Source: an uncultured SAR86 cluster bacterium (GTDB taxonomy: Bacteria; Pseudomonadota; Gammaproteobacteria; Magnimaribacterales; D2472). From it: a stretch of DNA of 64,000 nucleotides. Location of the stretch: positions 22,794-86,793 of the forward strand of contig CACLBJ010000002.1 in NCBI GenBank assembly GCA_902605165.1. The letters run 5' to 3'. Below the pieces are notes generated by a model. That model did no database searches and was not told where the DNA came from. It saw only the letters and a list, made by a program, of their open reading frames with translations. The position numbers were made by a program, and so were the translations under genes. Positions 1 through 64,000 of this stretch are shown here, piece by piece (within the stretch, counting starts at the first letter, position 1; each line of letters opens with the position of its first letter).

Positions 1-512
1 CTTCCATTGAATAAATTTAATCTTCCTGTATCAAAGCCTGGATCATTAATAAGCATGACTACAGTTTTTCCGCTAACATCAATACCTTCATAATCATTCC
101 AATTATATTCTGGAGCAACAATTCCATATCCTACAAAAACTAAATCGCTTGAATTAATTTTTTGATTCTTTATATTCCTCTTAGACCAAAATACTACCTC
201 ACTTCCATAATTAAGTTTTCTATCTCTGTCTCTAAAAGAGATTGTAAAAAAAGATGAATCTTGGACTGTTGATGAAACTGCAGGGACTTCATGGAAAAAA
301 CTATTATCAAAGGTTTTAAGATTTGTTAGAGAAAATTGCTCTGAGATATAATTTTTGGCAAGTTGTCCGCCTTCTGTTCCTGGATTTCTACCTTGCATGT
401 TATCTGATGACAAAGATTCGATGAGAATATGTAGATTTTCAATTGTTGAAAGTTCTTTTTCAACAGTGCAAGAAAATATTAAGAAGCATATGATAATTGG
501 CAGTAATCTCAT
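1..512 (-). CDS. M28 family aminopeptidase with PA domain (N-terminal part; gene runs off the window edge)
   Basis: Absent from the ORF track because it is open at position 1. My translation from ATG at 512-510 gives MRLLPIIICFLIFSCTVEKEL (lipoprotein-type signal), then SDNMQGRNPGTEGGQLAKNYI and LVFVGYGIVAPEYNWNDYEGIDVSGKTVVMLINDPG, typical of M28/PA-domain peptidases. No stop down to position 1. Confidence 0.65.
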   Translation of the reverse strand, partial: MRLLPIIICFLIFSCTVEKELSTIENLHILIESLSSDNMQGRNPGTEGGQLAKNYISEQFSLTNLKTFDNSFFHEVPAVSSTVQDSSFFTISFRDRDRKLNYGSEVVFWSKRNIKNQKINSSDLVFVGYGIVAPEYNWNDYEGIDVSGKTVVMLINDPGFDTGRLNLFNG

Positions 513-571
513 AGAGTCATCTTAATCTATTAAAAAAATGTATGCAGCTAGGGAGATTTAAGGAATTTTAA

Positions 572-1516
572 TTATTGAAAAATACTAACTACTCTATCTA
601 TAAACCAATATACGCCAATCCCGCCAATGCTCATAGCAATTAAGTACTGTATATTTTGAAATATCTTATTGTTATTTAAAAAGTAAACTATCAAAAAAGG
701 AATTGGGATTATTGCAAGCTGAGCTATCTCAATACCTATATTGAAGAATAAAAGTGACAGAGCTAATTCATTATTATTGATTCCAATCTCCGAAAGAGCC
801 CCCGAAAAACCAAATCCATGCAAAAGCCCAAAACCAAAAGCATAGTACCAAGGAAAATTCTTATTTTTGTTTTCTACAACATCTAAAGCAACAAAAACAA
901 TAGTTAAAGCAATCAGTGCCTCAATAACAGATTGGCTAATTGTGACAATACCTAAAAATGATAGAGATAAAGTTATGCTATGTGCAATAGTAAAAGCAGT
1001 AACAACTTTAATTAAGTTTATAAATCCATTAACTAAGAAAATAAGACATATTAAAAAAACAATATGATCAATTCCTTTTAATAAATGATCAAAGCCTAAA
1101 TTAAAATAAGCAACTGGATAAACAGATTGTTCAAGCGGAATAGTTATTACAAGATCCCTTGATCCTGCTATCGATTCATATGACGAACCGTCAATGAAAT
1201 TTATTGAAAGAAGAGCGTCAGTAAGGAAGTCCAGATTTTCAAATCTAATATCTTTACCTTTAATATCTTCGGCACATACAAGTTTATAACTTTCAATAAT
1301 ATTTTTTATGTTGCTTGATTTAGATACTTTAGAAAAATTGCAATTTGAGGGATAAAAGATCTTAGGAGAATTATATTTATACTGTTGGGGATAAAATAAT
1401 TTTACAGAATAGGAAAAGTCAGATTCCTCATTAAGTATTAAGTGAGCAGGATTGAATTCATGGCTATGGTTATAAAATGAAAAAAACAATAAAAAGAAAA
1501 AATATATTTTTTTCAT
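572..1516 (-). CDS. HupE/UreJ-family membrane protein (putative metal permease) with ~140-aa N-terminal extracytoplasmic extension
   Basis: 314 aa. Signal peptide followed by HSHEFNPAH. The C-terminal ~170 aa are polytopic with GFDHLLKGIDHIVF, TIAHSITLS and GLLHGFGFSGAL, matching the His-rich TM motifs of HupE/UreJ-type proteins. The start overlaps the upstream gene's stop at 1516. Confidence 0.6.
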   Translation of the reverse strand: MKKIYFFFLLFFSFYNHSHEFNPAHLILNEESDFSYSVKLFYPQQYKYNSPKIFYPSNCNFSKVSKSSNIKNIIESYKLVCAEDIKGKDIRFENLDFLTDALLSINFIDGSSYESIAGSRDLVITIPLEQSVYPVAYFNLGFDHLLKGIDHIVFLICLIFLVNGFINLIKVVTAFTIAHSITLSLSFLGIVTISQSVIEALIALTIVFVALDVVENKNKNFPWYYAFGFGLLHGFGFSGALSEIGINNNELALSLLFFNIGIEIAQLAIIPIPFLIVYFLNNNKIFQNIQYLIAMSIGGIGVYWFIDRVVSIFQ

Positions 1517-2310
1517 TAATTAAAACTTAAGTCTGGATTTATAATAACCTCATATTCTTGCTTAATTTCATCTAAGAAATTTTTTACGTTCTCTCTTCTC
1601 TTCATAATAAGATAATCACTGTAAACTTTTTGATAAATCTGATTTAGCCTAGGAATATATCCGTCAATCTTCTTTTTAATAAAGACAATATGTAGCCCGT
1701 AATCAGAAGAAATCGGTCCAGACCACTGATTTTCATTTATTAATGTGAGGCTTTCGTAAAAAGAATTACCAAAATTTTTCTGAAGATCACTTTTTGACAT
1801 TAAGTTAAGGTCATTTCCCAATATAAAAGGATCTGAATCTAATGCAAAACCATTTGAGATTTTAATTAAACTTTCTTTAGCTCTAATGTCTGAATTATCT
1901 TGTTCAGAAAAAAAATGATGGCTAAAGGTAAAAAGATCCTCAACAATATATTTTGATTTATTTTCAACATAAAAATTTTCTAAATCCGCTGGTGAGGGCT
2001 GAATATCATCTTGTTTAAGGAATTCAACTTTTTGAGCTAGGCGTCTTTTTATAATTCTGTCATTTTTATCCAATTCTAGTTTTAATGCTTCTCTATAAAG
2101 AATTTCTTCATTAACAAGATTATTTATTATCCTCACAATTTCTTCATCAGAAGGATCCCTGCCCACTTGATCTCGCCAAGTATCTATTAGACCAAGTATT
2201 TCATCGTCAGGGATTATGATTTGATTTAAGTTCTCATCATATGAGAATCTATAATCAACTATGTACAGAAATAAACCTATAAGAATAAATAAACCTATCC
2301 TTGATTTCAT
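1516..2310 (-). CDS. Membrane-anchored PpiC/parvulin-type peptidyl-prolyl isomerase-like foldase (PpiD/SurA-like)
   Basis: 264 aa with an N-terminal TM anchor (IGLFILIGLFLYIV). The C-terminal SGPISSDYGLHIVFIKKK resembles the parvulin core (S-x-x-G-x-H-I). Confidence 0.5.
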   Translation of the reverse strand: MKSRIGLFILIGLFLYIVDYRFSYDENLNQIIIPDDEILGLIDTWRDQVGRDPSDEEIVRIINNLVNEEILYREALKLELDKNDRIIKRRLAQKVEFLKQDDIQPSPADLENFYVENKSKYIVEDLFTFSHHFFSEQDNSDIRAKESLIKISNGFALDSDPFILGNDLNLMSKSDLQKNFGNSFYESLTLINENQWSGPISSDYGLHIVFIKKKIDGYIPRLNQIYQKVYSDYLIMKRRENVKNFLDEIKQEYEVIINPDLSFN

Positions 2311-2316
2311 AAAAAA

Positions 2317-4485
2317 TTAATTTCTTAAATTTATTGATCCACCAAGAGGAATAATTTCGAAACCATCGTCTTCTGGAACGTACCAGATGGGAGAGGACCA
2401 TGCTCTTTCTTGAATGGTGCTATGAAGGTCTTTTCTGGGCTCAAAGCCGTTCTTAATGGCATCCCATGATGACCATCTGCATGTTGGATTTTCGAGAACT
2501 CTAACATAATAAAAAGCATTATCTGTGGGATTAAATTCTGGGTCTTGCCATTTAGCTTTTAGCTCAACTGCACCAACATTATCTGAAATTTTGCATGTGT
2601 TGATATCTACTTTTGCATTGTTGTCAGGACATCTGTGTGTGACAGGATCTACCGCTAGACCATCAGAGCAGGTAACGTCGTAAACCATTTCTTTAGGTCT
2701 TCCTGAGTTAGTATCAATCCAACCTTTTATAATCTGGATTCTTTGCAGCGGTGCTCCGTTCTTACCTTTTACAGCCCAAACCATGAAATGGGGCTCTTTA
2801 CCATTATCAAAATTAATGTCTGAACCCATTGGAACACCCTTTTCATAAGCCTGTGAAATCAGATCAGATGAATATAGATCCACTGATGAAATTTCATAGC
2901 CTGCAAAAAACCTTAATTTAATTCTTGATCCAGAAGTTGCATAAGTCTCCTTATTCCTCAGGGCTTTAAATATAGATTCTCTTGTGTTTTCTTCTGCCCA
3001 AACAGCCGCAAGACCTGAGGCTCCCCATTGATCAAAGCCGACATCCATATATGTACCCTGCTCTCTATCGATCAACAGTACAGGTTGATTAGCATCAATT
3101 AATCCTTGAGTCACCGTATTAATTCTTTCTTGAGTTAGAGGGATCGTACCTCTTGCTTCTGGTGAGCCATCTAAAATACCAACTTTTGACCAATAATTAG
3201 ATTCATCAAAAGATCCTCCAAGCACATGGGTATCCGTCGATCCAATTAATCCAAACTTATAGGGGTTCCCTTGACCAAACCAATCTAAAGTTAAGCCCCT
3301 TAAATATGCATCTCTTACATATCCAGCTTGTGGCATGCTATATGTAGGAGGTCTGCTTCCAACCCTAATATCCATAATCTCAAAATCAGCCCATTCATCA
3401 TCTGGTGAGAGCAAGGGATGAGTTTCTGAAGTTCCCTTAACTTGAGTAACTTCAACAAGAGGTTCATTTCTCATTCTTTTTGATGAGTAGTTCCTGTTAA
3501 TAGGACCGCCTTCGAAGGTTTCCATCTCAAACATGTTTCCATTTGATCCATTTCCATTATGAGGAACGGCAATTGAATCAACACCTCTTTCTCGCAAATC
3601 ATCCATCCATGTCCACAAATCCTCAGGATTTAGAGAGTCGATCCTGGTAAAAGGCCTGAGCGGTCTTTTAGACCCCTCAAAAAAAACATTCCTGTGAAGG
3701 TTACCTCCCTCAGTATCTGTGGAGGTTGTATATTCATATGCTAAGAAAGTTGTAAAATTTCCGGGGTCATTATGCTCTTCTGCAGCTCTAGCCATATCAG
3801 CCCATGCTGATTTATGAACTTTATAATCAAAAGACTTTAATGCAAGTTGAACATTACTGGTGAAATACGCAGCCAATACTTTAGGATGAAGATCAAAGTA
3901 AGGCATATTTATAGTTGAAGCAACGACATCACTGAACATTGCAGTTCTTGCTGGAAAGGTATCTAGATTTTCTTCTGGAGTATTGGTAGCTACATCTGCA
4001 TTCATATTATGAAATGGCTTTGTGAAGTCTTTTTTTGAAATTCTTGAAGTAGTATCTGCATAATTGTTTATCATGCCCATAAAGAAACCATGATCAGTGA
4101 CTGCATAAAAATCTAGTGGCTCACGCAACTGAAGATCATACCCCAGAGGATGTTTTACACTTGCACCTTTAGCATACATATAAGCATCATCAGGTGTTCC
4201 TGTTACCCCAAAGACATATGCATCAAAAGAATATTTTGTATGAACATGTAAATCACCGAAGTAGACATTTTTGTTAGGATTACTTGTTATGGTTGTTTCA
4301 AGCTTTTCGCTTTCTAGTTCAAGTGTTGAATCAATGACATTAAGCGAAGTGTTAGTTTGAAGTAATTTAAATAAAGAGATAATTGGTCTTGTCTCTCTTA
4401 GATCAAAAGATATAAATATGAAGGTTATTAAATAAAGAGATACTGGTAATAAGACAAAGTATTTCAAAATTGATGTAAATTTCAT
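2317..4485 (-). CDS. DUF3604 family protein (exported PHP-like metal-dependent hydrolase, function unknown)
   Basis: 722 aa with an N-terminal signal-anchor. VYFGDLHVHTKYSFDAY is the hallmark HxH metal motif of DUF3604/PHP-like proteins. The Cys-rich C-terminus (CSDG..HRCPDNN..NTCK..NPTCRW) is consistent with periplasmic or extracellular disulfides. Confidence 0.7.
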   Translation of the reverse strand: MKFTSILKYFVLLPVSLYLITFIFISFDLRETRPIISLFKLLQTNTSLNVIDSTLELESEKLETTITSNPNKNVYFGDLHVHTKYSFDAYVFGVTGTPDDAYMYAKGASVKHPLGYDLQLREPLDFYAVTDHGFFMGMINNYADTTSRISKKDFTKPFHNMNADVATNTPEENLDTFPARTAMFSDVVASTINMPYFDLHPKVLAAYFTSNVQLALKSFDYKVHKSAWADMARAAEEHNDPGNFTTFLAYEYTTSTDTEGGNLHRNVFFEGSKRPLRPFTRIDSLNPEDLWTWMDDLRERGVDSIAVPHNGNGSNGNMFEMETFEGGPINRNYSSKRMRNEPLVEVTQVKGTSETHPLLSPDDEWADFEIMDIRVGSRPPTYSMPQAGYVRDAYLRGLTLDWFGQGNPYKFGLIGSTDTHVLGGSFDESNYWSKVGILDGSPEARGTIPLTQERINTVTQGLIDANQPVLLIDREQGTYMDVGFDQWGASGLAAVWAEENTRESIFKALRNKETYATSGSRIKLRFFAGYEISSVDLYSSDLISQAYEKGVPMGSDINFDNGKEPHFMVWAVKGKNGAPLQRIQIIKGWIDTNSGRPKEMVYDVTCSDGLAVDPVTHRCPDNNAKVDINTCKISDNVGAVELKAKWQDPEFNPTDNAFYYVRVLENPTCRWSSWDAIKNGFEPRKDLHSTIQERAWSSPIWYVPEDDGFEIIPLGGSINLRN

Positions 4486-4569
4486 TTATTCTCCCTTAAT
4501 CCTGATCCTAGAATTTTAACATAATAATTTTTTAGAAAAATAAAAAGGAATATAATGTATTTGAAGGTT

Positions 4570-4646
4570 GCGCCTGTAGCTCAGCTGGATAGAGTACTTG
4601 GCTTCGAACCAAGGGGTCGGGAGTTCGAATCTTCCCGGGCGCGCCA
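4570..4646 (+). tRNA. tRNA-Arg (anticodon TCG)
   Basis: GCGCCTGTAGCTCAGCTGGATAGAGTACTTGGCTTCGAACCAAGGGGTCGGGAGTTCGAATCTTCCCGGGCGCGCCA. It folds as a cloverleaf by hand with anticodon loop CTTCGAA, T-loop TTCGAAT and an encoded CCA. Confidence 0.95.
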
Positions 4647-4691
4647 ATAAGGGAGGTAAATATTATATTTACAATTGTTATCTTAAGTTTA

Positions 4692-5810
4692 TTGTTATTA
4701 GTTTTCTATTTTAGAAAAACTATTCTTTTTTGGATTATTGGTCGAATGATTAAGCCGACTATGACCTTTGATACCTTTGAGCCACCTCCTAAACCAAATT
4801 ATAATGATCTTAACTCATGGGCAGCTCATCCTGATTACAAAAATGGGCCAGATCAACTCACACCTAATAATGAAAATTTAAATGGTTTAAAAGAAGCTGC
4901 TGTATTTTACGTACATCCAACTGGTTATTTCGGAAAAACATGGAATGCAACAATTGATAAAGATACGTCTCACTATGAAAGAACTGAAGGTATGTTAGCT
5001 GGTCAAGCTTCAGCTTTTAACAATAGTTGCGATATTTATGCTCCTGAATATAGACAGGCAACATTCTTTTCTTTTTTTGATGAAACTGGAGATGGACAAA
5101 AGGCTTTAGCGCGAGCCTATGAAGATGTAGAAAGTGCTTTTTTTGCATTTTTAGATTTAATTGGTGATAAACCTTTTTTTATAGCATCTCATAGCCAAGG
5201 AACACTTCATGCCCAACAGCTGATCTCTAAACATATAGATGGAGCAAAACTCTCTCAAAGAATGATTGCAGCTTATTTGATTGGTTATCCAATTCTTAAA
5301 AGTGACATTAAAAAGCTTTTTAAAGAGATTGAGATATGCAAAAGTCCAGAACAAATTAACTGTGTTATTGCTTGGTGTACAGTAGATGAAATGGCAAATC
5401 TGGAGGGTGAAAGCTGGACTTGGGATCCAAGTGGTTGGAAGAGATTAAATAGAGATGACTTCTTATTTGGAACCAATCCTATTAGCTGGACTATAGACAA
5501 TGAATGGATATCAACAAAAAAAATCAATTCTGTTCTAAATCTTGATATTTGGGATCAATCAATTAAGGGCCTTACAAAAAAAAGACCGTCTGGAGAACCT
5601 ATACAAATATCCTTGTTTAAAAATGCTAATTTCCATGTCCGTCTAAGCAAAAAAGGTCTAGCGGAAGTTAAAGGTGATTTTTTAAAAAGATTTGATTCAG
5701 TGGAGTTTGGTTTAGGCAATCTGCATGTTGTTGACTATAGTTTATTCTGGGGGTCAATTCGTAAGAATGTTAAATTACGATTAAATGAATATTTAAAAAC
5801 AGCAAACTAA
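4692..5810 (+). CDS. DUF3089-like alpha/beta hydrolase-fold protein
   Basis: 372 aa. FIASHSQGTLH is a GxSxG-type nucleophile elbow (HSQG) as in DUF3089 proteins. The start is uncertain: TTG at 4692, ATG at 4746, or an in-frame ATT at 4662 placed 5 nt after a strong GGGAGG at 4651-4656. Confidence 0.55.
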   Translation: MLLVFYFRKTILFWIIGRMIKPTMTFDTFEPPPKPNYNDLNSWAAHPDYKNGPDQLTPNNENLNGLKEAAVFYVHPTGYFGKTWNATIDKDTSHYERTEGMLAGQASAFNNSCDIYAPEYRQATFFSFFDETGDGQKALARAYEDVESAFFAFLDLIGDKPFFIASHSQGTLHAQQLISKHIDGAKLSQRMIAAYLIGYPILKSDIKKLFKEIEICKSPEQINCVIAWCTVDEMANLEGESWTWDPSGWKRLNRDDFLFGTNPISWTIDNEWISTKKINSVLNLDIWDQSIKGLTKKRPSGEPIQISLFKNANFHVRLSKKGLAEVKGDFLKRFDSVEFGLGNLHVVDYSLFWGSIRKNVKLRLNEYLKTAN

Positions 5811-6175
5811 ATTACCTCAATTTGTCCACCATTCTCAACCCACTCTTTGAAACCACCTAAATTAAATACATCTTTATATCCTATGTCCATAAGCGTTTTT
5901 GCAGCCAATGCTGCGCGTGCGCCAGCAGCACAATAAATTAGAATTTTCATTTTTTCTGAATCCTCAACATGATCCTCTGGCCTGAAAATAAATTCCAGTA
6001 ATCCTCTAGGTACATGAATAGCCCCTTTAATTTTTCCAGACTCCCTAAGCTCTTGCCCTTCTCTTACATCTAAAATTATTGTATTTGCATCATTCAGAAT
6101 AGCGCTAGCTTCTTCAAAACTAATTCTTGGAACTAACTCATTTGCTTCATTTAAAAGTTGATTAATATTAGTCAT
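5807..6175 (-). CDS. Single-domain rhodanese-like sulfurtransferase
   Basis: 122 aa with the active-site loop YCAAGARAALAA (CxxGxR). Size and layout are typical of rhodanese/GlpE-like proteins. It overlaps the EamA stop by 8 nt. Confidence 0.8.
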   Translation of the reverse strand: MTNINQLLNEANELVPRISFEEASAILNDANTIILDVREGQELRESGKIKGAIHVPRGLLEFIFRPEDHVEDSEKMKILIYCAAGARAALAAKTLMDIGYKDVFNLGGFKEWVENGGQIEVI

Positions 6176-7019
6176 ATCGCTTATTTGTAAAAATTATTCC
6201 AGTTAATATTAATATCATACCTATTAAAATTTGTAATGTAATTTGCTCTCCAAGAAAAACATAACCCCAGATCACTCCAAAAATAGGTATGAAATATGCA
6301 ACAGTTGCGGTCTTAACTGCACCAACTTTTTCAATTAAGCGAACGTAACCAAGAAAAGCAATGCCTGTTGAAATTACTCCAAGCCAAAGGATTGAGAAAA
6401 TAGTATTATTGGAGGGAAATTGTGAAGGCAAGTTAAAGATGGTCAGCGGTAGAAGGAAAATTGATGCCAGTACTAGAGACCAACCTATTAAGACAATTGT
6501 GTTTGTCTTATATGCAAATTTCTGAATATAGTTTGCAGACAATGCATAACAAAATGCTGCACTTAAACAAAAGATAGTAGCCTTGGTTGAAATATAAATA
6601 TTATCGGGATTTGCTAAAACTACAATACCGAATAAACCAATAAATACTCCCATTATCTGAAAGCGATTTAGCTTTACTTTTAACCAAATTGTAGAAATTA
6701 CAACAGCCATAATTGCAGTTGTCCCATTGAGAATTGACAACATGTTTGAACTTGATTCAAGTGAAGCATATGCAAATAGTGAAAAAGGCAATGCGGTATT
6801 TACAATGCTAAGCACCAAAATATTTTTTAAATTGCTCCTAAAATGCTTTAAATATTTTTTTTGAAGGAGAAAAGGAGTAAATATGAGGCCAGCAACTGCA
6901 AGTCTTATATTAACTAGCGCAATTGGACCTAGCTCAGGTGTTGCAATTTTAATAAACATAAAAGCGCTGCCCCAAACTGCTCCAAGGATAGTAATAAGAA
7001 TCCAGTATTTATTTTCCAT
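6168..7019 (-). CDS. EamA/DMT-family transporter
   Basis: 283 aa and ~10 TM helices. The N-terminal ILGAVWGSAFMFIKIA and the two-repeat architecture are typical of EamA domains. Confidence 0.8.
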   Translation of the reverse strand: MENKYWILITILGAVWGSAFMFIKIATPELGPIALVNIRLAVAGLIFTPFLLQKKYLKHFRSNLKNILVLSIVNTALPFSLFAYASLESSSNMLSILNGTTAIMAVVISTIWLKVKLNRFQIMGVFIGLFGIVVLANPDNIYISTKATIFCLSAAFCYALSANYIQKFAYKTNTIVLIGWSLVLASIFLLPLTIFNLPSQFPSNNTIFSILWLGVISTGIAFLGYVRLIEKVGAVKTATVAYFIPIFGVIWGYVFLGEQITLQILIGMILILTGIIFTNKRYD

Positions 7020-7027
7020 GATAAATT

Positions 7028-7055
7028 AAAAAAAGCCCCCTTAAAAAAGAGGGCT
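7028..7055 (-). terminator. Rho-independent terminator-like hairpin ending 8 nt upstream of the EamA start codon
   Basis: Minus strand reads AGCCCUC-UUUUUUAA-GGGGGCU followed by a U7 run. The stem is 7 bp with one G-U pair. It is followed by AAUUUAUC and then AUG (7019). Confidence 0.6.
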
Positions 7056-7218
7056 AAAATCTGAATATAATCAGACGAAATCAGAATCTAACTTCTGTCA
7101 AAAAGCTGTACCTCCGATTCCTGAATTAAATATAATATTGATAGGACCACCTCCTTGTGAGGGTAATATTAAATACTATAAAGCGGCCCCCATATTAACC
7201 GCGACATAGCGACATCCA
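7028..7218 (-). ncRNA. Candidate ~190-nt structured leader (riboswitch/attenuator) or small RNA; class not recognised
   Basis: Bounded by a promoter-like TTAACA-16nt-TATAAT (7252-7225) and the terminator at 7028-7055. No ATG on the plus strand and no ORF over ~20 codons on either strand. Hairpins CAGAA/TTCTG (7097-7082) and TCUGA/UCAGA (7075-7060) precede the terminator. Confidence 0.3.
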
Positions 7219-7224
7219 GTTTTT

Positions 7225-7252
7225 ATTATATACAGCAAATAGATTTTGTTAA
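7225..7252 (-). promoter_or_regulatory. Sigma70-like promoter (TTAACA -35, 16-nt spacer, TATAAT -10)
   Basis: Read on the minus strand directly after the stop of the 70-aa ORF. AT-rich DNA makes chance hexamers common, so this is tentative. Confidence 0.35.
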
Positions 7253-7260
7253 CAGCTAAA

Positions 7261-7473
7261 TTATAATAATTCTAATTGTTGACAATTGGCAAAACAGAAT
7301 GTGTTTTTAACTGTGGAAATACTATCTCTTGGGAACAAGTAGTTGTTTAGATCTTCTTTGTTTCCATTGAAGTATTTAAAAGCAAGAGTCTTTTCAGCCG
7401 ACTCTTTGTCTACAGCCTCTTCCCACTGGGAGATAATAGTATCTTGGAAATTTAAATTTATTACGTTACTCAT
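7261..7473 (-). CDS. Hypothetical 70-aa protein, predicted LexA-regulated and leaderless
   Basis: A 70-codon open frame in AT-rich DNA, where stop triplets are frequent. No family recognised. The protein is acidic, not hydrophobic, and ends with CFANC. The ATG lies 6 nt after the -10 of a LexA-box promoter and has no SD. Confidence 0.5.
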   Translation of the reverse strand: MSNVINLNFQDTIISQWEEAVDKESAEKTLAFKYFNGNKEDLNNYLFPRDSISTVKNTFCFANCQQLELL

Positions 7474-7479
7474 ATATCA

Positions 7480-7508
7480 AATATACTGTATATTTATACA
7501 GTAGTCAA
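7480..7508 (-). promoter_or_regulatory. Sigma70-like promoter containing the LexA box (TTGACT -35, 17-nt spacer, TATATT -10)
   Basis: Minus strand reads TTGACT-ACTGTATAAATATACAG-TATATT-tgatat-ATG. The operator occupies the whole spacer, and the predicted +1 coincides with the A of the start codon at 7473. Confidence 0.6.
7484..7503 (-). promoter_or_regulatory. LexA (SOS) box
   Basis: TACTGTATATTTATACAGTA matches 19/20 positions of the gammaproteobacterial consensus TACTGTATATATATACAGTA (CTGT-N8-ACAG). Confidence 0.8.
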
Positions 7509-7512
7509 ATAT

Positions 7513-7947
7513 TTATGAGCTGAAGAGATTTTCCATATCCTTAAATGCCTTAATTTCAATAGCATTACCCGATGGATCTCTAAAGAACATTGTCCTTTGT
7601 TCTCCAACTTCTCCTTTAAATCTGATAGTTGGTTCAATGATAAAATCTATTTCTTTATCATTTATTTTCAATAAAAATTCTTCAAATTCTTCTATGGACA
7701 GAACTACTCCAAAATGTGGGACTGGAACCTCTTCACCATCTACAGGATTGGTGATTTGCTCATTGATGCTATCTGAGACGTGACATACGAGCTGATGACC
7801 AAAAAAATCAAAATCTGCCCATTTGTTTGAACTCCTTCCCTCTTTAAGGCCAAGAATATCTCTATAGTAAATGACTGATTTCTCTAAATTAGATACCGGT
7901 ATTGCAAGATGGAATGGGTTTAAATTATCTTTCACGAAAGAAGGCAA
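7513..7947 (-). CDS. VOC (glyoxalase/bleomycin-resistance/dioxygenase) family protein
   Basis: 144 aa. FHLAIPVSNLEKSVIYYRDILGLKEG and the C-terminal FFRDPSGNAIEIK are typical VOC beta-alpha-beta-beta-beta module motifs. Confidence 0.75.
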   Translation of the reverse strand: MPSFVKDNLNPFHLAIPVSNLEKSVIYYRDILGLKEGRSSNKWADFDFFGHQLVCHVSDSINEQITNPVDGEEVPVPHFGVVLSIEEFEEFLLKINDKEIDFIIEPTIRFKGEVGEQRTMFFRDPSGNAIEIKAFKDMENLFSS

Positions 7948-8530
7948 ATATCATAAAAGATAATGTAAATATGGTAACAAGAGTTCCGAGAATATCTCCA
8001 ACAAAAAATCTAATAAACATCTCTGGATTTGATGAAATAGCTCTAAGGGAGTTATAAACATAAAGAGATAAAGAATGCACTGCAGCACTAAAAACGGTAA
8101 CCATTATTATATGTTTATGATTTCTTAAATCTAAATATATAGAATCTTTTGTAAACTTATAAAAAGGTAGAGTTTTTAATTTAAATCCTAATCCAGCCAT
8201 TGCGTAAAGAGCAATAAAAACACAGATAGTTGATAAGAAAGATGTGCCAAGTAAGTCTATAAGTAGCAGATTATTCAATCCATATGCGTCTCCAATAACA
8301 AAGGTGCAAAAGACATGGGCTGCAAAAAGTGCAGGTATGGCTGCAATACCAAAATAACAAATTGTGATCACCCTTGCTGCATGAGGTACATACATGATGC
8401 TGCCATTAAAGCCAGAGGCGGTTTCAGAACTAATGATAAAAAAGATCCAAATTACATATAAAAGATTAAATGATACAAAGGTAGTAATTGATACTTCTAA
8501 AAAATATTTTAGGTCACTGACAGGATTCAA
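7925..8530 (-). CDS. Hypothetical polytopic membrane protein (~6 TM)
   Basis: 201 aa and strongly hydrophobic, with no recognised family. It has a TTG start at 8530, 1 nt after the wHTH gene stop; the start is uncertain. Confidence 0.45.
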   Translation of the reverse strand: MNPVSDLKYFLEVSITTFVSFNLLYVIWIFFIISSETASGFNGSIMYVPHAARVITICYFGIAAIPALFAAHVFCTFVIGDAYGLNNLLLIDLLGTSFLSTICVFIALYAMAGLGFKLKTLPFYKFTKDSIYLDLRNHKHIIMVTVFSAAVHSLSLYVYNSLRAISSNPEMFIRFFVGDILGTLVTIFTLSFMIFAFFRER

Positions 8531-8531
8531 A

Positions 8532-8810
8532 TCAGACCTTTAGTGAAACAATTGATTCACGTTTATCTGACTCTGATTGAAATGCCTCAATAAGATTACT
8601 ATCTTCAAGCTTTCTTAGAATCTTATAAACAGTTGATCTTGATAAACCTGATTCATCTACAATCTTTGAAATGTTACATACATCATTTGATTTCAAAATA
8701 GTATAAAAAACTGCTTGTTCGTTTGGTGTTAGCGAATGCAACTTAAACTCATCCTCAATGTTTCTTAACATTTGAACGAATGTTGTAAGCTGTTTTTTAA
8801 AATCAGGCAT
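8532..8810 (-). CDS. Small winged-helix (MarR/PadR-like) DNA-binding protein, 92 aa
   Basis: ISKIVDESGLSRSTVYKILRKLEDSNLIE is a clear HTH followed by a wing. I start it at ATG 8810 (MPDFKK) because the longer track ORF (to 8945) runs into the tRNA-Ser gene. Confidence 0.6.
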   Translation of the reverse strand: MPDFKKQLTTFVQMLRNIEDEFKLHSLTPNEQAVFYTILKSNDVCNISKIVDESGLSRSTVYKILRKLEDSNLIEAFQSESDKRESIVSLKV

Positions 8811-8861
8811 TTTGTTTCCCTTTATGTCTATATTTTGAACAAAAAAAGTAAAAAATTCAAA

Positions 8862-8951
8862 TGGCGGAGAGACAGGGATTCGAACCCTGGATACGGTTGC
8901 CCATATACTACCTTTCCAAGGTAGCGCGATCGACCACTCTGCCACCTCTCC
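8862..8951 (-). tRNA. tRNA-Ser (anticodon GGA)
   Basis: The reverse complement reads GGAGAGGTGGCAGAGTGGTCGATCGCGCTACCTTGGAAAGGTAGTATATGGGCAACCGTATCCAGGGTTCGAATCCCTGTCTCTCCGCCA. It has a long variable arm, anticodon loop TTGGAAA and an encoded CCA. Confidence 0.95.
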
Positions 8952-8966
8952 AATGGCATAATTTTA

Positions 8967-9452
8967 CTACAAGTTATTATTCTTTATCCAAATGAATTGA
9001 TAAATCAAAGTAATGAAATAAATTATTACAAAAGCAATATGGAAATATAAGATTATTGGATCAAATAAAGAATCAGCAAGAGGTTTACCCACTGGCAATC
9101 TTCTTAAAGTGTCTGCAGCTGCAGGCAAACTATGGAATAAAAAAGTTGAAGTAAAGCATAAAGTATAAAAGTACGTTGAGAAATAGCCCAATATTCTAGT
9201 TCTCTCAACATATACCCCACACAGAACAGCCAGCACAGCTAACACCCCCATAACATGTGCGATACCAAATCCACCTTGGTTATAAATGCCTAAAGCAGAT
9301 ACTGCAGTTATGAATGTTAAAACTAAATATATCCTTGATGGGATTTTATTCCAAGAAAGCAATTTAAAAGAAAAGAAAGAGAAGAAACCTAACAATATTG
9401 AGGCTATTCCTAGAACAGTATGAAACCATCCAAGTAGAGTAATATCAGGCAT
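8967..9452 (-). CDS. Hypothetical membrane protein (~5 TM)
   Basis: 161 aa, hydrophobic, family not recognised. It lies 9 nt downstream of the MerR-family gene and is probably in the same operon. Confidence 0.45.
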   Translation of the reverse strand: MPDITLLGWFHTVLGIASILLGFFSFFSFKLLSWNKIPSRIYLVLTFITAVSALGIYNQGGFGIAHVMGVLAVLAVLCGVYVERTRILGYFSTYFYTLCFTSTFLFHSLPAAADTLRRLPVGKPLADSLFDPIILYFHIAFVIIYFITLIYQFIWIKNNNL

Positions 9453-9461
9453 ATTTAATAA

Positions 9462-9830
9462 TTATAAAAAACAGGATTTTTCTAATTTTTCCTCAATAAT
9501 ATTAAGAGCTTCTGAGAGCTCATCAATCTTTTTATTAATATCTTCTTTGTGAGATAAAAGTAAATCTCGTTGTTCTTTCACTTTCTTATTGCCTTCAAGA
9601 TATAAATATCCCAAGTCTTTTATTTGTTTATTAGTCATGCCGGTCTTCTTAAAGATATAAATTGATTTAAGAATCTGGACATCATATTCGTCATATATCC
9701 TTTTCCCGGATGCAGATCTTTTAACAAAAGGCATTAGTCCAATCTTTTCATAAAATCTTAGTGTGTATGCAGAAAAACCACTGATTTTGGAGATATCAGA
9801 AATAGAAAAAATTTTTTTATTATCTAACAT
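9462..9830 (-). CDS. MerR family transcriptional regulator
   Basis: ISDISKISGFSAYTLRFYEKIGL is the MerR N-terminal HTH signature. A C-terminal coiled coil follows. 122 aa. Confidence 0.85.
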   Translation of the reverse strand: MLDNKKIFSISDISKISGFSAYTLRFYEKIGLMPFVKRSASGKRIYDEYDVQILKSIYIFKKTGMTNKQIKDLGYLYLEGNKKVKEQRDLLLSHKEDINKKIDELSEALNIIEEKLEKSCFL

Positions 9831-10663
9831 TATCCGGCTATCTTCTTAAATAAACTACCAACAGTATTAAGAACTTTTGTTCTTGGCATGAATTTTGTAA
9901 TCAATGCAGTTCTTCTATTGCCCCTTCCAGGAATAATAAATTGCTTATCTTTTGTAAACCCATCAAGACATTCCACAGCTACCTCATGAGAGGTTTGAAA
10001 AACTGTACCAGCAGCACTTCTTTTGGTTCTTTTATTTAGTCTTTCTCTTAATTTATCTGACTTAGCGGTAGCTACCTGACCAAAATTTGAAACAGTTGCT
10101 CCTGGTAAAAGAGCCATGATTCTTATGTTAGAGTTTCTATATTCATATCTTAAACCTTCGCTAAGTGATAGAACATATGCCTTTGTTGCAGCATATACGC
10201 TTGAATAAGGTACAGGGGTTAAGGAAGCTACAGAGCCAACATTAATAACTCCACCCTCGCCCTTTGAAATCATATCTGGAATAAATAAATGTGATAGCTC
10301 GCTTAATGAGGTTATATTTAGTTGAATCATGTCAGCATAATCTTCCATCTCAACTTCATGAAAGGTTCCCCATCTCCCATAACCTGCATTATTAATCAAA
10401 AGATCTACATGTAAGTTTTGTAATTTAATTTGGTCATATAGTGATCTTCCAGAATTCAACCTAGATAAATCCTCTAAGAAGATATGGCACTCTGATCCTA
10501 AATCTTTTATTTCTGATGATAACTCATGAAGTTTATCTTCACTTCTTACAGTTGCCGAGAGAATTAAATTTGCTCCTCTCCTAGCAAGTTCTTTTGCAAT
10601 AGCATAACCAATTCCTGTTGAGGCTCCAGTTACTAAAGCAAGTTTGCCTTTATATGAATACAT
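9830..10663 (-). CDS. SDR family oxidoreductase
   Basis: TGASTGIGYAIA (TGxxxGIG), NNAG and YAATKAY (YxxxK) motifs. 277 aa. Confidence 0.85.
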   Translation of the reverse strand: MYSYKGKLALVTGASTGIGYAIAKELARRGANLILSATVRSEDKLHELSSEIKDLGSECHIFLEDLSRLNSGRSLYDQIKLQNLHVDLLINNAGYGRWGTFHEVEMEDYADMIQLNITSLSELSHLFIPDMISKGEGGVINVGSVASLTPVPYSSVYAATKAYVLSLSEGLRYEYRNSNIRIMALLPGATVSNFGQVATAKSDKLRERLNKRTKRSAAGTVFQTSHEVAVECLDGFTKDKQFIIPGRGNRRTALITKFMPRTKVLNTVGSLFKKIAG

Positions 10664-10683
10664 AAATACTCCTTTAATCGCTT

Positions 10684-10714
10684 AATATACATCTTAGAGT
10701 TTACTCTAAGTCAA
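10684..10714 (-). promoter_or_regulatory. MerR-type promoter: TTGACT -35, 19-nt spacer carrying an 8+8 dyad, TATATT -10
   Basis: Minus strand reads TTGACT-TAGAGTAAACTCTAAGATG-TATATT, then AAAGGAG SD and ATG (10663). The dyad CTTAGAGT-AA-ACTCTAAG lies at 10693-10710. A 19-nt spacer with a central dyad is the classic MerR-family architecture. Confidence 0.55.
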
Positions 10715-10781
10715 TGATTTTTTTAAACGTAATTAAAATCGTTATGAATCATTAAACTGGCAACTTTAGTATCTTGAGCTT

Positions 10782-11489
10782 TTATTGGTTGAATTCGCGA
10801 AAGTTTTTAAAAAATAGATTTTTTTGTGACGACCTTATAGGGTTGATGTCAATGCCTCCTCTTCTAAGAAACCTTCCACAAATTTCTAAATGATCAACAG
10901 AAAAAGTATCCTTAATGTATAAAAATATCTTCTCAACGCAACTCTCATGAAACCCTCCATGATTTCTAAGAGAAAATAAGAAATCATAAATCTCTTTTTT
11001 CTTTAAGGAATCTGTTGATGAATAAATATAAATATTGCCCCAGTCTGGTTGTGAGGTCACAGGACAAATTGATCTAAAACCTTTATAAACTAGTAGACCA
11101 GACTTATTAGTAAAGTTATTTCTATCAAAAGTTTTAAAGCTACTTTTAGATACAATCTTTACCTCTGAATTACACTTCTTAGAAATTTTTTTTGTAAGCA
11201 TATTTATAACTTCTGCTTGCATCTCATAGTTCTTATTAAAAAAAGAATTTAAAAATAACTTCATTGATTTTGATTCAATCGTATATTTGGAGTTTGAGGG
11301 AATCGAAATCTCTAAGACAATAATTTTTGGTTTACCATTAAGTAGGTATGAAAATTCATATGCATTCCAAATATCTAGCCCATATGATTCAAATTTATTA
11401 AAATCTTTTCTACTTTCTGTCCTAGAAATCCTATCAAGCGAAAAACTTTTTGAAAGAGAATTATGCTCTCCTAGATATTTTGGTTTCAC
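10782..11489 (-). CDS. queF: NADPH-dependent 7-cyano-7-deazaguanine (preQ0) reductase, bimodular type
   Basis: ESKSMKLFLNSF (QueF motif E-S/L-K-S-x-K-L-Y/F), the catalytic-Cys segment ICPVTSQPDWG, HGGFHESCVEKIF and RRGGIDINP all align to E. coli QueF. Confidence 0.85.
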   Translation of the reverse strand: MKPKYLGEHNSLSKSFSLDRISRTESRKDFNKFESYGLDIWNAYEFSYLLNGKPKIIVLEISIPSNSKYTIESKSMKLFLNSFFNKNYEMQAEVINMLTKKISKKCNSEVKIVSKSSFKTFDRNNFTNKSGLLVYKGFRSICPVTSQPDWGNIYIYSSTDSLKKKEIYDFLFSLRNHGGFHESCVEKIFLYIKDTFSVDHLEICGRFLRRGGIDINPIRSSQKNLFFKNFREFNQ

Positions 11490-12262
11490 TGACGAATGCC
11501 AATTCCTTTATGAAGAAGATATAAACATATTGCAGTAAATAAAAAGATAAATCCAACCATCATACCTAAAGCTAAAGGAATTGAGACATCGCTGGATCCC
11601 AGCATTCCTTCTCTAAATGTATTTACTACATAGAGCATAGGATTTGCTAAAGAAATATTTCTCCATATATCCGGCAGGATATTTATAGAATAAAAGACTC
11701 CACCAAGATAGATTAATGGTGTAAGAACAAATGTTGGAATAACTGCAATATCATCAAAACTATCTGCATACACAGCATTAATAAAGCCCATCAATGAAAA
11801 CATTATAGAAGTCAAGAACAGAACAAGAATAGTTAAGCCATAATTTTGAATTTCAAAGTTTGGATAAAAAATAAGACTCACTAAAAAAACAATTACTCCT
11901 ATCATTACTCCCCTTGCAACACCTCCTACAACATATCCAAATAGGATTGCCCAATTTGGCATTGGAGAAATTAACAGTTCTTCGATTGCTCTTTGAAATT
12001 TGACACCATAAAAGGATGAGACAACATTTGAATAGGCAGCTGTTATTACGGCTAACATTATCAATCCTGGAATCATGAACTGTATGTAATCAAATCCATC
12101 CATTGCTCCAATTCTAGGTCCTATCAAGGATCCAAAAATAACAAAATAAAGACTTGTTGTTACAGCTGGAGGTACTAAAGTTTGCACCCAAATTCGCAAG
12201 AACCTTCGCAACTCTTTCTCAGAGAGGGTAATTATTGCCCAAATTAATTCTTTAGTTTTCAT
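11486..12262 (-). CDS. ABC-2 type transporter permease (YadH-like)
   Basis: 258 aa and 6 TM. The N-terminal ELRRFLRIWVQTLVPP is typical of ABC-2 permeases. It overlaps the ATPase gene by 11 nt. Confidence 0.8.
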   Translation of the reverse strand: MKTKELIWAIITLSEKELRRFLRIWVQTLVPPAVTTSLYFVIFGSLIGPRIGAMDGFDYIQFMIPGLIMLAVITAAYSNVVSSFYGVKFQRAIEELLISPMPNWAILFGYVVGGVARGVMIGVIVFLVSLIFYPNFEIQNYGLTILVLFLTSIMFSLMGFINAVYADSFDDIAVIPTFVLTPLIYLGGVFYSINILPDIWRNISLANPMLYVVNTFREGMLGSSDVSIPLALGMMVGFIFLFTAICLYLLHKGIGIRQ

Positions 12263-13178
12263 CTTTCTCTTTTACCAGTTTAATAAATAGTTCCTCTAAT
12301 CTATTTTGTTCATTTCTCATAGATTTCACTTTAATTCCATGCTCCGAAAGTTTATGAAAGAGAGTATTTAAATCATCATCCTTTGTAAGAGTTGCGATTA
12401 AAGTTTTGGAATCTTCAGATTTTAAATCAAAAATTGATAGATTTGGTAATTCTTGAATCTCATTTTCAAGATCTAATACAAAACTCTGAATAGATAATCT
12501 GCTTAAAAGCTCTTTCATAGAAGTATTCTCAACGATAGAGCCTTCATCAATAATAGCAATATTATTACAATGCTGCTCAGCCTCTTCTAAATAATGTGTT
12601 GTTAAGATTATAGTAGTTCCTTTTTTATTAATATCTGAAAGAAACTCCCACATATCTCTTCGAAGCTCAATATCAACACCAGCAGTTGGTTCATCTAATA
12701 TTAATAGTTTTGGTTCATGCACCAGGGCCTTTGCAATCATTAATCTTCTTTTCTGACCACCAGATAAATTTCTTGCTTGATCCTTACGTTTATCCCATAA
12801 AGAAAGTTTTTTTAGAAGGTTCTTACATCTTGCTTTAGCAACTTCCTTGGGAATTCCATAAAATCCAGCTTGTGTAATAACGATATCTTCAACTTTCTCA
12901 AATTGAGAGAAATTAATTTCTTGGGCGACAACACCTAAAAAAGATTTTGCTTTAGGAAAATTCTGATCAATATCAACACCAAATATTTTTATATTTCCAT
13001 CAGTTTTATTGGTGATCGAACTTATTATTCCAATGGTTGAAGATTTACCTGCTCCATTGGGTCCAAGTAAGGCAAAAAAATCGCCCTTAGTAATTTTTAG
13101 ATCAATGCCTTTAAGAGCCTCGACATTGTTGTCATAGACTTTTTTGAGACCAATAATTTCAAGAGCATATTCTGACAT
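12252..13178 (-). CDS. ABC transporter ATP-binding protein (YadG-like)
   Basis: Walker A GPNGAGKSS, signature LSGGQKRRL, Walker B LLILDEPT. 308 aa. Confidence 0.9.
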   Translation of the reverse strand: MSEYALEIIGLKKVYDNNVEALKGIDLKITKGDFFALLGPNGAGKSSTIGIISSITNKTDGNIKIFGVDIDQNFPKAKSFLGVVAQEINFSQFEKVEDIVITQAGFYGIPKEVAKARCKNLLKKLSLWDKRKDQARNLSGGQKRRLMIAKALVHEPKLLILDEPTAGVDIELRRDMWEFLSDINKKGTTIILTTHYLEEAEQHCNNIAIIDEGSIVENTSMKELLSRLSIQSFVLDLENEIQELPNLSIFDLKSEDSKTLIATLTKDDDLNTLFHKLSEHGIKVKSMRNEQNRLEELFIKLVKEKDEN

Positions 13179-14533
13179 TAGGCAGCCTCAGTCTCCTTAT
13201 CCACTAATAATATACTTAATAATAAACCTATCAGTATCCCAAGCCACATGTATTCACCACCAAATGCTATGAGCACAGCTGTTACTAGAGTTACCGCCAT
13301 TTCAGAGTTCTTTTTTACCATAGACATTGCTACATAAGCGCAAGCCAGTCCTGTGAGAACAAGAGTTACGCCTAGAGCTAAAATCATAAGTGGTTGCATA
13401 AAAGTAACAAATGGGAGAGTGAAATATAAAAAAGGTATTCCCATTAAATAATATGAGCCAATGCCATCAAATAATGACCTCATAACAGAACTTCCTTGTT
13501 TCCATCTCTCCACAACTATTACATGCACACCTGTCCAAAGCGCGCCCTGAGTTGGAAAGAATGGATTTAAGATTGTTCCAAAAAAGTTTCTTATGCCGAC
13601 ACTATTATGAGCTCTGTTAATATCAATATTTATTTCTTCATCTGGTCTGTAGCTTTGTCCATCTTTAAGTATTTCTGTACCAGTAACAAAATCCCCAAAT
13701 AATAAAAGATAGCCGATGACTACAAGCGGGAAAACTTCACTGAAGTACTCCACAGGCGGAAAACCAATTGATAACGGTGATGTCTTACTATAAACCTCAA
13801 CAACTGGCGGAATTGCAAAACCTGACTGAATATCAAAATTGATCTCACCAAATAAATACCCTACTATTGCAGCGACTACAAATCCTGGTAAGAGCCCTAA
13901 TGATCCTATAATTTGAAGAACCTTATTTTTTAAAGCCATTCTTTTAAAAGGCTCAGAAAAAGTAGTAACTGAGCAAATAACAAGAGCTAAAATCATAGAT
14001 ATTGGAGCATCGCCTATGTATCTTTCATAATCACTAAAAAATATTTGATGGAATGCTGCTAAAGCTGCGCCAAGAATAATACCTGACTTTAGCGCATTAG
14101 GGATCTTTTCTGTAATCACTTTACCTAAACCCGTCACGCCTAGAAGTAATATGATTGCAGTAAATTCTATGCACATAGCAGCCATATAATGAAATGTTTC
14201 AACTCGGTAGGTGCCATCAAAAAAACCTTTTGACATAAAGAAAGCTATTACCAAAGGAAGAGCGGGTGTAACCCATCCAGGAGCAAAAGGCTCTCCAAAA
14301 ATAATTGGTCCCGCAGTTATCAAAGTGCTTGCAATAAAACAACATGCAACAGCTTCTTCAAAAGATAAGCCAAGCGCCATTACAACAGGGGCTCCAGCAA
14401 ATGCTGTAGCACCTGAAATTACCATACCTTGTAAAAATTCTGCTGTGAGGAATTTGATGTGAATAAATGGTATCTTCAGAGTAAATGGCCCCCACTTTAC
14501 TCCATAATTTTCAATTTTTTTCGTGTCATTCAT
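13178..14533 (-). CDS. Polytopic inner-membrane protein, putative permease; family not recognised
   Basis: 451 aa and ~12 hydrophobic segments. There is a 4-nt ATGA overlap with the VWA gene and a 1-nt TAATG overlap with the ABC ATPase gene. Confidence 0.45.
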   Translation of the reverse strand: MNDTKKIENYGVKWGPFTLKIPFIHIKFLTAEFLQGMVISGATAFAGAPVVMALGLSFEEAVACCFIASTLITAGPIIFGEPFAPGWVTPALPLVIAFFMSKGFFDGTYRVETFHYMAAMCIEFTAIILLLGVTGLGKVITEKIPNALKSGIILGAALAAFHQIFFSDYERYIGDAPISMILALVICSVTTFSEPFKRMALKNKVLQIIGSLGLLPGFVVAAIVGYLFGEINFDIQSGFAIPPVVEVYSKTSPLSIGFPPVEYFSEVFPLVVIGYLLLFGDFVTGTEILKDGQSYRPDEEINIDINRAHNSVGIRNFFGTILNPFFPTQGALWTGVHVIVVERWKQGSSVMRSLFDGIGSYYLMGIPFLYFTLPFVTFMQPLMILALGVTLVLTGLACAYVAMSMVKKNSEMAVTLVTAVLIAFGGEYMWLGILIGLLLSILLVDKETEAA

Positions 14534-15705
14534 TTTGATAGATCCCCCATTGCATTCTCTAATCCTCTTAATGTAAGCGGGTACATTTTATCTTCAAATA
14601 TTTCTTTTATAAGACAGACCGAAGAAGTATATTCCCAGTGATCATCTGGTACAGGATTAAGCCAAGCTATTTTTTCAAAATGATTTGAAATTCTTTTAAG
14701 CCAATCAATTCCTGGCTCTTCATTCCAATGCTCAATGCTTCCTCCTGGATTTGTAATCTCATAAGGAGCCATGGTTGCATCACCAACAAGAATAACTTTG
14801 TAGTCTGATGAATATTTATTTATAACATCATGCAATTTAAATCGTTCTTGGCTTCTCCTTTTATTATCTTTCCATACTGTTTCGTATATACAGTTATGAA
14901 AGTAAAAATATTCTAAATTTTTTAACTCAGTTTTTACCGCAGAAAATAACTCCTCACATACTTTCACATAAGGATCCATAGAACCACCCACGTCAAAAAA
15001 GATCAAAACTTTTACTGCGTTAGTTCTCTCAGGAAGCATATTTATATCTAAAATACCTCCATTCTTTGCAGTATTCTTAATAGTGCCTGACATATCTAGT
15101 TCCATATTATTACTTTGCCTAGCAAACTTACGAAGACGTCTCAATGCCATCTTAATGTTTCTAGTACCTATAAGAACTGAATCATCTAAGTTTTTGTACT
15201 GTCTTTGCTCCCAAACCTTGACAGCATTGCCGCCGCCACCTTTTCCACCGACTCTAATGCCCTCTGGATTATTTCCTGAATTACCAAACGGTGAGGTTCC
15301 AGCAGTGCCTACCCACTTATTACCGCCCTCATGTCTTTCTTTTTGCTCTTCTAATCTTTTTTTAAATTCTTCAAGAAGCTTCTCTAATCCACCTAATGAT
15401 TTAATTTCTTTGAGCTCTTCTTCAGTGAGCTGTTTTTCAAATTCTTTTCTTAACCAGTCTTCAGGTATTAGAGCTGCAAAAATGTCTTCTAATTTTTCCA
15501 TTCCTTTGAAATATATCTCAAATGCTCTATCAAATTTATCATAGTGTTTTTCATCTTTTACCAATATTGCTCGTGATAAATAATAGAAATCATTCATATC
15601 TGAGTAAGTAATCCTTGCTTCAAGTGCTCCAATCAAGTCGAGCAGCTCTCTTAAAGAACAAGGCACTCCTGAAGATTTAACGGTATTGAATAGATTTATT
15701 AACAT
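14530..15705 (-). CDS. VWA domain protein, CoxE-like (MoxR partner)
   Basis: 391 aa with a Gly-rich linker (GGKGGGGNAV). The C-terminal VWA has a MIDAS-like FFDVGGSMD. Placement directly after a MoxR ATPase is the canonical pairing. Confidence 0.7.
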   Translation of the reverse strand: MLINLFNTVKSSGVPCSLRELLDLIGALEARITYSDMNDFYYLSRAILVKDEKHYDKFDRAFEIYFKGMEKLEDIFAALIPEDWLRKEFEKQLTEEELKEIKSLGGLEKLLEEFKKRLEEQKERHEGGNKWVGTAGTSPFGNSGNNPEGIRVGGKGGGGNAVKVWEQRQYKNLDDSVLIGTRNIKMALRRLRKFARQSNNMELDMSGTIKNTAKNGGILDINMLPERTNAVKVLIFFDVGGSMDPYVKVCEELFSAVKTELKNLEYFYFHNCIYETVWKDNKRRSQERFKLHDVINKYSSDYKVILVGDATMAPYEITNPGGSIEHWNEEPGIDWLKRISNHFEKIAWLNPVPDDHWEYTSSVCLIKEIFEDKMYPLTLRGLENAMGDLSK

Positions 15706-15708
15706 TTA

Positions 15709-16557
15709 TTAGTTATTTGCTTCTCTTCTTGTCATAAAAGCGAGTCTTTCAAGAAGTTGAACGTCTTGTTCATTCTTTAAAAGAGCTCCATAAAGAGGAG
15801 GTATTGCTTTAGAAGAGTCGGCATTTTTTAATATTTCATCTGGTATATCATCCGATAAAAGAAGTTTTAGCCAGTCCACCAGCTCCGATGTCGATGGTTT
15901 CTTTTTAAGACCCGGTATTTTCCTCACATCAAAAAATACATCTAATGCGTCTTTTACAAGTTTTTTCTTTATTTTTGGATAGTGCACGGCTACAATTTTT
16001 TCCATAGTTTCTCTATCTGGAAACTGTATAAAGTGGAAAAAACATCTTCTTAAGAATGCATCAGGAAGTTCTTTCTCATTATTTGAAGTTATGATAATTA
16101 TCGGTCTATGTTTAGCCTTAATAGTTTGATCTGTCTCGTAACAATAAAATTCCATCCTATCGAGCTCTTGCAATAGATCGTTAGGAAATTCAATATCAGC
16201 TTTATCAATTTCATCAATCAAAAGAACAACCTGTTCATCAGCTTCAAAAGCCTCCCATAATTTTCCTTTATTAATGTAATTGTTAATATCTTTAACTCTT
16301 TCATCGCCTAATTGTGAGTCTCTTAACCTCGTAACTGCATCATACTCATATAGTCCCTGCGTAGCTTTAGTTGTAGATTTTATATGCCACTCAATAAGTC
16401 TTTTTCCTAATGATTCTGCAACTTCAATAGCGAGCAAGGTTTTACCTGTTCCCGGCTCTCCTTTAATTAATAAAGGTCTTTCAAGTGTGACAGATGCATT
16501 AACTGCCATACTTAGATCTTCTGTAGAAACGTATTTTTTTGTACCCTTAAATTTCAT
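15709..16557 (-). CDS. MoxR-like AAA+ ATPase
   Basis: Walker A GEPGTGKT, Walker B VLLIDEIDKA, PDAFLRRC (sensor/arginine region). 282 aa. Confidence 0.85.
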   Translation of the reverse strand: MKFKGTKKYVSTEDLSMAVNASVTLERPLLIKGEPGTGKTLLAIEVAESLGKRLIEWHIKSTTKATQGLYEYDAVTRLRDSQLGDERVKDINNYINKGKLWEAFEADEQVVLLIDEIDKADIEFPNDLLQELDRMEFYCYETDQTIKAKHRPIIIITSNNEKELPDAFLRRCFFHFIQFPDRETMEKIVAVHYPKIKKKLVKDALDVFFDVRKIPGLKKKPSTSELVDWLKLLLSDDIPDEILKNADSSKAIPPLYGALLKNEQDVQLLERLAFMTRREANN

Positions 16558-16572
16558 AACTTATCCTTATTG

Positions 16573-17418
16573 TTAGATTAAATGTGGTAATTTTTCTTCT
16601 GACTTTAGTATTCTAGTTAGCTGTCTACTCGTTGCAACTAAATTTTTATTTAAATCCCAAATCTGACAATCTTGTTCAAAGAAACCTTTGTTTAGATCTT
16701 TTGCAATTACATCCATAAAAAGCTCACTTGTTGTCGGAAGCTGTCTAATATTTGTTGTTAATGAGAGTGTCGGCACCCATCCAAGGGGTCCATATTTATT
16801 CATGACAACTGGTGGAAAAAAGTCAGAGTAAAAAGATAATACAAATTGATCAGGAATTTCTTGACCCATTGAGATAAATCCTGCACATCTAGCTTCATCC
16901 AATAAGTCATTCTCATTTTTAAGCCACCATGCATGCTGTTTAGCAATATCGCATTTAGTCTGTTTTATAAAACTCGGTGTAAAGCCCTCTTGCTTATTAT
17001 CAAAGTTAAGTGAAATAAATAAGTCTCTTTTTTCATTAAAGATCTTTGGAGGAAGTGTTTCTAGGTCATTTACACCATTCATATAATCAAAATCAGAACA
17101 TATTCCTGTCATCATGCATCTTAATTTTTCATCTTGTATTAACGAAACTCGTCCCACTGAAGACCCTCTGCTTTCTCTTATCTTATCTACATGGATACTA
17201 ATTTCTTTTGGCTCAGTTCTATCTAAATAAAGAGTGTTTGAATTTATTACATGCGGATGTGGCATGCTCAATGAAAGTGCTTTTTGCATTACTGCTGTCA
17301 GGTAACCTCCATGAGGAGTATTACCTACAAAGTAATCTTTTGATGGAGTCATTGAAAAAATATTTTCATCTGACTTATCAATAATAATAGAATTCTCAAA
17401 TTGTTTAAAAAAGCTCAT
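16573..17418 (-). CDS. Thioesterase-like (double hot-dog, TesB-like) protein
   Basis: 281 aa. GNTPHGGYLTAV near the N-terminus and the overall size resemble acyl-CoA thioesterase II-like proteins. This is a weak, motif-only call. Confidence 0.45.
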   Translation of the reverse strand: MSFFKQFENSIIIDKSDENIFSMTPSKDYFVGNTPHGGYLTAVMQKALSLSMPHPHVINSNTLYLDRTEPKEISIHVDKIRESRGSSVGRVSLIQDEKLRCMMTGICSDFDYMNGVNDLETLPPKIFNEKRDLFISLNFDNKQEGFTPSFIKQTKCDIAKQHAWWLKNENDLLDEARCAGFISMGQEIPDQFVLSFYSDFFPPVVMNKYGPLGWVPTLSLTTNIRQLPTTSELFMDVIAKDLNKGFFEQDCQIWDLNKNLVATSRQLTRILKSEEKLPHLI

Positions 17419-17472
17419 TTTTCAATAATTTCCTTCATAATTGTAATTGATAAAGCTTAAATACTCTAAATT

Positions 17473-18273
17473 ATGAATAGATACTTCGATATTGCTCTAA
17501 ACCTAGCAAGTGACAGGTTTTTAGGTGAAAGAGATAAAGTTATTGCTGATGCTCTTACTCGAAATGTAAATTACTTTAATATTGTATGCTCTTCTTTAAA
17601 TGAATTAGATTTTGTAAAAGATTTAAATGATAGATATGGACAAAATTCATGTTTTACACTTGGAGTGCATCCCCATAATGCAAATGAATTAAATGGAAAT
17701 ACTTTAAAGTCTTTAAAGGATTATATAAAGATCCATCAGCCATCTGCAGTGGGTGAAACTGGGCTAGATTTTTTTAGAAATCTATCTTCATATGAAAATC
17801 AAATAAATGCTTTTGAGCAACAAATAATAATATCAATAGAAAATAATTTGCCTTTATTTCTTCACCAAAGAGAAGCTCATGATGATTTTATAAAAGTTAT
17901 TGATAAATACATATCTGATATTCCAAGAGGAGTGGTTCATTGTTTTACTGGTACTCAATCTCAACTTGATGATTATCTTGAGAGAGATCTATATGTAGGA
18001 TTGACTGGATGGATATGCGACGAAAGGCGAAATAAAGATTTAAGAGAAAGCATCAAAAATATTCCGATGGATAAGCTAATGATTGAAACAGATGCGCCTT
18101 ATTTAATCCCAAGGAATTTGGAAATGAAACCTAAGAATAATAGAAATGAGCCTCAATTTCTTCCTCACATTGCAAATGAGGTTGCAGCTTTAATGAATAT
18201 AGACCTAAAAGAATTCAATAAACAGGTATTGAATAACAGTAAGTCATTCTTTGGAATTAACTTTCAAGATTAA
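17473..18273 (+). CDS. TatD family metal-dependent hydrolase/DNase
   Basis: GVHPH, GETGLDF, LFLHQREA, VVHCFTG and ETDAPYL motifs of TatD. Confidence 0.85.
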   Translation: MNRYFDIALNLASDRFLGERDKVIADALTRNVNYFNIVCSSLNELDFVKDLNDRYGQNSCFTLGVHPHNANELNGNTLKSLKDYIKIHQPSAVGETGLDFFRNLSSYENQINAFEQQIIISIENNLPLFLHQREAHDDFIKVIDKYISDIPRGVVHCFTGTQSQLDDYLERDLYVGLTGWICDERRNKDLRESIKNIPMDKLMIETDAPYLIPRNLEMKPKNNRNEPQFLPHIANEVAALMNIDLKEFNKQVLNNSKSFFGINFQD

Positions 18274-19354
18274 TATTATATTTTTCAGAAATTAAGACAT
18301 TATCTTCGCCAATTTTTTTTGGAGAGCTTTTTATCTCAAGAGGTGTTTCTGAGAATCTCGGGGACGGATTAGGTTGAACCACTCCATCACGCTCAATAAA
18401 TGTTGATCTTGATTTGTTGTGCGCATGTTTTGGAGCCTCATCCAAATCAAGAATTGGAGTAATACAAGCATCGGAATCTTTAAAAATCATAGCCCATTCA
18501 TCTCTATTTTTGGAGAGGAACTTTTCTCTAAGTATGGATTTAAGCTCTGGCCATATATCTTTACTGAATTGCTTTGAGAATCTTTCATCTGTGATCTCTA
18601 ATTTATTTAACATCTCTTTATAAAACTTATCTTCTATACAGGCTACTGCTAAATATTTCCCATCTTTGCATACATAAGTATCATAGAAATGAGCTGAACC
18701 ATCGAGAAGGTTAGACTCTCTTTCATTGACCCACATTCCAGAACCATAAAAAGAATAGAATAGGCTCATAAGCATAGAAGTCCCATCAATCATTGCTGCA
18801 TCTACTACTTGCCCTTTTCCAGTTTTTTGAGAATGGATTAAGGCTGAAAGCATACCTACTGCCAATAGCATACCTCCTCCGCCATAGTCAGCAATAAGAT
18901 TCAAGGGAACTGGAGGTCGCTCATCTTTTCTTCCAATGGCGTTTAATGCTCCTGTGATGCTCAAATAATTTAAATCATGTCCAGCCATATCAGAAAACAA
19001 ACCCTCTTGGCCCCATCCGGTCATTCTTCCGTAGACTAGCTTTTCGTTGATACTTAATAAATCATCTGGGCCAAGACCTAATTTTTCCATTACTCCTGGT
19101 CTAAATCCTTCAAATACTGCATCCACCTGAACGATTAATTTTTTTAATTCACTGATTGATTCACCGTTTTTTAAATCTAATGTGATTGAAAACTTTGATC
19201 TATCATTTAAATCATACTTTGATCCATTTCCTTTAGACCCAGGTCGGCTTATTTTGATAACCTCGGCTCCTAGATCTGCCAACAGCATGCCACAAAATGG
19301 ACCCGGCCCAATTCCAGCAAACTCTAAGATCTTAATTCCTTTTAGTGGTCCCAT
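18257..19354 (-). CDS. CaiB/BaiF family CoA-transferase (alpha-methylacyl-CoA racemase-like)
   Basis: The N-terminal LKGIKILEFAGIGPGPFCGMLLADLGAEVIKI is the family III CoA-transferase signature. 365 aa. Confidence 0.85.
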   Translation of the reverse strand: MGPLKGIKILEFAGIGPGPFCGMLLADLGAEVIKISRPGSKGNGSKYDLNDRSKFSITLDLKNGESISELKKLIVQVDAVFEGFRPGVMEKLGLGPDDLLSINEKLVYGRMTGWGQEGLFSDMAGHDLNYLSITGALNAIGRKDERPPVPLNLIADYGGGGMLLAVGMLSALIHSQKTGKGQVVDAAMIDGTSMLMSLFYSFYGSGMWVNERESNLLDGSAHFYDTYVCKDGKYLAVACIEDKFYKEMLNKLEITDERFSKQFSKDIWPELKSILREKFLSKNRDEWAMIFKDSDACITPILDLDEAPKHAHNKSRSTFIERDGVVQPNPSPRFSETPLEIKSSPKKIGEDNVLISEKYNINLES

Positions 19355-19363
19355 ACAATAATC

Positions 19364-21805
19364 CTATTCAAAAGCTCTCATTTTTTCCAATAAAATTGGT
19401 AATAAGGTTAATGATACTAAAAATGCAAAAAACATTGCTAGCGCTGTGAAAATACCAAAGTAAATTGTAGGAATGAAATTAGAAAAGGAAAATATTAGAA
19501 ATCCAAGAGATATTGTAGACGCTGTATAAAAAATTGCCCTTCCTATAGTTGAATGAGATCCAATCATAGCCTCATTGAAATCATTATTTAGCTCATATTC
19601 AGATTTAAATTTGTACAGATAGTGAATTGTATTATCAACTGCAATTCCAACGCTGATTGAAGCTACTGTAATAGTCATAATATCAAGCGGGATCATAAGC
19701 AAGCCCATTGTTCCAAGAACTCCTAGGCCAATAAGTATATTCGGCAATAATCCAGCGAGCATGATCTTTACTGATCTAAAAAGAATTAATAACATTAGTG
19801 CAATTACGGTATAAACAATAATTATTGAGTTAAGCATCGAGCTAAATAAAGATTGCAACATGTTGTTGTAAAGAACTGCTAAACCTGTAATTTTATATTT
19901 GTCACTTGATATTCCAAACCTTTGCTGCAAATCTGAGTGTATTTTTTTCAATAAAAGGTCTCTATTTAAAGATTCAGAGCTCTCATAGACTCTGGTAGAA
20001 ATCCTCACAATGGAATCATCATTGGAAATATAAGAATTTAAAACAGTATCTTTTATATCCTCTGGCAAGACAGATCTTAATAATGCAAGTTCAAGATCAT
20101 TTAATTCGTTATTATCATTAATTTTACGTGCTAGCTTAATGCCACTCGATACACTCAATACCTTCCCAATGTTTTCGTTATCATCAAGATAGTCATGAAT
20201 TTCTTCAAGCCTCTTTAGGTTATATGTGTTCCACCAGTAACCCGAGGATTCACTGTTGTCATCATCAAATATATCTTCATCAAAAAGATCATCAAATTCC
20301 TGATTAATCTCCTCTTTATCATCAAGATAATTGTCAGGTTCGTAAATAATAATATCCAAGGTAGCTGTTCCGCCAAGCTTTTCATCAAGCTCTGTCATGC
20401 CTTGATATATTTCTGTATTTTTTTTGAAATAATCTATGAATTTATTCTCAACCTTTAAATTATTCATGCCAAAAATAAATAATAAGCCTAAGAATATTGA
20501 AATTGAAAGGATCATTGTCTTGTAAGTAATAATATTTTTACCGATTGCTATTGGCAATCTGCCAACCTTTGATGATGCTCGCAGTGAATCAAAATTCAAG
20601 TTGTAGAATGCCAAAGGAACAAATGTGAATGTGAATATAAATACAACAATAATTCCAACTGTCATCATTTTCCCAAACTCTAAAACCGGTTTTATATCTC
20701 CAGAAATAAGAGATAAAAATGCTACTCCGGTTGTAAGAACTGCAAAAAAGCAAGGTATAAACATTTGGCTGAATGTTTCAATAACTAGGTGTTCGTCAAG
20801 ATCTTCTTTTTTAAGCTCAACAAATCTTTCTATGACATGAACACTTATAGAAATAGTTAAAATTAAAAGCAAAGCAATAAAGTTTGATGAAACAACACTT
20901 ATTTTCCAATCTGCATATCCTAAAATGGAACTTGTTGTATAAATAACTAATGCTGCATTTATTAACGGTATTAATGCAAGCTTAATGTCTCTAAAGAAAA
21001 AATATAGTAAAAATCCAAAAATCAAAAAGACTAATAGACCAAAAATAGAAAGGTCAGACTTAATAAAGTCAATCATATCGTTAGCTATCATTGCTGGACC
21101 ACCCAAGAAAAGTTCACCAAAATCTCTGTTGTTGTTTATTACAGATCTTATTTCTGCAACAATCCTTTTTTCTTTTTCTTGAATTAATGAATTTTGTTCA
21201 TTAATTTTACGATTAACTTCAAGTAAAATGTCTGGCTTATTTGAGTTAAGCAGATCATATCTTTGCTGAATTAGGCTCTCATAGTTTTCATTCTTATCAA
21301 GCAATATCTGAAAAGCTGTTGTTGAAGCATCCTTACTTATAATTAATTCTTGATAAATAGGATTACTTAATATTTCCTGTTTTGCTTTTTGAAGATCAAT
21401 ACTTTCATCTAGTAAATATTTTATATTATCGCCAATCTCCGATAGAGAGACTTTTGGTTGTTCAACTATTGGTGCATCTAGAATCGATAAAACTTGATTT
21501 ACTCCATCTATTTCAAGAATGTCATTCTCAATCTTTTCTATTCTTTGGAGTGATTTGTTGTTAAAAATACCCTCATTAGAGCGCAAGGTAACAATAAGAA
21601 AATCAGAATCTGAAAATAAGTTACCCATTTCTCTGAATGTTTTAAGGTCTGGATCATTTTCTAATACTAGTGAGTCAGAAGATGCATCAAGCTGGAAGTT
21701 AGAAATACCTGGATACAAGCTTATTAAAAATATAAAAAGTACGGAAAAGCTAATCAAAGAATTTCTTAGAATAATGCCAATATATTTTTCAACACCAACT
21801 TTCAT
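19364..21805 (-). CDS. RND-superfamily MMPL/HpnN-like exporter
   Basis: 813 aa with two 6-TM bundles, each preceded by a large soluble loop. This is the COG1033-like architecture. Confidence 0.7.
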   Translation of the reverse strand: MKVGVEKYIGIILRNSLISFSVLFIFLISLYPGISNFQLDASSDSLVLENDPDLKTFREMGNLFSDSDFLIVTLRSNEGIFNNKSLQRIEKIENDILEIDGVNQVLSILDAPIVEQPKVSLSEIGDNIKYLLDESIDLQKAKQEILSNPIYQELIISKDASTTAFQILLDKNENYESLIQQRYDLLNSNKPDILLEVNRKINEQNSLIQEKEKRIVAEIRSVINNNRDFGELFLGGPAMIANDMIDFIKSDLSIFGLLVFLIFGFLLYFFFRDIKLALIPLINAALVIYTTSSILGYADWKISVVSSNFIALLLILTISISVHVIERFVELKKEDLDEHLVIETFSQMFIPCFFAVLTTGVAFLSLISGDIKPVLEFGKMMTVGIIVVFIFTFTFVPLAFYNLNFDSLRASSKVGRLPIAIGKNIITYKTMILSISIFLGLLFIFGMNNLKVENKFIDYFKKNTEIYQGMTELDEKLGGTATLDIIIYEPDNYLDDKEEINQEFDDLFDEDIFDDDNSESSGYWWNTYNLKRLEEIHDYLDDNENIGKVLSVSSGIKLARKINDNNELNDLELALLRSVLPEDIKDTVLNSYISNDDSIVRISTRVYESSESLNRDLLLKKIHSDLQQRFGISSDKYKITGLAVLYNNMLQSLFSSMLNSIIIVYTVIALMLLILFRSVKIMLAGLLPNILIGLGVLGTMGLLMIPLDIMTITVASISVGIAVDNTIHYLYKFKSEYELNNDFNEAMIGSHSTIGRAIFYTASTISLGFLIFSFSNFIPTIYFGIFTALAMFFAFLVSLTLLPILLEKMRAFE

Positions 21806-22101
21806 TAATTTTCACAATCTGGAGTGTCTCTTAAAGACGGATTTTCTTTAAATTCTGATGTTGTCATAGCTGTGATCGAAAATGCATGTATCTCAGCAAG
21901 CAAAGTCCCAACTGCTTTGTAAACTATTTTATGTCTCTGAATTTGAGATAAGTTCATAAAATCATCAGATACAATCTGAACATTAAAGTGTGATTCACTA
22001 TTTGGTGGCACATTATGCTTACAGCTATCATTCCTAATAAGTAATTTAGATACATTCAAGTTATCTCTCAATAATCTTTCTATTTTATTTTGAACAAACA
22101 T
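21805..22101 (-). CDS. BolA family protein (IbaG/YrbA-like)
   Basis: ESHFNVQIVSDDFMNLSQIQRHKIVYKAV..EIHAFSI matches the BolA pattern HF-x-V-x-VS..F.G...v.RHr.Vy....IHAlsi. 98 aa. Confidence 0.75.
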   Translation of the reverse strand: MFVQNKIERLLRDNLNVSKLLIRNDSCKHNVPPNSESHFNVQIVSDDFMNLSQIQRHKIVYKAVGTLLAEIHAFSITAMTTSEFKENPSLRDTPDCEN

Positions 22102-22147
22102 AATATATGTGTATATTTTAATTAAAAATAAAAGATATTGTTGCTTT

Positions 22148-23062
22148 ATGAAAATTTGTTGGTTTAAAGATTCAAAAATTGGTCATGAAAAGCAGGTGCA
22201 AGCAATCTTGGATAATCTGGCCTTAACACAAGATTTAATTATTGAGGAGATAAATGTTAGTAATCCAGTCTGGTTAGAGCTTTTTTTATACTTATTAAAA
22301 ATTAAGCCAAAACAAGATTTAGTTCCAGATATTATTATTGGTGCTGGCTCAGCAACCACAATTCCTATGTTGAGATACAAAACTGGAAATAAAACAAAGG
22401 TTATATCAGTTATGAAGCCTCAATTTTTTGAATCTAAATTTGATCTCATTGTTGCCCCAAGACATGATTATAAAGTGGTTCCTGATAATGTTTTTACATA
22501 TATTGGGTCAATTGCTAAAGTAAATATAAATCTAGATCTAGAAAATATCGGATTGATTATCGTTGGCGGAGTAAACAAACACTTTAATTTTGACGATGAT
22601 TATCTAATTTCTCAGATTGATTTTATAGTTTCATTATTTCCTGATACTAATTGGGCAGTTTTTAATTCTAGAAGAACACCTAAGACCTTTAATGAGAGAA
22701 TTAAAAGAAATACTGCAATTGGGAAATTTATTGATGTGCACAAAAACTTTGAACCCCTTGATGATTATTTATCAAAGGCAAAACTAAAATTTGTAACTCC
22801 TGACTCAGTAAATATGGTATTTGAATCGTTGTCTTCAAGCGGAGAAACTTATCTTTTTGATATGTATTCTTCAAAAGAAAATAAGATAACGAGACTAATT
22901 GATGAAGTTAAGAGTAATAAATATGCAGGTTTTCTTGAAGAAAAGTATTTAGAAAATAGTGAAATAAAAACGATATCTTTAAATAAACCAAATCCACTTC
23001 ATGAGACATTTAGAGAAGTAGAAAAGGTAGCATATGAAATAGAAAAGAGATTTAAAAAATGA
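22148..23062 (+). CDS. ELM1/DUF1022-like putative glycosyltransferase
   Basis: It starts MKICWFKDSKIGHEKQVQAILDNL, which resembles the D-x-K-x-G-H-x-x-Q N-terminus of ELM1-family proteins, and it sits next to GT4 genes. The track ORF begins at GTG 22109, only 8 nt from the divergent BolA start, so I prefer ATG 22148. Confidence 0.4.
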   Translation: MKICWFKDSKIGHEKQVQAILDNLALTQDLIIEEINVSNPVWLELFLYLLKIKPKQDLVPDIIIGAGSATTIPMLRYKTGNKTKVISVMKPQFFESKFDLIVAPRHDYKVVPDNVFTYIGSIAKVNINLDLENIGLIIVGGVNKHFNFDDDYLISQIDFIVSLFPDTNWAVFNSRRTPKTFNERIKRNTAIGKFIDVHKNFEPLDDYLSKAKLKFVTPDSVNMVFESLSSSGETYLFDMYSSKENKITRLIDEVKSNKYAGFLEEKYLENSEIKTISLNKPNPLHETFREVEKVAYEIEKRFKK

Positions 23063-24048
23063 GAATATGCCATTTCCTTTCAAGCGATACTTATGCAGGT
23101 ATCGAACAGTATGTTGATGAAATCTCAAAAGAACAGTCTCACAATCATCAAGTAATAATAATTACAAACAGGTCTATTCTTAATAAATTCAATAATAACG
23201 TATCTAAAATTGGCTTTAGTTCGCTTGGTAGGAGCTCCCCTATTGGACTTTTACGATTATTTTTTCTTATAAAAGAAATCTCACCAGATATTATTCATAC
23301 GCATGCTGCTAAGCCAACTTTTATGATAAATAAAATAAAAAAATTATTTAATGCTAAACATGTTGCAACGATTCATGGAGCAAAAAAGAATCTTGATGAG
23401 TTTGATAAAGCTGACTTTATTACTGTTGGGAATGCAACATATTTGGATAAGCTAAAAAGTAAAAATAAATTAGTTATTAGTAATTGGGCGCTTGATCCTA
23501 TCAGCTATGACCCAGGATCGCGTAAGGAGTACTTCTTAGCTATAGGAAGACTGGTTAAAGAGAAAGGTTTTGATATTTTAATTAATGCTTGGAAAGATAT
23601 AGACGAAAAACTAATAATTTTAGGAAGTGGGAGGTTAAAAAAGAATCTTTTGAAGCAAATTAAGGATACCTCTCAGGAAAGTAAGATTTTTATTGAGGAG
23701 AGTGTTTCTAAAAATGACATTGATGAGTTTTATTCAAGAGCAAAAATGTTGATAATTTCGTCAAGAAGAGAAGGCGGTCCTAGAGTTGCCTTGGAAGCAT
23801 TATTAAGAGGAATTAAAGTCGTCTCCACAAAAGTTGGTCATATGCCTGATATTCTTGATGAGACGTATTTATGTAATCCAGACTCCCTTGATAGTCTTAG
23901 CAATCTCTTAAAGGATTCGATAAATAATATTACAAATATCGATCAAAGTTCTGCATTTGAAAAGGTACGAACTGATTTCACCTTTAGTAAGGCAAATAAT
24001 AGTCTACTTTCTATTTATACTAATTTATTAAATTCTGATATAAGTTAA
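23059..24048 (+). CDS. Glycosyltransferase family 4 (GT-B, group 1)
   Basis: 329 aa. The C-terminal SSRREGGPRVALEALLRGIKVVST is the E-x7-E region typical of GT4 enzymes. Confidence 0.75.
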   Translation: MRICHFLSSDTYAGIEQYVDEISKEQSHNHQVIIITNRSILNKFNNNVSKIGFSSLGRSSPIGLLRLFFLIKEISPDIIHTHAAKPTFMINKIKKLFNAKHVATIHGAKKNLDEFDKADFITVGNATYLDKLKSKNKLVISNWALDPISYDPGSRKEYFLAIGRLVKEKGFDILINAWKDIDEKLIILGSGRLKKNLLKQIKDTSQESKIFIEESVSKNDIDEFYSRAKMLIISSRREGGPRVALEALLRGIKVVSTKVGHMPDILDETYLCNPDSLDSLSNLLKDSINNITNIDQSSAFEKVRTDFTFSKANNSLLSIYTNLLNSDIS

Positions 24049-25096
24049 TCGTAGAGTTAGTCATTCTACTAGCTGTAAAAGTATTTTCTCTTGGAGAAGA
24101 GCTTGATGAAGTAATAAGGTTGGTAGTATTCAAAAGCTCATTCATATCATTTAATTTTACCAATCCTTGTGGAAACAATTCTGATAATATTTCTGAAGCT
24201 CCCCCATGATTCCATCCCACAACTTTTGCACCGCATGCAATAGCCTCAATCATTGTCCTACCAAATGGCTCTGGCGTTTGTGATAAGTTAAAAACAACAT
24301 CTGATATTTTGTAAATATTAGCAATGTCTCTTCTGGAACCGGTAAAAGTAATCTTACCTTCTAGATTTAATGATGAAACTTTATTTTGTAGTTTATTAAG
24401 ATATTTTATTTTTGATTTTGCAGTGGGTCCAACGATAAGTCCATGATAGCTTTCATCAAGTAATGATAATAATTCAATAAATTCTGCTACACCTTTCCAT
24501 TTTGTAATCCTGCCAGGAATTGTTAATACTTTTTTTCCAACTATTTCTGGAAACTCATTTAATATCTTAGCCTTATGATCAGGATTAATTGAACTATTGT
24601 TAAACTCTGTTGGATCGCATCCTCTGGGAATAACTGTTATATCATCCTTGTTAAGTTTGTAATTTTTAAGGATATACTTCTCAACAGTCTTTGATATCGC
24701 GATAGAGTGATCAACAAATGACATAACTTGAGAATATATTGGGAAACTATAAAGACCATGAAAAGTAGAGATAAGAAGAGGTTTTTTTTGGAGCATCTTA
24801 AAAGCTCTAAAGTTTACCCAGGCTGGCATTCTCGATCTAACATGAACAATATCTGGATCTATGGAAGATATTGTTTTAGATAAGTTCTTTGCAAGGGATA
24901 AAGTCCTTAAGCTTTTAATGTGGACTGGAATTTCATAATGTTTTGCTCCAGATTGAATTAGTTCATCAACTAAAATCCCTCCGCCAGAAATTACGAAGGA
25001 TTCATGGCCTTTTTGAATCAGTGCTTTTGATAGATCTAATGTTCCTCTTTCAACTCCGCCTATGTTTAGCTGAGGAAGAATTTGTAAAACTTTCAT
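24020..25096 (-). CDS. Glycosyltransferase family 4 (GT-B, group 1)
   Basis: 358 aa. N-terminal MKVLQILPQLNIGGVERGT and C-terminal EPFGRTMIEAIACGAKVVG (E-x7-E). Confidence 0.75.
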   Translation of the reverse strand: MKVLQILPQLNIGGVERGTLDLSKALIQKGHESFVISGGGILVDELIQSGAKHYEIPVHIKSLRTLSLAKNLSKTISSIDPDIVHVRSRMPAWVNFRAFKMLQKKPLLISTFHGLYSFPIYSQVMSFVDHSIAISKTVEKYILKNYKLNKDDITVIPRGCDPTEFNNSSINPDHKAKILNEFPEIVGKKVLTIPGRITKWKGVAEFIELLSLLDESYHGLIVGPTAKSKIKYLNKLQNKVSSLNLEGKITFTGSRRDIANIYKISDVVFNLSQTPEPFGRTMIEAIACGAKVVGWNHGGASEILSELFPQGLVKLNDMNELLNTTNLITSSSSSPRENTFTASRMTNSTINLYQNLIN

Positions 25097-26319
25097 TATT
25101 CATATCTTAAGGATACTGCAGGATCAAGTCTAGCTGCTCTTCGTGCAGGCCATATACCAAAAAATAGTCCTACCAAAGCAGAAAAGCTTAATGATCCAAT
25201 AATTGCATAAACTGGTATTGAAAAGGGAAAGTCAGCGTCAAAAAAAGATGCACCAACTGTAAATCCATAAACAATGAGTACGCCTAGAATTATTCCCAAT
25301 ATTCCACCTAGAATACACAGAACAATTGCTTCAATAATAAATTGCATCATAATTACTGAATTAGTGGCTCCTAATGCTTTACGTAAACCTATTTCTTTTG
25401 TTCTTTCAGTTACCGATACAAGCATAATATTCATCACTCCTATTCCCCCAACAAGCAAACTTATAGAAGCAATTCCTGTTAATAAGGCTGTGAAAATAGC
25501 TGTTGCCTGTCTTTGTAAATCAGCATACTGACTCCAATCATTAATCCTGAAATCATTTTGTTGCCCTGGTCCTATATCATGCGCAACTCTTAGGATTTGC
25601 TCTATATAAAGCATAGACTCCTCGACGCTTGAATCATTTGGTATCTTTACATTTATTGAGCGTAGATTTCTGGTTCCAAATATCCTCGTGCTAGCAGTCA
25701 TAATTGGAACGTAAACTTCGTTATCAGGAGACTCCCAACCTCTAGAGCCTTCTTTTTTTAGAATTCCTATAACTCTGTAAGGAACTCCATTTATTAAAAG
25801 TTCATTATTTAGGAGTGCTTTTGATGATGTTTTTAGTTCTTTAGGAATATCCGCTCCAATGACAGCAACCCTTCTTCTAGATAAGTCCTCTTCTTCTGAA
25901 AAGAATCTACCTTCATCTACCTCATAACCTCTTGCTGAATCATGGTTCGACCAGTAACCACCAATTTGAGCACTATAATTAGCATTTCCAAATTGAATCT
26001 GTCTACGATCTTTCATTTCTGGCGCTATTTCCCAAGCAAACTCAGAAAATCTCCTTAAAGATTCTGCATCTTTAATTTCTAAAGGTGCATATGATCCTTT
26101 TACACCTCCACGTCTTGTTTGACCTGCATATACGCTTAGAATCCTTCCACCAAGAGCATCTATTTCGTCCTCAAGAGCTTGTTGCGCTCCAGCGCCAATA
26201 CTAAGCATGGCGATTACAGAGGCAATACCGATTATGATTGCAAGCGCAGTCAAGAAAGATCTAGTTGCATTCGATTTAATTGAATCGAGAGCAGTCTTGA
26301 TTGATTCTGAAAATAACAA
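25096..26319 (-). CDS. MacB-type ABC transporter permease (FtsX domain with periplasmic domain)
   Basis: N-terminal NATRSFLTALAIIIGIASVIAM, a large periplasmic loop, and a C-terminal 3-TM FtsX region ending PARRAARLDPAVSLRYE. Confidence 0.85.
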   Translation of the reverse strand: MLFSESIKTALDSIKSNATRSFLTALAIIIGIASVIAMLSIGAGAQQALEDEIDALGGRILSVYAGQTRRGGVKGSYAPLEIKDAESLRRFSEFAWEIAPEMKDRRQIQFGNANYSAQIGGYWSNHDSARGYEVDEGRFFSEEEDLSRRRVAVIGADIPKELKTSSKALLNNELLINGVPYRVIGILKKEGSRGWESPDNEVYVPIMTASTRIFGTRNLRSINVKIPNDSSVEESMLYIEQILRVAHDIGPGQQNDFRINDWSQYADLQRQATAIFTALLTGIASISLLVGGIGVMNIMLVSVTERTKEIGLRKALGATNSVIMMQFIIEAIVLCILGGILGIILGVLIVYGFTVGASFFDADFPFSIPVYAIIGSLSFSALVGLFFGIWPARRAARLDPAVSLRYE

Positions 26320-26328
26320 ATTTATACC

Positions 26329-27510
26329 CTAGCCGAAGCTATTTTTAACTCTTTCCTTAAATCTATTTTGATAGTCGACCAAACCCTTGCTTGGTAAGAC
26401 AAATACCTGATCTCCATTATTAAGGCCTTTTTTAATTTCAACATTAGCTAAATCAGAAATACCAATCTCAACCCATGAGAGAGTGGGACCATTTGAAGAG
26501 TTTTTAAAAACTATAAATTTTGTAAAGTTTTCACCATCAACTTTTTCTTCAAGGAAATTATCAACAGTTGCTTTACTGATTCCTAATATTTCTGCGGCAG
26601 AGTATGCATCATCTCTTGTTCTTAAAGCTCCGGTGGGTGCACTTATTGCAACTTCCGCATCTATAACTTGAATAACAACATCGGTATTCATGCCAAGAAG
26701 AAGAAGATTATCTTTGTTCTCAATATCTATAAGAACAGGAAAAATTGTAACGCCTTGTTGCACTATTGCTAGAGGTTCAATCTTTGAAACTTTGCCAGAG
26801 AAGATTTCCTCCCTAAAAGCACTGACCCTAATTGATACCTCTTGCCCTACAGTAACTTTCCCAATATCAATTTCATCGACAAAAGCTCTAATTCTAACTT
26901 TTGATAGGTCAGCCATTCTCATCAAAATTGTTCCACCCCCAACAGCAGAAGTTGGAGAAGAAATAACCTGACCAACTTCAACTGGTCTAGAAATAATAGT
27001 AGCGCCAAGTGGTGACTTCACCAATGTATCATCTAAAGCAATTTTTGCATTTTCTACATTCACAATTGATCTGACATGCTGAGACTTAGCAGATGCAAAA
27101 CCTTCTTGGATTTCTTCAAAGTTCTTATCAGCGATACTGCCTTCAGCGTGTAAGGCCTGCCCTCTTACAAGTTGTGCCTCAGCATTTTCTAATCTAACTT
27201 CAGCTAACTTTAGATCTGCTTCAGCCTGATCTAGGACATTTTTAGGAGTTCTTTGATCAATTCTGGCAAGAATAGTTCCTTTTTTAACAAAGTCTCCTAC
27301 TTCAGCAGGCAGATCTAATATTTCACCAGAAGCTTTTGACTTTATTTCAACAGAGTAAATCGCCTCAATCTCACCCGATGCCTCAATAGTCAAATCTAGC
27401 TGTTTAGGCTCTACATCTTTCTTCTGATAGTAGGAATATGATTGTGAGTCATTTGATCCACCGCCACAACTAACTAAAATTAAAATAGGTATAAAATATA
27501 GGTATCTCAT
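26329..27510 (-). CDS. Periplasmic adaptor (HlyD/MFP family) lipoprotein
   Basis: Lipobox ILVSCGGGS, a coiled-coil hairpin (AEADLKLAEVRLENAEAQL) and barrel-sandwich segments. It lies between the ABC ATPase and permease genes. Confidence 0.85.
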   Translation of the reverse strand: MRYLYFIPILILVSCGGGSNDSQSYSYYQKKDVEPKQLDLTIEASGEIEAIYSVEIKSKASGEILDLPAEVGDFVKKGTILARIDQRTPKNVLDQAEADLKLAEVRLENAEAQLVRGQALHAEGSIADKNFEEIQEGFASAKSQHVRSIVNVENAKIALDDTLVKSPLGATIISRPVEVGQVISSPTSAVGGGTILMRMADLSKVRIRAFVDEIDIGKVTVGQEVSIRVSAFREEIFSGKVSKIEPLAIVQQGVTIFPVLIDIENKDNLLLLGMNTDVVIQVIDAEVAISAPTGALRTRDDAYSAAEILGISKATVDNFLEEKVDGENFTKFIVFKNSSNGPTLSWVEIGISDLANVEIKKGLNNGDQVFVLPSKGLVDYQNRFKERVKNSFG

Positions 27511-28202
27511 TAAACTCTCCTCTTATCAGATTCAATTAACCCATCTTTCACTGTTATTACTCTGTCAGTTTGATCAGCAATATCATTTTCATGCGTTATA
27601 ACTATTATTGTTTGTCCGTTCTTATGTAGCTCTTTAAAAAGGCTCATAATTTCTTCACCTGTCTTGGTATCAAGATTACCAGTGGGCTCATCAGCAAATA
27701 CTATACTTGGATCATTAACAAGTGCACGCGCAATGGCAACTCTTTGCTGTTGACCACCAGACAATTCATTTGGCTTATGACTTACTCTATCCTCAAGGCC
27801 GACTTTATCCAAAACACTTTTGGCTTTTTTGAGAGCTTGATTTTTGTCATAGCCAGCATATGTTAGGGGCAGCATTACATTATTTAGTGCAGTATTTCTT
27901 GATAAAAGATGAAAGGATTGGAATACAAAACCAATTTTTTTATTTCTTATTGCCGCCAACTCATTATCCTCAAGAAGACTTACCTCATTATCATCTAAGT
28001 GGTACTCTCCAGAGGTTGGTGTATCAAGACATCCGATAATATTCATTAAAGTTGTTTTACCAGATCCAGAAGGACCCATAATTGAAATAAACTCACCAGC
28101 ATTTACATCAAAGCTTATATCTTTGATTGCATTAACTGTTTCGCTTCCAATTTGAAACTGTTTTTTTAGATTCTTTACTTTTATCAAGCTCATAGGTGTC
28201 AA
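27510..28202 (-). CDS. ABC transporter ATP-binding protein (MacB/LolD type)
   Basis: GPSGSGKTT, LSGGQQQRVAIARAL, IVFADEPTGNLD. 230 aa. Confidence 0.9.
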   Translation of the reverse strand: MTPMSLIKVKNLKKQFQIGSETVNAIKDISFDVNAGEFISIMGPSGSGKTTLMNIIGCLDTPTSGEYHLDDNEVSLLEDNELAAIRNKKIGFVFQSFHLLSRNTALNNVMLPLTYAGYDKNQALKKAKSVLDKVGLEDRVSHKPNELSGGQQQRVAIARALVNDPSIVFADEPTGNLDTKTGEEIMSLFKELHKNGQTIIVITHENDIADQTDRVITVKDGLIESDKRRV

Positions 28203-28240
28203 GTTTACTTTACATATATGAAATGATCAAACTTTGTGTT

Positions 28241-29461
28241 TTAACCAGCGGCAGCTGCTCTTAAACCCTCTGTAGATTCTATATAAGATAGCCAAGGGTT
28301 TGCTTCTTTTTCTTTACCAAAGTCTATTGCTTTCTTTAATTCAAGACGGGCATTCTTGAAATCATCTATCTCGATGTAACAGACCCCTAAAAGCATTTCG
28401 AGTGAACCAGGCTTTCTATTCCAACCTTTATCTCTGGCAATATTGAAGTATTTAATAGCTTGTCCATATTCAGAATTCTGTAACTGGATTTGACCGATTC
28501 GATAATCGTACTTGGGATCACTAGTTATTTTCGTTACTTTTATCAATGACCTAACTGCATTATCAAAATCTTTAGCGATTATATAAGCATTACTTAGAAG
28601 TTCATTGTTTTTAATATTATTGTCTAAAACTTTTAGTTTTAACCCTCTTTCAATTACCTTGCTTGAATCAACCGGCAAACCTTTATAAAGATAAAAATTA
28701 GCTAAATTGATGTATTCAGATGGTTTCTTAAGCAGATCTTGTTGCAGTTTAAATTCAAGAGAAGCTAACGATTCCTCCTCAAATTTGATGATGTTATAAA
28801 TACCTGCCATTTGTTCAATATATTGTTTATTTTTTGGTTTAAATCTAACTAAGTCCTGAGATACTTCTAGAGCGTCCAGGTATTCCTTCCTTTCAGTATG
28901 AATAGCAAACTTTAGCTGCGCCCAATCTTCAACAAATTTATATGAGTTATCGATGGCTAATGTTATAAATTTAAGTGCATTCCCCCACTCTTCATCTTGT
29001 GCATATATTGTCGCTAGTATCGCATAACCCTCTGGCTTAAGATCAAGATCATTTTTTTCACCTATTGCAACCCACTTTAGAAGAGTTTTCTTAGCGTTTT
29101 CTCTATCACCATTAACATAATAAACTTGGCCGAGGGTAAAATTTAATTCAAAAATATCATAAGGTGGCATATCCCTTTTTAGGCTTGCCTGCCTGAGATA
29201 ATTTAGGGCTTCTTCATTTCTGTCATATGATATTAAGAAATAAGCATAAGTTCTAAGAATTACAAAATGATCATAGGATCGTGAAGACCAGGTGTCATTA
29301 GCATAGTCATAATAGATCCTTTCTGCAGCTTCAAGATTTCCCTTATCAAGGTTGGCCTGTGCTCTTTCTAAAGTATTGTAGACCCATTGAGTAATAGCCT
29401 GTTCTGCAGCAGAGATGTTAAAACTAACAATCAAAATTAAAAGTAAAAATTTTTTCATCAC
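28241..29461 (-). CDS. TPR-repeat periplasmic protein (TtpD-like member of a TonB2-type cluster)
   Basis: Signal peptide followed by repeated A/Y/L TPR-like 34-mers. It is the last gene after tonB, as in Vibrio TonB2 clusters. Confidence 0.65.
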   Translation of the reverse strand: MMKKFLLLILIVSFNISAAEQAITQWVYNTLERAQANLDKGNLEAAERIYYDYANDTWSSRSYDHFVILRTYAYFLISYDRNEEALNYLRQASLKRDMPPYDIFELNFTLGQVYYVNGDRENAKKTLLKWVAIGEKNDLDLKPEGYAILATIYAQDEEWGNALKFITLAIDNSYKFVEDWAQLKFAIHTERKEYLDALEVSQDLVRFKPKNKQYIEQMAGIYNIIKFEEESLASLEFKLQQDLLKKPSEYINLANFYLYKGLPVDSSKVIERGLKLKVLDNNIKNNELLSNAYIIAKDFDNAVRSLIKVTKITSDPKYDYRIGQIQLQNSEYGQAIKYFNIARDKGWNRKPGSLEMLLGVCYIEIDDFKNARLELKKAIDFGKEKEANPWLSYIESTEGLRAAAAG

Positions 29462-30096
29462 AAATTAAACTCTATCGTAGTAAGACCAACTTGTTTTACA
29501 GCAACCCCATCAATAACTCTTGGTTTAAACTTCCATTTAAGAACTGCTTGTATCGCAGCAGCATCAAATATTCTGGGTGGTCTTGATTCTTCGATTATAG
29601 CACTTATTACTCTTCCCTTTTCATCAACCGTTAATCTGACAGTAACAAAACCAGTCTTTCCACCTTTTAGTGCTTCTCTAGGATATTTAGGTTGGATTTT
29701 AACCAAAGGTATAAGACCGCTATTTGAAGCCAATGAATTTGCTCCTCGCAAGAATGCTCCTTTTAAATCAACAGGTGTATTTAAAGTAGGAAACTTAATA
29801 TTTAAGTTCTGAACAGGCTGAACAACTTCTGGAGTTTCAAGCTTTGGTGGAGGTGGTTTTTTTGGTGGAGGTGGTTTTTCAGGAAGAGCTCTTTCCCTCT
29901 CGTTCAAGAAATCATTTTTTCTTAATCTCACAAAGTCAACGAGACTAGAATCTTTTGAAGTATCAAAATTTTTATCACTTGGTAAGATAATTACATAAAT
30001 GGTTAGAAAGATGGCAAAAGCAATAGAAAATCCGCCAACTATAGAAACAGTTAACCTATTCTCTAAATTAATCCTGTTCAGCAGCGATTGAAACAT
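29458..30096 (-). CDS. tonB: TonB energy transducer
   Basis: N-terminal TM anchor, Pro/Lys spacer EKPPPPKKPPPPK, and a C-terminal YPREALKGGKTGFVTV..KPRVIDG TonB_C domain. Confidence 0.85.
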   Translation of the reverse strand: MFQSLLNRINLENRLTVSIVGGFSIAFAIFLTIYVIILPSDKNFDTSKDSSLVDFVRLRKNDFLNERERALPEKPPPPKKPPPPKLETPEVVQPVQNLNIKFPTLNTPVDLKGAFLRGANSLASNSGLIPLVKIQPKYPREALKGGKTGFVTVRLTVDEKGRVISAIIEESRPPRIFDAAAIQAVLKWKFKPRVIDGVAVKQVGLTTIEFNL

Positions 30097-30469
30097 TTTG
30101 TACTCCGGCTAACCTTACTTGGTCCATTGTTTCAACTAAAAAACCAGTTTTTGAGGCTTTATCAGCCTGAATTATTACTGAACCTTCAGGGTTCTCAGCT
30201 TTTAGTCTTTCAACATTTGCTCTTACAGATCTTAGGTCAACTCTTCTTTTATCTATCCAAATCTCGTCATTAGCAGTAATAGCTATAAGTATATTACCTC
30301 TCTCATCCCTTACTGCTGTTGACGCATTTGGTCTATTAACCTCAACCCCAGTTTCTTTTACAAATGATGTAGTAACAATAAAAAATATGAGCATGATAAA
30401 AACAATATCTAACATAGGTGTTATATCTATAGTTGATTCGTCCCTAACTCTATTTCTTCTTTTAATCAT
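30068..30469 (-). CDS. exbD: ExbD/TolR family protein
   Basis: IDITPMLDIVFIMLIFFIV is the canonical ExbD TM segment. 133 aa. Confidence 0.9.
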   Translation of the reverse strand: MIKRRNRVRDESTIDITPMLDIVFIMLIFFIVTTSFVKETGVEVNRPNASTAVRDERGNILIAITANDEIWIDKRRVDLRSVRANVERLKAENPEGSVIIQADKASKTGFLVETMDQVRLAGVQNVSIAAEQD

Positions 30470-30470
30470 A

Positions 30471-30998
30471 TTAGATTGTTTCTATTGTATGTTTTACTTC
30501 CAAGGTGGCTTTTTCAATAGAGGACTTAATTGCAGTAAGAAGAAATAAGCCAACTATTGAAATAAACAGTCCAGTCATTGTTGGTAATGTTGCTCTTGCA
30601 ATTCCTGAAGCCATTGCTCTTGCATTTCCAGTTCCTGTTATAGCCATGATATCAAAAACTTCAATCATCCCAGTTACAGTCCCAAGCAAACCTAATAATG
30701 GACATAATGCTATAAGGCCCTGAATCATAAGAAGATTTTTTGAAGATTCTGAATTTAAGATTGAAATATTCTTCAATTTAATCTTATTTCTAATCCATTT
30801 ATTATCTGAGGGACATTCCTTTACTTCCATCACTCTATCATCGCTAAGCTTTTTTAGATCATTTATAAAGAAAATTAATCTCTCAACAAGAAGTGTAATC
30901 ATTATTATGGCAACAACGAATAGAATTAATATAACTGGTCCGCCTCTATCAAAAAAATCCAGTAAGGATACAAAAGGTAAAGACAGATAATAAAACAT
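30471..30998 (-). CDS. exbB: ExbB (MotA/TolQ/ExbB proton channel), short form
   Basis: CPLLGLLGTVTGMIEVF and the 3-TM layout. 175 aa. Confidence 0.85.
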   Translation of the reverse strand: MFYYLSLPFVSLLDFFDRGGPVILILFVVAIIMITLLVERLIFFINDLKKLSDDRVMEVKECPSDNKWIRNKIKLKNISILNSESSKNLLMIQGLIALCPLLGLLGTVTGMIEVFDIMAITGTGNARAMASGIARATLPTMTGLFISIVGLFLLTAIKSSIEKATLEVKHTIETI

Positions 30999-31000
30999 AG

Positions 31001-32368
31001 TTATTTTTGTCTAGTTGAAAATGCGGCAATAAATCCAATTGCTTGCTCTTCATAAACTTGCGTAATACTTCTACTTCTTGATTCAAGAATATTATGAACA
31101 AAAAGAAGTGGAACAGCAGCAATAAGTCCAAGCATTGTTGTTACAAGCGCCTGCGAAATACCGCCAGCCATCAGCTTTGGATCACCAGTACCAAATAATG
31201 TTATTGACTGGAATGTTTCAATCATACCTACAACAGTCCCTAATAATCCAAGAAGAGGAGCAACTGCTGCCAATAACTTAATAGTGCTGAGGTTTTGCTC
31301 AAGAACAGGAACGGCTCTGGATAGAACATCCTCAAGCTGTGCCTCAAGATCTTCAGGAGTTGTTCCTCTATAGTCTTTAAATATTCTGTTTAGTTTTCCT
31401 AAAACAGAAGTTTCGGAAAAATTACCACTTGCTAATTCTGCATCAAGGACTTTTGATTCATTAGATAAGAAACGATATCTCATTAAACCAAGAACAATTC
31501 CAATAATGAATAGTAAAATTATTATATAACCAACGAAACCGCCCTGATTAATTCTTTCAAAAAAACCTGCTCTATCAATAAGTTTTGTTAATAAGGAGCC
31601 TCTCGTAGGATCTATATAAACCTCGTGATAAGTTCCGCTTTCTGAGTTCTGCAATCTTTTTGCAGACCTTCTTATTCCACCATCTGGTTGTTTTGGTAAG
31701 AATTCTAATACATTTTGTTCGGCAACTAAGTTTAAATACATTCCATTAGCAACTGAGTTAAAAACACCCATTCTTAAAATATCAGCATCAACAACCTCTC
31801 CTGATTTAGAAAGAATTTGAGTACTATATTCCTTAACTTTACCGCTTTGATTTAATTCATTTAATATTTCGAACCAAAGCCTTTCTAACTCTTCATTTGT
31901 TGGTAAATCTAAACTCTTTCTTTCAGCAATATCTCCTAAAAACTCAATCCTTTCTGGATACTCAATATTTGTTAATGATAATGAAAATTGACCTTTAGAT
32001 TCGCCAGCTGTTTGACGGACAATACCGAAAAGCTCTCCAAAAGAACCAAGTTTTAAAGTAAGTTGTTCTTCAAGATCAGCAAGTCTTGCATCATTATCCT
32101 CATATTCTTTTGTAAGCCTTACACTCCTGTCTTCTTCAGCATTTAGTTTTGCTTTCATTTGATTGAGAAGATATTGTTGTCTATTTTTATCAGCTAAAAA
32201 TCTTTGAAGTCTTGCATTGTCTTCAGCAGATCGAGATGAAGCAGTTTTCTTCACTGATTCAACCAACCTATCAAGGTCTGTAATTATTGGTTCAAGGGAT
32301 TGTTCAACAGCTTCTTGAGCGAAAACGAAAGAAGTAATGAGTAATAAAGGTAAAAATCTTATTTTCAT
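31001..32368 (-). CDS. TtpC-like MotA/TolQ/ExbB-family protein with long periplasmic coiled-coil N-domain
   Basis: 455 aa with a signal peptide and ~260-aa coiled-coil region. The C-terminal APLLGLLGTVVGMIETF is an ExbB-type channel motif. Confidence 0.8.
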   Translation of the reverse strand: MKIRFLPLLLITSFVFAQEAVEQSLEPIITDLDRLVESVKKTASSRSAEDNARLQRFLADKNRQQYLLNQMKAKLNAEEDRSVRLTKEYEDNDARLADLEEQLTLKLGSFGELFGIVRQTAGESKGQFSLSLTNIEYPERIEFLGDIAERKSLDLPTNEELERLWFEILNELNQSGKVKEYSTQILSKSGEVVDADILRMGVFNSVANGMYLNLVAEQNVLEFLPKQPDGGIRRSAKRLQNSESGTYHEVYIDPTRGSLLTKLIDRAGFFERINQGGFVGYIIILLFIIGIVLGLMRYRFLSNESKVLDAELASGNFSETSVLGKLNRIFKDYRGTTPEDLEAQLEDVLSRAVPVLEQNLSTIKLLAAVAPLLGLLGTVVGMIETFQSITLFGTGDPKLMAGGISQALVTTMLGLIAAVPLLFVHNILESRSRSITQVYEEQAIGFIAAFSTRQK

Positions 32369-32370
32369 TT

Positions 32371-33156
32371 TTAGTCCTTGTAAATTGGAATCTGAATTAA
32401 AGCTGGAGGTGCTTGCTTGGCGGCAATCTTTAAACCATCCTCAGTAGCTCTTTTAATGGAACCCGATGCTTTCAAGAATGTCCTATCATTGAGATCATAG
32501 TACCCACCTTTACTTCCATCAGTTGTTAAATATGTTAATGCTATTCTTCCAACTCTGAGGAAATCAGCACTGGTATCAACACCATCAATATTGATTGTGT
32601 CTCTATAAGTTTCGATTGTTCTTCCATATTCAAGTTCAGTTTTATAAGCTTCCGTAATTAATCTAAACTTTTCTGATGTAGAGATATCGCCTCTATCCAT
32701 AGTAGTTCTTAAGTTGGCAAGGCGATCCTGTCTTTCATTCATAAGGAATGGGACATCAAGATTAATAAAGTCTTCCAGCCCATTTATCATTTTTATCATG
32801 AGCGGGACTATTTTTTGGTTAGTTTTATCAAGCTCATCTATTTGAAATAATATATTTGCAATTTCCTCAATTTGTGAATTTATTATTTTTTGAACCTGGT
32901 CATTGTAGAGTTTTAACGATTCATACTCTTTTGAGGTTGATTGATAATCAGCTAACAGGATTCTTGTTGTCTCATCGAGTTTATTTATTTGTTCTTGAGT
33001 TAAAGCAGAATTTGCAAGGCTATCAGTTGAAACATTTATTGATTCTGTAAGTAAGTCAACATCGTTAACTGCAGCTGTTTCTTGTGCATAAATAGCAAAA
33101 GAAGAAATTGCAAAAAAAGTAATAGCAAAAATATTTTTATTCATTTTGAATCGCAT
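32371..33156 (-). CDS. DUF3450-like periplasmic coiled-coil protein (TtpB-like)
   Basis: 261 aa with a signal peptide and coiled coil. It is the first gene of the TonB2-type cluster. The call rests on position and composition. Confidence 0.55.
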   Translation of the reverse strand: MRFKMNKNIFAITFFAISSFAIYAQETAAVNDVDLLTESINVSTDSLANSALTQEQINKLDETTRILLADYQSTSKEYESLKLYNDQVQKIINSQIEEIANILFQIDELDKTNQKIVPLMIKMINGLEDFINLDVPFLMNERQDRLANLRTTMDRGDISTSEKFRLITEAYKTELEYGRTIETYRDTINIDGVDTSADFLRVGRIALTYLTTDGSKGGYYDLNDRTFLKASGSIKRATEDGLKIAAKQAPPALIQIPIYKD

Positions 33157-33247
33157 TATTATGTCCCTTTAAGTGACCACAAATTATACTCTAAAACTCT
33201 TATTTTTTCTTGGAATTAACTGAGTAAAAAACGTTTAATTTATGGAC

Positions 33248-33279
33248 AAAAAAAAGGAGGCAAAAGCCTCCTTTTTTTT
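33248..33279 (-). terminator. Rho-independent terminator (bidirectional-looking) after the TonB-dependent receptor gene
   Basis: A8-AGGAGGC-AAAA-GCCTCCT-T8, lying 11 nt beyond the receptor stop (33290). Confidence 0.7.
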
Positions 33280-33289
33280 ATTCCTAATC

Positions 33290-36200
33290 TTAGAATCTCA
33301 TTTGATATACAAGATAAGCTTCTGGGCCAAATCTTGGGTATCTGAATGAGTTAAAGCCATAAGGATAGAAAGAGCTTCCTCTATCATATACAGCATCAGA
33401 ATCCGGAATAGCGTCAAATAAGTTTGTAACTGTAAACGCTAAGAATGAATCCTGGGTAAGATCGTAATTAACTGTAAGGTTAGTATTGAAATATGGGCTA
33501 CCTTTTGAACCATCTGCGTATTCCATATGTCCAACTCTAAGTACTGACATTCCAGCACCCCAATCACCTCTAGTCCAACCAAGTCTTACAGACTGTCTAG
33601 ATCTAGGTGTATAAGTACTATTCATGTATGAAAGCAGTGGATCACCAACATCTTCAGCATATTTAAGATCAATTTGATGTGAACTAAATACGCTAAAGTT
33701 AAAGTCACCAGCACTGTCAGTTACCCATGCATAAGAAACAGCAGTATCAATACCTAAGAACTCTTGACCAGCAATGTTTACTGGAGTTTCATAGATTGCA
33801 GTAATACTACCTTCTGGAGTTGGGTTAACTGTAAAGTCTTTACCACCTCTAATAATGTTACCAATTACTTGAGCACAGTATGAAGCTGGATAGTCAGGGA
33901 ATGCATCAAGCGTATCACCTGCTGCTCTTGCTCTACATACAGCCTCATCAATTGTTATTGCACTTAATGATTTTGTAGAAACAATATCACCTAATTGAAT
34001 GTGGAAAGCATCAACTGTAACAACCATTCTATCCATTGGTTCCCAAACGATACCAACAGCATATGAATCACCTTCTTCTTCTTTAAGACCAAGGTTACCA
34101 GTTGTTATACCATCAATGTTGATGATGCCATATGCACCACCACAACCTTCACCACCAGTACCAAAGTTACCATCATACCAACACTGGTACCAGTCAGTTT
34201 GTGATGTAAAGAATCTTCTTTCACCAACAAATGAATATGGAAGGTCAGGAGCTTTAAATGATTCAGACCAAGAAGCTCTAACTAGAAGATTATCTTTTGG
34301 TCTCCACTCCATAGACGCACCAGCAGTTCTTCTGTCGACATTAACAACAGCGTCATCATACTCGTCCCATCTTGTTGATAGATTTATAAGAACATTTTCA
34401 GATACAGGAACGTTTAATTCGATACCAACAGCGTTTCTTTCTCTTTCTCCGCCACCGTCAACACCACCAATACCCCAAAGAAGACCTGCTTTATTGAGAG
34501 GTGAAAGATTAACTTCGTAACCTTTTGTTTGATTTTCAACAACAGCCGCAAAAGCAAGAGGACCATATGGTAATTGCATTATGTCACCTGTTAAGGTAGC
34601 TTGGAAAAGCTCACTGAAAGCATCAGCAGGCTCAACATTATCTACTCTTAAAGCTTCTGCATCAGCAGGAGTTTGAGTACTTAGATAAAAGTCCCAGTTA
34701 TAACAGTTTGGCTGACTGTAAGATGCTGAGTAACCATAAATACCCCACCAGTCATCAACTTCACCATTTGATGGATCACCATCAATAAGATCGTTAGTAT
34801 CCAATACACAAGGGTTACCAAAACCGTCTACTCCACCAATATTATGAATTTCGTCATAAAGAGCACTTGCAAGGAAGTTTCTTCCGCTAGAAACCACATC
34901 ATATGTGTTATCAGTATATGAAAGATCCCACTCAAAACCATTGTTTAGAACTCCTCTTAAACCAAAGTCTATAGTTGAAGTATCTTCTACATAAGATGTA
35001 CCTCTGTATACTCCTGGGAAAATTTTCTGGATTCTGAAATCCATAAATGCAGAGTAACCTGGATCAAATTGGAACCCACCTGTTGCTGGGTTTGTAGAAG
35101 TATTAGGTCTCCAATAACTATCTTGTCTACCGTATCTTTGTGGACCAGCAACCCATACAAAAGGTGTGAATAGGTTGTCTAAGGTACCAGTTGTATCTGT
35201 TTCAAGATAAACATATTTTGCGTAAGCTTCAACTGAATCAGTTAGCTCATATGTACCTGATAAGTATGCAGCAGTTCTTTTTCTCTCATTTGTTAAAGAA
35301 CCATTTGAACTCATATCAATAGCACACCATGCACCAACAGCGAATGGAACATAGTTGCCTATCTCAGTCTCAGTAGGTGCGAAATAATCTCCAGCATCTT
35401 GACATGAAAATCCAGCTAGTGGCTCAAGACCTAATGAAGGATCTGTTGCAGCGTTTAAACCATCAATAAATTCATCGGGTGTGTAGTGATTAAATGCTCC
35501 AGCAAACTGGTCTCTGATTAAAAGACCTCTAGATGGTAATCCACCATCTGCAGCATCTTTATAGGAATCATGCTCACTTCTTGAATTTATAGGCACTGAT
35601 TTTTCATCGTAGTACTCTAATGCATAAGTATAGGAATATCTCTCACCAAATCCTCCACCTGCAAATTCAAGGTTAAGTGTCTCACCGCCTGATCCTTGGT
35701 TAACACCACCACCGACAACAACTCTAGCAGTTTGTCTTTCTAATCCATCAACTAATATAACGTTTACAACACCTGCTACAGCATCTGAACCATAAATAGA
35801 TGAAGCACCTGAAGTTAAAACTTCAATTCTTTCAACAGCTGCAAGTGGAATTGCACCCCAGTTAAAAGAAGCTGATTCACCATTGTATGGAAACGGATAG
35901 TCTGCAGTTCTCTTACCATTAACAAGTACAAGTGTTCTACCTGGACCAAAATCTCTAAGGTTGATTGGTTGCAATGAAGCATTAAAACCAGCCTGGAAGT
36001 TTTCACCATTAACACTACCTGTGTTTTGAGTAAGGTTACTTACTGCGTCATATACAGTTTGGAAACCTGCGTTATCTATATCAGCTCTAGTAATTGTGAT
36101 TAAAGGTGTAGCACCTTCTATATCAACTCTTTTAATTCTAGAACCGGTTACGCTTACTCTTCCTAGCTCTTGGACATCCTCATCATCAGCCGCATCAGAA

Positions 36201-36316
36201 GATTCAGACATTGTTGCTTCTGCAACAACTTCAACATCTTCATCGACTGGCTCGTCTGCGACAACAAATCCAACACTAAGGAAAGCAAACAAAGTTAAAA
36301 AACTTAAATTTTTCAT
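33290..36316 (-). CDS. TonB-dependent outer-membrane receptor (~1000 aa)
   Basis: Signal peptide, plug motifs (RVSVTGSRIKR, NLRDFGPGRTLVLVNGKR, IERIEVLTSGASSIYGSDAVAGVVN) and a terminal aromatic (..YQMRF). The track ORF starts at 36340. I prefer ATG 36316 (MKNLSFL), which has GGGGA upstream and a proper signal peptide. Confidence 0.9.
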   Translation of the reverse strand: MKNLSFLTLFAFLSVGFVVADEPVDEDVEVVAEATMSESSDAADDEDVQELGRVSVTGSRIKRVDIEGATPLITITRADIDNAGFQTVYDAVSNLTQNTGSVNGENFQAGFNASLQPINLRDFGPGRTLVLVNGKRTADYPFPYNGESASFNWGAIPLAAVERIEVLTSGASSIYGSDAVAGVVNVILVDGLERQTARVVVGGGVNQGSGGETLNLEFAGGGFGERYSYTYALEYYDEKSVPINSRSEHDSYKDAADGGLPSRGLLIRDQFAGAFNHYTPDEFIDGLNAATDPSLGLEPLAGFSCQDAGDYFAPTETEIGNYVPFAVGAWCAIDMSSNGSLTNERKRTAAYLSGTYELTDSVEAYAKYVYLETDTTGTLDNLFTPFVWVAGPQRYGRQDSYWRPNTSTNPATGGFQFDPGYSAFMDFRIQKIFPGVYRGTSYVEDTSTIDFGLRGVLNNGFEWDLSYTDNTYDVVSSGRNFLASALYDEIHNIGGVDGFGNPCVLDTNDLIDGDPSNGEVDDWWGIYGYSASYSQPNCYNWDFYLSTQTPADAEALRVDNVEPADAFSELFQATLTGDIMQLPYGPLAFAAVVENQTKGYEVNLSPLNKAGLLWGIGGVDGGGERERNAVGIELNVPVSENVLINLSTRWDEYDDAVVNVDRRTAGASMEWRPKDNLLVRASWSESFKAPDLPYSFVGERRFFTSQTDWYQCWYDGNFGTGGEGCGGAYGIINIDGITTGNLGLKEEEGDSYAVGIVWEPMDRMVVTVDAFHIQLGDIVSTKSLSAITIDEAVCRARAAGDTLDAFPDYPASYCAQVIGNIIRGGKDFTVNPTPEGSITAIYETPVNIAGQEFLGIDTAVSYAWVTDSAGDFNFSVFSSHQIDLKYAEDVGDPLLSYMNSTYTPRSRQSVRLGWTRGDWGAGMSVLRVGHMEYADGSKGSPYFNTNLTVNYDLTQDSFLAFTVTNLFDAIPDSDAVYDRGSSFYPYGFNSFRYPRFGPEAYLVYQMRF

Positions 36317-36535
36317 AATATTTTCCCCATATTTATGCATAAAATTACACCGGAAACATGTTCCGATTCAAACAATATACCTATAGGTGACGTTATTGTA
36401 AACAGTTTTAGTAAATAAAATTATCTTTTAAATAAAGGGTTTTTTGTGTTTTTTTACACTTACATCTTTTATTTTCTGACTATGTAAAGTAGACTTTACA
36501 CAATCATTAAATTTTCAATCGGAGATTACAAAAAA

Positions 36536-38614
36536 ATGGATAATACGTTTACTGTTTTAAAAAATGTTAATTTTGGTCTAAAAGGCCTTGTTTTTAGCTT
36601 ATTTATAGCTTTTTCAACTATTTCAGTCGCTGATGAATATAAACCAATACCCCTTGATAAGTTGGTATGTTACGGACAAGGCACACAACAACAATTATCA
36701 CCTTCTGGAGAGTTTCTAGCAGCAATGGTCCCAGTTGATGAAAATGTTTGCGATATTAAGGATGAAACTGATCAAGAAATGATGGCAACTGATAGAGTTC
36801 TTGTTGTTACAAATCTTGAAACAATGGAAGCTAAAGTAATCTCAGGAACAACTCCTGGAAGCGCTGTTACAAGCTTCAGATGGTTGGACAATGAAAAGCT
36901 TTTAGTTTCAAGGGATTCAAGAGCTGGGTTTGATTCTGCAAGCATGTATACCGTTGATAAGGATGGCAAAAATACTACGCTTTTAATTAAAGCAAAAGCA
37001 TTTAGAAATAAACCAGGCTATCAAATACCAAGCTTGTATGGCATATATCCAAGAGTCCCTGGCAAGGTAATGATTAGCTTGTTTAATACTGGCAGCAGAT
37101 CAAGAGATTTATATTGGCTTGACCTAAAGACTAAAAGAACTGAACTTGTTGCCAGAGAGCCTTCTGTTCCTGGCGAACTTGTAACAGGTTGGTTGCTAGA
37201 CTGGGAAGGAGTCCCATATGGGTTTGAAACTTTTATGGAAGAAGGACCTAATAAAGGTATAGAAACAACTTTTTATAGATTTACTGATAATGGTGAATAT
37301 GAAAAAGTTAATTCGTGCATGCATCAAGCTGCTTGCTTCTTTCCACAAAGCTTTGATATAGACAACAAATCTCTTTTAGGTGTTGGTCAAGCAGTATCTC
37401 CAAATGGAACTATAAAAAATGAAACTGATACAAATGCCTTGTGGGCTGTTGATGCAGAAACAGGAGAATATCTGGAAATGATCTACCACGATCCTGATTA
37501 TGATTTATCAAGTCCCATGCATGGAATGAATTCAATGAGTATGTGGTTTTCATCAGATGGATATGATCTCTATGGATTCTCTTATGAGGGAGCTAAGACA
37601 GAAAAAGTTTACTTTGATGAATATTTTGCATCCGTAGATAAGTCGTTGGAAGGTATTTTTCCTGACCATGAAGTAAGAATAAGAGATTGGAGTGATGATT
37701 TAACAAGATTTTTATTTAGTGTTTCAAGCGACAAGGATCCTGGAAGTACATATCTTTTTGATCTTTCAAAAGGAAAAGTATCACTAATATCCGAATCAGC
37801 ACCATGGATAAAAAACTATCAATTAGCCACTATGGAGCCCTTTACATATATGAGCAGAGACGGAATTAAGTTACATGGCTATATTACTTTGCCTCCAACC
37901 TATAAAGAAGGAGATAAAATTCCATTTATTATCCACCCGCATGGTGGCCCTAATGCCAGAGATTATTGGGGATATAACCCTGAGGTTCAATTCTATGCAA
38001 CTCGTGGTTATGGAGTTATACAAATGGACTATAGAGGCTCAACAGGTTATGGAAGAGAAGAAATGATCCTTGCTAATCACCAAATGGGTAAAAAGATGCA
38101 AGAAGATAAATATGATGCTCTGATGTGGGCAAATGAACAAGGTTATGTTGACATGGATAATGTTTGTATTTCTGGAGCATCCTATGGAGGGTATGCTGCA
38201 ATGCAGGCAGCCACTAAAAATCCTGAGCTTTTTAAGTGTATTATTGCTTATGTTGGTGTTTACGATTTAACAAGCATGGATTTAAGAGGTCTCAGGTGGA
38301 GTGATTTGGGAATGCCAATGGAATACATTGAAAAAGGTGATCCTAGAGATCCGGATGACTATAAGAATCTTTATGAAAATAGCCCATTATTCTTTGCTCA
38401 AAATGTTGAAGATCCTATTTTAATTATTACAGGAAGGCGAGATAACCAAGTAAGGTTCCAAGAAACAGTGGATATGGTTAACGAACTAAAGAAATATAAT
38501 AAAGATTACAAATATATAATTAAAGGAGATGAGGGGCACGGCTTTAGGAATGAAACAGCTAACCTCGAACTTTATGAAGATTATGAGGAGTTCTTAGGAG
38601 AACACCTTAATTAG
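36536..38614 (+). CDS. S9 family serine peptidase (prolyl oligopeptidase/dipeptidyl peptidase-like), exported
   Basis: Signal peptide and an N-terminal beta-propeller-like region. The C-terminal catalytic domain has [11 protein letters not shown] (GxSxGG), RRDNQV and GDEGHGF. Confidence 0.85.
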
Positions 38615-39774
38615 AAACTTGAAATATTAGTTTGTTTTTGACCAAGTATGAGGGCATGAATATCACTTGTGCCCTCGTAAGTATTAACTGCCTCCAAATT
38701 CATTGAGTGCCTCACAACGTGATACTCATCACTAATTCCGTTTCCACCATGAATATCTCTTGCTGACCTGGCAATCTCAAGAGCTTTTTGACAATTATTC
38801 CTTTTTATAAGCGAGATCATCTCAGGAACAAAATTATCTTCGTCAATCAACCTGCCTACTCTTAAGGCAGCCTGCATACCTAATGAAATTTCAGTTTGCA
38901 TATCAGCAAGCTTTTTCTGAATAAGTTGTTTAGATGCTAAGGGTGAATTAAATTGATTTCTATCAAGAGTGTATTCAAGTGATTTCTCCCAGCAGAATTC
39001 AGCGGCTCCCATTACTCCCCAAGCAATTCCATATCTCGCAGAATTAAGACAAGTAAATGGGCCCTTAAAACTTTGCACCTCAGGAAGCACCTTATCTTCG
39101 GAAACAAATACTTGATCCATAAATATCATCCCAGTCGCAGATGCGCGCAATGCAAATTTACCATCCAAATAAGGAGTCTCTAATCCCTTAGCCTCCTCTC
39201 TTTCTAAAATAAATCCTCTCAAGACACCCTGCTCATCTTTTGCCCATATAATAAATAAGTCAGCTATTGGAGAATTTGTTATCCAAGTCTTAGATCCGGT
39301 TAGTTCGAATCCTCCATCTACTTTTTTTGCAACTGATTTCATGCCAGCAGGATCTGATCCAGCATCTGGTTCGGTAAGACCAAAGCATCCAATAATTTTT
39401 CCTTTAGCCATTTCAGGGAGGTAATGCTCTTTCTGCTCTTCTGAACCAAACTTATAAATTGCATACATCGCCAGTGAAGACTGCACACTAAAAGCTGATC
39501 TATAGCTAGAATCAACTCTTTCAATCTCTCTAGCAATTAAGCCATAAGCAACATTACTAACTCCAGAACAGCCATACCCTTTTATATGTGGCCCAAGCAA
39601 TCCAAGCTCTGCAAGCTCTTTATAAATTTCTTTATCAAAAAGCTCTTCTCTATTAGCTTTTTGAATTCTTGGCATAAGAGATTTATCACAATAATCTCTT
39701 ACACTTTTTTGAATAGCAAGCTCCTCCTCAGTAAGCTGCTGATCAAAAAGAAGTAAGTCTGGAAGTTTGCTCAT
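38611..39774 (-). CDS. gcdH: Acyl-CoA dehydrogenase, glutaryl-CoA dehydrogenase-like
   Basis: 387 aa. [12 protein letters not shown], the TWITNSP-like segment ([11 protein letters not shown]) and [13 protein letters not shown] resemble GCDH. The substrate assignment is tentative. Confidence 0.7.
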
Positions 39775-39788
39775 GCCATTATTATAAA

Positions 39789-40022
39789 TTAAATTTTCTC
39801 AACTCTGATTAATCCAAACCTAATATCTTGATATTTTATTTCATTTACATCTAGGCAGGATTTTGTAATGGAAATCATCTTAACACTGTTGCCACAAATA
39901 ATTACTAGAGGAATCAATTCTTGATTTCTTAAAACAAAATCAAGAACAAGTTCATCAACTTCATGATGCCTAACTCCATGAAGATCTAAATGAGTGATTC
40001 CATTCTCAACAAAAGTTTTCAT
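39789..40022 (-). CDS. Minimal Smr-like domain protein (77 aa)
   Basis: [22 protein letters not shown] matches the Smr LDLHG signature. The usual downstream H-G-x-G is replaced by ICGNS. Confidence 0.4.
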
Positions 40023-40042
40023 AAAACCATTATAATTTGCTT

Positions 40043-40630
40043 ATGGCCAAGGTTCACTTTTTTTACTCAACCATGAATGCTGGTAAATCTACTGCATTGC
40101 TGCAGTCTGCTCACAACTATCATGAAACCGGAAACGAAACAATTTTATTTATTCCAAGAGAAGATGCTGACAAGAATTCGGGATTAATCAAATCAAGAAT
40201 TGGATTAAGCGCTACAGCGGTAGTAATTAATTCAGAGCTAAAAATCTACGAATATGTAAAAAAAGAACTTTCACAAAGAAAGGTTGATGCAATCCTTGTT
40301 GACGAAGCTCAATTTTTAAAGAAGCATCATGTTTTGCAAATGTGCAAAGTATGTGATGAATTAGAAATTCCAGTAATGTGCTATGGCATAAGAACAGATT
40401 TTAGAGGAGAGTTATTTGAAGGTAGTGCAACACTGCTTGCGTTAGCAGATAACCTAATCGAGCTCAAAACGGTTTGTAATGTTTGCAGTAGAAAGGCAAC
40501 AATGGTTGTAAGGCTAGACGAGAACGGAAAGGTTATCACTAAAGGTTCAAAAGTTCAGATTGGCGGCAATGATGTATATAGAGTCTTATGCAGAAAGCAC
40601 TTTAATGAAGCTACAAAACTACTAGATTGA
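40043..40630 (+). CDS. tdk: Thymidine kinase
   Basis: MAKVHFFYSTMNAGKST aligns with the E. coli Tdk N-terminus (MAQLYFYYSAMNAGKS). VDEAQF and a C-terminal Zn ribbon (CNVCSRKA..VLCRKH) are present. I chose the ATG at 40043 rather than TTG 40037. Confidence 0.9.
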   Translation: MAKVHFFYSTMNAGKSTALLQSAHNYHETGNETILFIPREDADKNSGLIKSRIGLSATAVVINSELKIYEYVKKELSQRKVDAILVDEAQFLKKHHVLQMCKVCDELEIPVMCYGIRTDFRGELFEGSATLLALADNLIELKTVCNVCSRKATMVVRLDENGKVITKGSKVQIGGNDVYRVLCRKHFNEATKLLD

Positions 40631-40638
40631 AACCTTTT

Positions 40639-41415
40639 TCAAGACCACATACTTGCGCCACCGCAAATTGTTAAAGCTTGGCCTGTCATAAAAGAACTTT
40701 CATCCGAAGCAAGAAAAACTGCAACACCTTTAAAATCATCTGCTTCACCAAGTCTTCTTAATGGCATTCTCTGACTTGAAGCTTTTTCAGCTTCTGGGTT
40801 TTCCCATAAAAGTTTTGAAAAATCTGTTTTAACTAGGCCTGGGCAAATTGCATTAACTCTTATGTTTGATGGACCTAATTCAGAAGCATAGTTTCTTACT
40901 AAACCCAAAACAGCAAGCTTTGAAATACTATATGTCCCCAAAGTTTCTGAGGCATGGAATGCAGCAATGCTTGAAGTAATCATGATTGATCCACCGCCAG
41001 ATTCTTTCATAGAAGGTGTAACCATATTTATTAACCAATGATTAGACTTAACATTTGTATCCATGGTTTTATCATATGATTCATCATCTATTTCCGACAT
41101 TGATCCAAAAAATGAATTTACTCCAGCATTACATACCAAAGTTGAGATAGACCCAAGCTTAGATATTGAAAAATCTACAAGATCTTGTAATTGATCTTTG
41201 CTTGATGCATTGCATGCGAAAGCAAATGCTTTTTGATGACCAATGGATTCGTTTATAGCATTTGCAGCTTCTTCACATTGGTCAAGTTTCCTGCTAGATA
41301 TAACAACATTAGCACCATGATTAACTAAACCTTCAGCCATAGCTAGCCCCATTCCTTTAGAAGCACCTGTAAGCAAAACATTCTTATTTTGAAGGTCAAA
41401 AAGTTTTTTAGACAT
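40639..41415 (-). CDS. SDR family oxidoreductase
   Basis: TGASKGMGLAMA, NAGV and YSISKLAV (YxxxK). 258 aa. Confidence 0.85.
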   Translation of the reverse strand: MSKKLFDLQNKNVLLTGASKGMGLAMAEGLVNHGANVVISSRKLDQCEEAANAINESIGHQKAFAFACNASSKDQLQDLVDFSISKLGSISTLVCNAGVNSFFGSMSEIDDESYDKTMDTNVKSNHWLINMVTPSMKESGGGSIMITSSIAAFHASETLGTYSISKLAVLGLVRNYASELGPSNIRVNAICPGLVKTDFSKLLWENPEAEKASSQRMPLRRLGEADDFKGVAVFLASDESSFMTGQALTICGGASMWS

Positions 41416-41431
41416 TTAATAAGTATAAATG

Positions 41432-41456
41432 AAAAAAGGGAGCGAACTCCCTTTTA
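41432..41456 (-). terminator. Rho-independent terminator after the acidic lipoprotein gene
   Basis: Minus strand reads AAAAGGGAG-UUCG-CUCCC-UUUUUU, starting ~20 nt after the stop at 41475. Confidence 0.6.
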
Positions 41457-41474
41457 AAGTTAAGCAAAATAAAC

Positions 41475-42260
41475 TTATGAAGATGGTTGAACTATGGGAT
41501 AACCCTCAAATTCAACTATCTGACAAGACTCTATCTCATCAAATTGAGATTGAAGATCAGTTTCTGAATATGCAGCATAACCAGCTTCCCTTTCATCATT
41601 GTTTTGCCAATAAAATCCAATCATATAGTCATATCCACTATCAACAGAACCTTCTACGCCTGAGGTATCGAAAAGAGGATCATGCCATGCATACCACATA
41701 CTATCTTTTTCCCTACCATCAACCCAAGCATCAAAATTTGCCATCACAGGTCGAAGCTCATCAAAGCCATTACCATCTGCGAAAGTACAAAAATGATAAT
41801 CTGCGTTAAAGGGAGGTTCATCTGACCATTCAACACCAGGTTGCATTCCAGCAGTCCCAGTGAAATGAAACACTTTGTCTTCCTGACAATCAAGAGTGTC
41901 ATTGTGAGCAGCTTCAAAATCTTCAGCGCTATTTGCTGCCCAATCTTCCCAACCTGCATTTCTTGAATCTTCATCTGACCAAACATTCAGCCAAACTGCA
42001 TCATAATTATCAGTCTCAAATGTTGGAATATAAGCCCATGCACTTACAACAGGATTTTCAGAGTTGTTTGTGACTTCATTAAAATCTGCACGAAGTGCAT
42101 TTAAAGTTTCTGGAGAAGTATTTGGTCCATAATCACACCACATATACTCCAAAAGAACGCTCTCAACTTCTACACTCTCTGCAGCCTCAGTTTCAGAAGA
42201 CTGATTTGAGCAACCAAAAACGAACAATAATGCTGTTAAGTAAAAAATATTTTTATTCAT
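41475..42260 (-). CDS. Acidic lipoprotein of unknown function with an internal tandem duplication
   Basis: Signal and lipobox LLFVFGCSN. Two ~100-aa halves align: YMWCDYG..ETLNALRADFNEV..AWAYIPTFET..WSDEDSRNAGWEDW versus YHFCTFA..DELRPVMANFDAWV..YAWHDPLFDT..WQNNDEREAGYAAY. The overlapping plus-strand ORF 41429-41809 is rejected. Confidence 0.6.
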   Translation of the reverse strand: MNKNIFYLTALLFVFGCSNQSSETEAAESVEVESVLLEYMWCDYGPNTSPETLNALRADFNEVTNNSENPVVSAWAYIPTFETDNYDAVWLNVWSDEDSRNAGWEDWAANSAEDFEAAHNDTLDCQEDKVFHFTGTAGMQPGVEWSDEPPFNADYHFCTFADGNGFDELRPVMANFDAWVDGREKDSMWYAWHDPLFDTSGVEGSVDSGYDYMIGFYWQNNDEREAGYAAYSETDLQSQFDEIESCQIVEFEGYPIVQPSS

Positions 42261-42327
42261 AAAATTTCCTCCATTTAAAAATAATACATCAATTTGTTTG
42301 AAAATTTATTATGTTTATAAAAAAAAC

Positions 42328-43278
42328 TTAATTTTGACAATTATTTTCTTGATAAAGGTTTAAGATTGCTTCTCTTTCATCAGAGTCAAGGCTAAGCCTA
42401 AATTCAGATTTTATATTGAGCCATTTATTTAAATATTCACAGTAGTAAGAGGAGTTGTTTGGCATCCAATCTGATGGGTCTGATGAGCCCTTGCTTGCAT
42501 TAGATGAACCCCCGACTGCAATTAAGAGATCATCAAAATCAATATTATTAGCAAACTTTAATTTTCTTGAAGCCGGGAAGCTCCATGCTCCACTTTTATG
42601 AGCCTCAAATAGAGCAACAACATGGTCTATTTGCACTTCTGAAGAAGAAAAATAATAAAGGTTGTCATAGGGATCAAACCATTTCCCAGAATTAACAAAA
42701 CATCCATCTGAAGAAAAAACTAAGGGATGATTGGAATCGTCATCAATATGCTCAGATTCAAGCACTTCATGCCTATTACTCTGACAATCACCATCCCAAT
42801 CTTGCCATGTTGGATAATCATTTGATCTATCATATTCAACAGTTGTATTTTCCTCTTCAAAACAAACTGTTTTGCCTAAAAAACTATCTGAACAAACTCT
42901 CAATAGAAAAACTGAAAGTGTTTGAGTAATTGAAACAATATTATCAGTAACATTAATCAAAATTGAGAACTCATTCTTATCAAAATAGCTGGGGGGCTGA
43001 TTAAAGGTAATTACTCCTTCATTGGTTATAGAAAAATAGGAAGGGTCATTCCCTGAGAGGCTATATTGAAGTATATCTCCATCATTGTCACTAGCAGAAA
43101 TGGTAGCAACAGATAATTGCATTTCATCAACCTCAACCTCACCAATAGTGTTTTGAAAAAAGGGAGAGGTATTTGAAATCTGAGGCGTTGCATCTGATCC
43201 GCTTCCGCCACCACAAGAGTAAATAAAACTAATTGTAACAATAAATGGAAATATTGATCTCAAGACAAAATATTTCAT
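42328..43278 (-). CDS. Lipoprotein: cadherin-like repeat fused to a DUF1524 (His-Me/HNH-type) nuclease domain
   Basis: The preferred start MKYFVLRSIFPFIVTISFIYSCGGGSGS (ATG 43278) removes the overlap with the divergent SDR gene. Cadherin-like segment: ISASDNDGDILQYSLSGNDPSYFSITNEGVITF...ILINVTDN. DUF1524 core: VQIDHVVALFEAHKSGAW...FANN..DLLIAVGGSSNASKGSSDPSDWMP. Confidence 0.7.
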   Translation of the reverse strand: MKYFVLRSIFPFIVTISFIYSCGGGSGSDATPQISNTSPFFQNTIGEVEVDEMQLSVATISASDNDGDILQYSLSGNDPSYFSITNEGVITFNQPPSYFDKNEFSILINVTDNIVSITQTLSVFLLRVCSDSFLGKTVCFEEENTTVEYDRSNDYPTWQDWDGDCQSNRHEVLESEHIDDDSNHPLVFSSDGCFVNSGKWFDPYDNLYYFSSSEVQIDHVVALFEAHKSGAWSFPASRKLKFANNIDFDDLLIAVGGSSNASKGSSDPSDWMPNNSSYYCEYLNKWLNIKSEFRLSLDSDEREAILNLYQENNCQN

Positions 43279-43312
43279 AAAAAAGATTATAATCCCAATT
43301 AAAAAGATTAAG

Positions 43313-44062
43313 ATGAAAAAAGCATTAATCACAGGAGCTTCCTCAGGAATTGGTTTTGAATATGCAAAGCATTTAGACCAAAATGGTTGGTCTTTAGATT
43401 TAGTTTCCTATAGCGAAGATAGATCAAGAATAGCAAGAGAATCTTTCCAAGATAGTAACAATAATTATTATCATCTAGACCTTTCAAGAAAAGACTCTGT
43501 TCTGGAGTTACTTGAAAAAGTAGATTGTCCAGATCTTGTTGTTGCTAATGCCGGCATTACAATGGTGAGCAAGGCTGGTGAGAGCTCATCATTGCAAAGA
43601 GATGATTTGTATTATCTTTTATGTGGAGGAGTGATTGATTTAATTGAGGGGTTACTACCGAGGTTAAGAGAAAAAGATACTTCAAGGATCGTTATCATCT
43701 CAAGTATTGGAGCAGTTACTCCAATGCCTAAATCTTCATTATATGCATCCGCAAAATCTGGTATTTACGCATATGGAAGATCAATTGGTGAGGAGCTGGC
43801 AAATGAGAAAATTTCTGTAACTATATCACTCCCGGGATATGTCAAAACTAATGCTCATAAAAGGGCTGGTCTTGATCATCTTGAAAAGAAAATCCCTTTT
43901 TGGATGTGGGTATCTGCTGAGAAGGTTGTAAGGATGACTGAAAAAGCTTCTTTGGCTGGAAAGAGTACAGTTATTCCTGGTTTAGCTTATAAGCTAGTGA
44001 AACCATTTCTAGGTTTGGACATTACCTCAAAGTTATGGAAAATTTTGAATAAAAGAAACTAG
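43313..44062 (+). CDS. SDR family oxidoreductase
   Basis: TGASSGIGFEYA, NAGI and YASAKSGI (YxxxK). 249 aa. Confidence 0.8.
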   Translation: MKKALITGASSGIGFEYAKHLDQNGWSLDLVSYSEDRSRIARESFQDSNNNYYHLDLSRKDSVLELLEKVDCPDLVVANAGITMVSKAGESSSLQRDDLYYLLCGGVIDLIEGLLPRLREKDTSRIVIISSIGAVTPMPKSSLYASAKSGIYAYGRSIGEELANEKISVTISLPGYVKTNAHKRAGLDHLEKKIPFWMWVSAEKVVRMTEKASLAGKSTVIPGLAYKLVKPFLGLDITSKLWKILNKRN

Positions 44063-44064
44063 AT

Positions 44065-45171
44065 CTAATTTTCTCTAGATTTAAAGAAATTCCATATTTG
44101 AATAAACAAATCTATATCTTGATCAAATTGGATGGTGTGCCCAGAGTCCAAGACTATAAAATATTTCACTTCATTATTTTGCAAGCAACCTGAAAAGGTA
44201 AATGCATTTACTGTTTTGCTGCCCCATTGAAGAATTTCTTCTTGAGGACTCATAGAGCAACCAAAATTTAATGCCCAATTCTCTGCGCTTCCTGAAGCAG
44301 ACATAAAGTTTGTATTTGCCACCCCCATTCCACCATTGACTGGAACTAAGTTATCACTATCTCCATTCACTTGAAAAACTGATAAAACCCCTTCGGGGAT
44401 GATGTTACCAATGTCTACAGTTTGTTGGCTTATTAGGGGAGCTATCCCCTTAAATGTGAATGTTTCCTTGCCTATTTTATTAACAATGCCAGAGCCATTT
44501 GAGATTCCAACTCCATAGACTTTTTCAAGATTGAAGATTGTATTAGAGCTAATGTCATTAATTATACTTTTAAAGAAATCAACATCATTTGCTGCTGTCT
44601 CATTGTTGACATTCCATTTATTCTGGTAACCAGATGGGAAGATTCCTATGAAATTTCCTTCATCTATTAAATTAATAACAGCTTGATGCCTATTTAGCTC
44701 CCCTTCACCATTCCCGCCAGCTCCATGAAAAAAGAAAACTAATGGATAGCTACTATCAGAGGGGTTTAGTGGATATCTTATGAAGAACTCTCTATCTTGA
44801 AGCACCCCGCCAATAGACTGTTGAATTATCTTTTTTTGAACAACATATCCAATAACATTTTTTGAGACGCTTATTGACCCGTTATCCCCATTACAGTTTA
44901 GAGTAAAGGTGTTTGCGCCTATTTTTAATATTTGAACATCAGCTGACCCATTGAGGGACTTTTCTCCAGTCCAGTCTCCTGAAGCAGAACAAGAATCCAC
45001 ATTCTGAGTTGTCCAGTTAAGAGATATACTTTTTGTAATTAGCTGCTCATCTAAACTGGAAGATAAATTTATGATAGGACTATAATTCTGAGGTATTTCT
45101 GATACACCGCCACCGCCTCCACAAGAACTAATTAAAAAAAGAAGAATAAATAAATTTAGTTTCTTCATCAT
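44065..45171 (-). CDS. Exported esterase lipoprotein (PHB-depolymerase/LpqC-like alpha/beta hydrolase) with N-terminal beta-rich domain
   Basis: Lipobox LISSCGGGGG, oxyanion-region LVFFFHGAGGNGEG and nucleophile elbow GISNGSG. The start at ATG 45171 gives a 4-nt ATGA overlap with the aroK stop; the track ORF extends to 45210. Confidence 0.6.
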   Translation of the reverse strand: MMKKLNLFILLFLISSCGGGGGVSEIPQNYSPIINLSSSLDEQLITKSISLNWTTQNVDSCSASGDWTGEKSLNGSADVQILKIGANTFTLNCNGDNGSISVSKNVIGYVVQKKIIQQSIGGVLQDREFFIRYPLNPSDSSYPLVFFFHGAGGNGEGELNRHQAVINLIDEGNFIGIFPSGYQNKWNVNNETAANDVDFFKSIINDISSNTIFNLEKVYGVGISNGSGIVNKIGKETFTFKGIAPLISQQTVDIGNIIPEGVLSVFQVNGDSDNLVPVNGGMGVANTNFMSASGSAENWALNFGCSMSPQEEILQWGSKTVNAFTFSGCLQNNEVKYFIVLDSGHTIQFDQDIDLFIQIWNFFKSREN

Positions 45172-45671
45172 AACTTTTGATGAATTAGATCTAGAATTTT
45201 TTTTAAGCACTCTTCTTGGCTAGAATCATTTTCAACTTCAAAGTCTGCAAAGTGCTTATATAGAGATTGCCTTTCTACAAATGCTTCTTGAATGGTTTGA
45301 TCTGAGCTTTTTAGGAATCCTCTTTCAGAAAAATTAGATACTCTTTCAACAATTTTGTTATATGGAGCCTCAATAAAGATTATAGAAGATCTGCTTCTTA
45401 TATAGTTCATTGCTAATTCAGAAAAAATTGCACTTCCACCTGTAGCTAAAATAGTATTATTAAATTCAATAGACATAAGCGCTTTTTCTTCTATTTTTAA
45501 AAAGTTATTTTTGCCAAACCTGTCCAAAACTTGTTGCAATGATTCCTGGTATTCGGTTTCGATTACTAAGTCACTATCGATAAAGCTAAATCCTAAATGG
45601 TCTGCAAGTTTTTTACCGATTGATGACTTGCCTACACCTGCCATTCCTACTAATGATATTGATTTCTTCAT
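45168..45671 (-). CDS. aroK: Shikimate kinase
   Basis: LVGMAGVGKSSIGKKLA (Walker A), DSDLVIE and ATGGSA motifs. 167 aa. Confidence 0.85.
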   Translation of the reverse strand: MKKSISLVGMAGVGKSSIGKKLADHLGFSFIDSDLVIETEYQESLQQVLDRFGKNNFLKIEEKALMSIEFNNTILATGGSAIFSELAMNYIRSRSSIIFIEAPYNKIVERVSNFSERGFLKSSDQTIQEAFVERQSLYKHFADFEVENDSSQEECLKKILDLIHQKL

Positions 45672-45682
45672 TTTGACTTAAC

Positions 45683-45758
45683 TGGTGGAGCTAAACGGGT
45701 TCGAACCGTTGACCTTCTGGCTGCCAGCCAGACGCTCTCCCAACTGAGCTATAGCCCC
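45683..45758 (-). tRNA. tRNA-Ala (anticodon GGC)
   Basis: The reverse complement reads GGGGCTATAGCTCAGTTGGGAGAGCGTCTGGCTGGCAGCCAGAAGGTCAACGGTTCGAACCCGTTTAGCTCCACCA. G3:U70 identity pair is present, the anticodon loop is CTGGCAG, and CCA is encoded. Confidence 0.95.
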
Positions 45759-45834
45759 AAAAGATTCTAAATCTTACCTAAGTATATTTTTGAAGTAAAT
45801 ATTTATTTATTGAAGGTGAATTAACTTGATGAGT

Positions 45835-46239
45835 TTATTCTGCGAAGTGTTTTTCCTGATCATCATTTATATATTTGATGTCAGCACAGAACTCAGCAGT
45901 TGGTCGTATTAACAGTCTTTCTATTCCAATTGGCTCACCCGTTTCCATGCAATAGCCATATTCACCAGTCTTTATTCGTCTCAAAGCAAAATCTATTTTT
46001 TTTACTAGTTTTGATTTTCTATCAACGATTCTCAAGTACAGCTGAGACTCCATTTCAAAGGATGCTCTATCAGCCTCATCTTTGCACTCTGGGGGAACTC
46101 TAAGTCTTTGCCTTGCATCTTCAATTTCACCAAGAGCTTCACTTTTTTGTTCTATAAGTTGAGTGGTAAAAAATTCGAGTTGTTCTTTGGCCATATATTT
46201 CTTAGCTGGCATTCTTAGAAGTTTGGCTTTAGTTAACAT
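45835..46239 (-). CDS. dksA: DksA family RNA polymerase-binding factor (two-Cys variant)
   Basis: KKYMAKEQLEFF, coiled-coil tip DEADRAS (DxxDxA), and a C-terminal GYCMETGEPIGIERLLIRPTAEFCADIK that aligns to E. coli [29 protein letters not shown]. Confidence 0.85.
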   Translation of the reverse strand: MLTKAKLLRMPAKKYMAKEQLEFFTTQLIEQKSEALGEIEDARQRLRVPPECKDEADRASFEMESQLYLRIVDRKSKLVKKIDFALRRIKTGEYGYCMETGEPIGIERLLIRPTAEFCADIKYINDDQEKHFAE

Positions 46240-46310
46240 AATTTCCTAATTTGATAAAAAAGAAGGTTGGTATTAGACATTAATATGTAAGATTTTTCAA
46301 CATAAAAATT

Positions 46311-46338
46311 AAAAAAAAGGGGGCTAAAAAAGCCCCCC
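46311..46338 (-). terminator. Rho-independent terminator after the TonB-dependent receptor gene
   Basis: Minus strand reads GGGGGCU-UUUUU-AGCCCCC followed by U8, ~20 nt after the stop at 46359. Confidence 0.7.
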
Positions 46339-46358
46339 ATTTTAATATTACTTAATTA

Positions 46359-49300
46359 TTAATATGAGTAATTAATAGATAAGTGAATATGTCTTCCAAA
46401 TGCATCGAAATACCCTGGGAATGTATTACCATTTCCTGGAGCTGTTCCAGCATCTGATGTGTAACCTGGCTCTTTATCAAGCAAGTTACTTACGCCAAGT
46501 GTTACTGACATGTTGTCATTTACAGAGTAGATAGCAGTAGCGTCTAGATATGTAAATGCATCAAAATCAATATTGTTAGCGTTAAGGTCATCAGTTTCAC
46601 CTAAGTATCTAACACCAAGGATCACATCGGTATCAAATTCTGTTGTTAATCCAACAGTATATGAACCCATGAGTTCAGGCATAGGATTCTTTCCACATGA
46701 GCCACCCCAACTTCCGGCACAGCCAATAGCTGATTCACCAGGAAGCTCGATAATTTCATAGGAATCTAATAGTGTTGTTACACCTGAAACAACTAAAGGA
46801 CCCCAGTTTGTATCAACTGAATAGTCAAAGATTATATCTAGACCTGATGTTGACTCTTCTGAAATGTTAGTTGTTTGAGTACTTATGTAACCACCTGATA
46901 ACCATAGAGATCCATTATCTGGTCTTCTATTAATAAGACTACAGAAAGCTGCTGCACCAGTCTCAATACATTTATCAAGAGCTGTTTTTGCAGACACTGA
47001 ACCAATACCGTCTTCAACAGTAATATCAAAATAATCTACAGTTAGTGTCAAACCATCAACTGGAGTAAATACTGCTCCAATTGTTAAAGACTGAGATTCC
47101 TCAGGCTTAACATTTTCATTACCACCTGAAAGAATATTATATTGATCAGCAGGTGACTTTAAGTCTGATCCATACAATGAAGCAGGAAGACCTGTTAATT
47201 CACACTGTGCTTGAGTTGCTGTTGGAGGCGCACCAGTATCTGGATCTGATCCACATGGATCATAGTCTAAGTCTACGAGACCAAAACCAACTCCCTCATA
47301 TAATTCAGCCATGTTTGCATGTCTTTGAGCAGTCTGGAAAGAACCTCTTACTGAGATTTTATCGTTCACTGTCCAATATGCACCAATTTTATAAGCAGTT
47401 GTGTCATTGCCTGTTGAGTAGTCAGCAGATCTAAATCCTGCATCCATACTTACGGTATCCGTTACAGGAATACCAAACTCAACAAACATCTCATTCACAT
47501 CGTACTCACCACCTAATGGAAGCGTAGCACCACCTGAACCAGACCTATCTCCAGTTCTACTTGGTAAGTCAGGTCTAAAGTCTGAAGAAAGCTCTCTAGA
47601 CTCAAATCCAGCTACCATTGAAACTGAACCAGGCGCTCCTGGAATAGTGTAGTCTAAGCTACCACTTACAAATGCAGTAAAAGTTGTTTGCTCTCCGTCA
47701 CCATTAATATAAGTACCATTAGCTATATAGTTTTGAAGATCCTGTCCACCATCTATAACACCTTGAATACCTTGATCGCCAGGAAGACCACCTTGGAAAA
47801 GGTTATAAGGAACACAAGATGAATCGGTTCCATTTAAAGCAGACACACAAGTCGGCACTCCAGCTACAGATATAACGTCAACAGCTCTATTAATATTTGT
47901 AACTGATAGATCATTTCTATATTCATTAGCATAGTTAACAATGGATGTCTGATAATAAACATCGTATGACCAATCATCATTTATATCGCCTCTTACACCA
48001 ACAGTATTGGTAAAGCTTTTATAGTTATAAATTGATTGCCTTGGATTACCCTCAACATTTCTTTTCAAAGAAGTTAATGGTGATCTATAGTCAATTATGG
48101 TTTCGCCATCAACCACAGTTCCAATGCTTAATTGAAGACCTGAAATATATGCTAAAGCCTCTGCAGCTGTTGCAAAGTCAGGAGCATGGCCTCCTGCCAT
48201 ACCAACATAATCACCACAAATTGCTTGGTGAATTTGTGCTGATAAAAGCGGGTTATAACATGGAATCTCTTCAATGTTTCCAAAGGTACCTGAGTATGCA
48301 ATCTGAGCATTTGATTCAGACTTCATAAATGAAGACTCTACATATACTTCAGCTTTATCAGATACTTCATACTTCCCAAAGAAACCTGCATTCATTCTGT
48401 CATCAGGTCTTTGGAAAAAGTTTGTTGGATTATAGTTATAAGCTTGGCCGTCTCTTGGTACAAACTCATTTCCTAATAGCTTCCAGTCCACTCTAGGTGT
48501 TTTACCGTTATCATCAACAACACCGTCTCTTCTTGTGAATCCCATGCTATCAAGAGATCCAAAATCAGCCCATCTACCTGGAGGTATAGTTGAAGAACCA
48601 CCACATCCACTTGCTCCAGACCTAAGCGCACATGCACTTATATCATATTCTCCTTGAAGAATAGGTTTAGTGTCGGTATGTTCCATATAAGCAGTTATAT
48701 GACCTCTTCCACCATCGATTTCACCACCGAAAGCTACTGAAACTTTTTCAGTATCTCCTGTAGTTACGTCTTTTGGTGCTAAAGCATAATCATATGAAGC
48801 AACTAAGTCTCTTAGACTACTGTTGTCATTTTTATGCTGATAAAAGCCATTAAAAAAGCTAGTTTTCATTCCTACAAATTCATCATCTAGGACGAAGTTC
48901 ACAACACCAGCAACCGCATCAGATCCGTAAACGGATGATGCACCACCAGTTAAAACTTCAACCTTATCCAATAAGAGTGTTGGAACAGTGTTCAAGTCAG
49001 CACAGTTACCACCACCAGTTGTACCAGAAACCATTCTTCGACCATTCATGAGAACAAGAGTTCTTGAGCAGCCAAGGTTTCTTAGGTTCGCAGTAGCAGT
49101 ACCAGAAGCACCGTTAGAGTTAGTAATTGATTGTCCAGGTGAGATTTGTGGAAGATCATTAAGATAATCCTCAACTCTCGTAATCCCTCTGACTAACAAT
49201 TCCTCACCATCGATACTTGTGATCTGTGATGAACTTGTTACGTTTGGATCAGTAATCCTTGTACCTGTAACCACAACTTCTTCAACATCATCTTGCGCAA

Positions 49301-49370
49301 GAGCTGAAAAAGGAATGGCGGCAAAAGAAAATACTAAACCAAATAACAAAGTTATTTTATTTATTTTCAT
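46359..49370 (-). CDS. TonB-dependent outer-membrane receptor (~1000 aa)
   Basis: Signal peptide ..ALAQDD, plug motifs (EEVVVTGTRI, NLRNLGCSRTLVLMNGRR, VEVLTGGASSVYGSDAVAGVVNF) and a terminal ..LSINYSY. Confidence 0.9.
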   Translation of the reverse strand: MKINKITLLFGLVFSFAAIPFSALAQDDVEEVVVTGTRITDPNVTSSSQITSIDGEELLVRGITRVEDYLNDLPQISPGQSITNSNGASGTATANLRNLGCSRTLVLMNGRRMVSGTTGGGNCADLNTVPTLLLDKVEVLTGGASSVYGSDAVAGVVNFVLDDEFVGMKTSFFNGFYQHKNDNSSLRDLVASYDYALAPKDVTTGDTEKVSVAFGGEIDGGRGHITAYMEHTDTKPILQGEYDISACALRSGASGCGGSSTIPPGRWADFGSLDSMGFTRRDGVVDDNGKTPRVDWKLLGNEFVPRDGQAYNYNPTNFFQRPDDRMNAGFFGKYEVSDKAEVYVESSFMKSESNAQIAYSGTFGNIEEIPCYNPLLSAQIHQAICGDYVGMAGGHAPDFATAAEALAYISGLQLSIGTVVDGETIIDYRSPLTSLKRNVEGNPRQSIYNYKSFTNTVGVRGDINDDWSYDVYYQTSIVNYANEYRNDLSVTNINRAVDVISVAGVPTCVSALNGTDSSCVPYNLFQGGLPGDQGIQGVIDGGQDLQNYIANGTYINGDGEQTTFTAFVSGSLDYTIPGAPGSVSMVAGFESRELSSDFRPDLPSRTGDRSGSGGATLPLGGEYDVNEMFVEFGIPVTDTVSMDAGFRSADYSTGNDTTAYKIGAYWTVNDKISVRGSFQTAQRHANMAELYEGVGFGLVDLDYDPCGSDPDTGAPPTATQAQCELTGLPASLYGSDLKSPADQYNILSGGNENVKPEESQSLTIGAVFTPVDGLTLTVDYFDITVEDGIGSVSAKTALDKCIETGAAAFCSLINRRPDNGSLWLSGGYISTQTTNISEESTSGLDIIFDYSVDTNWGPLVVSGVTTLLDSYEIIELPGESAIGCAGSWGGSCGKNPMPELMGSYTVGLTTEFDTDVILGVRYLGETDDLNANNIDFDAFTYLDATAIYSVNDNMSVTLGVSNLLDKEPGYTSDAGTAPGNGNTFPGYFDAFGRHIHLSINYSY

Positions 49371-49505
49371 ATACTTCCCCTTTAAAAGTTATATAACGTT
49401 ATAAATACAGCATTTCTGCCATTTATAATATAAATATAATCAAAAATTTTAATTCATGTAAACAATTGTGTAATTAGCTTATAATTCTGACTTGACATTT
49501 TGAAA

Positions 49506-50291
49506 ATGCTTAATAATAAAAAAATCTTAATTACAGGAATTGCAAATAAGTTCTCTATAGCTAATGGAATTGCTCAAAGTATGAGCAAAAATGGGGCTGA
49601 ACTTGCTTTTGCATACCAAAATGAACGTTTATTAAAGAAAATCAAACCTATTGCAGATGATTTAGGAGTAAAAACGCTCATTGAATGTGATGTTGCATGC
49701 GATAAATCCATTGAGCAAACCTTCTCACAGTTAAAAGATGAGTGGGGAACTTTAGATGGAATTGTTCATTCAATAGGTTTTGCGCCTTCAGATCAGCTTG
49801 ATGGAGATTTTACCGAAGTTACAACCAGAGAAGGTTTTCAAATAGCTCATGATATAAGCTCTTATAGCTTTACTGCTCTCGCAAAAGGAGCATTACCTAT
49901 TCTTAGTGAAAATGCTGCCCTTCTTACCTTAACTTACTTAGGATCAATCCAGTCACTTCCAAACTACAATGTTATGGGTCTTGCAAAGGCTAGCCTTGAG
50001 GCTAATACAAGATTTCTTGCTGCATCATTAGGGAAAAAAGGAATTAGAGTTAATGCTATTTCTGCAGGCCCAATTAAAACTCTCGCAGCATCTGGTGTAA
50101 AGAATTTTAGAAGCATGCTTAAAGAATATGCCGATAGAGCTCCTTTAGGTAGAGCAGTTACTACAGAAGAAGTCGGAAATGTAGCTGCTTTTTTATGCTC
50201 AGATCTAGCAAGTGGAATAACTGGTGAGATTACATATGTTGATGCTGGTTTTAATACTTCTGCAATGTCCTTAATTCCCTCAGAAGAATAA
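49506..50291 (+). CDS. fabI: Enoyl-[acyl-carrier-protein] reductase (NADH)
   Basis: [26 protein letters not shown] aligns with E. coli FabI ([23 protein letters not shown]). [12 protein letters not shown] carries the Y-x6-K motif. I chose ATG 49506 over TTG 49500. Confidence 0.9.
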
Positions 50292-50296
50292 AGTAG

Positions 50297-51751
50297 ATGA
50301 AACATAGATCGGTAGTGATTGGTGTCTCTGCCATTCAGCAAAAAGGTAAATTTGAGAATCTGGATGAGGCACTTCTTCTTATGGACCATGCTGTTAAAGC
50401 AGCACTATCTGATTCAGGAAATAAATTAGTTAAAGATTATATTGATGAAATAAGGATCCCAAAGGGTTTTTGGAGATATAGAGATCCTGGAAAATGGATT
50501 GCAAAGAATAATGATTTTAAAAGCATTCCAATTACTTATGTAACAAAGATTGGTGTGCTGCAGCAAAATCTCATAAATGATGCTTGTTTTAAGATTGAAA
50601 ACGGTGAAATTAATGCATCAATTATTCTTGGAGGCGAAGCAAGGTATAAGCAGCTAAGATCTATTATTGAGAAAAAAGAGTACTCTGAAACTGAGCTTGA
50701 TGAAAATCCTGATTTTTATATAAAGGCAAAAGAAGATCTATATGGGGATGAAGAACTTGAAGAGTTAGGAGCTATGGCAGTTGGTTATTACGCTGCTATG
50801 GAGACGGCCATAAGAAAAAATGATGGTGAAAAAATTAATGACCATCAAAATAATATTGCATCAATGTACGAAGAGTTTTCGAAGATTGCATCAAATAATA
50901 AAGATGGTTGGATAGATAACCCATATTCAAAAGAGGAAATTTTAGATAGCAGCAAAAAAAATAAAATGCTTGCATATCCATATAATAAGCTCCACTGCAC
51001 AAGTTGGAATGTCAATCAGTCTGCTGCTTTAATAATTTGTAGTGAAGAATTAGCCAATAAATTAGAAATAGATAAAAATAAAAGAGTTTATCCAATTACA
51101 TCATCTGAGAACAACCATATGATTGCTATTCAGCAAAGACCAAAAATCTTTGACTCACTTGGAATGAAATATGCTGCAAACTCTATAATCAAGGAGATAG
51201 AGAGACTTGATATCACAATAGATGCATATGATTTATATAGCTGCTTCCCAGCTGCTATAAAGATGTTTTCAAAATCTTTAGGGCTTGATAATGAAATATC
51301 TAAAACAATTACAGGGTCTATGGCATATGCAGGGGGCCCTCTAAATAGCTTTGTTCTTCACTCAACAGTAAAAATGATTCAAAAAATAAGAACCTCAGAA
51401 TTAAGCCATGGACTTGTGACCGGAGTATCGGGAATGATGACAAAACAATCTTTTTGCGTCTGGGGAAAAAAATATCAAGAGCAATTTATTTTTAATGATA
51501 TAACTGACCAAGCAGAGCTCAATGAAATCCCTATTGAGTTGTCGAGTATTACAGAGGGTGAAGGTGAGATAATTGGTTATACTATAATTGAGGGAAGTGA
51601 AAGTATTCCAAAGGCGGTTTTATATATAGATGATGAAAAGAAACATCGTAAAGTTGTTTCTTCTTTTGACAAAATCTTTATAAATTTATTAATGGAGGAA
51701 GAATGGGTAGGAAAGAGAATAAAATTCAAAGATGGACAAGTCGTTCGCTAG
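50297..51751 (+). CDS. Thiolase-like superfamily protein with C-terminal OB-like extension (function unclear)
   Basis: 484 aa. DLYSCFPAAIKMFSKSLGL and TGSMAYAGGPLNS resemble the C-terminal half of thiolase-like proteins. I could not see the canonical N-terminal nucleophile Cys context. Confidence 0.45.
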   Translation: MKHRSVVIGVSAIQQKGKFENLDEALLLMDHAVKAALSDSGNKLVKDYIDEIRIPKGFWRYRDPGKWIAKNNDFKSIPITYVTKIGVLQQNLINDACFKIENGEINASIILGGEARYKQLRSIIEKKEYSETELDENPDFYIKAKEDLYGDEELEELGAMAVGYYAAMETAIRKNDGEKINDHQNNIASMYEEFSKIASNNKDGWIDNPYSKEEILDSSKKNKMLAYPYNKLHCTSWNVNQSAALIICSEELANKLEIDKNKRVYPITSSENNHMIAIQQRPKIFDSLGMKYAANSIIKEIERLDITIDAYDLYSCFPAAIKMFSKSLGLDNEISKTITGSMAYAGGPLNSFVLHSTVKMIQKIRTSELSHGLVTGVSGMMTKQSFCVWGKKYQEQFIFNDITDQAELNEIPIELSSITEGEGEIIGYTIIEGSESIPKAVLYIDDEKKHRKVVSSFDKIFINLLMEEEWVGKRIKFKDGQVVR

Positions 51752-53145
51752 GGATAATATTTTTTGTCTTAGTCTCACAAAACTTAATATCGTCCCCTAT
51801 TGATCACCATCAAGAAAGATTTGAGGATGTAGCTCTCAAAATATGGGAATATGCTGAGCTCGGATACTTAGAGGAAAAAAGTTCAAGCCTTTTGCAGCAA
51901 GAACTTAAGGATAGTGGCTTTACTATCCAATCAGGTATTGCTGGAATACCCACTGCTTTTGTTGCTGAATATAATAATGGTGGGCCAGTACTAGGCATAT
52001 TGGGGGAATTTGATGCTTTACCAGGACTCTCTCAACAAAATCTTCCTTTTAAAACAGCTGAGGGTTTGAGTTCCGCCAATGGACATGCGTGCGGTCATCA
52101 TCTTTTTGGAGCTGCTTCAGCTTGGGCAGCTGTAGCAATTAAAGAATGGTTGGAGGAATCTGGAACACCTGGAACTATTAGATTTTATGGAACTCCTGCC
52201 GAAGAGGGAGGATCTGGGAAGGTTTATATCGCAAGAGATGGTTATTTTGATGATGTTGATATAGTTCTTCATTGGCATCCAGCAAGCGGTAATTCAGCGG
52301 ATGCACAATCAAGTAATTCAAATAAATCAGGCAAATTTACATTCAGCGGTATTTCTGCTCATGCAGCTAGCGCTCCTGAGAAAGGTAGGTCTGCTTTGGA
52401 TGGCGTTGAAGCAATGAATATGATGGTGAATATGATGAGGGAGCATGTGCCTCAAGAATCAAGAATTCATTATGTCATTACAAAGGGTGGCCTTGCTCCA
52501 AATGTTGTTCCAGATATAGCAGAAGTTTACTATTACGTTCGCCATCCTAGAATGAATGTAGTTGATGAGCTTTTTCAGAGAGTTGTTAAAGCTGCAGAAG
52601 GTGCTGCTTTAGGAACAGAAACATCAGTGTCATATGAAGTAATGCATGGAAACTATGCTGTATTACCAAATGAAACTCTTCAAAAAATGATACACAAGAA
52701 TCTTTCTGAGTTGGGAGGAATAAGCTACAACGATGAAGAGGAAAGGTTTGCTAAGGAAATTTATCAAACCTTAGTTTCCCCTTCCCTAGAGCTTGGATCT
52801 CAAAAAAAGATCAAAGAATATTCTGTTACTCACACTTCTGGGTCTACAGATGTGGGAGATTTAACATGGTTAGTTCCAACAGGCGGCTTTAGAACAGCTA
52901 CTTGGGTTCCAGGAACATCTGCTCATTCTTGGCAAGCAGTTGCTTCTGGAGGAACTTCAATAGGATTGAAAGGCGCCAAACTAGCTGCAAAAGTTTTAAC
53001 AAACTCTGCAAAAGATATCTTTTTAGATCCTAAAATAATAGAAGATTCAAAAAAAGAGTTAAAAATGAAGCAAGGTGATGATTTTTCTTACTATCCTCTT
53101 CTTGGTGATCGCAAGCCACCATTAGAATATCGATTGAATAAGTAA
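51703..53145 (+). CDS. M20 family amidohydrolase/peptidase (AbgB-like), probably exported
   Basis: GILGEFDALPGLS, HACGHHLFG, TPAEEGGSGK and GSTDVGDL motifs of M20D/AbgB-type enzymes. The N-terminal RSLGIIFFVLVSQNLISS looks like a signal peptide. It overlaps the upstream gene by 49 nt. Confidence 0.75.
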   Translation: MGRKENKIQRWTSRSLGIIFFVLVSQNLISSPIDHHQERFEDVALKIWEYAELGYLEEKSSSLLQQELKDSGFTIQSGIAGIPTAFVAEYNNGGPVLGILGEFDALPGLSQQNLPFKTAEGLSSANGHACGHHLFGAASAWAAVAIKEWLEESGTPGTIRFYGTPAEEGGSGKVYIARDGYFDDVDIVLHWHPASGNSADAQSSNSNKSGKFTFSGISAHAASAPEKGRSALDGVEAMNMMVNMMREHVPQESRIHYVITKGGLAPNVVPDIAEVYYYVRHPRMNVVDELFQRVVKAAEGAALGTETSVSYEVMHGNYAVLPNETLQKMIHKNLSELGGISYNDEEERFAKEIYQTLVSPSLELGSQKKIKEYSVTHTSGSTDVGDLTWLVPTGGFRTATWVPGTSAHSWQAVASGGTSIGLKGAKLAAKVLTNSAKDIFLDPKIIEDSKKELKMKQGDDFSYYPLLGDRKPPLEYRLNK

Positions 53146-53240
53146 GTTTTTTAACTAATTCCAAAGATGTATCTTATTTGATTTAAACCGCATTTTAATA
53201 TATAAAATAAGGGATTTTTATAAAAATTAATGGGGGAAAC

Positions 53241-56200
53241 ATGAAGTTACTTAAACTTTTTTCAATTTTACTTTTATTACCTATAACTTTTCTTTTTGCT
53301 CAAGATGAATCTGATGTGGAAGAGGTTGTAGTAGTTGGATCGCAAATTAAAGGAGCCAAAATTACCGGATCCTTGCCTGTAACAGTTATAACTGCCGAGG
53401 ACATCGAAAGTCTAGCAGTAGAATCTGGTGAGGAACTTTTTGCTGATTTAGCTGAAAATGGTAATAACGGATTTAACCAAACTGATTTTAGTGGTGGATA
53501 CAACGCCTCAAGAGGTGATGTTGGATCACTGGACCTAAGAAATATCGGAACAGGTAATACTGTTACCCTTCTTAACGGAAGAAGATTAGTTCAATCGCCA
53601 GGATATGCAACTGAGTGGGTTGGTGGTAGTTTTGTTCCAGTTTCAAGTGTTAATTCAAACACAATACCTGTTTACGGCGCAGAGAGAGTTGAGATTCTTC
53701 GTGATGGTGCCTCGGCTATTTATGGTGCAGATGCAGTTGCCGGTGTTATTAATACAGTGTTAAAAGATGATTTTGATGGTCTTACCATGAGAGTAAGACA
53801 AAACTGGTATGACAGCTTTGATGCAAAAGACAATAAAGTCAGCATTCAATGGGGTAAAACTATGAGTGATGGCTCTAATTTATCAATTTATTTTGATAGA
53901 TATGACAGAGAAAGAATTAGAGGTATTGAAGATCCTAAATGGTCTGATGGAGATATGAGAAGACTGCTGCCTGATCCAGATGAAGGAGGATTAGGTGCTT
54001 TTAATGATACAACTTGGAGAAATGCAAGTGCTAGTTCAGTATGGGGCCAATTCTATGAAGGTAGTAACATTTTTACAATTTATAGACCTGATGACTCAAA
54101 CTGTTTAAGTAATTCATCAAGCAACCTTTATAACATTCCAGGCTTAGACCATATGTGTCTTTATGATTCAAGCTCTATAAGAGCTGAGAGTAGAGCAAGT
54201 TATGGCCAAACTTATGATAAAAGAGGCCCATTACTAAGAAATAATCTTGTAATGTTTTATAACACTACTTTAGATAATGGAGTTGAAGCATATAGTGAAG
54301 TTAGTTATTACAAATCAACTTCAAATAAACAGCTTTATGGAGGTGCTCCCCTTGGAATGGGTTCATCCTCAAGAAATGGTGGAAATACTCAGCCAATATT
54401 AGTTCCATCAACAAACTATTGGTTAAATCAGCTTCAGAGACCAAATGGAGACCTTTTTGTTGATAGAGAAGGTGATTCTTTATGGTTTAGATATTTTAGA
54501 TTCAATACTCCAAGAAGTTGGGATTCAACAAGAGAAACTTGGAGAATAGTTCAAGGTTTCAGAGGAACCTATGGTGATTGGGATTGGGATGCTGGATTAG
54601 TTGCGTCGGCAGCAAGCTCTGATATGGATAACCATGGAAGGCAAAGTATGACTTTACTTAATGCTGCGCTAGCAGATTCTACACCAAATGCTTATAACCC
54701 TTTCAATGCTGGCCTTAATAGTAATGAAGAACCATTTACTGTAAGTATATTTAGGAATAACACTACTGATTTATATATGGCAGACATCAAAATGTCTAAT
54801 CCGTCTGTATATTCTATGCCAGCTGGTGATGTAGGTGTTCTAGTTGGTGCTGAAATTAGAGCAGAATCTATGGAAGATCTCAGAGATCCAAGAATTAACG
54901 GTACGTTTGTCTATTCAACACCTCCTGAAGCAGCGAATCAATCTACTTTCCCATACATATCTGATATTGTGAATAGTAGTCCATCTCCTAACACAACTGG
55001 AGATAGAGTTGTTGCCTCAATCTTTGCAGAGGCTGCAATCCCCCTAATGGAAAATTTAGATGCACAGGTTGCTGTTAGGGTTGAAAATGCTGATGACTAT
55101 GGAACTAATGCTGTTGGAAAAGTAGCTATAGGTTATGCTCCGACTGATTGGTTCAAGTTGAGGAGCTCAAACTCAACTTCTTTTAGAGCACCAAACTTAA
55201 TTACAGTTAATGAAGGTCTAGTTGTTAGAAATAATTCACAAGAAGACCCGTTGTATACAAAAGCAATTGGTGAAAACTATGAGAACTATTCCATTCAGAG
55301 AGTTGCAAGAGGTAATGACGCCTTGGAAGGTGAGGAATCAACAAATACATCTCTTGGTATAGTATTTACTCCAGGCAATAACTGGATTATTACAATTGAT
55401 AAATGGCAAATTGATCAAGAGAGTGTTGTAGGTCTATTTGGTGAAAGAAATCATATGCTCTTAGATACTTTAATCAGAGTCAATGGTGGAGTTAATGAGT
55501 GTGTTGGTAATCCATTCGTGATTAGAGGTGACTTCATTCCTGATGATGATCCAGAATCTCCAACATACAATGCAACTTGGGATTCAAGCCTATGTCAGGT
55601 AGGAACTGTTCAAAGAGTTGAAGATGTCTACGTAAACCTTGATGACAGAACTCTCGAGGGAACTGACTATGCGATTGAGTATTCTATGGATACTGATTAT
55701 GGATCTTTTTCAGCAAAATTCATGAGTGTTCAGTTTGATTCATTTGAACAAGAAGCAGGTGCATTAACACAACAGCTTTTTGATGCTGCTGGTCCTGGCG
55801 GAGCTCTTGAAGGTCTTATATCTCCTTCAGGTTTTGGAGATCTTCTTGGAACTTATGATAGAAGAGCATATCCTGAATACAAAGATTCTATGAGAATTTC
55901 ATGGAATCATAATGGCTGGAATGCATACCTATCAGGTACAGAAATAGCGAGCTTCAGAGAACTTGCAGTTACTAATAATGCAAAAGATTCATCAGGAAAC
56001 TATGTTTGTTCAGGAACAACATCCTATTCTGGTGGAAATTGTGGAGAAAATTGGTTAGTGGAATCAATGATGACGATGAACTTAACTCTTGGCTATAAAT
56101 TTAAGAATGGTTTAAGAGTAAGAGGACAAATAAGAAACCTTGAGGATACTAGAGCACCTTTAGCTGATGAGTACACATGGGGTTTTGTTGGTGACGTCCA

Positions 56201-56249
56201 TAGTGATTATGGAAGAAGCTATGCAATTGAATTCTATCAAAGATTCTAA
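53241..56249 (+). CDS. TonB-dependent outer-membrane receptor (~1000 aa)
   Basis: Signal peptide ..LFAQDE, plug motifs (EEVVVVGSQIKG, DLRNIGTGNTVTLLNGRR, VEILRDGASAIYGADAVAGVINT) and a terminal ..EFYQRF. Confidence 0.9.
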   Translation: MKLLKLFSILLLLPITFLFAQDESDVEEVVVVGSQIKGAKITGSLPVTVITAEDIESLAVESGEELFADLAENGNNGFNQTDFSGGYNASRGDVGSLDLRNIGTGNTVTLLNGRRLVQSPGYATEWVGGSFVPVSSVNSNTIPVYGAERVEILRDGASAIYGADAVAGVINTVLKDDFDGLTMRVRQNWYDSFDAKDNKVSIQWGKTMSDGSNLSIYFDRYDRERIRGIEDPKWSDGDMRRLLPDPDEGGLGAFNDTTWRNASASSVWGQFYEGSNIFTIYRPDDSNCLSNSSSNLYNIPGLDHMCLYDSSSIRAESRASYGQTYDKRGPLLRNNLVMFYNTTLDNGVEAYSEVSYYKSTSNKQLYGGAPLGMGSSSRNGGNTQPILVPSTNYWLNQLQRPNGDLFVDREGDSLWFRYFRFNTPRSWDSTRETWRIVQGFRGTYGDWDWDAGLVASAASSDMDNHGRQSMTLLNAALADSTPNAYNPFNAGLNSNEEPFTVSIFRNNTTDLYMADIKMSNPSVYSMPAGDVGVLVGAEIRAESMEDLRDPRINGTFVYSTPPEAANQSTFPYISDIVNSSPSPNTTGDRVVASIFAEAAIPLMENLDAQVAVRVENADDYGTNAVGKVAIGYAPTDWFKLRSSNSTSFRAPNLITVNEGLVVRNNSQEDPLYTKAIGENYENYSIQRVARGNDALEGEESTNTSLGIVFTPGNNWIITIDKWQIDQESVVGLFGERNHMLLDTLIRVNGGVNECVGNPFVIRGDFIPDDDPESPTYNATWDSSLCQVGTVQRVEDVYVNLDDRTLEGTDYAIEYSMDTDYGSFSAKFMSVQFDSFEQEAGALTQQLFDAAGPGGALEGLISPSGFGDLLGTYDRRAYPEYKDSMRISWNHNGWNAYLSGTEIASFRELAVTNNAKDSSGNYVCSGTTSYSGGNCGENWLVESMMTMNLTLGYKFKNGLRVRGQIRNLEDTRAPLADEYTWGFVGDVHSDYGRSYAIEFYQRF

Positions 56250-56266
56250 TTAGAATTTTAATTTTT

Positions 56267-56293
56267 AAAGGGAGCTTAATGCTCCCTTTTTTT
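56267..56293 (+). terminator. Rho-independent terminator after the receptor gene
   Basis: AAAGGGAGC-TTAAT-GCTCCC-TTTTTTT, 18 nt after the stop. Confidence 0.75.
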
Positions 56294-56309
56294 ATCCTAT
56301 AATATATTA

Positions 56310-57737
56310 ATGGCATTAAAGAAGAGAGGCTTTTGGATAGGAGTACTTCTATTTTTTGGGATTATTTTTCTTCCTTCTCCATCTGGTTTAACTGAAAGTG
56401 CTTGGCTAGTTGCAGCTGTTGCACTTCTTATGGTTACATGGTGGGCGACTGAAGCAATTCCCATACCCGTCACTTCTCTTTTACCACTGGCTCTTTTCCC
56501 AATACTTGGAGTAACTTCAATAGAAACAGCTGCCCTTCCTTATGCAAATAAAAATATTTATCTTTTTCTTGGTGGTTTTTTAATTGCTTTGTCAATTGAA
56601 AGATCAGGACTTCATAAACGCCTTGCATTGTTAATGATAAGAAGTCTTGGATCAGATGGTCCAAAGCTAATAGGAGGCTTTATGCTTGTCTCAGCATTAA
56701 TAAGTATGTGGGTAATGAATACATCAACTACATTGATGCTTTTACCCATTGGGCTTGCGATATGTTCAGTGGTAGCCAAAACCGTTCCAAATATGTCTGA
56801 AAAAGACAAAGATAATTTTGATAAAGCGCTATTACTTTCAATCGCATATGCTGCAACTATAGGAGGAATGTCTACACTTGTTGGTACAGCACCTAACATT
56901 GTTTTTAGCTCTTTTATGCTGGAAGTCTATGGTCTGGATATTTCTATGATTGACTGGATGAAGTTAGGTGTTCCAGTTTCAGTTTGTATGCTTGCTTTAG
57001 CATGGTTAATTCTTACAAAAGTTGTTTATCCTGTTAATTTTGCTTCATCAGATGAAACAAAGAATACTCTTTCAAAAATGTTGGCTGATATGGGTCCTAT
57101 GTCTAAAGATGAATTTAGAGTCGGAATAGTCTTCTTCATCGCAGCAGGTTTATGGATGTTTAGAAGCCTTATTGATAACTACGTAATTGGTCTCACCGAT
57201 GCTGGCATAGCAATCCTTGTTGCAATTGCTTTATTTATAATTCCATCTAGCGGAAGAAATGGAGAATTACTTTCATGGGAGCAATCAAGCAAACTACCAT
57301 GGGGTTTATTACTTCTTTTTGGTGGAGGTTTATCGCTTGGTGTACAAATTAATGACACCGGTTTGGGCCTTTGGATAGGTCAAAGCCTGGTAAGCCTTAA
57401 AACAGTTCCACTAATAATGCTTGTAATGGCGGTTGCAGCGCTAATAATATTTTTGACAGAAGTGACTAGCAATGTCGCAACAACATCAACTTTCTTGCCA
57501 GTTTTTGGAGCAGTTGCAGTTGCTGTTGGTGTTGCTCCAGAAGTCTTAACTGTTCCAGTTGTTCTCGCTGCAAGCTGCGCGTTTATGTTGCCAGTAGCTA
57601 CTCCCCCAAATGCAATTGTATATGGAGCCAATAAATTTAAAATTATTGATATGATGCGAGCGGGATTCTTAATTAATGTAGCTGGTATTTTTGTAGTAAC
57701 AGTTTTTGCTTACTACTTTGCGAAAGTTATTTTTTAA
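56310..57737 (+). CDS. DASS/SLC13-family sodium-coupled anion (di/tricarboxylate or sulfate) symporter
   Basis: 475 aa and polytopic. Two SNT-type hairpin motifs are present (NTSTTLMLLPI and TSNVATTSTFLPV), as in DASS transporters. Confidence 0.75.
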   Translation: MALKKRGFWIGVLLFFGIIFLPSPSGLTESAWLVAAVALLMVTWWATEAIPIPVTSLLPLALFPILGVTSIETAALPYANKNIYLFLGGFLIALSIERSGLHKRLALLMIRSLGSDGPKLIGGFMLVSALISMWVMNTSTTLMLLPIGLAICSVVAKTVPNMSEKDKDNFDKALLLSIAYAATIGGMSTLVGTAPNIVFSSFMLEVYGLDISMIDWMKLGVPVSVCMLALAWLILTKVVYPVNFASSDETKNTLSKMLADMGPMSKDEFRVGIVFFIAAGLWMFRSLIDNYVIGLTDAGIAILVAIALFIIPSSGRNGELLSWEQSSKLPWGLLLLFGGGLSLGVQINDTGLGLWIGQSLVSLKTVPLIMLVMAVAALIIFLTEVTSNVATTSTFLPVFGAVAVAVGVAPEVLTVPVVLAASCAFMLPVATPPNAIVYGANKFKIIDMMRAGFLINVAGIFVVTVFAYYFAKVIF

Positions 57738-59464
57738 TGAAATTTTCAAGAATATTCTTTTTTCTTTTTCTATTTCAAATACAAGATGTTCATCTAGATG
57801 CTTACCTCGACTATAAGTCACCTTTCCATCCTACAATTTCAAAAAATGGCATGGTTGTCTCTCAAAATCTTGAGTCCTCAGAAATAGGATCAATGATTTT
57901 GGAATCAGGAGGTAATGCAGTGGATGCAGCAGTAGCTGTTGGTTTCTCATTAACGACGACTCTACCAAGAGCAGGAAATATAGGTGGTGGCGGATTTATG
58001 TTAGTTTATATAAAAGAGTCAGAGGAATTATTTTCAATTGACTATAGAAGTAGGTCATCTTTAAATTCTAATTTAAAAGCTTTATTTGGATCTAAATCAC
58101 CAGCGCAAATACAAGATGATGATTATGATTTAACTAAATATGATTACAAAGCGTCTGCTGTTCCTGGGACCGTGTATGGTCTCTTGGAAGCTCATGAAAG
58201 ATTTGGGAAACTTCCTCTTAAAAAAGTCTTACAACCTGTTATTGATCAGGCTAGAAATGGAATTATTGTTTCCTACGACTTACATAATGCAATTGGGAGC
58301 TCCTATCAGCTTAAAGAAGATCCTGAATCAAGAAAGATATATTTTCAAAATAATAAACCTGTAGCTATTGGGTCTATTATGAAAAGACCTGATTTGGCAA
58401 AAACTTTTGAAGCAATAGCTGAGGAAGGAAAAGATGGGTTTTATGATGGATGGGTTGCCAAAAAAATTCAATCTTCTATGGAAGACAATGGTGGCTTTAT
58501 AGATAGCAATGATCTTAAGCAATATACTTCTAAATTTAGAGATCCGGTTGGAGTTAATTACAGAGGATACAGTGTTTATACTCAAGGACCTCCATCAGGA
58601 GGAGGAATAACATTTCTAACTGCTCTGAATGTACTAAGTTATTATAATCTTGAAAAATATAGGAAGGACTCTTCGCTAACTTATCATCTTTTAGCAGAGG
58701 CATTAAGGCGTGGACATAACAATAGGTCTCACCATGTTGGTGATCCCGACTATTATGAAGTGCCTACAAAAGGACTTATATCAAAAGGCAGAGCTAAATT
58801 GCTAGCCAAAAATATTAATTTTGATAAAGCATCTAGAGCTTCTGCAATTCAAAAGTATAACTATGCTGAAGAAAGCAAAGATACCACACACTATTCAATT
58901 GTAGATCGAAATGGAAATGCAGTTTCCAACACCTATACCTTGGGATATTCATTTGGATCAGGAGTGACGATTCCAGGAACAGGGATACTAATGAATAACC
59001 AGATGAGAAATTTTGCCTATAAATATGGTGATAAATCCTCTTCAAGCAGAGCTTCAAGTCCTGGGAATAGATTTGAGCCAGGTAAAAGACCAATGAGTAC
59101 AATGCATCCTGTTATGGTATTCAATAAAAAAGGTGAGTTGTCTTTAATTACTGGATCTCCTGGTGGCTCTCAGATACCAGCTGCAAATCTGAGAGTGGTA
59201 ACAGGTGTGATAGATTTTAATTTACATGTAGGTGATGCGACTATGCTTCCTAGAATACACAAGGATTGGCCTTATGATGGTCTTGATTTTGAGTCAACAG
59301 TAAGTCAGGATAATTTAAACCTTTTAGACAGGATTGGTCATCAACTAGAATTGTCAGATACCATTGGAAGCACTCAATCGATTCAGATCATTGATGGAAT
59401 TAATTATGGTTTTGCTGATCTAAGAAGACCAAATGCTGGAGTTTCAATAGAAAAGTCTAACTAA
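57737..59464 (+). CDS. ggt: Gamma-glutamyltransferase, periplasmic
   Basis: Signal peptide. GGNAVDAAVAVG, the autoprocessing/nucleophile site SKDTTHYSIVDRNGNAVSNTYTLGYSFGSG, and GSPGGSQIP. The start overlaps the DASS stop by 1 nt (TAATG). Confidence 0.9.
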   Translation: MKFSRIFFFLFLFQIQDVHLDAYLDYKSPFHPTISKNGMVVSQNLESSEIGSMILESGGNAVDAAVAVGFSLTTTLPRAGNIGGGGFMLVYIKESEELFSIDYRSRSSLNSNLKALFGSKSPAQIQDDDYDLTKYDYKASAVPGTVYGLLEAHERFGKLPLKKVLQPVIDQARNGIIVSYDLHNAIGSSYQLKEDPESRKIYFQNNKPVAIGSIMKRPDLAKTFEAIAEEGKDGFYDGWVAKKIQSSMEDNGGFIDSNDLKQYTSKFRDPVGVNYRGYSVYTQGPPSGGGITFLTALNVLSYYNLEKYRKDSSLTYHLLAEALRRGHNNRSHHVGDPDYYEVPTKGLISKGRAKLLAKNINFDKASRASAIQKYNYAEESKDTTHYSIVDRNGNAVSNTYTLGYSFGSGVTIPGTGILMNNQMRNFAYKYGDKSSSSRASSPGNRFEPGKRPMSTMHPVMVFNKKGELSLITGSPGGSQIPAANLRVVTGVIDFNLHVGDATMLPRIHKDWPYDGLDFESTVSQDNLNLLDRIGHQLELSDTIGSTQSIQIIDGINYGFADLRRPNAGVSIEKSN

Positions 59465-60836
59465 TAAAATCTATTGCTTTTTGTATCCTCTCTAATGACT
59501 TATCTTTTCCGAATAGCTCTAAAGTTAAACCAAGTGATGGTGAAACAGTAGAACCAACAAGCGCTATTCTCATTGGTTGATTTACTTTGGGAATGGGAAG
59601 ATTAAAATAATCTCTAACTTTGATTAATGCCATATCCAATTCTGTTTCATTCCATTCAGAAACTTTTGAAAGCACTTCTGAGGCGAATGTAAGTGTTTCA
59701 AGAGATTCATTTAGAAACTTCTTAACACCCTTTTCATCATAGCCATCTAATTCAAAAAAGAATGGTCTTGTTGCCTGAGCTATATCTTTAAGATTAGTCT
59801 TTGCAGTTCTCATTGCAAGAAGAATCTTTTTATAATTTGGAGAGTTTTCATTAATATTTTCGTCTTCCATAAAGGGTTTGATTGCTTCAAAAAAATCATT
59901 TTCACTCAATTTTGATAGTTGCTGGGAGCTAACCCAGTTAAATCTTTTTAGATCAAATACAGCTGCAGCTTTTTGAACATTTTCTAGCTTAAATGATTCA
60001 ATTAATTCATTAATTGAAAAGATCTCATCTTCAGTTGACCAGCCAAGTAATGCTAAGGCATTTATAATTGTTTCTTTGGTAAATCCCATTTCTTTGTAAG
60101 CATTTAGGCTTGTTGCAGCATGCCTTTTGGAAAGTCTTTTTTTATCCTCACCCAGAACCAAAGGCAAATGGGCATACTCAAGGTCTGGATAGCCAAGCGC
60201 TTTCTGGATATGAATTTGTCTTGGTGTATTGCTTATATGATCTTCTCCTCTAATAACAGTAGTTACGCCTTGATCGAAGTCATCTATAACATTACAGAAA
60301 TGGTATGTAGGAGTTCCATCACTTCTCATTAAAATAAGATCATCCAATTCGCTATTACGGAAAGTTATTTCGCCGCGTATCAAATCTTTCACAATGGTTT
60401 CTCCTTCAAGCGGAGTTGCTAATCTAAGAACTGTATTGTCTGATTTCTCTAGGCCAAGATCTCTGCTTCGACCATCATACATAGGTTTTGCTCCAGCTGC
60501 TGTCTGCTGTTTGCGCATTTCTTCTAAATCTTCTGGTGAACAATCACACCAATAGGCATTTCCAGAATTAATAAGCTTTTCAGCAGCTTTTTGATAAATA
60601 TCTGATCTCTCTGATTGTCTTATTGGTTCCTTATCAGGAGATATCCCGAGCCACTCTAATCCAGAAATTATATCTTCTTCATATTCCTTTTTTGATCTTT
60701 CTCTGTCAGTATCCTCAACTCTTATTAAGAACAAGCCACCAGATTGTCTAGAAAAAACATAATTAAATAAAGCAGTCCTTACTCCTCCTATATGAAGATT
60801 GCCTGTAGGGCTTGGGGCAAATCTAGTTACCTTCAT
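59457..60836 (-). CDS. gltX: Glutamate--tRNA ligase
   Basis: RFAPSPTGNLHIGGVRTALFNY (HIGH motif) and KKRLSKRH (KMSKS-like). 459 aa. Confidence 0.95.
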   Translation of the reverse strand: MKVTRFAPSPTGNLHIGGVRTALFNYVFSRQSGGLFLIRVEDTDRERSKKEYEEDIISGLEWLGISPDKEPIRQSERSDIYQKAAEKLINSGNAYWCDCSPEDLEEMRKQQTAAGAKPMYDGRSRDLGLEKSDNTVLRLATPLEGETIVKDLIRGEITFRNSELDDLILMRSDGTPTYHFCNVIDDFDQGVTTVIRGEDHISNTPRQIHIQKALGYPDLEYAHLPLVLGEDKKRLSKRHAATSLNAYKEMGFTKETIINALALLGWSTEDEIFSINELIESFKLENVQKAAAVFDLKRFNWVSSQQLSKLSENDFFEAIKPFMEDENINENSPNYKKILLAMRTAKTNLKDIAQATRPFFFELDGYDEKGVKKFLNESLETLTFASEVLSKVSEWNETELDMALIKVRDYFNLPIPKVNQPMRIALVGSTVSPSLGLTLELFGKDKSLERIQKAIDFIS

Positions 60837-61550
60837 TTAAGAATTCCATAATGTTTTTTTACCAATCTTTTCTTCAATCTCTTCAAGCCTTTTGGAATGC
60901 AAAAGTTGATCCTCTTCAGAAGTAATAATCTTAGTAATTTCAAAATCATTTGAAAGATTTCTTGTTTGCTTTTTATTATCCTCCTGAAGATCAGCATCAA
61001 AATCATTTGCGAAATTAATCTTGCTTTGACCGCCTGTAAGGTTTGAATAAACATCAGCTAATATATTGGCATCGAGTAAGGCTCCGTGATAAGTCCTATC
61101 ATAGCCATTAATATCAAAACGTTTTGATAGCGCATCAAGGGAATTCCTCTGTCCTGGAAACTTATTTCTAGCAATTGCGAGTGTATCTTTAACTTCACAA
61201 ATCTCAGATATTGTTGGATAAGTTGATGATGCTATTTTAAATTCAGCATCTAAAAAACCAACATCAAAGTCTGCATTATGAATTACCAGTGTTGAGCCAT
61301 CGATAAACTCTAAAAGATCTTCTGCAATCTCAGAAAAAAGAGGTTTATCTTGAACGTCTTCATTAGATATCCCATGAACTTCTTGAGCTTCTTTATCAAT
61401 TTCTCTTTGTGGATTGACATAAACATGAAATGTTTCGGTAGTTTTTTTCCTACCATTCATTACTACTCCGCCTATCTCAATTATTCTATGTCCTTTTTCT
61501 ACCTCCAAACCAGTAGTTTCTGTATCGAGTACTATATGTCTTTTTTCCAT
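60837..61550 (-). CDS. dnaQ: DNA polymerase III epsilon subunit (3'-5' exonuclease)
   Basis: Exo I IVLDTETTGL, Exo II LVIHNADFDVGFL, Exo III YHGALLDANILADVY. 237 aa. Confidence 0.9.
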   Translation of the reverse strand: MEKRHIVLDTETTGLEVEKGHRIIEIGGVVMNGRKKTTETFHVYVNPQREIDKEAQEVHGISNEDVQDKPLFSEIAEDLLEFIDGSTLVIHNADFDVGFLDAEFKIASSTYPTISEICEVKDTLAIARNKFPGQRNSLDALSKRFDINGYDRTYHGALLDANILADVYSNLTGGQSKINFANDFDADLQEDNKKQTRNLSNDFEITKIITSEEDQLLHSKRLEEIEEKIGKKTLWNS

Positions 61551-61551
61551 T

Positions 61552-61983
61552 TTAAAGTTCGTCTATGCCTCTATTTGCAAGCATGTCTGCAGTTTCATTT
61601 CCTGGATCACCTGAATGACCCTTGACCCAGTTCCATTTTATATTATGTTTATCTCTAAGTTCATCTAATTCTTTCCAAAGATCAATATTTTTTACTGGTT
61701 TCTTGTTTGCGCCTCTCCAGCCTCTTTTTTTCCAGTTATGTATCCACTCTTCAATGCCCTGAAGAACATATTTTGAATCTGTGTAAAGGATGATTTCGCA
61801 AGGTTCTTTTATTTCTTTAAGAGCCATAATCGCTGCTGTTAGCTCCATCTTATTATTAGTAGTAGAAACATCTCCTCCATAAAGCTGCTTACTTAATTCG
61901 CCATATTCAATAAGTACTCCCCAACCACCAGGTCCTGGATTGCCTCTACAAGCTCCATCAGTGTAAATAATTACAGTTTTCAT
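61552..61983 (-). CDS. rnhA: Ribonuclease HI
   Basis: [34 protein letters not shown] and VKGHSG..GNETAD. 143 aa. Confidence 0.95.
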
Positions 61984-62000
61984 CTCGTTAGTTGTAAAAT

Positions 62001-62768
62001 TTGCATGTGATTAATATTAAACCATTAAAGGCATACACTGATAATTATATTTGGTTGCTTGAAAGTAATGAAGAGGTTTCTGTTGTTGATCCAGGCGATG
62101 CAAAACCGGTTCTGGATTATTTAAATAAAACCAACAAAAATTTAAAGGATATTCTTATAACTCATCACCATTTTGATCATACAGCTGGAGTTCCTGAATT
62201 AGAAAATATAATTTCTGGATCTATTTATGGACCTCAAAATAGTTATAAACTGATTCAAGAAGAAGTTACCCAAGGGCATACCCTTTCAAGTTTGGGTATA
62301 AAATTTGAAGTCATTGAGGTTCCTGGGCATACTCTTGATCACATAGCTTTTTATAATGAAGAAAATAATATTCTCTTTTGCGGAGATACCTTATTTGCAG
62401 GTGGATGTGGAAGAGTTTTTGAAGGCACATTTGATCAAATGTTTGAATCTCTTAATAAATTAAAGCAATTACCAGATAGCACACAAATTTATTGTGGACA
62501 TGAGTATACAAAGAACAACTTATTGTTCTCAATTAAAGTCGAGCCAGAAAATAATGACCTGATAATGAGAAATAGTGGAATTGACAATCTTATTATGACA
62601 AACGGTTCCTCACTTCCCTCTTCCATTGAGCTTGAAAAAAAAACAAATCCTTTTTTAAGATGTGATTTGTTAGGTGATAATATTCAACTCATGGAAAAAT
62701 TTGGATTGGATATACCGTCTGAAAATGAAATCTTCAAACACATTCGAGAATGGAAAGACTCAACATAA
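62001..62768 (+). CDS. gloB: Hydroxyacylglutathione hydrolase (glyoxalase II)
   Basis: [39 protein letters not shown] and CGHEYT motifs. The start is TTG 62001 or GTG 62007. Confidence 0.9.
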
Positions 62769-64000
62769 AATATCTGATTCTCATTCTACTGCTACCTGGC
62801 TGTCAGATTGTAGAGGTTACCGATAATGAATCTATCGAATTGATCCCTGATCTCTCTGTACCAAAAAATGAAGAGATTGTTGAGGCCAATCAAATAATTG
62901 AAGTTGCAAATATTGACCCACCTACTCCAGAAATTATTAGTATTTGGGAGGTTTTAAAAAGTGAAGCCACAGTAAAAGATTATGAGATTGATGATTTAAC
63001 GCTTTATTACATGAATCAACATCTTAAAAATGTAGACCTTTTCGAAAATTACTTAAGAAACTCTTATTATTTTTTATATTATGTAATTGAGGAACTCAAA
63101 AGAAACGACTTGCCAATTGAGCTTGCTTTTTTACCATTTATTGAAAGTAGCTATGATCCATTCTCTATATCTTCTTCTGGAGCAGTTGGATTATGGCAAA
63201 TAATGCCGAAAACAGCAGAGTTGCTTGGGTTGAGAGAAAATTGGTGGATTGAAGAAAGGCATGATCCCTATAAATCAACAGATGCTGCTATTAGATATAT
63301 TGACTACCTGTATAAAAGATTTAATAAAGATATTTATCTTTCTCTAGTTGCCTATAATGCTGGGCCAACTTTTACTTCAAAGGCTATTCAAAGAAATACA
63401 AGAAGAACTTCCACTCTTTCTTATAAGGATTTACCACTATCAGCTCAAACCAGAAACTATATTCCGAAGTTTTTAGCATTAATTGAGCTTATAAATAATA
63501 ATGAAAAATATAATATTGATCTTCCAGAGATTCCCTATTCAAAGGTCGTAGATAAAATTTCTTTTGAAGAACAAATAGAGATCTTGAATTTTAGTGATTT
63601 TCTTAATCTAAAACCTGAACTACTTTACAAGCTAAATGCAGGTTACACAAAATGGGCAACTGACCCAAATATGGTAAGCACCTTTTATATCCCAATTGAA
63701 AATAAGATTAAATATGAAAGAAATGGACAAGAATATATTCAATCTCAAAAAATAAACTGGATTTCGCACGACGTTACTAGAGGTGAGAGTTTGTGGGTAT
63801 TAGCAAAAAAATATAGAACAAGGATCGATATTATTAGGCAAGTGAATCAGCTTGAGTCAGATACATTGTCAATCAATCAAGTATTGCTAATTCCTGTTGG
63901 GCAAGCATCATCAAATATTCTTATTCCCTTTGAAGCTCATGTTGTTAGCGAAGGTGATACTCTCTGGAGTTTAGCGAGAAAGTTTGGTGTCTCCGAAAAA
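62750..64000 (+). CDS. mltD: Membrane-bound lytic murein transglycosylase D-like lipoprotein (SLT domain plus LysM repeats); 3' end beyond the window
   Basis: Absent from the track because it is open at 64000. My reading from ATG 62750 gives [19 protein letters not shown] (lipobox), the SLT core LAFLPFIESSYDPFSISSSGAVGLWQIMP, and LysM-like HDVTRGESLWVLAKKY and HVVSEGDTLWSLARKFG. Confidence 0.8.
   Translation, partial: MERLNIKYLILILLLPGCQIVEVTDNESIELIPDLSVPKNEEIVEANQIIEVANIDPPTPEIISIWEVLKSEATVKDYEIDDLTLYYMNQHLKNVDLFENYLRNSYYFLYYVIEELKRNDLPIELAFLPFIESSYDPFSISSSGAVGLWQIMPKTAELLGLRENWWIEERHDPYKSTDAAIRYIDYLYKRFNKDIYLSLVAYNAGPTFTSKAIQRNTRRTSTLSYKDLPLSAQTRNYIPKFLALIELINNNEKYNIDLPEIPYSKVVDKISFEEQIEILNFSDFLNLKPELLYKLNAGYTKWATDPNMVSTFYIPIENKIKYERNGQEYIQSQKINWISHDVTRGESLWVLAKKYRTRIDIIRQVNQLESDTLSINQVLLIPVGQASSNILIPFEAHVVSEGDTLWSLARKFGVSEK

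Follow-up and report, generated by a model that had tools for sequence, protein, structure and literature searches.

We propose, with about even confidence, that a ~190-nt non-coding stretch on the minus strand of an uncultured SAR86 gammaproteobacterium is a new, SAR86-restricted leader RNA of the attenuator type, which would act in cis and gate the adjoining EamA-rhodanese genes by intrinsic termination. Strong sequence constraint, a conserved fold and a geometry that forces action in cis make this the most economical reading of the locus. Within the window, by which we mean the whole 64-kb stretch of DNA analysed, the order on the minus strand is promoter (7252-7225), non-coding stretch, intrinsic terminator (7055-7028) and EamA ATG (7019), and the elements of the locus are as follows.

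7261 to 7508, minus strand: upstream unit with promoter TTGACT-17-TATATT (7508-7480), LexA box CTGTATAAATATACAG (7501-7486) and a 70-aa ORF (7473-7261)
7225 to 7252, minus strand: sigma-70-type promoter, TTAACA (7252-7247), 16-nt spacer, TATAAT (7230-7225)
7028 to 7055, minus strand: intrinsic terminator, AGCCCUCUU-UUUU-AAGGGGGCU plus U-run, ending 8 nt before the EamA AUG
6168 to 7019, minus strand: EamA/DMT-family transporter gene, 283 aa (Pfam PF00892, E = 6e-41)
5807 to 6175, minus strand: single-domain rhodanese gene, 122 aa (Pfam PF00581, E = 6e-17)

The rhodanese gene start overlaps the end of EamA by 8 nt, and the EamA gene has neither a Shine-Dalgarno (SD) sequence nor a promoter of its own. 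The transporter matches generic DMT models only, below their cut-offs, and a search for a relative of solved structure found none. The 70-aa SOS ORF shows the evolution pattern of a coding sequence.

The element was found in at least 42 sequences (the window, five genome loci and 36 metagenome contigs), which fall into two clades. A search of species-representative genomes with the EamA protein returned the five loci, all from uncultured SAR86 cluster bacteria. Metagenome contigs were scanned with a DNA pattern taken from the two most conserved blocks, which matched at least 50 stretches; 36 of the 50 listed are true homologues (match length 58 or 55 nt), each of which lies directly 5' of the same EamA start wherever it reaches the ATG, and the remaining 14 match GC-rich coding DNA by chance. 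A viral-contig collection scanned with the same pattern gave no match. EamA is 90-99% identical to the window protein in the main clade and 67% identical in the second clade (L004, L043 and L051), with no intermediates among the matches listed in two protein searches. Wherever a contig is long enough, the gene order VOC enzyme-SOS ORF-RNA-EamA-rhodanese is kept: the element always lies between the LexA-controlled 70-aa ORF and EamA, as one copy per locus, EamA adjoins the RNA in every locus that extends past it, and the rhodanese gene is syntenic wherever covered. A covariance model of the 142-nt core, run against the window and 268 kb of SAR86 DNA, likewise returned exactly one match per locus (101-168 bits) and no second copy, the next best match scoring 13 bits (E about 1). 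Exact-pattern and close-protein scans revealed no recurrence upstream of other genes, all true pattern matches being at the same syntenic locus.

Conservation of the element approaches that of the proteins around it. The 199 nt upstream of the EamA ATG are identical to the window at a fraction of 0.86-0.96 in the main clade, and for EamA itself the corresponding values are 0.53-0.73 at third codon positions and 0.93-0.97 at first and second positions. These identities indicate that the ~190-nt stretch is under purifying selection, nearly to the degree seen at codon positions 1 and 2 in the neighbouring genes. Synonymous-type sites approach saturation between the two clades; at that distance the block AAGGAGGUGGUCYUAUCAAUAUU shows 1 change per 23 nt, and in the block GAGGUUCAGCUUUUUGACA the L004 sequence is identical to the majority sequence of the main clade. 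The original prediction of a promoter-to-terminator unit is upheld in its core, the unit being conserved, structured and non-coding.

At the 5' end of the unit, the predicted TTAACA-16nt-TATAAT promoter at 7252-7225 is borne out by a match to 11/12 consensus positions, and it is the top promoter-like site between 5500 and 9000. Its -35 hexamer is unchanged across the main-clade genome loci; the second clade retains TATAAT, with its spacing to the GUC motif unchanged. At the 3' end, the terminator stem-loop (7055-7034) has 9 pairs, is G+C-rich and is followed by a U-run that extends to 7028, so that the distance to the EamA AUG is, as foreseen, 8 nt (7027-7020). Every homologue that reaches the EamA ATG has the terminator, at a spacing of 4-12 nt from the ATG (35 homologues). 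Our own stringent scan of the 64 kb, a conservative one that missed at least one A/T-flanked terminator near 33254, recovered only 3 intrinsic-terminator-like sites: the leader terminator, a gene-end terminator at 46338-46318 and a third site which lies within an ORF and is probably spurious. Since strong terminators are rare in the window, the leader terminator is unlikely to be incidental. No terminator was found between the SOS ORF and the RNA, and the LexA-controlled unit evidently also transcribes into the RNA.

The argument that the terminator leaves no room for an EamA promoter holds in both clades and, because there is no space for another promoter, EamA-rhodanese would be transcribed only by polymerases that pass the leader terminator. 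The parallel argument, that no room is left for an SD sequence, proved uninformative: an SD-like tetramer precedes just 15/53 long ORFs of the window and, with SD sequences so rarely used in this genome, a missing one before EamA is not diagnostic. Several ORFs of the window have TATAAT 6-8 nt before the ATG, which suggests that they are expressed as leaderless mRNAs.

The minus strand of the region folds at -56.3 kcal/mol (z = -3.4), with 0/200 shuffles as stable, and the L004 homologue folds at z = -3.05; the plus strand is 18 kcal/mol less stable than the minus strand, and the strand assignment is therefore sound. A consensus of six helices was tested on 35 distinct sequences. It leaves 93.5% of cells paired, a share that falls to 40-50% once the 3' partners are shifted by 1-3 columns, and its covariation score lies above 500/500 column shuffles in a homologue set that is shallow (two clades, mean column identity 90%). 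The parts of the RNA, in 5' to 3' order, are given below.

7211 to 7214, minus strand: 5'-terminal UGUC, complementary to the invariant GACA at 7099-7096
7175 to 7210, minus strand: hairpin P1, 7210-7198 pairing with 7187-7175 (A2 columns 15-27 with 38-50)
7150 to 7163, minus strand: CCCUC strand (7163-7159) and hairpin P3, CCUC/GAGG (7162-7150), 100% paired in 35 sequences
7144 to 7156, minus strand: SD-like box AAGGAGGUG(G/A)UC(C/U), a near-full complement of the 16S rRNA 3' tail
7139 to 7149, minus strand: mini-hairpin P3b, taking in the 3' part of AAGGAGGUG(G/A)UC(C/U)
7122 to 7138, minus strand: A/U-rich stretch AUAUUWUAUUUAAUUCA, unpaired in the tested consensus structure
7077 to 7121, minus strand: two-part hairpin P4, outer stem GGAAUCGGAG/UUCUGAUUUC, inner part AGCUUUU-UGAC-AGAAGUU (7107-7090)
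7060 to 7075, minus strand: hairpin P5, UCUGA-UUAUAU-UCAGA, invariant in 32 sequences, main clade only

Clear compensatory changes are, on the alignment, confined to P1, an imperfect ~12-bp stem closed by the conserved G-rich loop AAnAUGGG(G) (7197-7188). Double-sided changes occur in 7/13 of its pairs, and in the second clade the stem is built from the unrelated sequence CAAUCUUUCAGU/AUUGAUAGAUUG while the loop core AAnAUGGG is retained. P3, P3b, P4 and P5 are plausible helices, 96-100% paired and either invariant or changed on one side only, the end pair of P4 excepted. P3 shows a single one-sided C-to-U change, which yields U.G. Within P4 lie a further GGAGGU (7115-7110) and the block GAGGUnCAnCUUUUUGACA, which is invariant. 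The P4 helices are 96-98% paired, with mostly one-sided changes that preserve the pair (G.U to A-U or G-C); at the end pair, 118-135, 2 sequences carry one double change and 5 lack the pairing. A shorter hairpin had been predicted at 7097-7082; it competes with the longer two-part hairpin 7121-7077, which fits the homologues at least equally well. The hairpin predicted at 7075-7060, our P5, is present as described. A 17-nt gap (columns 141-157) in L004, L043 and L051 removes the 5' arm and loop of P5 together with the 3' strand of outer P4, and the inner P4 stem of these sequences has 12 bp.

Segments outside these helices are also conserved. The A/U-rich stretch AUAUUWUAUUUAAUUCA is near-invariant in the main clade and mostly retained in the second, and the 5'-terminal UGUC is unchanged in both clades save for one U-to-C. 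RNAalifold pairs columns 11-14 with 126-129, that is, UGUC with the GACA of the P4 loop, and these pairs never vary. One MFE fold paired the 5' A-run with GUUCAGCUUUU; this helix was rejected, as it has uncompensated mismatches and probably lies upstream of the transcription start.

The pairing that had been proposed as the switch fares less well than the fold. All the motifs on which it was built are where they were said to be (GGGGGC at 7191-7186, CCCUC at 7163-7159 and AAGGAGG at 7156-7150), and the antiterminator GGGGGC:GCCCUC is the best upstream partner of the terminator 5' arm in 29/35 sequences, at about -12 kcal/mol and z about -2. However, it is broken at G38 (7187) in 6/35 sequences without compensation and is absent from the second clade. 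In three main-clade sequences G38 has become A, a change that breaks the antiterminator and converts the U27.G38 pair of P1 into U27-A38; by keeping P1 intact at the expense of the antiterminator, the position tracks the former and not the latter. Moreover, when the majority-type RNA is truncated, the antiterminator is not adopted at equilibrium because P1 is more stable. The statement that GGGGGC is identical to the 3' half of the terminator is correct for the window and for L034 only; most other homologues have GAGGGC.

Other exchanges of partners were considered. AAGGAGG:CCUCUUU as a switch pairing lacks compensatory or covariation support, as it does not vary or does not outperform shuffled controls; a bipartite pairing, GGAGG..GCU with AGC-CCUCU, which would join the GAGGU..GCUUUUU block to the terminator arm in both clades, gives z about 0; both were rejected. 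P1-loop GGGG:CCCU and UGUC:GACA are attractive in that both strands of each are fixed across the two clades amid variable neighbours; being invariant, they offer no compensatory or covariation support, and they were set aside as well. It appears, then, that G-rich and C-rich strands able to swap partners are plentiful and that no single alternative pairing is demonstrably conserved.

These data lead us to the following model of an attenuator-type leader. Judged from the position of the promoter, the RNA would start near 7218 and fold as P1, P3/P3b and P4, with P5 in addition in the main clade. Most transcripts would stop at the terminator and yield a ~190-nt RNA, possibly stable, which may persist as a small RNA with functions in trans. 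Polymerases that read through would have set out from the promoter of the RNA itself or from the LexA-controlled one upstream of it, and the fraction that does so would probably be set by the conserved upstream domain, in which the G-rich strands (the P1 loop GGGG(G) and the two GGAGGU boxes) could pair with CCCUC or with the terminator 5' arm (GCCCUCUU). A small molecule, an ion, a protein or the ribosome could provide the signal that shifts the balance. We infer read-through and its regulation from the geometry of the locus alone, which an unregulated leaky terminator explains equally well.

The more specific proposal of a riboswitch is supported in part: a structured, conserved leader with a terminator is present, but no conserved antiterminator was found, a second helix with clear compensation is missing and the element was seen at no other type of locus in our scans. 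We consider it unlikely that the element is the aptamer and expression platform of an undescribed, SAR86-restricted riboswitch class. Such a riboswitch may sense a metabolite or ion handled by the EamA exporter and the rhodanese, e.g. reactive sulfur, a thiol or a toxic molecule, and the P1 loop, the C-rich strand and the GGAGGU boxes may then form a compact, pseudoknotted binding core. SAR86 is among the most abundant uncultured bacterial groups of the surface ocean, with a streamlined genome and few regulators. RNA-based control is expected to matter in such bacteria, yet to our knowledge almost none has been described in SAR86. A constrained 190-nt leader before an exporter-sulfurtransferase pair and beside an SOS-controlled gene thus offers a testable entry to the regulation of export or detoxification in SAR86. 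If the leader does bind a ligand, it would count as an additional riboswitch class and lead to the substrate of a DMT transporter that is so far uncharacterised; with no ligand, the locus would still be a well-defined terminator-gated operon and possibly the source of an abundant small RNA to be sought in ocean metatranscriptomes.

Two further readings have to be weighed against this leader, and both draw in part on the short frames in the gap. That the stretch is a small protein-coding gene, or a chance structure in a neutral spacer, is hardly credible. As predicted, the plus strand has no ATG from 7021 to 7252; the further claim that no ORF exceeds ~20 codons needs amending, as the gap does hold mechanical GTG- or TTG-started ORFs of 20-23 aa, none of which is conserved as a coding sequence. 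The GTG-started 20-aa frame, taken as a gene, has acquired a TAA stop in the second clade. The variable columns of the AUC/AUU-started 14-codon frame number 4, 3 and 3 at codon positions 1, 2 and 3, and the UUG mini-ORF, whose codons 4-6 and length vary freely, has no third-position bias; third-position change is thus not in excess, and from this even spread over codon positions in both candidate mini-ORFs we conclude that the element is non-coding. Identity of 86-96%, where synonymous-type sites reach 53-73%, excludes a neutral spacer, as does the covariation in P1. Two of these frames could serve a ribosome-mediated attenuator, of the leader-peptide or translation-sensing kind, in which the progress of a ribosome on a mini-ORF (UUG ACA GAA GUN .. 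UGA at 7101-7081 and/or the AUC/AUU frame at 7142-7098) decides whether the terminator forms. This idea draws on the two invariant GGAGGU boxes, the first of which is part of an 11-13-nt stretch complementary to the 16S 3' tail: AAGGAGGUG(G/A)UC(C/U), with its invariant core GGAGGUG, is the joint-longest exact anti-SD complement in the window and the longest with a GGAGG core. Its two variable positions (G/A and C/U) keep wobble pairing with the 16S tail, but they equally keep the P3b hairpin, which explains the variants just as well. No AUG, GUG or UUG lies 5-9 nt downstream of this first box, and its frame has no canonical start codon. The second box is 8 nt before a UUG; in both clades 4-6 codons can be read from it before a stop, and the first frame ends in a stop that overlaps this UUG (UUGA). 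A 3-nt indel of the second clade leaves the first frame intact. Against these points stand the even distribution of substitutions in the first frame, the variability of the UUG-started ORF from codon 4 onwards and the position of the mini-ORF stop, which in the main clade is ~25 nt 5' of the terminator stem and out of reach of a ribosome acting on it. We consider a ribosome-mediated attenuator quite improbable; ribosome involvement of some kind is possible, and the boxes argue for it weakly.

It is also conceivable, if somewhat unlikely, that the RNA is primarily a trans-acting sRNA, or a 3'-UTR-type sRNA that belongs to the SOS ORF and has an internal promoter, and that it abuts EamA by chance. 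The original prediction had allowed for both a 3' UTR of the SOS transcript and a stand-alone sRNA, and both are viable and partly true, given that no terminator intervenes between the SOS ORF and the element. A near-consensus promoter of its own and a strong U-tailed terminator are the standard layout of an sRNA gene; moreover, the element is conserved beyond the needs of its hairpins alone, and the unpaired A/U-rich stretch 7138-7122 and the C-rich CCCUC, both conserved, could be seeds. Expression of EamA-rhodanese would then depend on unregulated leak-through, or on a weak promoter that overlaps the terminator and gives a leaderless mRNA. Promoters of this leaderless type, with TATAAT 6-8 nt before the ATG, are common in the genome, and in the main clade the sole -10-like hexamer near the EamA ATG is a TTTAAT 5 nt ahead of it. 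This hexamer, however, lacks the critical A at position 2, and the second clade has nothing -10-like before the ATG (CTTTTTCTTTTCATG), on which grounds we rejected a leaderless promoter overlapping the terminator. Complementarity between the leader and the EamA initiation region is not significant (z -1.6 to +0.9) and, whatever other roles the RNA may have, its terminator must affect EamA transcription in cis.

The element had been described as of unrecognised class, and a check against Rfam 15 (4227 models) agrees: with the whole window scanned at gathering thresholds, and the region and its L004 homologue at permissive thresholds, no described family matched the region at gathering level. 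The best permissive matches reach 22-26 bits, against cut-offs of at least 50, owe their scores to the terminator and are not the same in the window and in L004; AbsR28, sau-6072, Phe_leader and rimP were rejected as such sub-threshold, inconsistent matches. The element is thus not assignable to any described RNA family and, on its layout, appears to work like a terminator-type leader. Our literature search found no description of this SAR86 element; the abundant SAR86 non-coding RNA of Dupont et al. belongs to a glycolysis/pentose-phosphate locus, different from the EamA locus (PMC3358033).

Among known systems, close parallels are offered by terminator-type riboswitches, including ykkC subtype 2d, an orphan riboswitch associated with EamA transporters (PMC7266159). 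The SAR86 element shares with them a structured 5' leader that is conserved and has a promoter to itself, an intrinsic terminator directly before a transporter gene, G-rich and C-rich strands able to re-pair and unpaired regions conserved in sequence. Unlike ykkC or the other Rfam aptamers, to none of which it shows a sequence or structure match, it is a row of hairpins and not a demonstrated multi-helix junction, and no conserved antiterminator was found in it; it also differs from most validated riboswitch classes in occurring at a single type of locus in two SAR86 clades only. Its length of ~190 nt, its own promoter, a strong terminator common to the upstream mRNA and conserved single-stranded segments recall the Hfq/ProQ-type sRNAs of enterobacteria. 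These include 3'-UTR-derived sRNAs with internal promoters, of the DapZ type. The difference lies in the next gene, which follows 8 nt past the U-run without a promoter, and which means that the terminator acts in cis. SD-like boxes, a mini-ORF, several hairpins and a terminator before the first gene are found in the gammaproteobacterial trp, phe and his leaders as well, and the Phe_leader model, whose cut-off is 55 bits, gives weak, terminator-driven matches of 19-24 bits in both clades; in contrast to these leaders, the element has no regulatory codon runs and no conserved peptide, and the stop of its ORF is too distant from the terminator. We also noted that GGAGGUUCAGC resembles AGAGGUUCUAGC, which we take to be the preQ1-I core; preQ1-I was rejected, with no Rfam match and the wrong spacing. 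A Csr/Rsm-type sponge was rejected too, only two GGA motifs being conserved, those of the GGAGGU boxes, and both lying mostly within stems; the other GGA motifs, at 7217-7215 and 7121-7119, are lost in L001, L004, L033 and L052.

Upstream of the leader RNA, the ~190-nt non-coding element that precedes the EamA-rhodanese operon, lies an SOS unit:
7508-7261, minus strand: promoter, LexA box and 70-aa ORF

Its promoter, TTGACT-17-TATATT, encloses a perfect gammaproteobacterial LexA box, CTGTATAAATATACAG (7501-7486, minus strand), which shows no variation across the six genome loci (6/6). The ORF behind the box encodes an acidic product with no match in Pfam or NCBIfam, its substitution pattern is of the coding type, and it is truncated in the L004 clade. 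The LexA box controls the ORF, an uncharacterised SAR86 SOS gene whose transcript continues into the leader RNA.

Comparison of the window with the second clade of homologous SAR86 loci revealed a 17-nt indel (L004 3395-3412, L043 and L051 vs. window 7084-7068), by which the second clade has lost the 3' strand of outer P4 and, from hairpin P5, both the loop and the 5' arm; the inner P4 stem grows to 12 bp there, replacing the lost parts. Because P5 and outer P4 are dispensed with in this way, the conserved core of the leader RNA consists of P1, the C-rich/GGAGG segment, inner P4 and the terminator. At window position 7037 (minus strand), the 3' arm of this terminator reads GGGGG, with a G.U pair, in the window and in one further locus (L034), whereas most other homologues carry GAGGG, with an A-U pair. 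The identity of the upstream G-run (7191-7186) with the terminator arm, which the original prediction had pointed out, is therefore particular to the window sequence. Beyond the leader-RNA terminator, two other strong terminators stand out in the window, where intrinsic ones of this strength are otherwise rare:
~33254-33285: bidirectional hairpin AAGGAGGC-AAAA-GCCTCCTT, flanked by A- and T-runs
46338-46318, minus strand: GGGGGGCT-TTTTT-AGCCCCCT, 20 nt past a 1004-aa ORF

The GGAGG segment of the core belongs to a box complementary to the anti-SD, and two mini-frames follow it:
7156-7144, minus strand: AAGGAGGUG(G/A)UC(C/U), 11-13-nt complement of the 16S rRNA 3' tail
7142-7098, minus strand: 14-codon mini-frame with AUC/AUU start
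7101-7081, minus strand: overlapping mini-frame UUG ACA GAA GUN .. UGA, 8 nt past the second GGAGG

The box is the joint-longest exact match to the 16S 3'-tail complement in the 64 kb, and the longest among matches containing the GGAGG core. A canonical start codon is missing within reach of the box, AUC/AUU being found at +7. Both mini-frames, which share bases at UUGA (UGA of the 14-codon frame, UUG of the other), are uninterrupted in both clades, and coding-type substitution was seen in neither. Ribosome binding, intramolecular pairing with CCCUC (7163-7159) and a protein site are all candidate roles for the box.

SD use in the window is low, with an SD-like motif before 15 of 53 long ORFs. 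In several genes TATAAT precedes the ATG by 6-8 nt, which suggests frequent use of leaderless mRNAs by this SAR86 genome. Example ORF starts for these observations are:
9452, minus strand
39774, minus strand
40043, plus strand
43278, minus strand
56310, plus strand

The surrounding genes have the look of a small cluster for stress or detoxification:
7513-7947, minus strand: VOC/FosA-like enzyme gene
7925-8530, minus strand: 201-aa membrane protein, no annotation
8532-8945, minus strand: MarR-type regulator-like ORF (likeness by eye only)
9462-9830, minus strand: MerR-type regulator-like ORF (likeness by eye only)

The MarR-like ORF call is doubtful because it overlaps an Rfam tRNA match at 8865-8951. 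In the second clade, the VOC gene alone among these neighbours keeps its linkage to the RNA locus.

Follow-up and report, generated by a model that had tools for sequence, protein, structure and literature searches.

A conserved small gene behind a near-consensus SOS box in SAR86 bacteria and its candidate sliding-clamp-binding C-terminus

Which gene lies behind the strongest SOS operator in 64 kb of DNA from an uncultured, globally abundant bacterial lineage, and what might its product do? Few heterotrophs of the surface ocean are as abundant as SAR86, and the LexA regulon is known mainly from cultured model bacteria. A literature search on a SAR86 SOS regulon, on leaderless genes in SAR86 and on small SOS-induced clamp binders gave nothing directly relevant. 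In the stretch of 64,000 nucleotides analyzed here (the window), taken from a gammaproteobacterium of the SAR86 cluster, the operator was found to precede a gene family that is unnamed in the databases. The minus strand reads TTGACT-ACTGTATAAATATACAG-TATATT-tgatat-ATG, and the control region and the gene consist of the following features.

7503–7508, minus strand: -35 hexamer TTGACT, whose last base opens the 20-mer SOS box
7486–7502, minus strand: promoter spacer of 17 nt
7484–7503: predicted operator, the LexA (SOS) box TACTGTATATTTATACAGTA, with the core CTGT-N8-ACAG at 7486–7501
7480–7485, minus strand: -10 hexamer TATATT, directly after ACAG and ending 6 nt before the ATG
7471–7473, minus strand: ATG start codon, also the transcription start predicted from promoter geometry
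7261–7473, minus strand: coding sequence of the SAR86 small SOS protein, 70 amino acids plus the stop codon TAA at 7261–7263

The 20-mer differs from the SOS-box consensus TACTGTATATATATACAGTA by one nucleotide and matches it in 19 of 20 positions. It occupies the 17-nt spacer and overlaps both hexamers of the predicted promoter, which scored 10 of 12 with a 17-nt spacer in a consensus-based promoter scan. The original prediction, which placed a near-consensus LexA box between good -35 and -10 hexamers with the -10 ending 6 nt before the ATG, was therefore borne out by the sequence and by the scan. The 20-mer is the sole site in the 64-kb window with three or fewer mismatches to TACTGTATATATATACAGTA, and none of 100 dinucleotide shuffles of the window contained such a site. 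The bare 16-mer CTGT-N8-ACAG is expected 0.58 times per window and was found at least once in 45 of 100 shuffles, and is thus not significant alone. The significance of the box comes from the full 20-mer together with its conservation.

The conservation was found to be extensive. Of the related loci for which upstream sequence was available, 89 in number and 84 of them non-identical, every one carried CTGT-N8-ACAG ahead of the ORF; box, promoter and ORF are kept together, as the co-conservation check proposed with the original prediction had asked. Across the related loci the TACTGTA and TACAGTA arms were invariant and variation was confined to the central positions. Among the 84 non-identical loci, 82 had a TAnnnT -10 hexamer directly behind the box and ending 6–8 nt short of the ATG, with a distance from ACAG to ATG of 12, 13 or 14 nt. 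The hexamer after ACAG was TATATT in 43 loci, TATAAT in 19 and another TAnnnT in the rest, and a -35 hexamer of the TTGnnT or TTnnnT type was present at the same place in all clades. The two exceptions in spacing among the 84 were L051, where the ATG lies 8 nt past the box, and L087, in which use of a second in-frame ATG results in 13 nt. The sub-clade of L051 and L010 has a different geometry, with the ATG only 8 or 5 nt past the box.

Within this total the box was found before the ORF in seven of seven SAR86 genomes, including members of 47–52% identity with unrelated upstream genes, and in three of three more divergent loci. The arrangement of box, promoter and ORF persists at 30–40% protein identity and with different flanking genes, and box and ORF stay together despite a different downstream gene in L010, L011, L051, L057/58, L068 and L088. 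Only two other boxes were present in 259 kb of related DNA, and one of these belongs to a duplicate whose ORF is truncated.

In Gamma- and Betaproteobacteria, LexA recognizes the motif CTGT-N8-ACAG. Judged by the operator and its conservation, the gene is very probably under LexA control, and since the box matches the E. coli LexA consensus it would be expected to bind E. coli LexA. That the palindrome is no LexA site, with SAR86 either lacking LexA or using another dimeric regulator here and the gene standing outside the DNA-damage response, is very unlikely. Such a reading would agree with a window in which no second SOS gene or box was found, and with a literature search that returned nothing on an SOS system in SAR86; lexA, recA and dnaN were not found within the 64 kb either. 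It does not account for a site that matches the gammaproteobacterial LexA consensus at 19–20 of 20 positions in a lineage that is itself gammaproteobacterial. Nor does it account for the CTGT/ACAG arms and TA flanks being constant in the 84 non-identical loci while the AT-rich centre drifts, as would be expected of a site recognized by LexA.

The promoter directly adjoins the start codon, which raises the question of the mRNA leader. By promoter geometry +1 is the 7th base past the -10, giving a predicted leader of 0–2 nt. An in-frame TGA lies two codons upstream of the ATG, so the ORF cannot begin earlier. No Shine-Dalgarno sequence is present, and the 6–8 nt between the -10 and the ATG leave no room for one. 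Its absence, pointed out in the original prediction, is real but not distinctive: an SD-like motif was found in only 17 of the 56 window genes, and because 39 of the 56 are without one, the lack of it is uninformative for the small SOS gene. A near-consensus -10 ending 6–8 nt before the start codon was found for about 6 of the 56 window genes (about 10%), with a peak at 6 nt. The leaderless layout thus appears to be a genomic habit of SAR86 and not peculiar to the small SOS gene, and the locus points to a regular use of leaderless mRNAs in SAR86 gene expression. An mRNA leader of 2 nt or less is probable from this geometry.

Alternatively, the mRNA could carry a leader, the gene being transcribed mainly from farther upstream, either by read-through out of the VOC/glyoxalase gene or from a different start, and translated in the SD-independent manner that apparently serves most SAR86 genes; the LexA box would in that case be a roadblock or govern only a minor promoter. 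The upstream gene has its stop at 7513, and the terminator scan detected nothing between it and the box; leadered read-through transcripts are therefore possible. With an SD-like motif in so few of the window genes, SD-less initiation on leadered mRNAs must moreover be routine, and in L051 and L010 the ATG is too near the box for the standard geometry. However, the order -35, 17 nt, -10, 6–8 nt and ATG was found in 82 of 84 non-identical loci, in clades with differing or divergently oriented upstream genes. The ATG that opens the family ORF lies just 3' of the box in 89 of 89 loci, in a locus search that demanded an ATG start, and several other window genes share the layout with its peak at a 6-nt gap. 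We consider a leadered main transcript unlikely and favour a near-leaderless mRNA.

The ORF is, with near certainty, a real protein-coding gene. Its dN/dS of 0.094 indicates strong purifying selection, in agreement with the prediction that a frame of 70 codons is unlikely to be open by chance, and the numbers of variable columns at codon positions 1, 2 and 3 were 31, 26 and 61. The product is an 8-kDa protein with a pI of 4.49 and a GRAVY of -0.41. It has no hydrophobic segment, the maximum Kyte-Doolittle mean over 19 residues being 0.47. It is acidic, as had been described, and not hydrophobic, and on these three values a type I toxin of the TisB or DinQ type was rejected.

With family clusters defined at 90% identity, a single-sequence search gave 84 clusters and a profile search 863. 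All 863 are unnamed, and in these searches they came exclusively from SAR86 genomes and from similar marine contigs rich in AT. The protein had been called an orphan, which holds insofar as it has no named relatives; it is, however, a member of a large, conserved, SAR86-wide family. No match was found in Pfam at E ≤ 0.1 or in NCBIfam or PHROG, and a Pfam search of 28 diverse family members at E ≤ 10 gave no recurring family. The profile search of PDB sequences found no relative, with a best E of 0.063 to an uncharacterised protein. Two AlphaFold models run in Foldseek against PDB and BFVD gave no informative match, all at E > 0.5; the weak matches were generic three-helix or HTH modules and the GyrA/ParC N-terminal region. 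The earlier statement that the protein resembles none of the known SOS proteins is in line with the lack of a family match in Pfam, NCBIfam, PHROG and PDB.

A phage origin was rejected, since there was no PHROG match and the family was absent from the 120 viral contigs checked that carry the exact box. These 120 contigs show only that the box is common in phages.

An unclassified riboswitch-like RNA is located just 3' of the small SOS gene, upstream of a gene for an EamA transporter, and includes the first terminator found 3' of the ORF.

7028–7055 (stem 7034–7055 plus T-run), minus strand: intrinsic terminator, part of the riboswitch-like element upstream of the EamA gene

This terminator was identified by the terminator scan, by a terminator-like alignment in Rfam and by the MFE fold. 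None was found by the scan from 7261 to 7203, and the SOS transcript likely ends at 7028–7055. Apart from terminator-like sRNA noise, Rfam gave nothing for the RNA at gathering thresholds or at E ≤ 10. When a mixed-clade MAFFT alignment was folded with RNAalifold the consensus was poor, owing to mis-registration of the variable hairpin between clades; a single-clade alignment with a hand-drawn hairpin worked.

The arrangement could mean that the ORF is a leader or regulatory ORF, or the first cistron of a unit made up of the riboswitch-like RNA, the EamA transporter and a rhodanese, and that the SOS control is aimed at those genes. The RNA element and EamA follow the ORF in 64 of 71 loci, no terminator separates the ORF from them, and there is precedent in E. 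coli, where the SOS operon lexA-dinF includes an efflux transporter. Nevertheless, purifying selection on the amino acid sequence is strong and differs from domain to domain, the RNA element has a conserved promoter of its own (scan score 11 of 12), and in 7 of the 71 loci box and ORF occur without RNA or EamA downstream. We consider this explanation highly improbable. A leader peptide for EamA was likewise rejected, on the dN/dS of the ORF and the loci without EamA. The small protein itself is composed of three parts.

7336–7473, minus strand: N-terminal domain, residues 1–46, with predicted helices at about 5/9–19, 23–35 and 39–46
7294–7335, minus strand: linker, residues 47–60, variable and predicted to be disordered
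7264–7278, minus strand: QLELL-COOH, residues 66–70, candidate beta-clamp-binding motif

The N-terminal domain was modeled with a pLDDT of about 77–84 in two AlphaFold2 runs. It has a dN/dS of 0.056, and its conserved residues are D11, I13, D22, K23, K28, A31, F32, Y34, F35 and Y45. The linker reached a pLDDT of only 44–53 in AlphaFold2, has a dN/dS of 0.21 and differs in length and sequence between clades. Residues 61–70 again have a low dN/dS, 0.066. A variant of 45 amino acids that has no tail was found on two independent contigs, L052 and L053, showing that the N-terminal domain can exist without the motif.

The tail is otherwise hypervariable, and within it Q66 is invariant across the family, as one of only two to three invariant columns. 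The C-termini found in the family were QLELL, QLEFSF, QLELSF, QLAMF, QLELI, QPELI, QPELL(H) and QPELSF. The canonical clamp-binding motif is Q-φ-x-[L/M]-[F/L] or Q-φ-x-[L/M]-x-[F/L] and is often found in a disordered C-terminal tail (PMC11139829). It is a short linear motif. The QLELL of the window protein agrees with the strict definition, as do the C-termini of 39 of 75 distinct family proteins. When the definition is relaxed to accept Phe at position 4, Pro at position 2 and Ile as the final motif residue, 73 of the 75 have a near-canonical C-terminal match. The clades outside the strict definition are the QLEFSF clade, the largest of the distant clades, with Phe at position 4, and the QPEL- clade, with Pro at position 2. 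As background, among 96 window ORFs of at least 50 amino acids a single one has such a motif, and this is the small SOS ORF. The candidate motif is at the extreme C-terminus, beyond the variable linker of low pLDDT. This conserved C-terminal motif had escaped the original prediction, and it gives a concrete hypothesis of beta-clamp binding.

SOS effectors are often unstable, SulA being degraded by Lon and UmuD by ClpXP. The C-terminal peptide of a LexA-controlled protein could accordingly be a degradation tag for Lon or ClpXP, or some other docking peptide, with the three-helix domain acting on, say, RecA, LexA, FtsZ or DNA. Hydrophobic C-termini are typical of degrons, the tail-less variant on L052 and L053 indicates that the N-terminal domain can stand alone, and QLEFSF and QPEL- fall outside the strict clamp-binding definition. 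For another target, the weak fold matches resemble HTH-like three-helix DNA-binding modules, all at E > 0.5. On the other hand, an invariant Gln followed by an aliphatic residue, any residue, L/F/M and L/F/I is the signature of clamp binding and not a known degron signature; the strict clamp motif is present in 39 of 75 family proteins including that of the window, and it ends a disordered linker, as in Pol II and Pol IV. We regard a degron or another docking peptide as conceivable though doubtful, and lean towards binding of the tail to the beta clamp, as its fit to the published consensus suggests.

Altogether, we would put at about even the chance that the locus encodes, under LexA repression and with a near-leaderless mRNA, a small SOS effector that docks on the clamp. 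In the undamaged cell a LexA dimer would occupy the near-perfect palindrome in the spacer of a strong sigma-70 promoter and exclude RNA polymerase. Upon DNA damage, RecA-stimulated cleavage of LexA would free the promoter, and transcription would start on the A of the AUG or no more than 2 nt away, resulting in a leaderless or near-leaderless mRNA. Its translation would give an acidic protein in which the three-helix domain is joined by the flexible linker to a C-terminal Q-L-x-L-L/F peptide. The peptide would most likely occupy the hydrophobic cleft of the beta sliding clamp (DnaN), the site that Pol III and the SOS polymerases use as well. Two outcomes can be envisaged: the small protein may compete with other clamp clients, so that replication is slowed or polymerase access changed in a checkpoint-like manner, or it may anchor its helical domain at clamps that remain on damaged DNA.

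Taken further, and only tentatively, SAR86 may possess a kind of SOS effector that has so far escaped notice. It would be made from a leaderless mRNA under LexA repression, and would dock on the clamp and restrain or redirect replication after damage such as that caused by UV. If the tail binds the clamp, the protein would be a minimal damage-induced clamp ligand, a simple coupling of damage to replication or polymerase traffic for a streamlined genome, and would be a natural starting point for peptides that inhibit the clamp. SAR86 need not be cultured to test the hypothesis, since E. coli LexA is expected to bind the box and clamp-binding motifs are broadly cross-reactive.

Compared to known LexA-controlled promoters the operator is conventional. 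The promoters of E. coli sulA, umuDC and recN likewise have a 20-bp TACTGT-N8-ACAGTA palindrome over the -35 and -10 of a sigma-70 promoter, and the near-perfect box in SAR86 implies tight repression. What differs from the gammaproteobacterial SOS regulon is that the SAR86 product is unrelated to any described SOS protein and that its promoter abuts the start codon, a leaderless layout that to our knowledge is not found for E. coli SOS genes. Leaderless mRNAs are known from lambda cI transcribed from PRM and are common in Actinobacteria and Deinococcus. They share with the SAR86 gene a -10 that ends about 6–7 nt before the AUG and the lack of a Shine-Dalgarno sequence; the SAR86 start site is the one predicted from geometry. 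DinI, YebG, SulA, TisB, DinQ and SymE are also short LexA-controlled effectors. No profile match to DinI (PF06183), YebG (PF07130) or SulA (PF03846) was found for the SAR86 protein, and no Pfam or NCBIfam match to TisB, DinQ or SymE.

LexA-controlled clamp clients reach the beta clamp by a QLxLF or QLxLxL peptide; in Pol II and Pol IV this clamp-binding motif is C-terminal, at the very end of a flexible tail (PMC11139829). The SAR86 protein resembles them in this respect. At 70 amino acids, with no catalytic domain and no sequence homology to these polymerases, it would be a pure clamp ligand or adaptor. SocB of the Caulobacter SocAB pair is likewise a small non-enzymatic protein, a toxin that occupies the clamp cleft by its motif and thereby stops replication elongation (PMC9690074). 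It belongs to a toxin-antitoxin pair under ClpXP proteolysis, whereas the SAR86 gene has a LexA box and no partner gene, and the two show no sequence similarity and share no Pfam family. The C protein of phage Mu (Mor/MuC) is a small helical protein of the DNA-binding type with near-consensus clamp motifs at its termini; it requires these motifs, and in excess it competes for the clamp and upsets replication control (PMC12867686). Unlike the SAR86 protein, MuC is encoded by a phage, is roughly twice as large and is an established transcription factor, and no match to Mor/MuC (PF02316) was found for the SAR86 protein.

The suggested role also invites a comparison outside bacteria. p21(CIP1) is a small damage-induced protein which binds the sliding clamp PCNA by a C-terminal PIP box that starts with Gln, and which restrains replication. 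The likeness is a functional analogy only, as p21 comes from another domain of life, clamp and motif differ, its control is p53-dependent and there is no homology. If the proposed role is true, SAR86 would have a bacterial counterpart to the p21-PCNA checkpoint, and its small protein would be the first in a LexA regulon to act through the clamp without being a polymerase.

An in-frame TGA lies two codons ahead of the SOS small ORF, as the 70-aa frame is termed, and its start codon is the first ATG after this stop; the remaining five frames were full of stops. The reading frame was kept among 38 non-identical close relatives, for which pooled Nei-Gojobori analysis gave a dS of 0.89, a dN of 0.083 and a dN/dS of 0.094, with 31, 26, and 61 variable columns at codon positions 1, 2, and 3, respectively. 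The constraint is modular: dN/dS was low in residues 1-46 (0.056) and residues 61-70 (0.066), and higher in the stretch between them, residues 47-60 (0.21). The SOS small ORF is almost certainly a real gene. Its product was predicted to be acidic and soluble, and was found to have a pI of 4.49 and not to be hydrophobic; a reading as a type I toxin was rejected for these properties.

Re-reading of the sequence gave exactly the promoter layout that had been claimed:

7261-7473, minus strand, SOS small ORF, 70 aa
7471-7473, minus strand, start codon ATG of the SOS small ORF
7480-7485, minus strand, -10 hexamer TATATT, then tgatat
between TTGACT and TATATT, minus strand, 17-nt promoter spacer ACTGTATAAATATACAG
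7503-7508, minus strand, -35 hexamer TTGACT
7484-7503, palindrome, SOS box 20-mer, TACTGTATATTTATACAGTA in plus-strand reading

The 20-mer differs by one position from the SOS-box consensus (E. coli type) and was the sole site with three mismatches or fewer in the 64 kb, which bears out the claim of a near-consensus LexA box. None of 100 dinucleotide-preserving shuffles yielded an SOS-box site within three mismatches. The core CTGT-N8-ACAG alone is expected about 0.58 times per window and is not rare in AT-rich DNA; weight was therefore placed on the full palindrome and its conservation. The promoter scored 10/12 with a 17-nt spacer in a consensus promoter scan, and the box overlaps this predicted promoter, as expected of a member of the LexA regulon.

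Box, promoter, and ORF were found to be conserved together. The distance from box to ATG was the same in all seven SAR86 genomes, three of which carry members that are only 47-52% identical and have unrelated upstream genes. Three more divergent members (30-37% identity) had the same arrangement, two of them with different downstream genes. With the 80 further loci contributed by a metagenome scan, CTGT-N8-ACAG was located directly upstream of the ORF at all 89 loci with upstream sequence (84 non-identical); the three loci without the box were truncated where their contigs end. The arms TACTGTA and TACAGTA were invariant and the centre alone drifted (ATAAAT, ATATTT, ATATAT, ACATAC, and others), the pattern that would be expected of a LexA operator. 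The hexamer right after ACAG was TATATT (43 loci), TATAAT (19 loci) or else another TAnnnT. ACAG and ATG were separated by 12 nt (54 loci), 13 nt (20) or 14 nt (8), by 8 nt in one sub-clade (L051), and by 5 nt at L010, where a contig end truncates the upstream sequence. Only two other core matches were found in 259 kb of related DNA, one being a box duplicated in tandem together with a truncated copy of the ORF (L009) and the other a GC-centred, intragenic chance match. Since the box was kept with the ORF where neighbours had changed, and was so rare elsewhere, operator and ORF form one unit. LexA control of the SOS small ORF is very probable.

The duplication at L009 (400-4240) comprises a tandem block of DUF885, glyoxalase, and SnoaL genes, and the truncated small-ORF copy (MNNLIHLNPIDPIFNEYEAFVDKGF*) within it is preceded by a second LexA box (at 1385), identical to the first. 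Two metagenome contigs, L033 (CESP01028257.1 end) and L010 (contig start), break off within the palindrome or precisely at the ATG. This probably reflects assembly breakage at the inverted repeat and is no evidence for a transcript end.

With the -10 hexamer at -12 to -7, a gap of 6 nt puts +1 on the A of AUG, and a gap of 7-8 nt gives a leader of 1-2 nt. This geometry was conserved across the family and is the best available argument that the mRNA may be leaderless or near-leaderless; a leader of two nucleotides or less is likely. The original prediction had stressed the missing Shine-Dalgarno (SD) sequence and the -10 hexamer 6 nt from the ATG. Both points hold, but both features are common in this genome and hence not distinctive. 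An SD-like motif was found in only 17 of the 56 window genes, so that starts lacking one are the norm here. Six of the 56 had a -10 hexamer close to consensus whose end lies 6-8 nt from the start codon, four of them at exactly 6 nt, compared to about 0.7 per position elsewhere. Examples of genes with this layout are:

8967-9452, minus strand
38611-39774, minus strand
40037-40630, plus strand
40639-41415, minus strand
42328-43332, minus strand
56310-57737, plus strand

Although the numbers are small and only suggestive, the layout appears to be a recurrent feature of this genome, which suggests that SAR86 commonly uses leaderless mRNAs and starts translation independently of SD sequences. A literature search found no paper on either in SAR86.

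The SOS small ORF belongs to a conserved gene block (5807-8945, minus strand), also present at the related loci L008 and L011, in the order MarR-type regulator, membrane protein, VOC/glyoxalase, SOS small ORF, RNA element, EamA transporter, rhodanese:

8862-8951, minus strand, tRNA-Ser(GGA), overlapping the 5' part of the MarR-like ORF 8532-8945
7925-8530, minus strand, 200-aa multi-pass membrane protein, no Pfam match
7513-7947, minus strand, VOC/glyoxalase or FosA-like protein
7028-7256, minus strand, conserved structured RNA of riboswitch-like layout, between the SOS gene and the EamA gene
7225-7252, minus strand, the RNA element's own promoter (TTAACA, 16 nt, TATAAT; scan 11/12)
7087-7221, minus strand, conserved core of the RNA element, about 130 nt
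7034-7055, minus strand, intrinsic terminator and T-run ending the RNA element, about 15 nt before the EamA ATG
6168-7019, minus strand, EamA-family (EamA/DMT) transporter gene
5807-6175, minus strand, rhodanese gene

The orthologues of the MarR-like gene in L008 and L011 are 95-96 aa long, in agreement with a probable start of this gene at an internal ATG (MPDFKKQ...). Another tRNA gene, tRNA-Arg(TCG) (4570-4646, plus strand), is overlapped by a spurious 43-aa ORF.

A terminator scan found no terminator from the stop codon (7261) to the next element, and the SOS transcript must therefore run into the structured RNA. The RNA core has the invariant blocks UAAGGGGA, UACCCU, GGAGGUGRUCYUAU, CAGGAA.CGGAGG, and CCUUUUGACA. 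One hairpin showed double compensatory changes at 7 of 11 pairs with 97% of cells paired, while paired cells fell to 34-50% in slid controls of the tested structure as a whole. The element had no match in Rfam 15 and is a candidate for a new class of cis-regulatory RNA. It was located downstream of the small ORF in 64 of 71 related loci, as might be expected if the ORF were merely its leader. This was rejected, because box and ORF occur without the RNA in the other 7 of the 71.

The protein had no match in Pfam, NCBIfam or PHROG, and relatives, of near-constant length (about 70-78 aa), are called 'hypothetical protein' where the source gives a descriptive name. It had been described as an orphan, which does not hold in the strict sense: a single-sequence search gave 84 related clusters, a profile search of 1.84 billion representatives gave 47 clusters at 50% identity, and the iterated profile gave 863 clusters at 90% identity. 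All seven matches in a species-representative genome collection were SAR86-cluster bacteria, and the family is, as far as seen here, confined to SAR86 genomes and similar AT-rich marine contigs. A phage origin was rejected, as there was no PHROG match and none of 120 viral contigs with the same box encoded a member.

Two AlphaFold2 runs (14- and 28-sequence alignments) gave three helices, at about 5/9-19, 23-35, and 39-46 (pLDDT 77-84), followed by a tail of low confidence in both models. Neither Foldseek searches of PDB and BFVD nor a profile search against PDB sequences gave a significant match, in line with the predicted novelty; weak fold matches were to three-helix, HTH-like modules of a generic kind. 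Across 25-28 diverse members only A31, Q66, and, in one alignment, Y45 were invariant, and E68 was nearly so. Q66 is among the five or six C-terminal residues and follows a linker variable in length and sequence. The C-termini are QLELL (window clade), QLEFSF, QLELSF, QLEFTF, QLAMF, QLELI, QLELF(H/S), QPELI, QPELL(H), and QPELSF.

Canonical motifs for docking onto the beta sliding clamp (DnaN) are Q-phi-x-[L/M]-[F/L] and Q-phi-x-[L/M]-x-[F/L], in which affinity is determined mainly by Gln, any residue may stand at position 3 and Ile is tolerated last (PMC11139829). Of 75 distinct family proteins, 39 fit the strict definition, as does the window protein, and 73 fit once position 4 may be Phe and position 2 may be Pro. 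Among the 96 window ORFs of at least 50 aa, only the SOS small ORF has such a motif in the last nine residues. The window also encodes a DnaQ (Pol III epsilon) homologue (60837-61550, minus strand, adjoining rnhA at 61552-61983) with QSKINF in place of the E. coli epsilon clamp-binding motif QTSMAF (PMC11139829), which suggests that the usual docking mode operates in this organism. The tail-less version at L052 and L053 (1487-1650 in both), a 45-aa variant on two independent contigs that has box and promoter, lacks linker and C-terminal motif and ends in SEIGNF, does not fit this picture; nor does L062, with a stop codon within the linker. From the motif we lean slightly towards the window protein binding the clamp, an addition to the original prediction.

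Operator, promoter overlap, co-conservation, coding constraint, architecture, and motif fit were observed, and the following mechanism may be proposed. By binding the palindrome, LexA would block access to the strong promoter. Near-perfect LexA boxes in E. coli confer tight repression with induction only on substantial damage, and the same would be expected here. Once repression is lifted, a leaderless mRNA would be made and an 8-kDa protein would appear in a burst; the C-terminal peptide of this protein would fill the clamp cleft. The protein could then compete with Pol III, Hda or other clamp clients; alternatively, clamps at damaged sites could serve as tethers for its helical domain. That real gene, LexA control, short leader, and clamp binding all hold together has about an even chance. 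Altogether, the original interpretation was supported, with corrections to orphan status and to the distinctiveness of the leaderless, SD-less start. The proposed functional steps make up a concrete, cheaply testable hypothesis, namely that an uncultured lineage abundant worldwide has a new SOS effector.

The proposed control logic is that of the classical LexA promoter-occlusion scheme, and docking of the protein onto the clamp would be functionally analogous to that of eukaryotic p21 onto PCNA. As predicted, membership tests placed the window protein in none of the described SOS protein families. SOS functions already converge on the clamp cleft through the LexA-controlled Pol II and Pol IV (PMC11139829), and competition at the clamp has precedents in SocB (PMC9690074) and over-produced MuC (PMC12867686). 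The window protein would work like the polymerase tails, SocB, and MuC, although it is not homologous to them. A literature search found no description of a small, non-enzymatic, LexA-controlled clamp-binding protein. The mode of regulation and the kind of motif are familiar; what is new is the protein family, and with it the combination.
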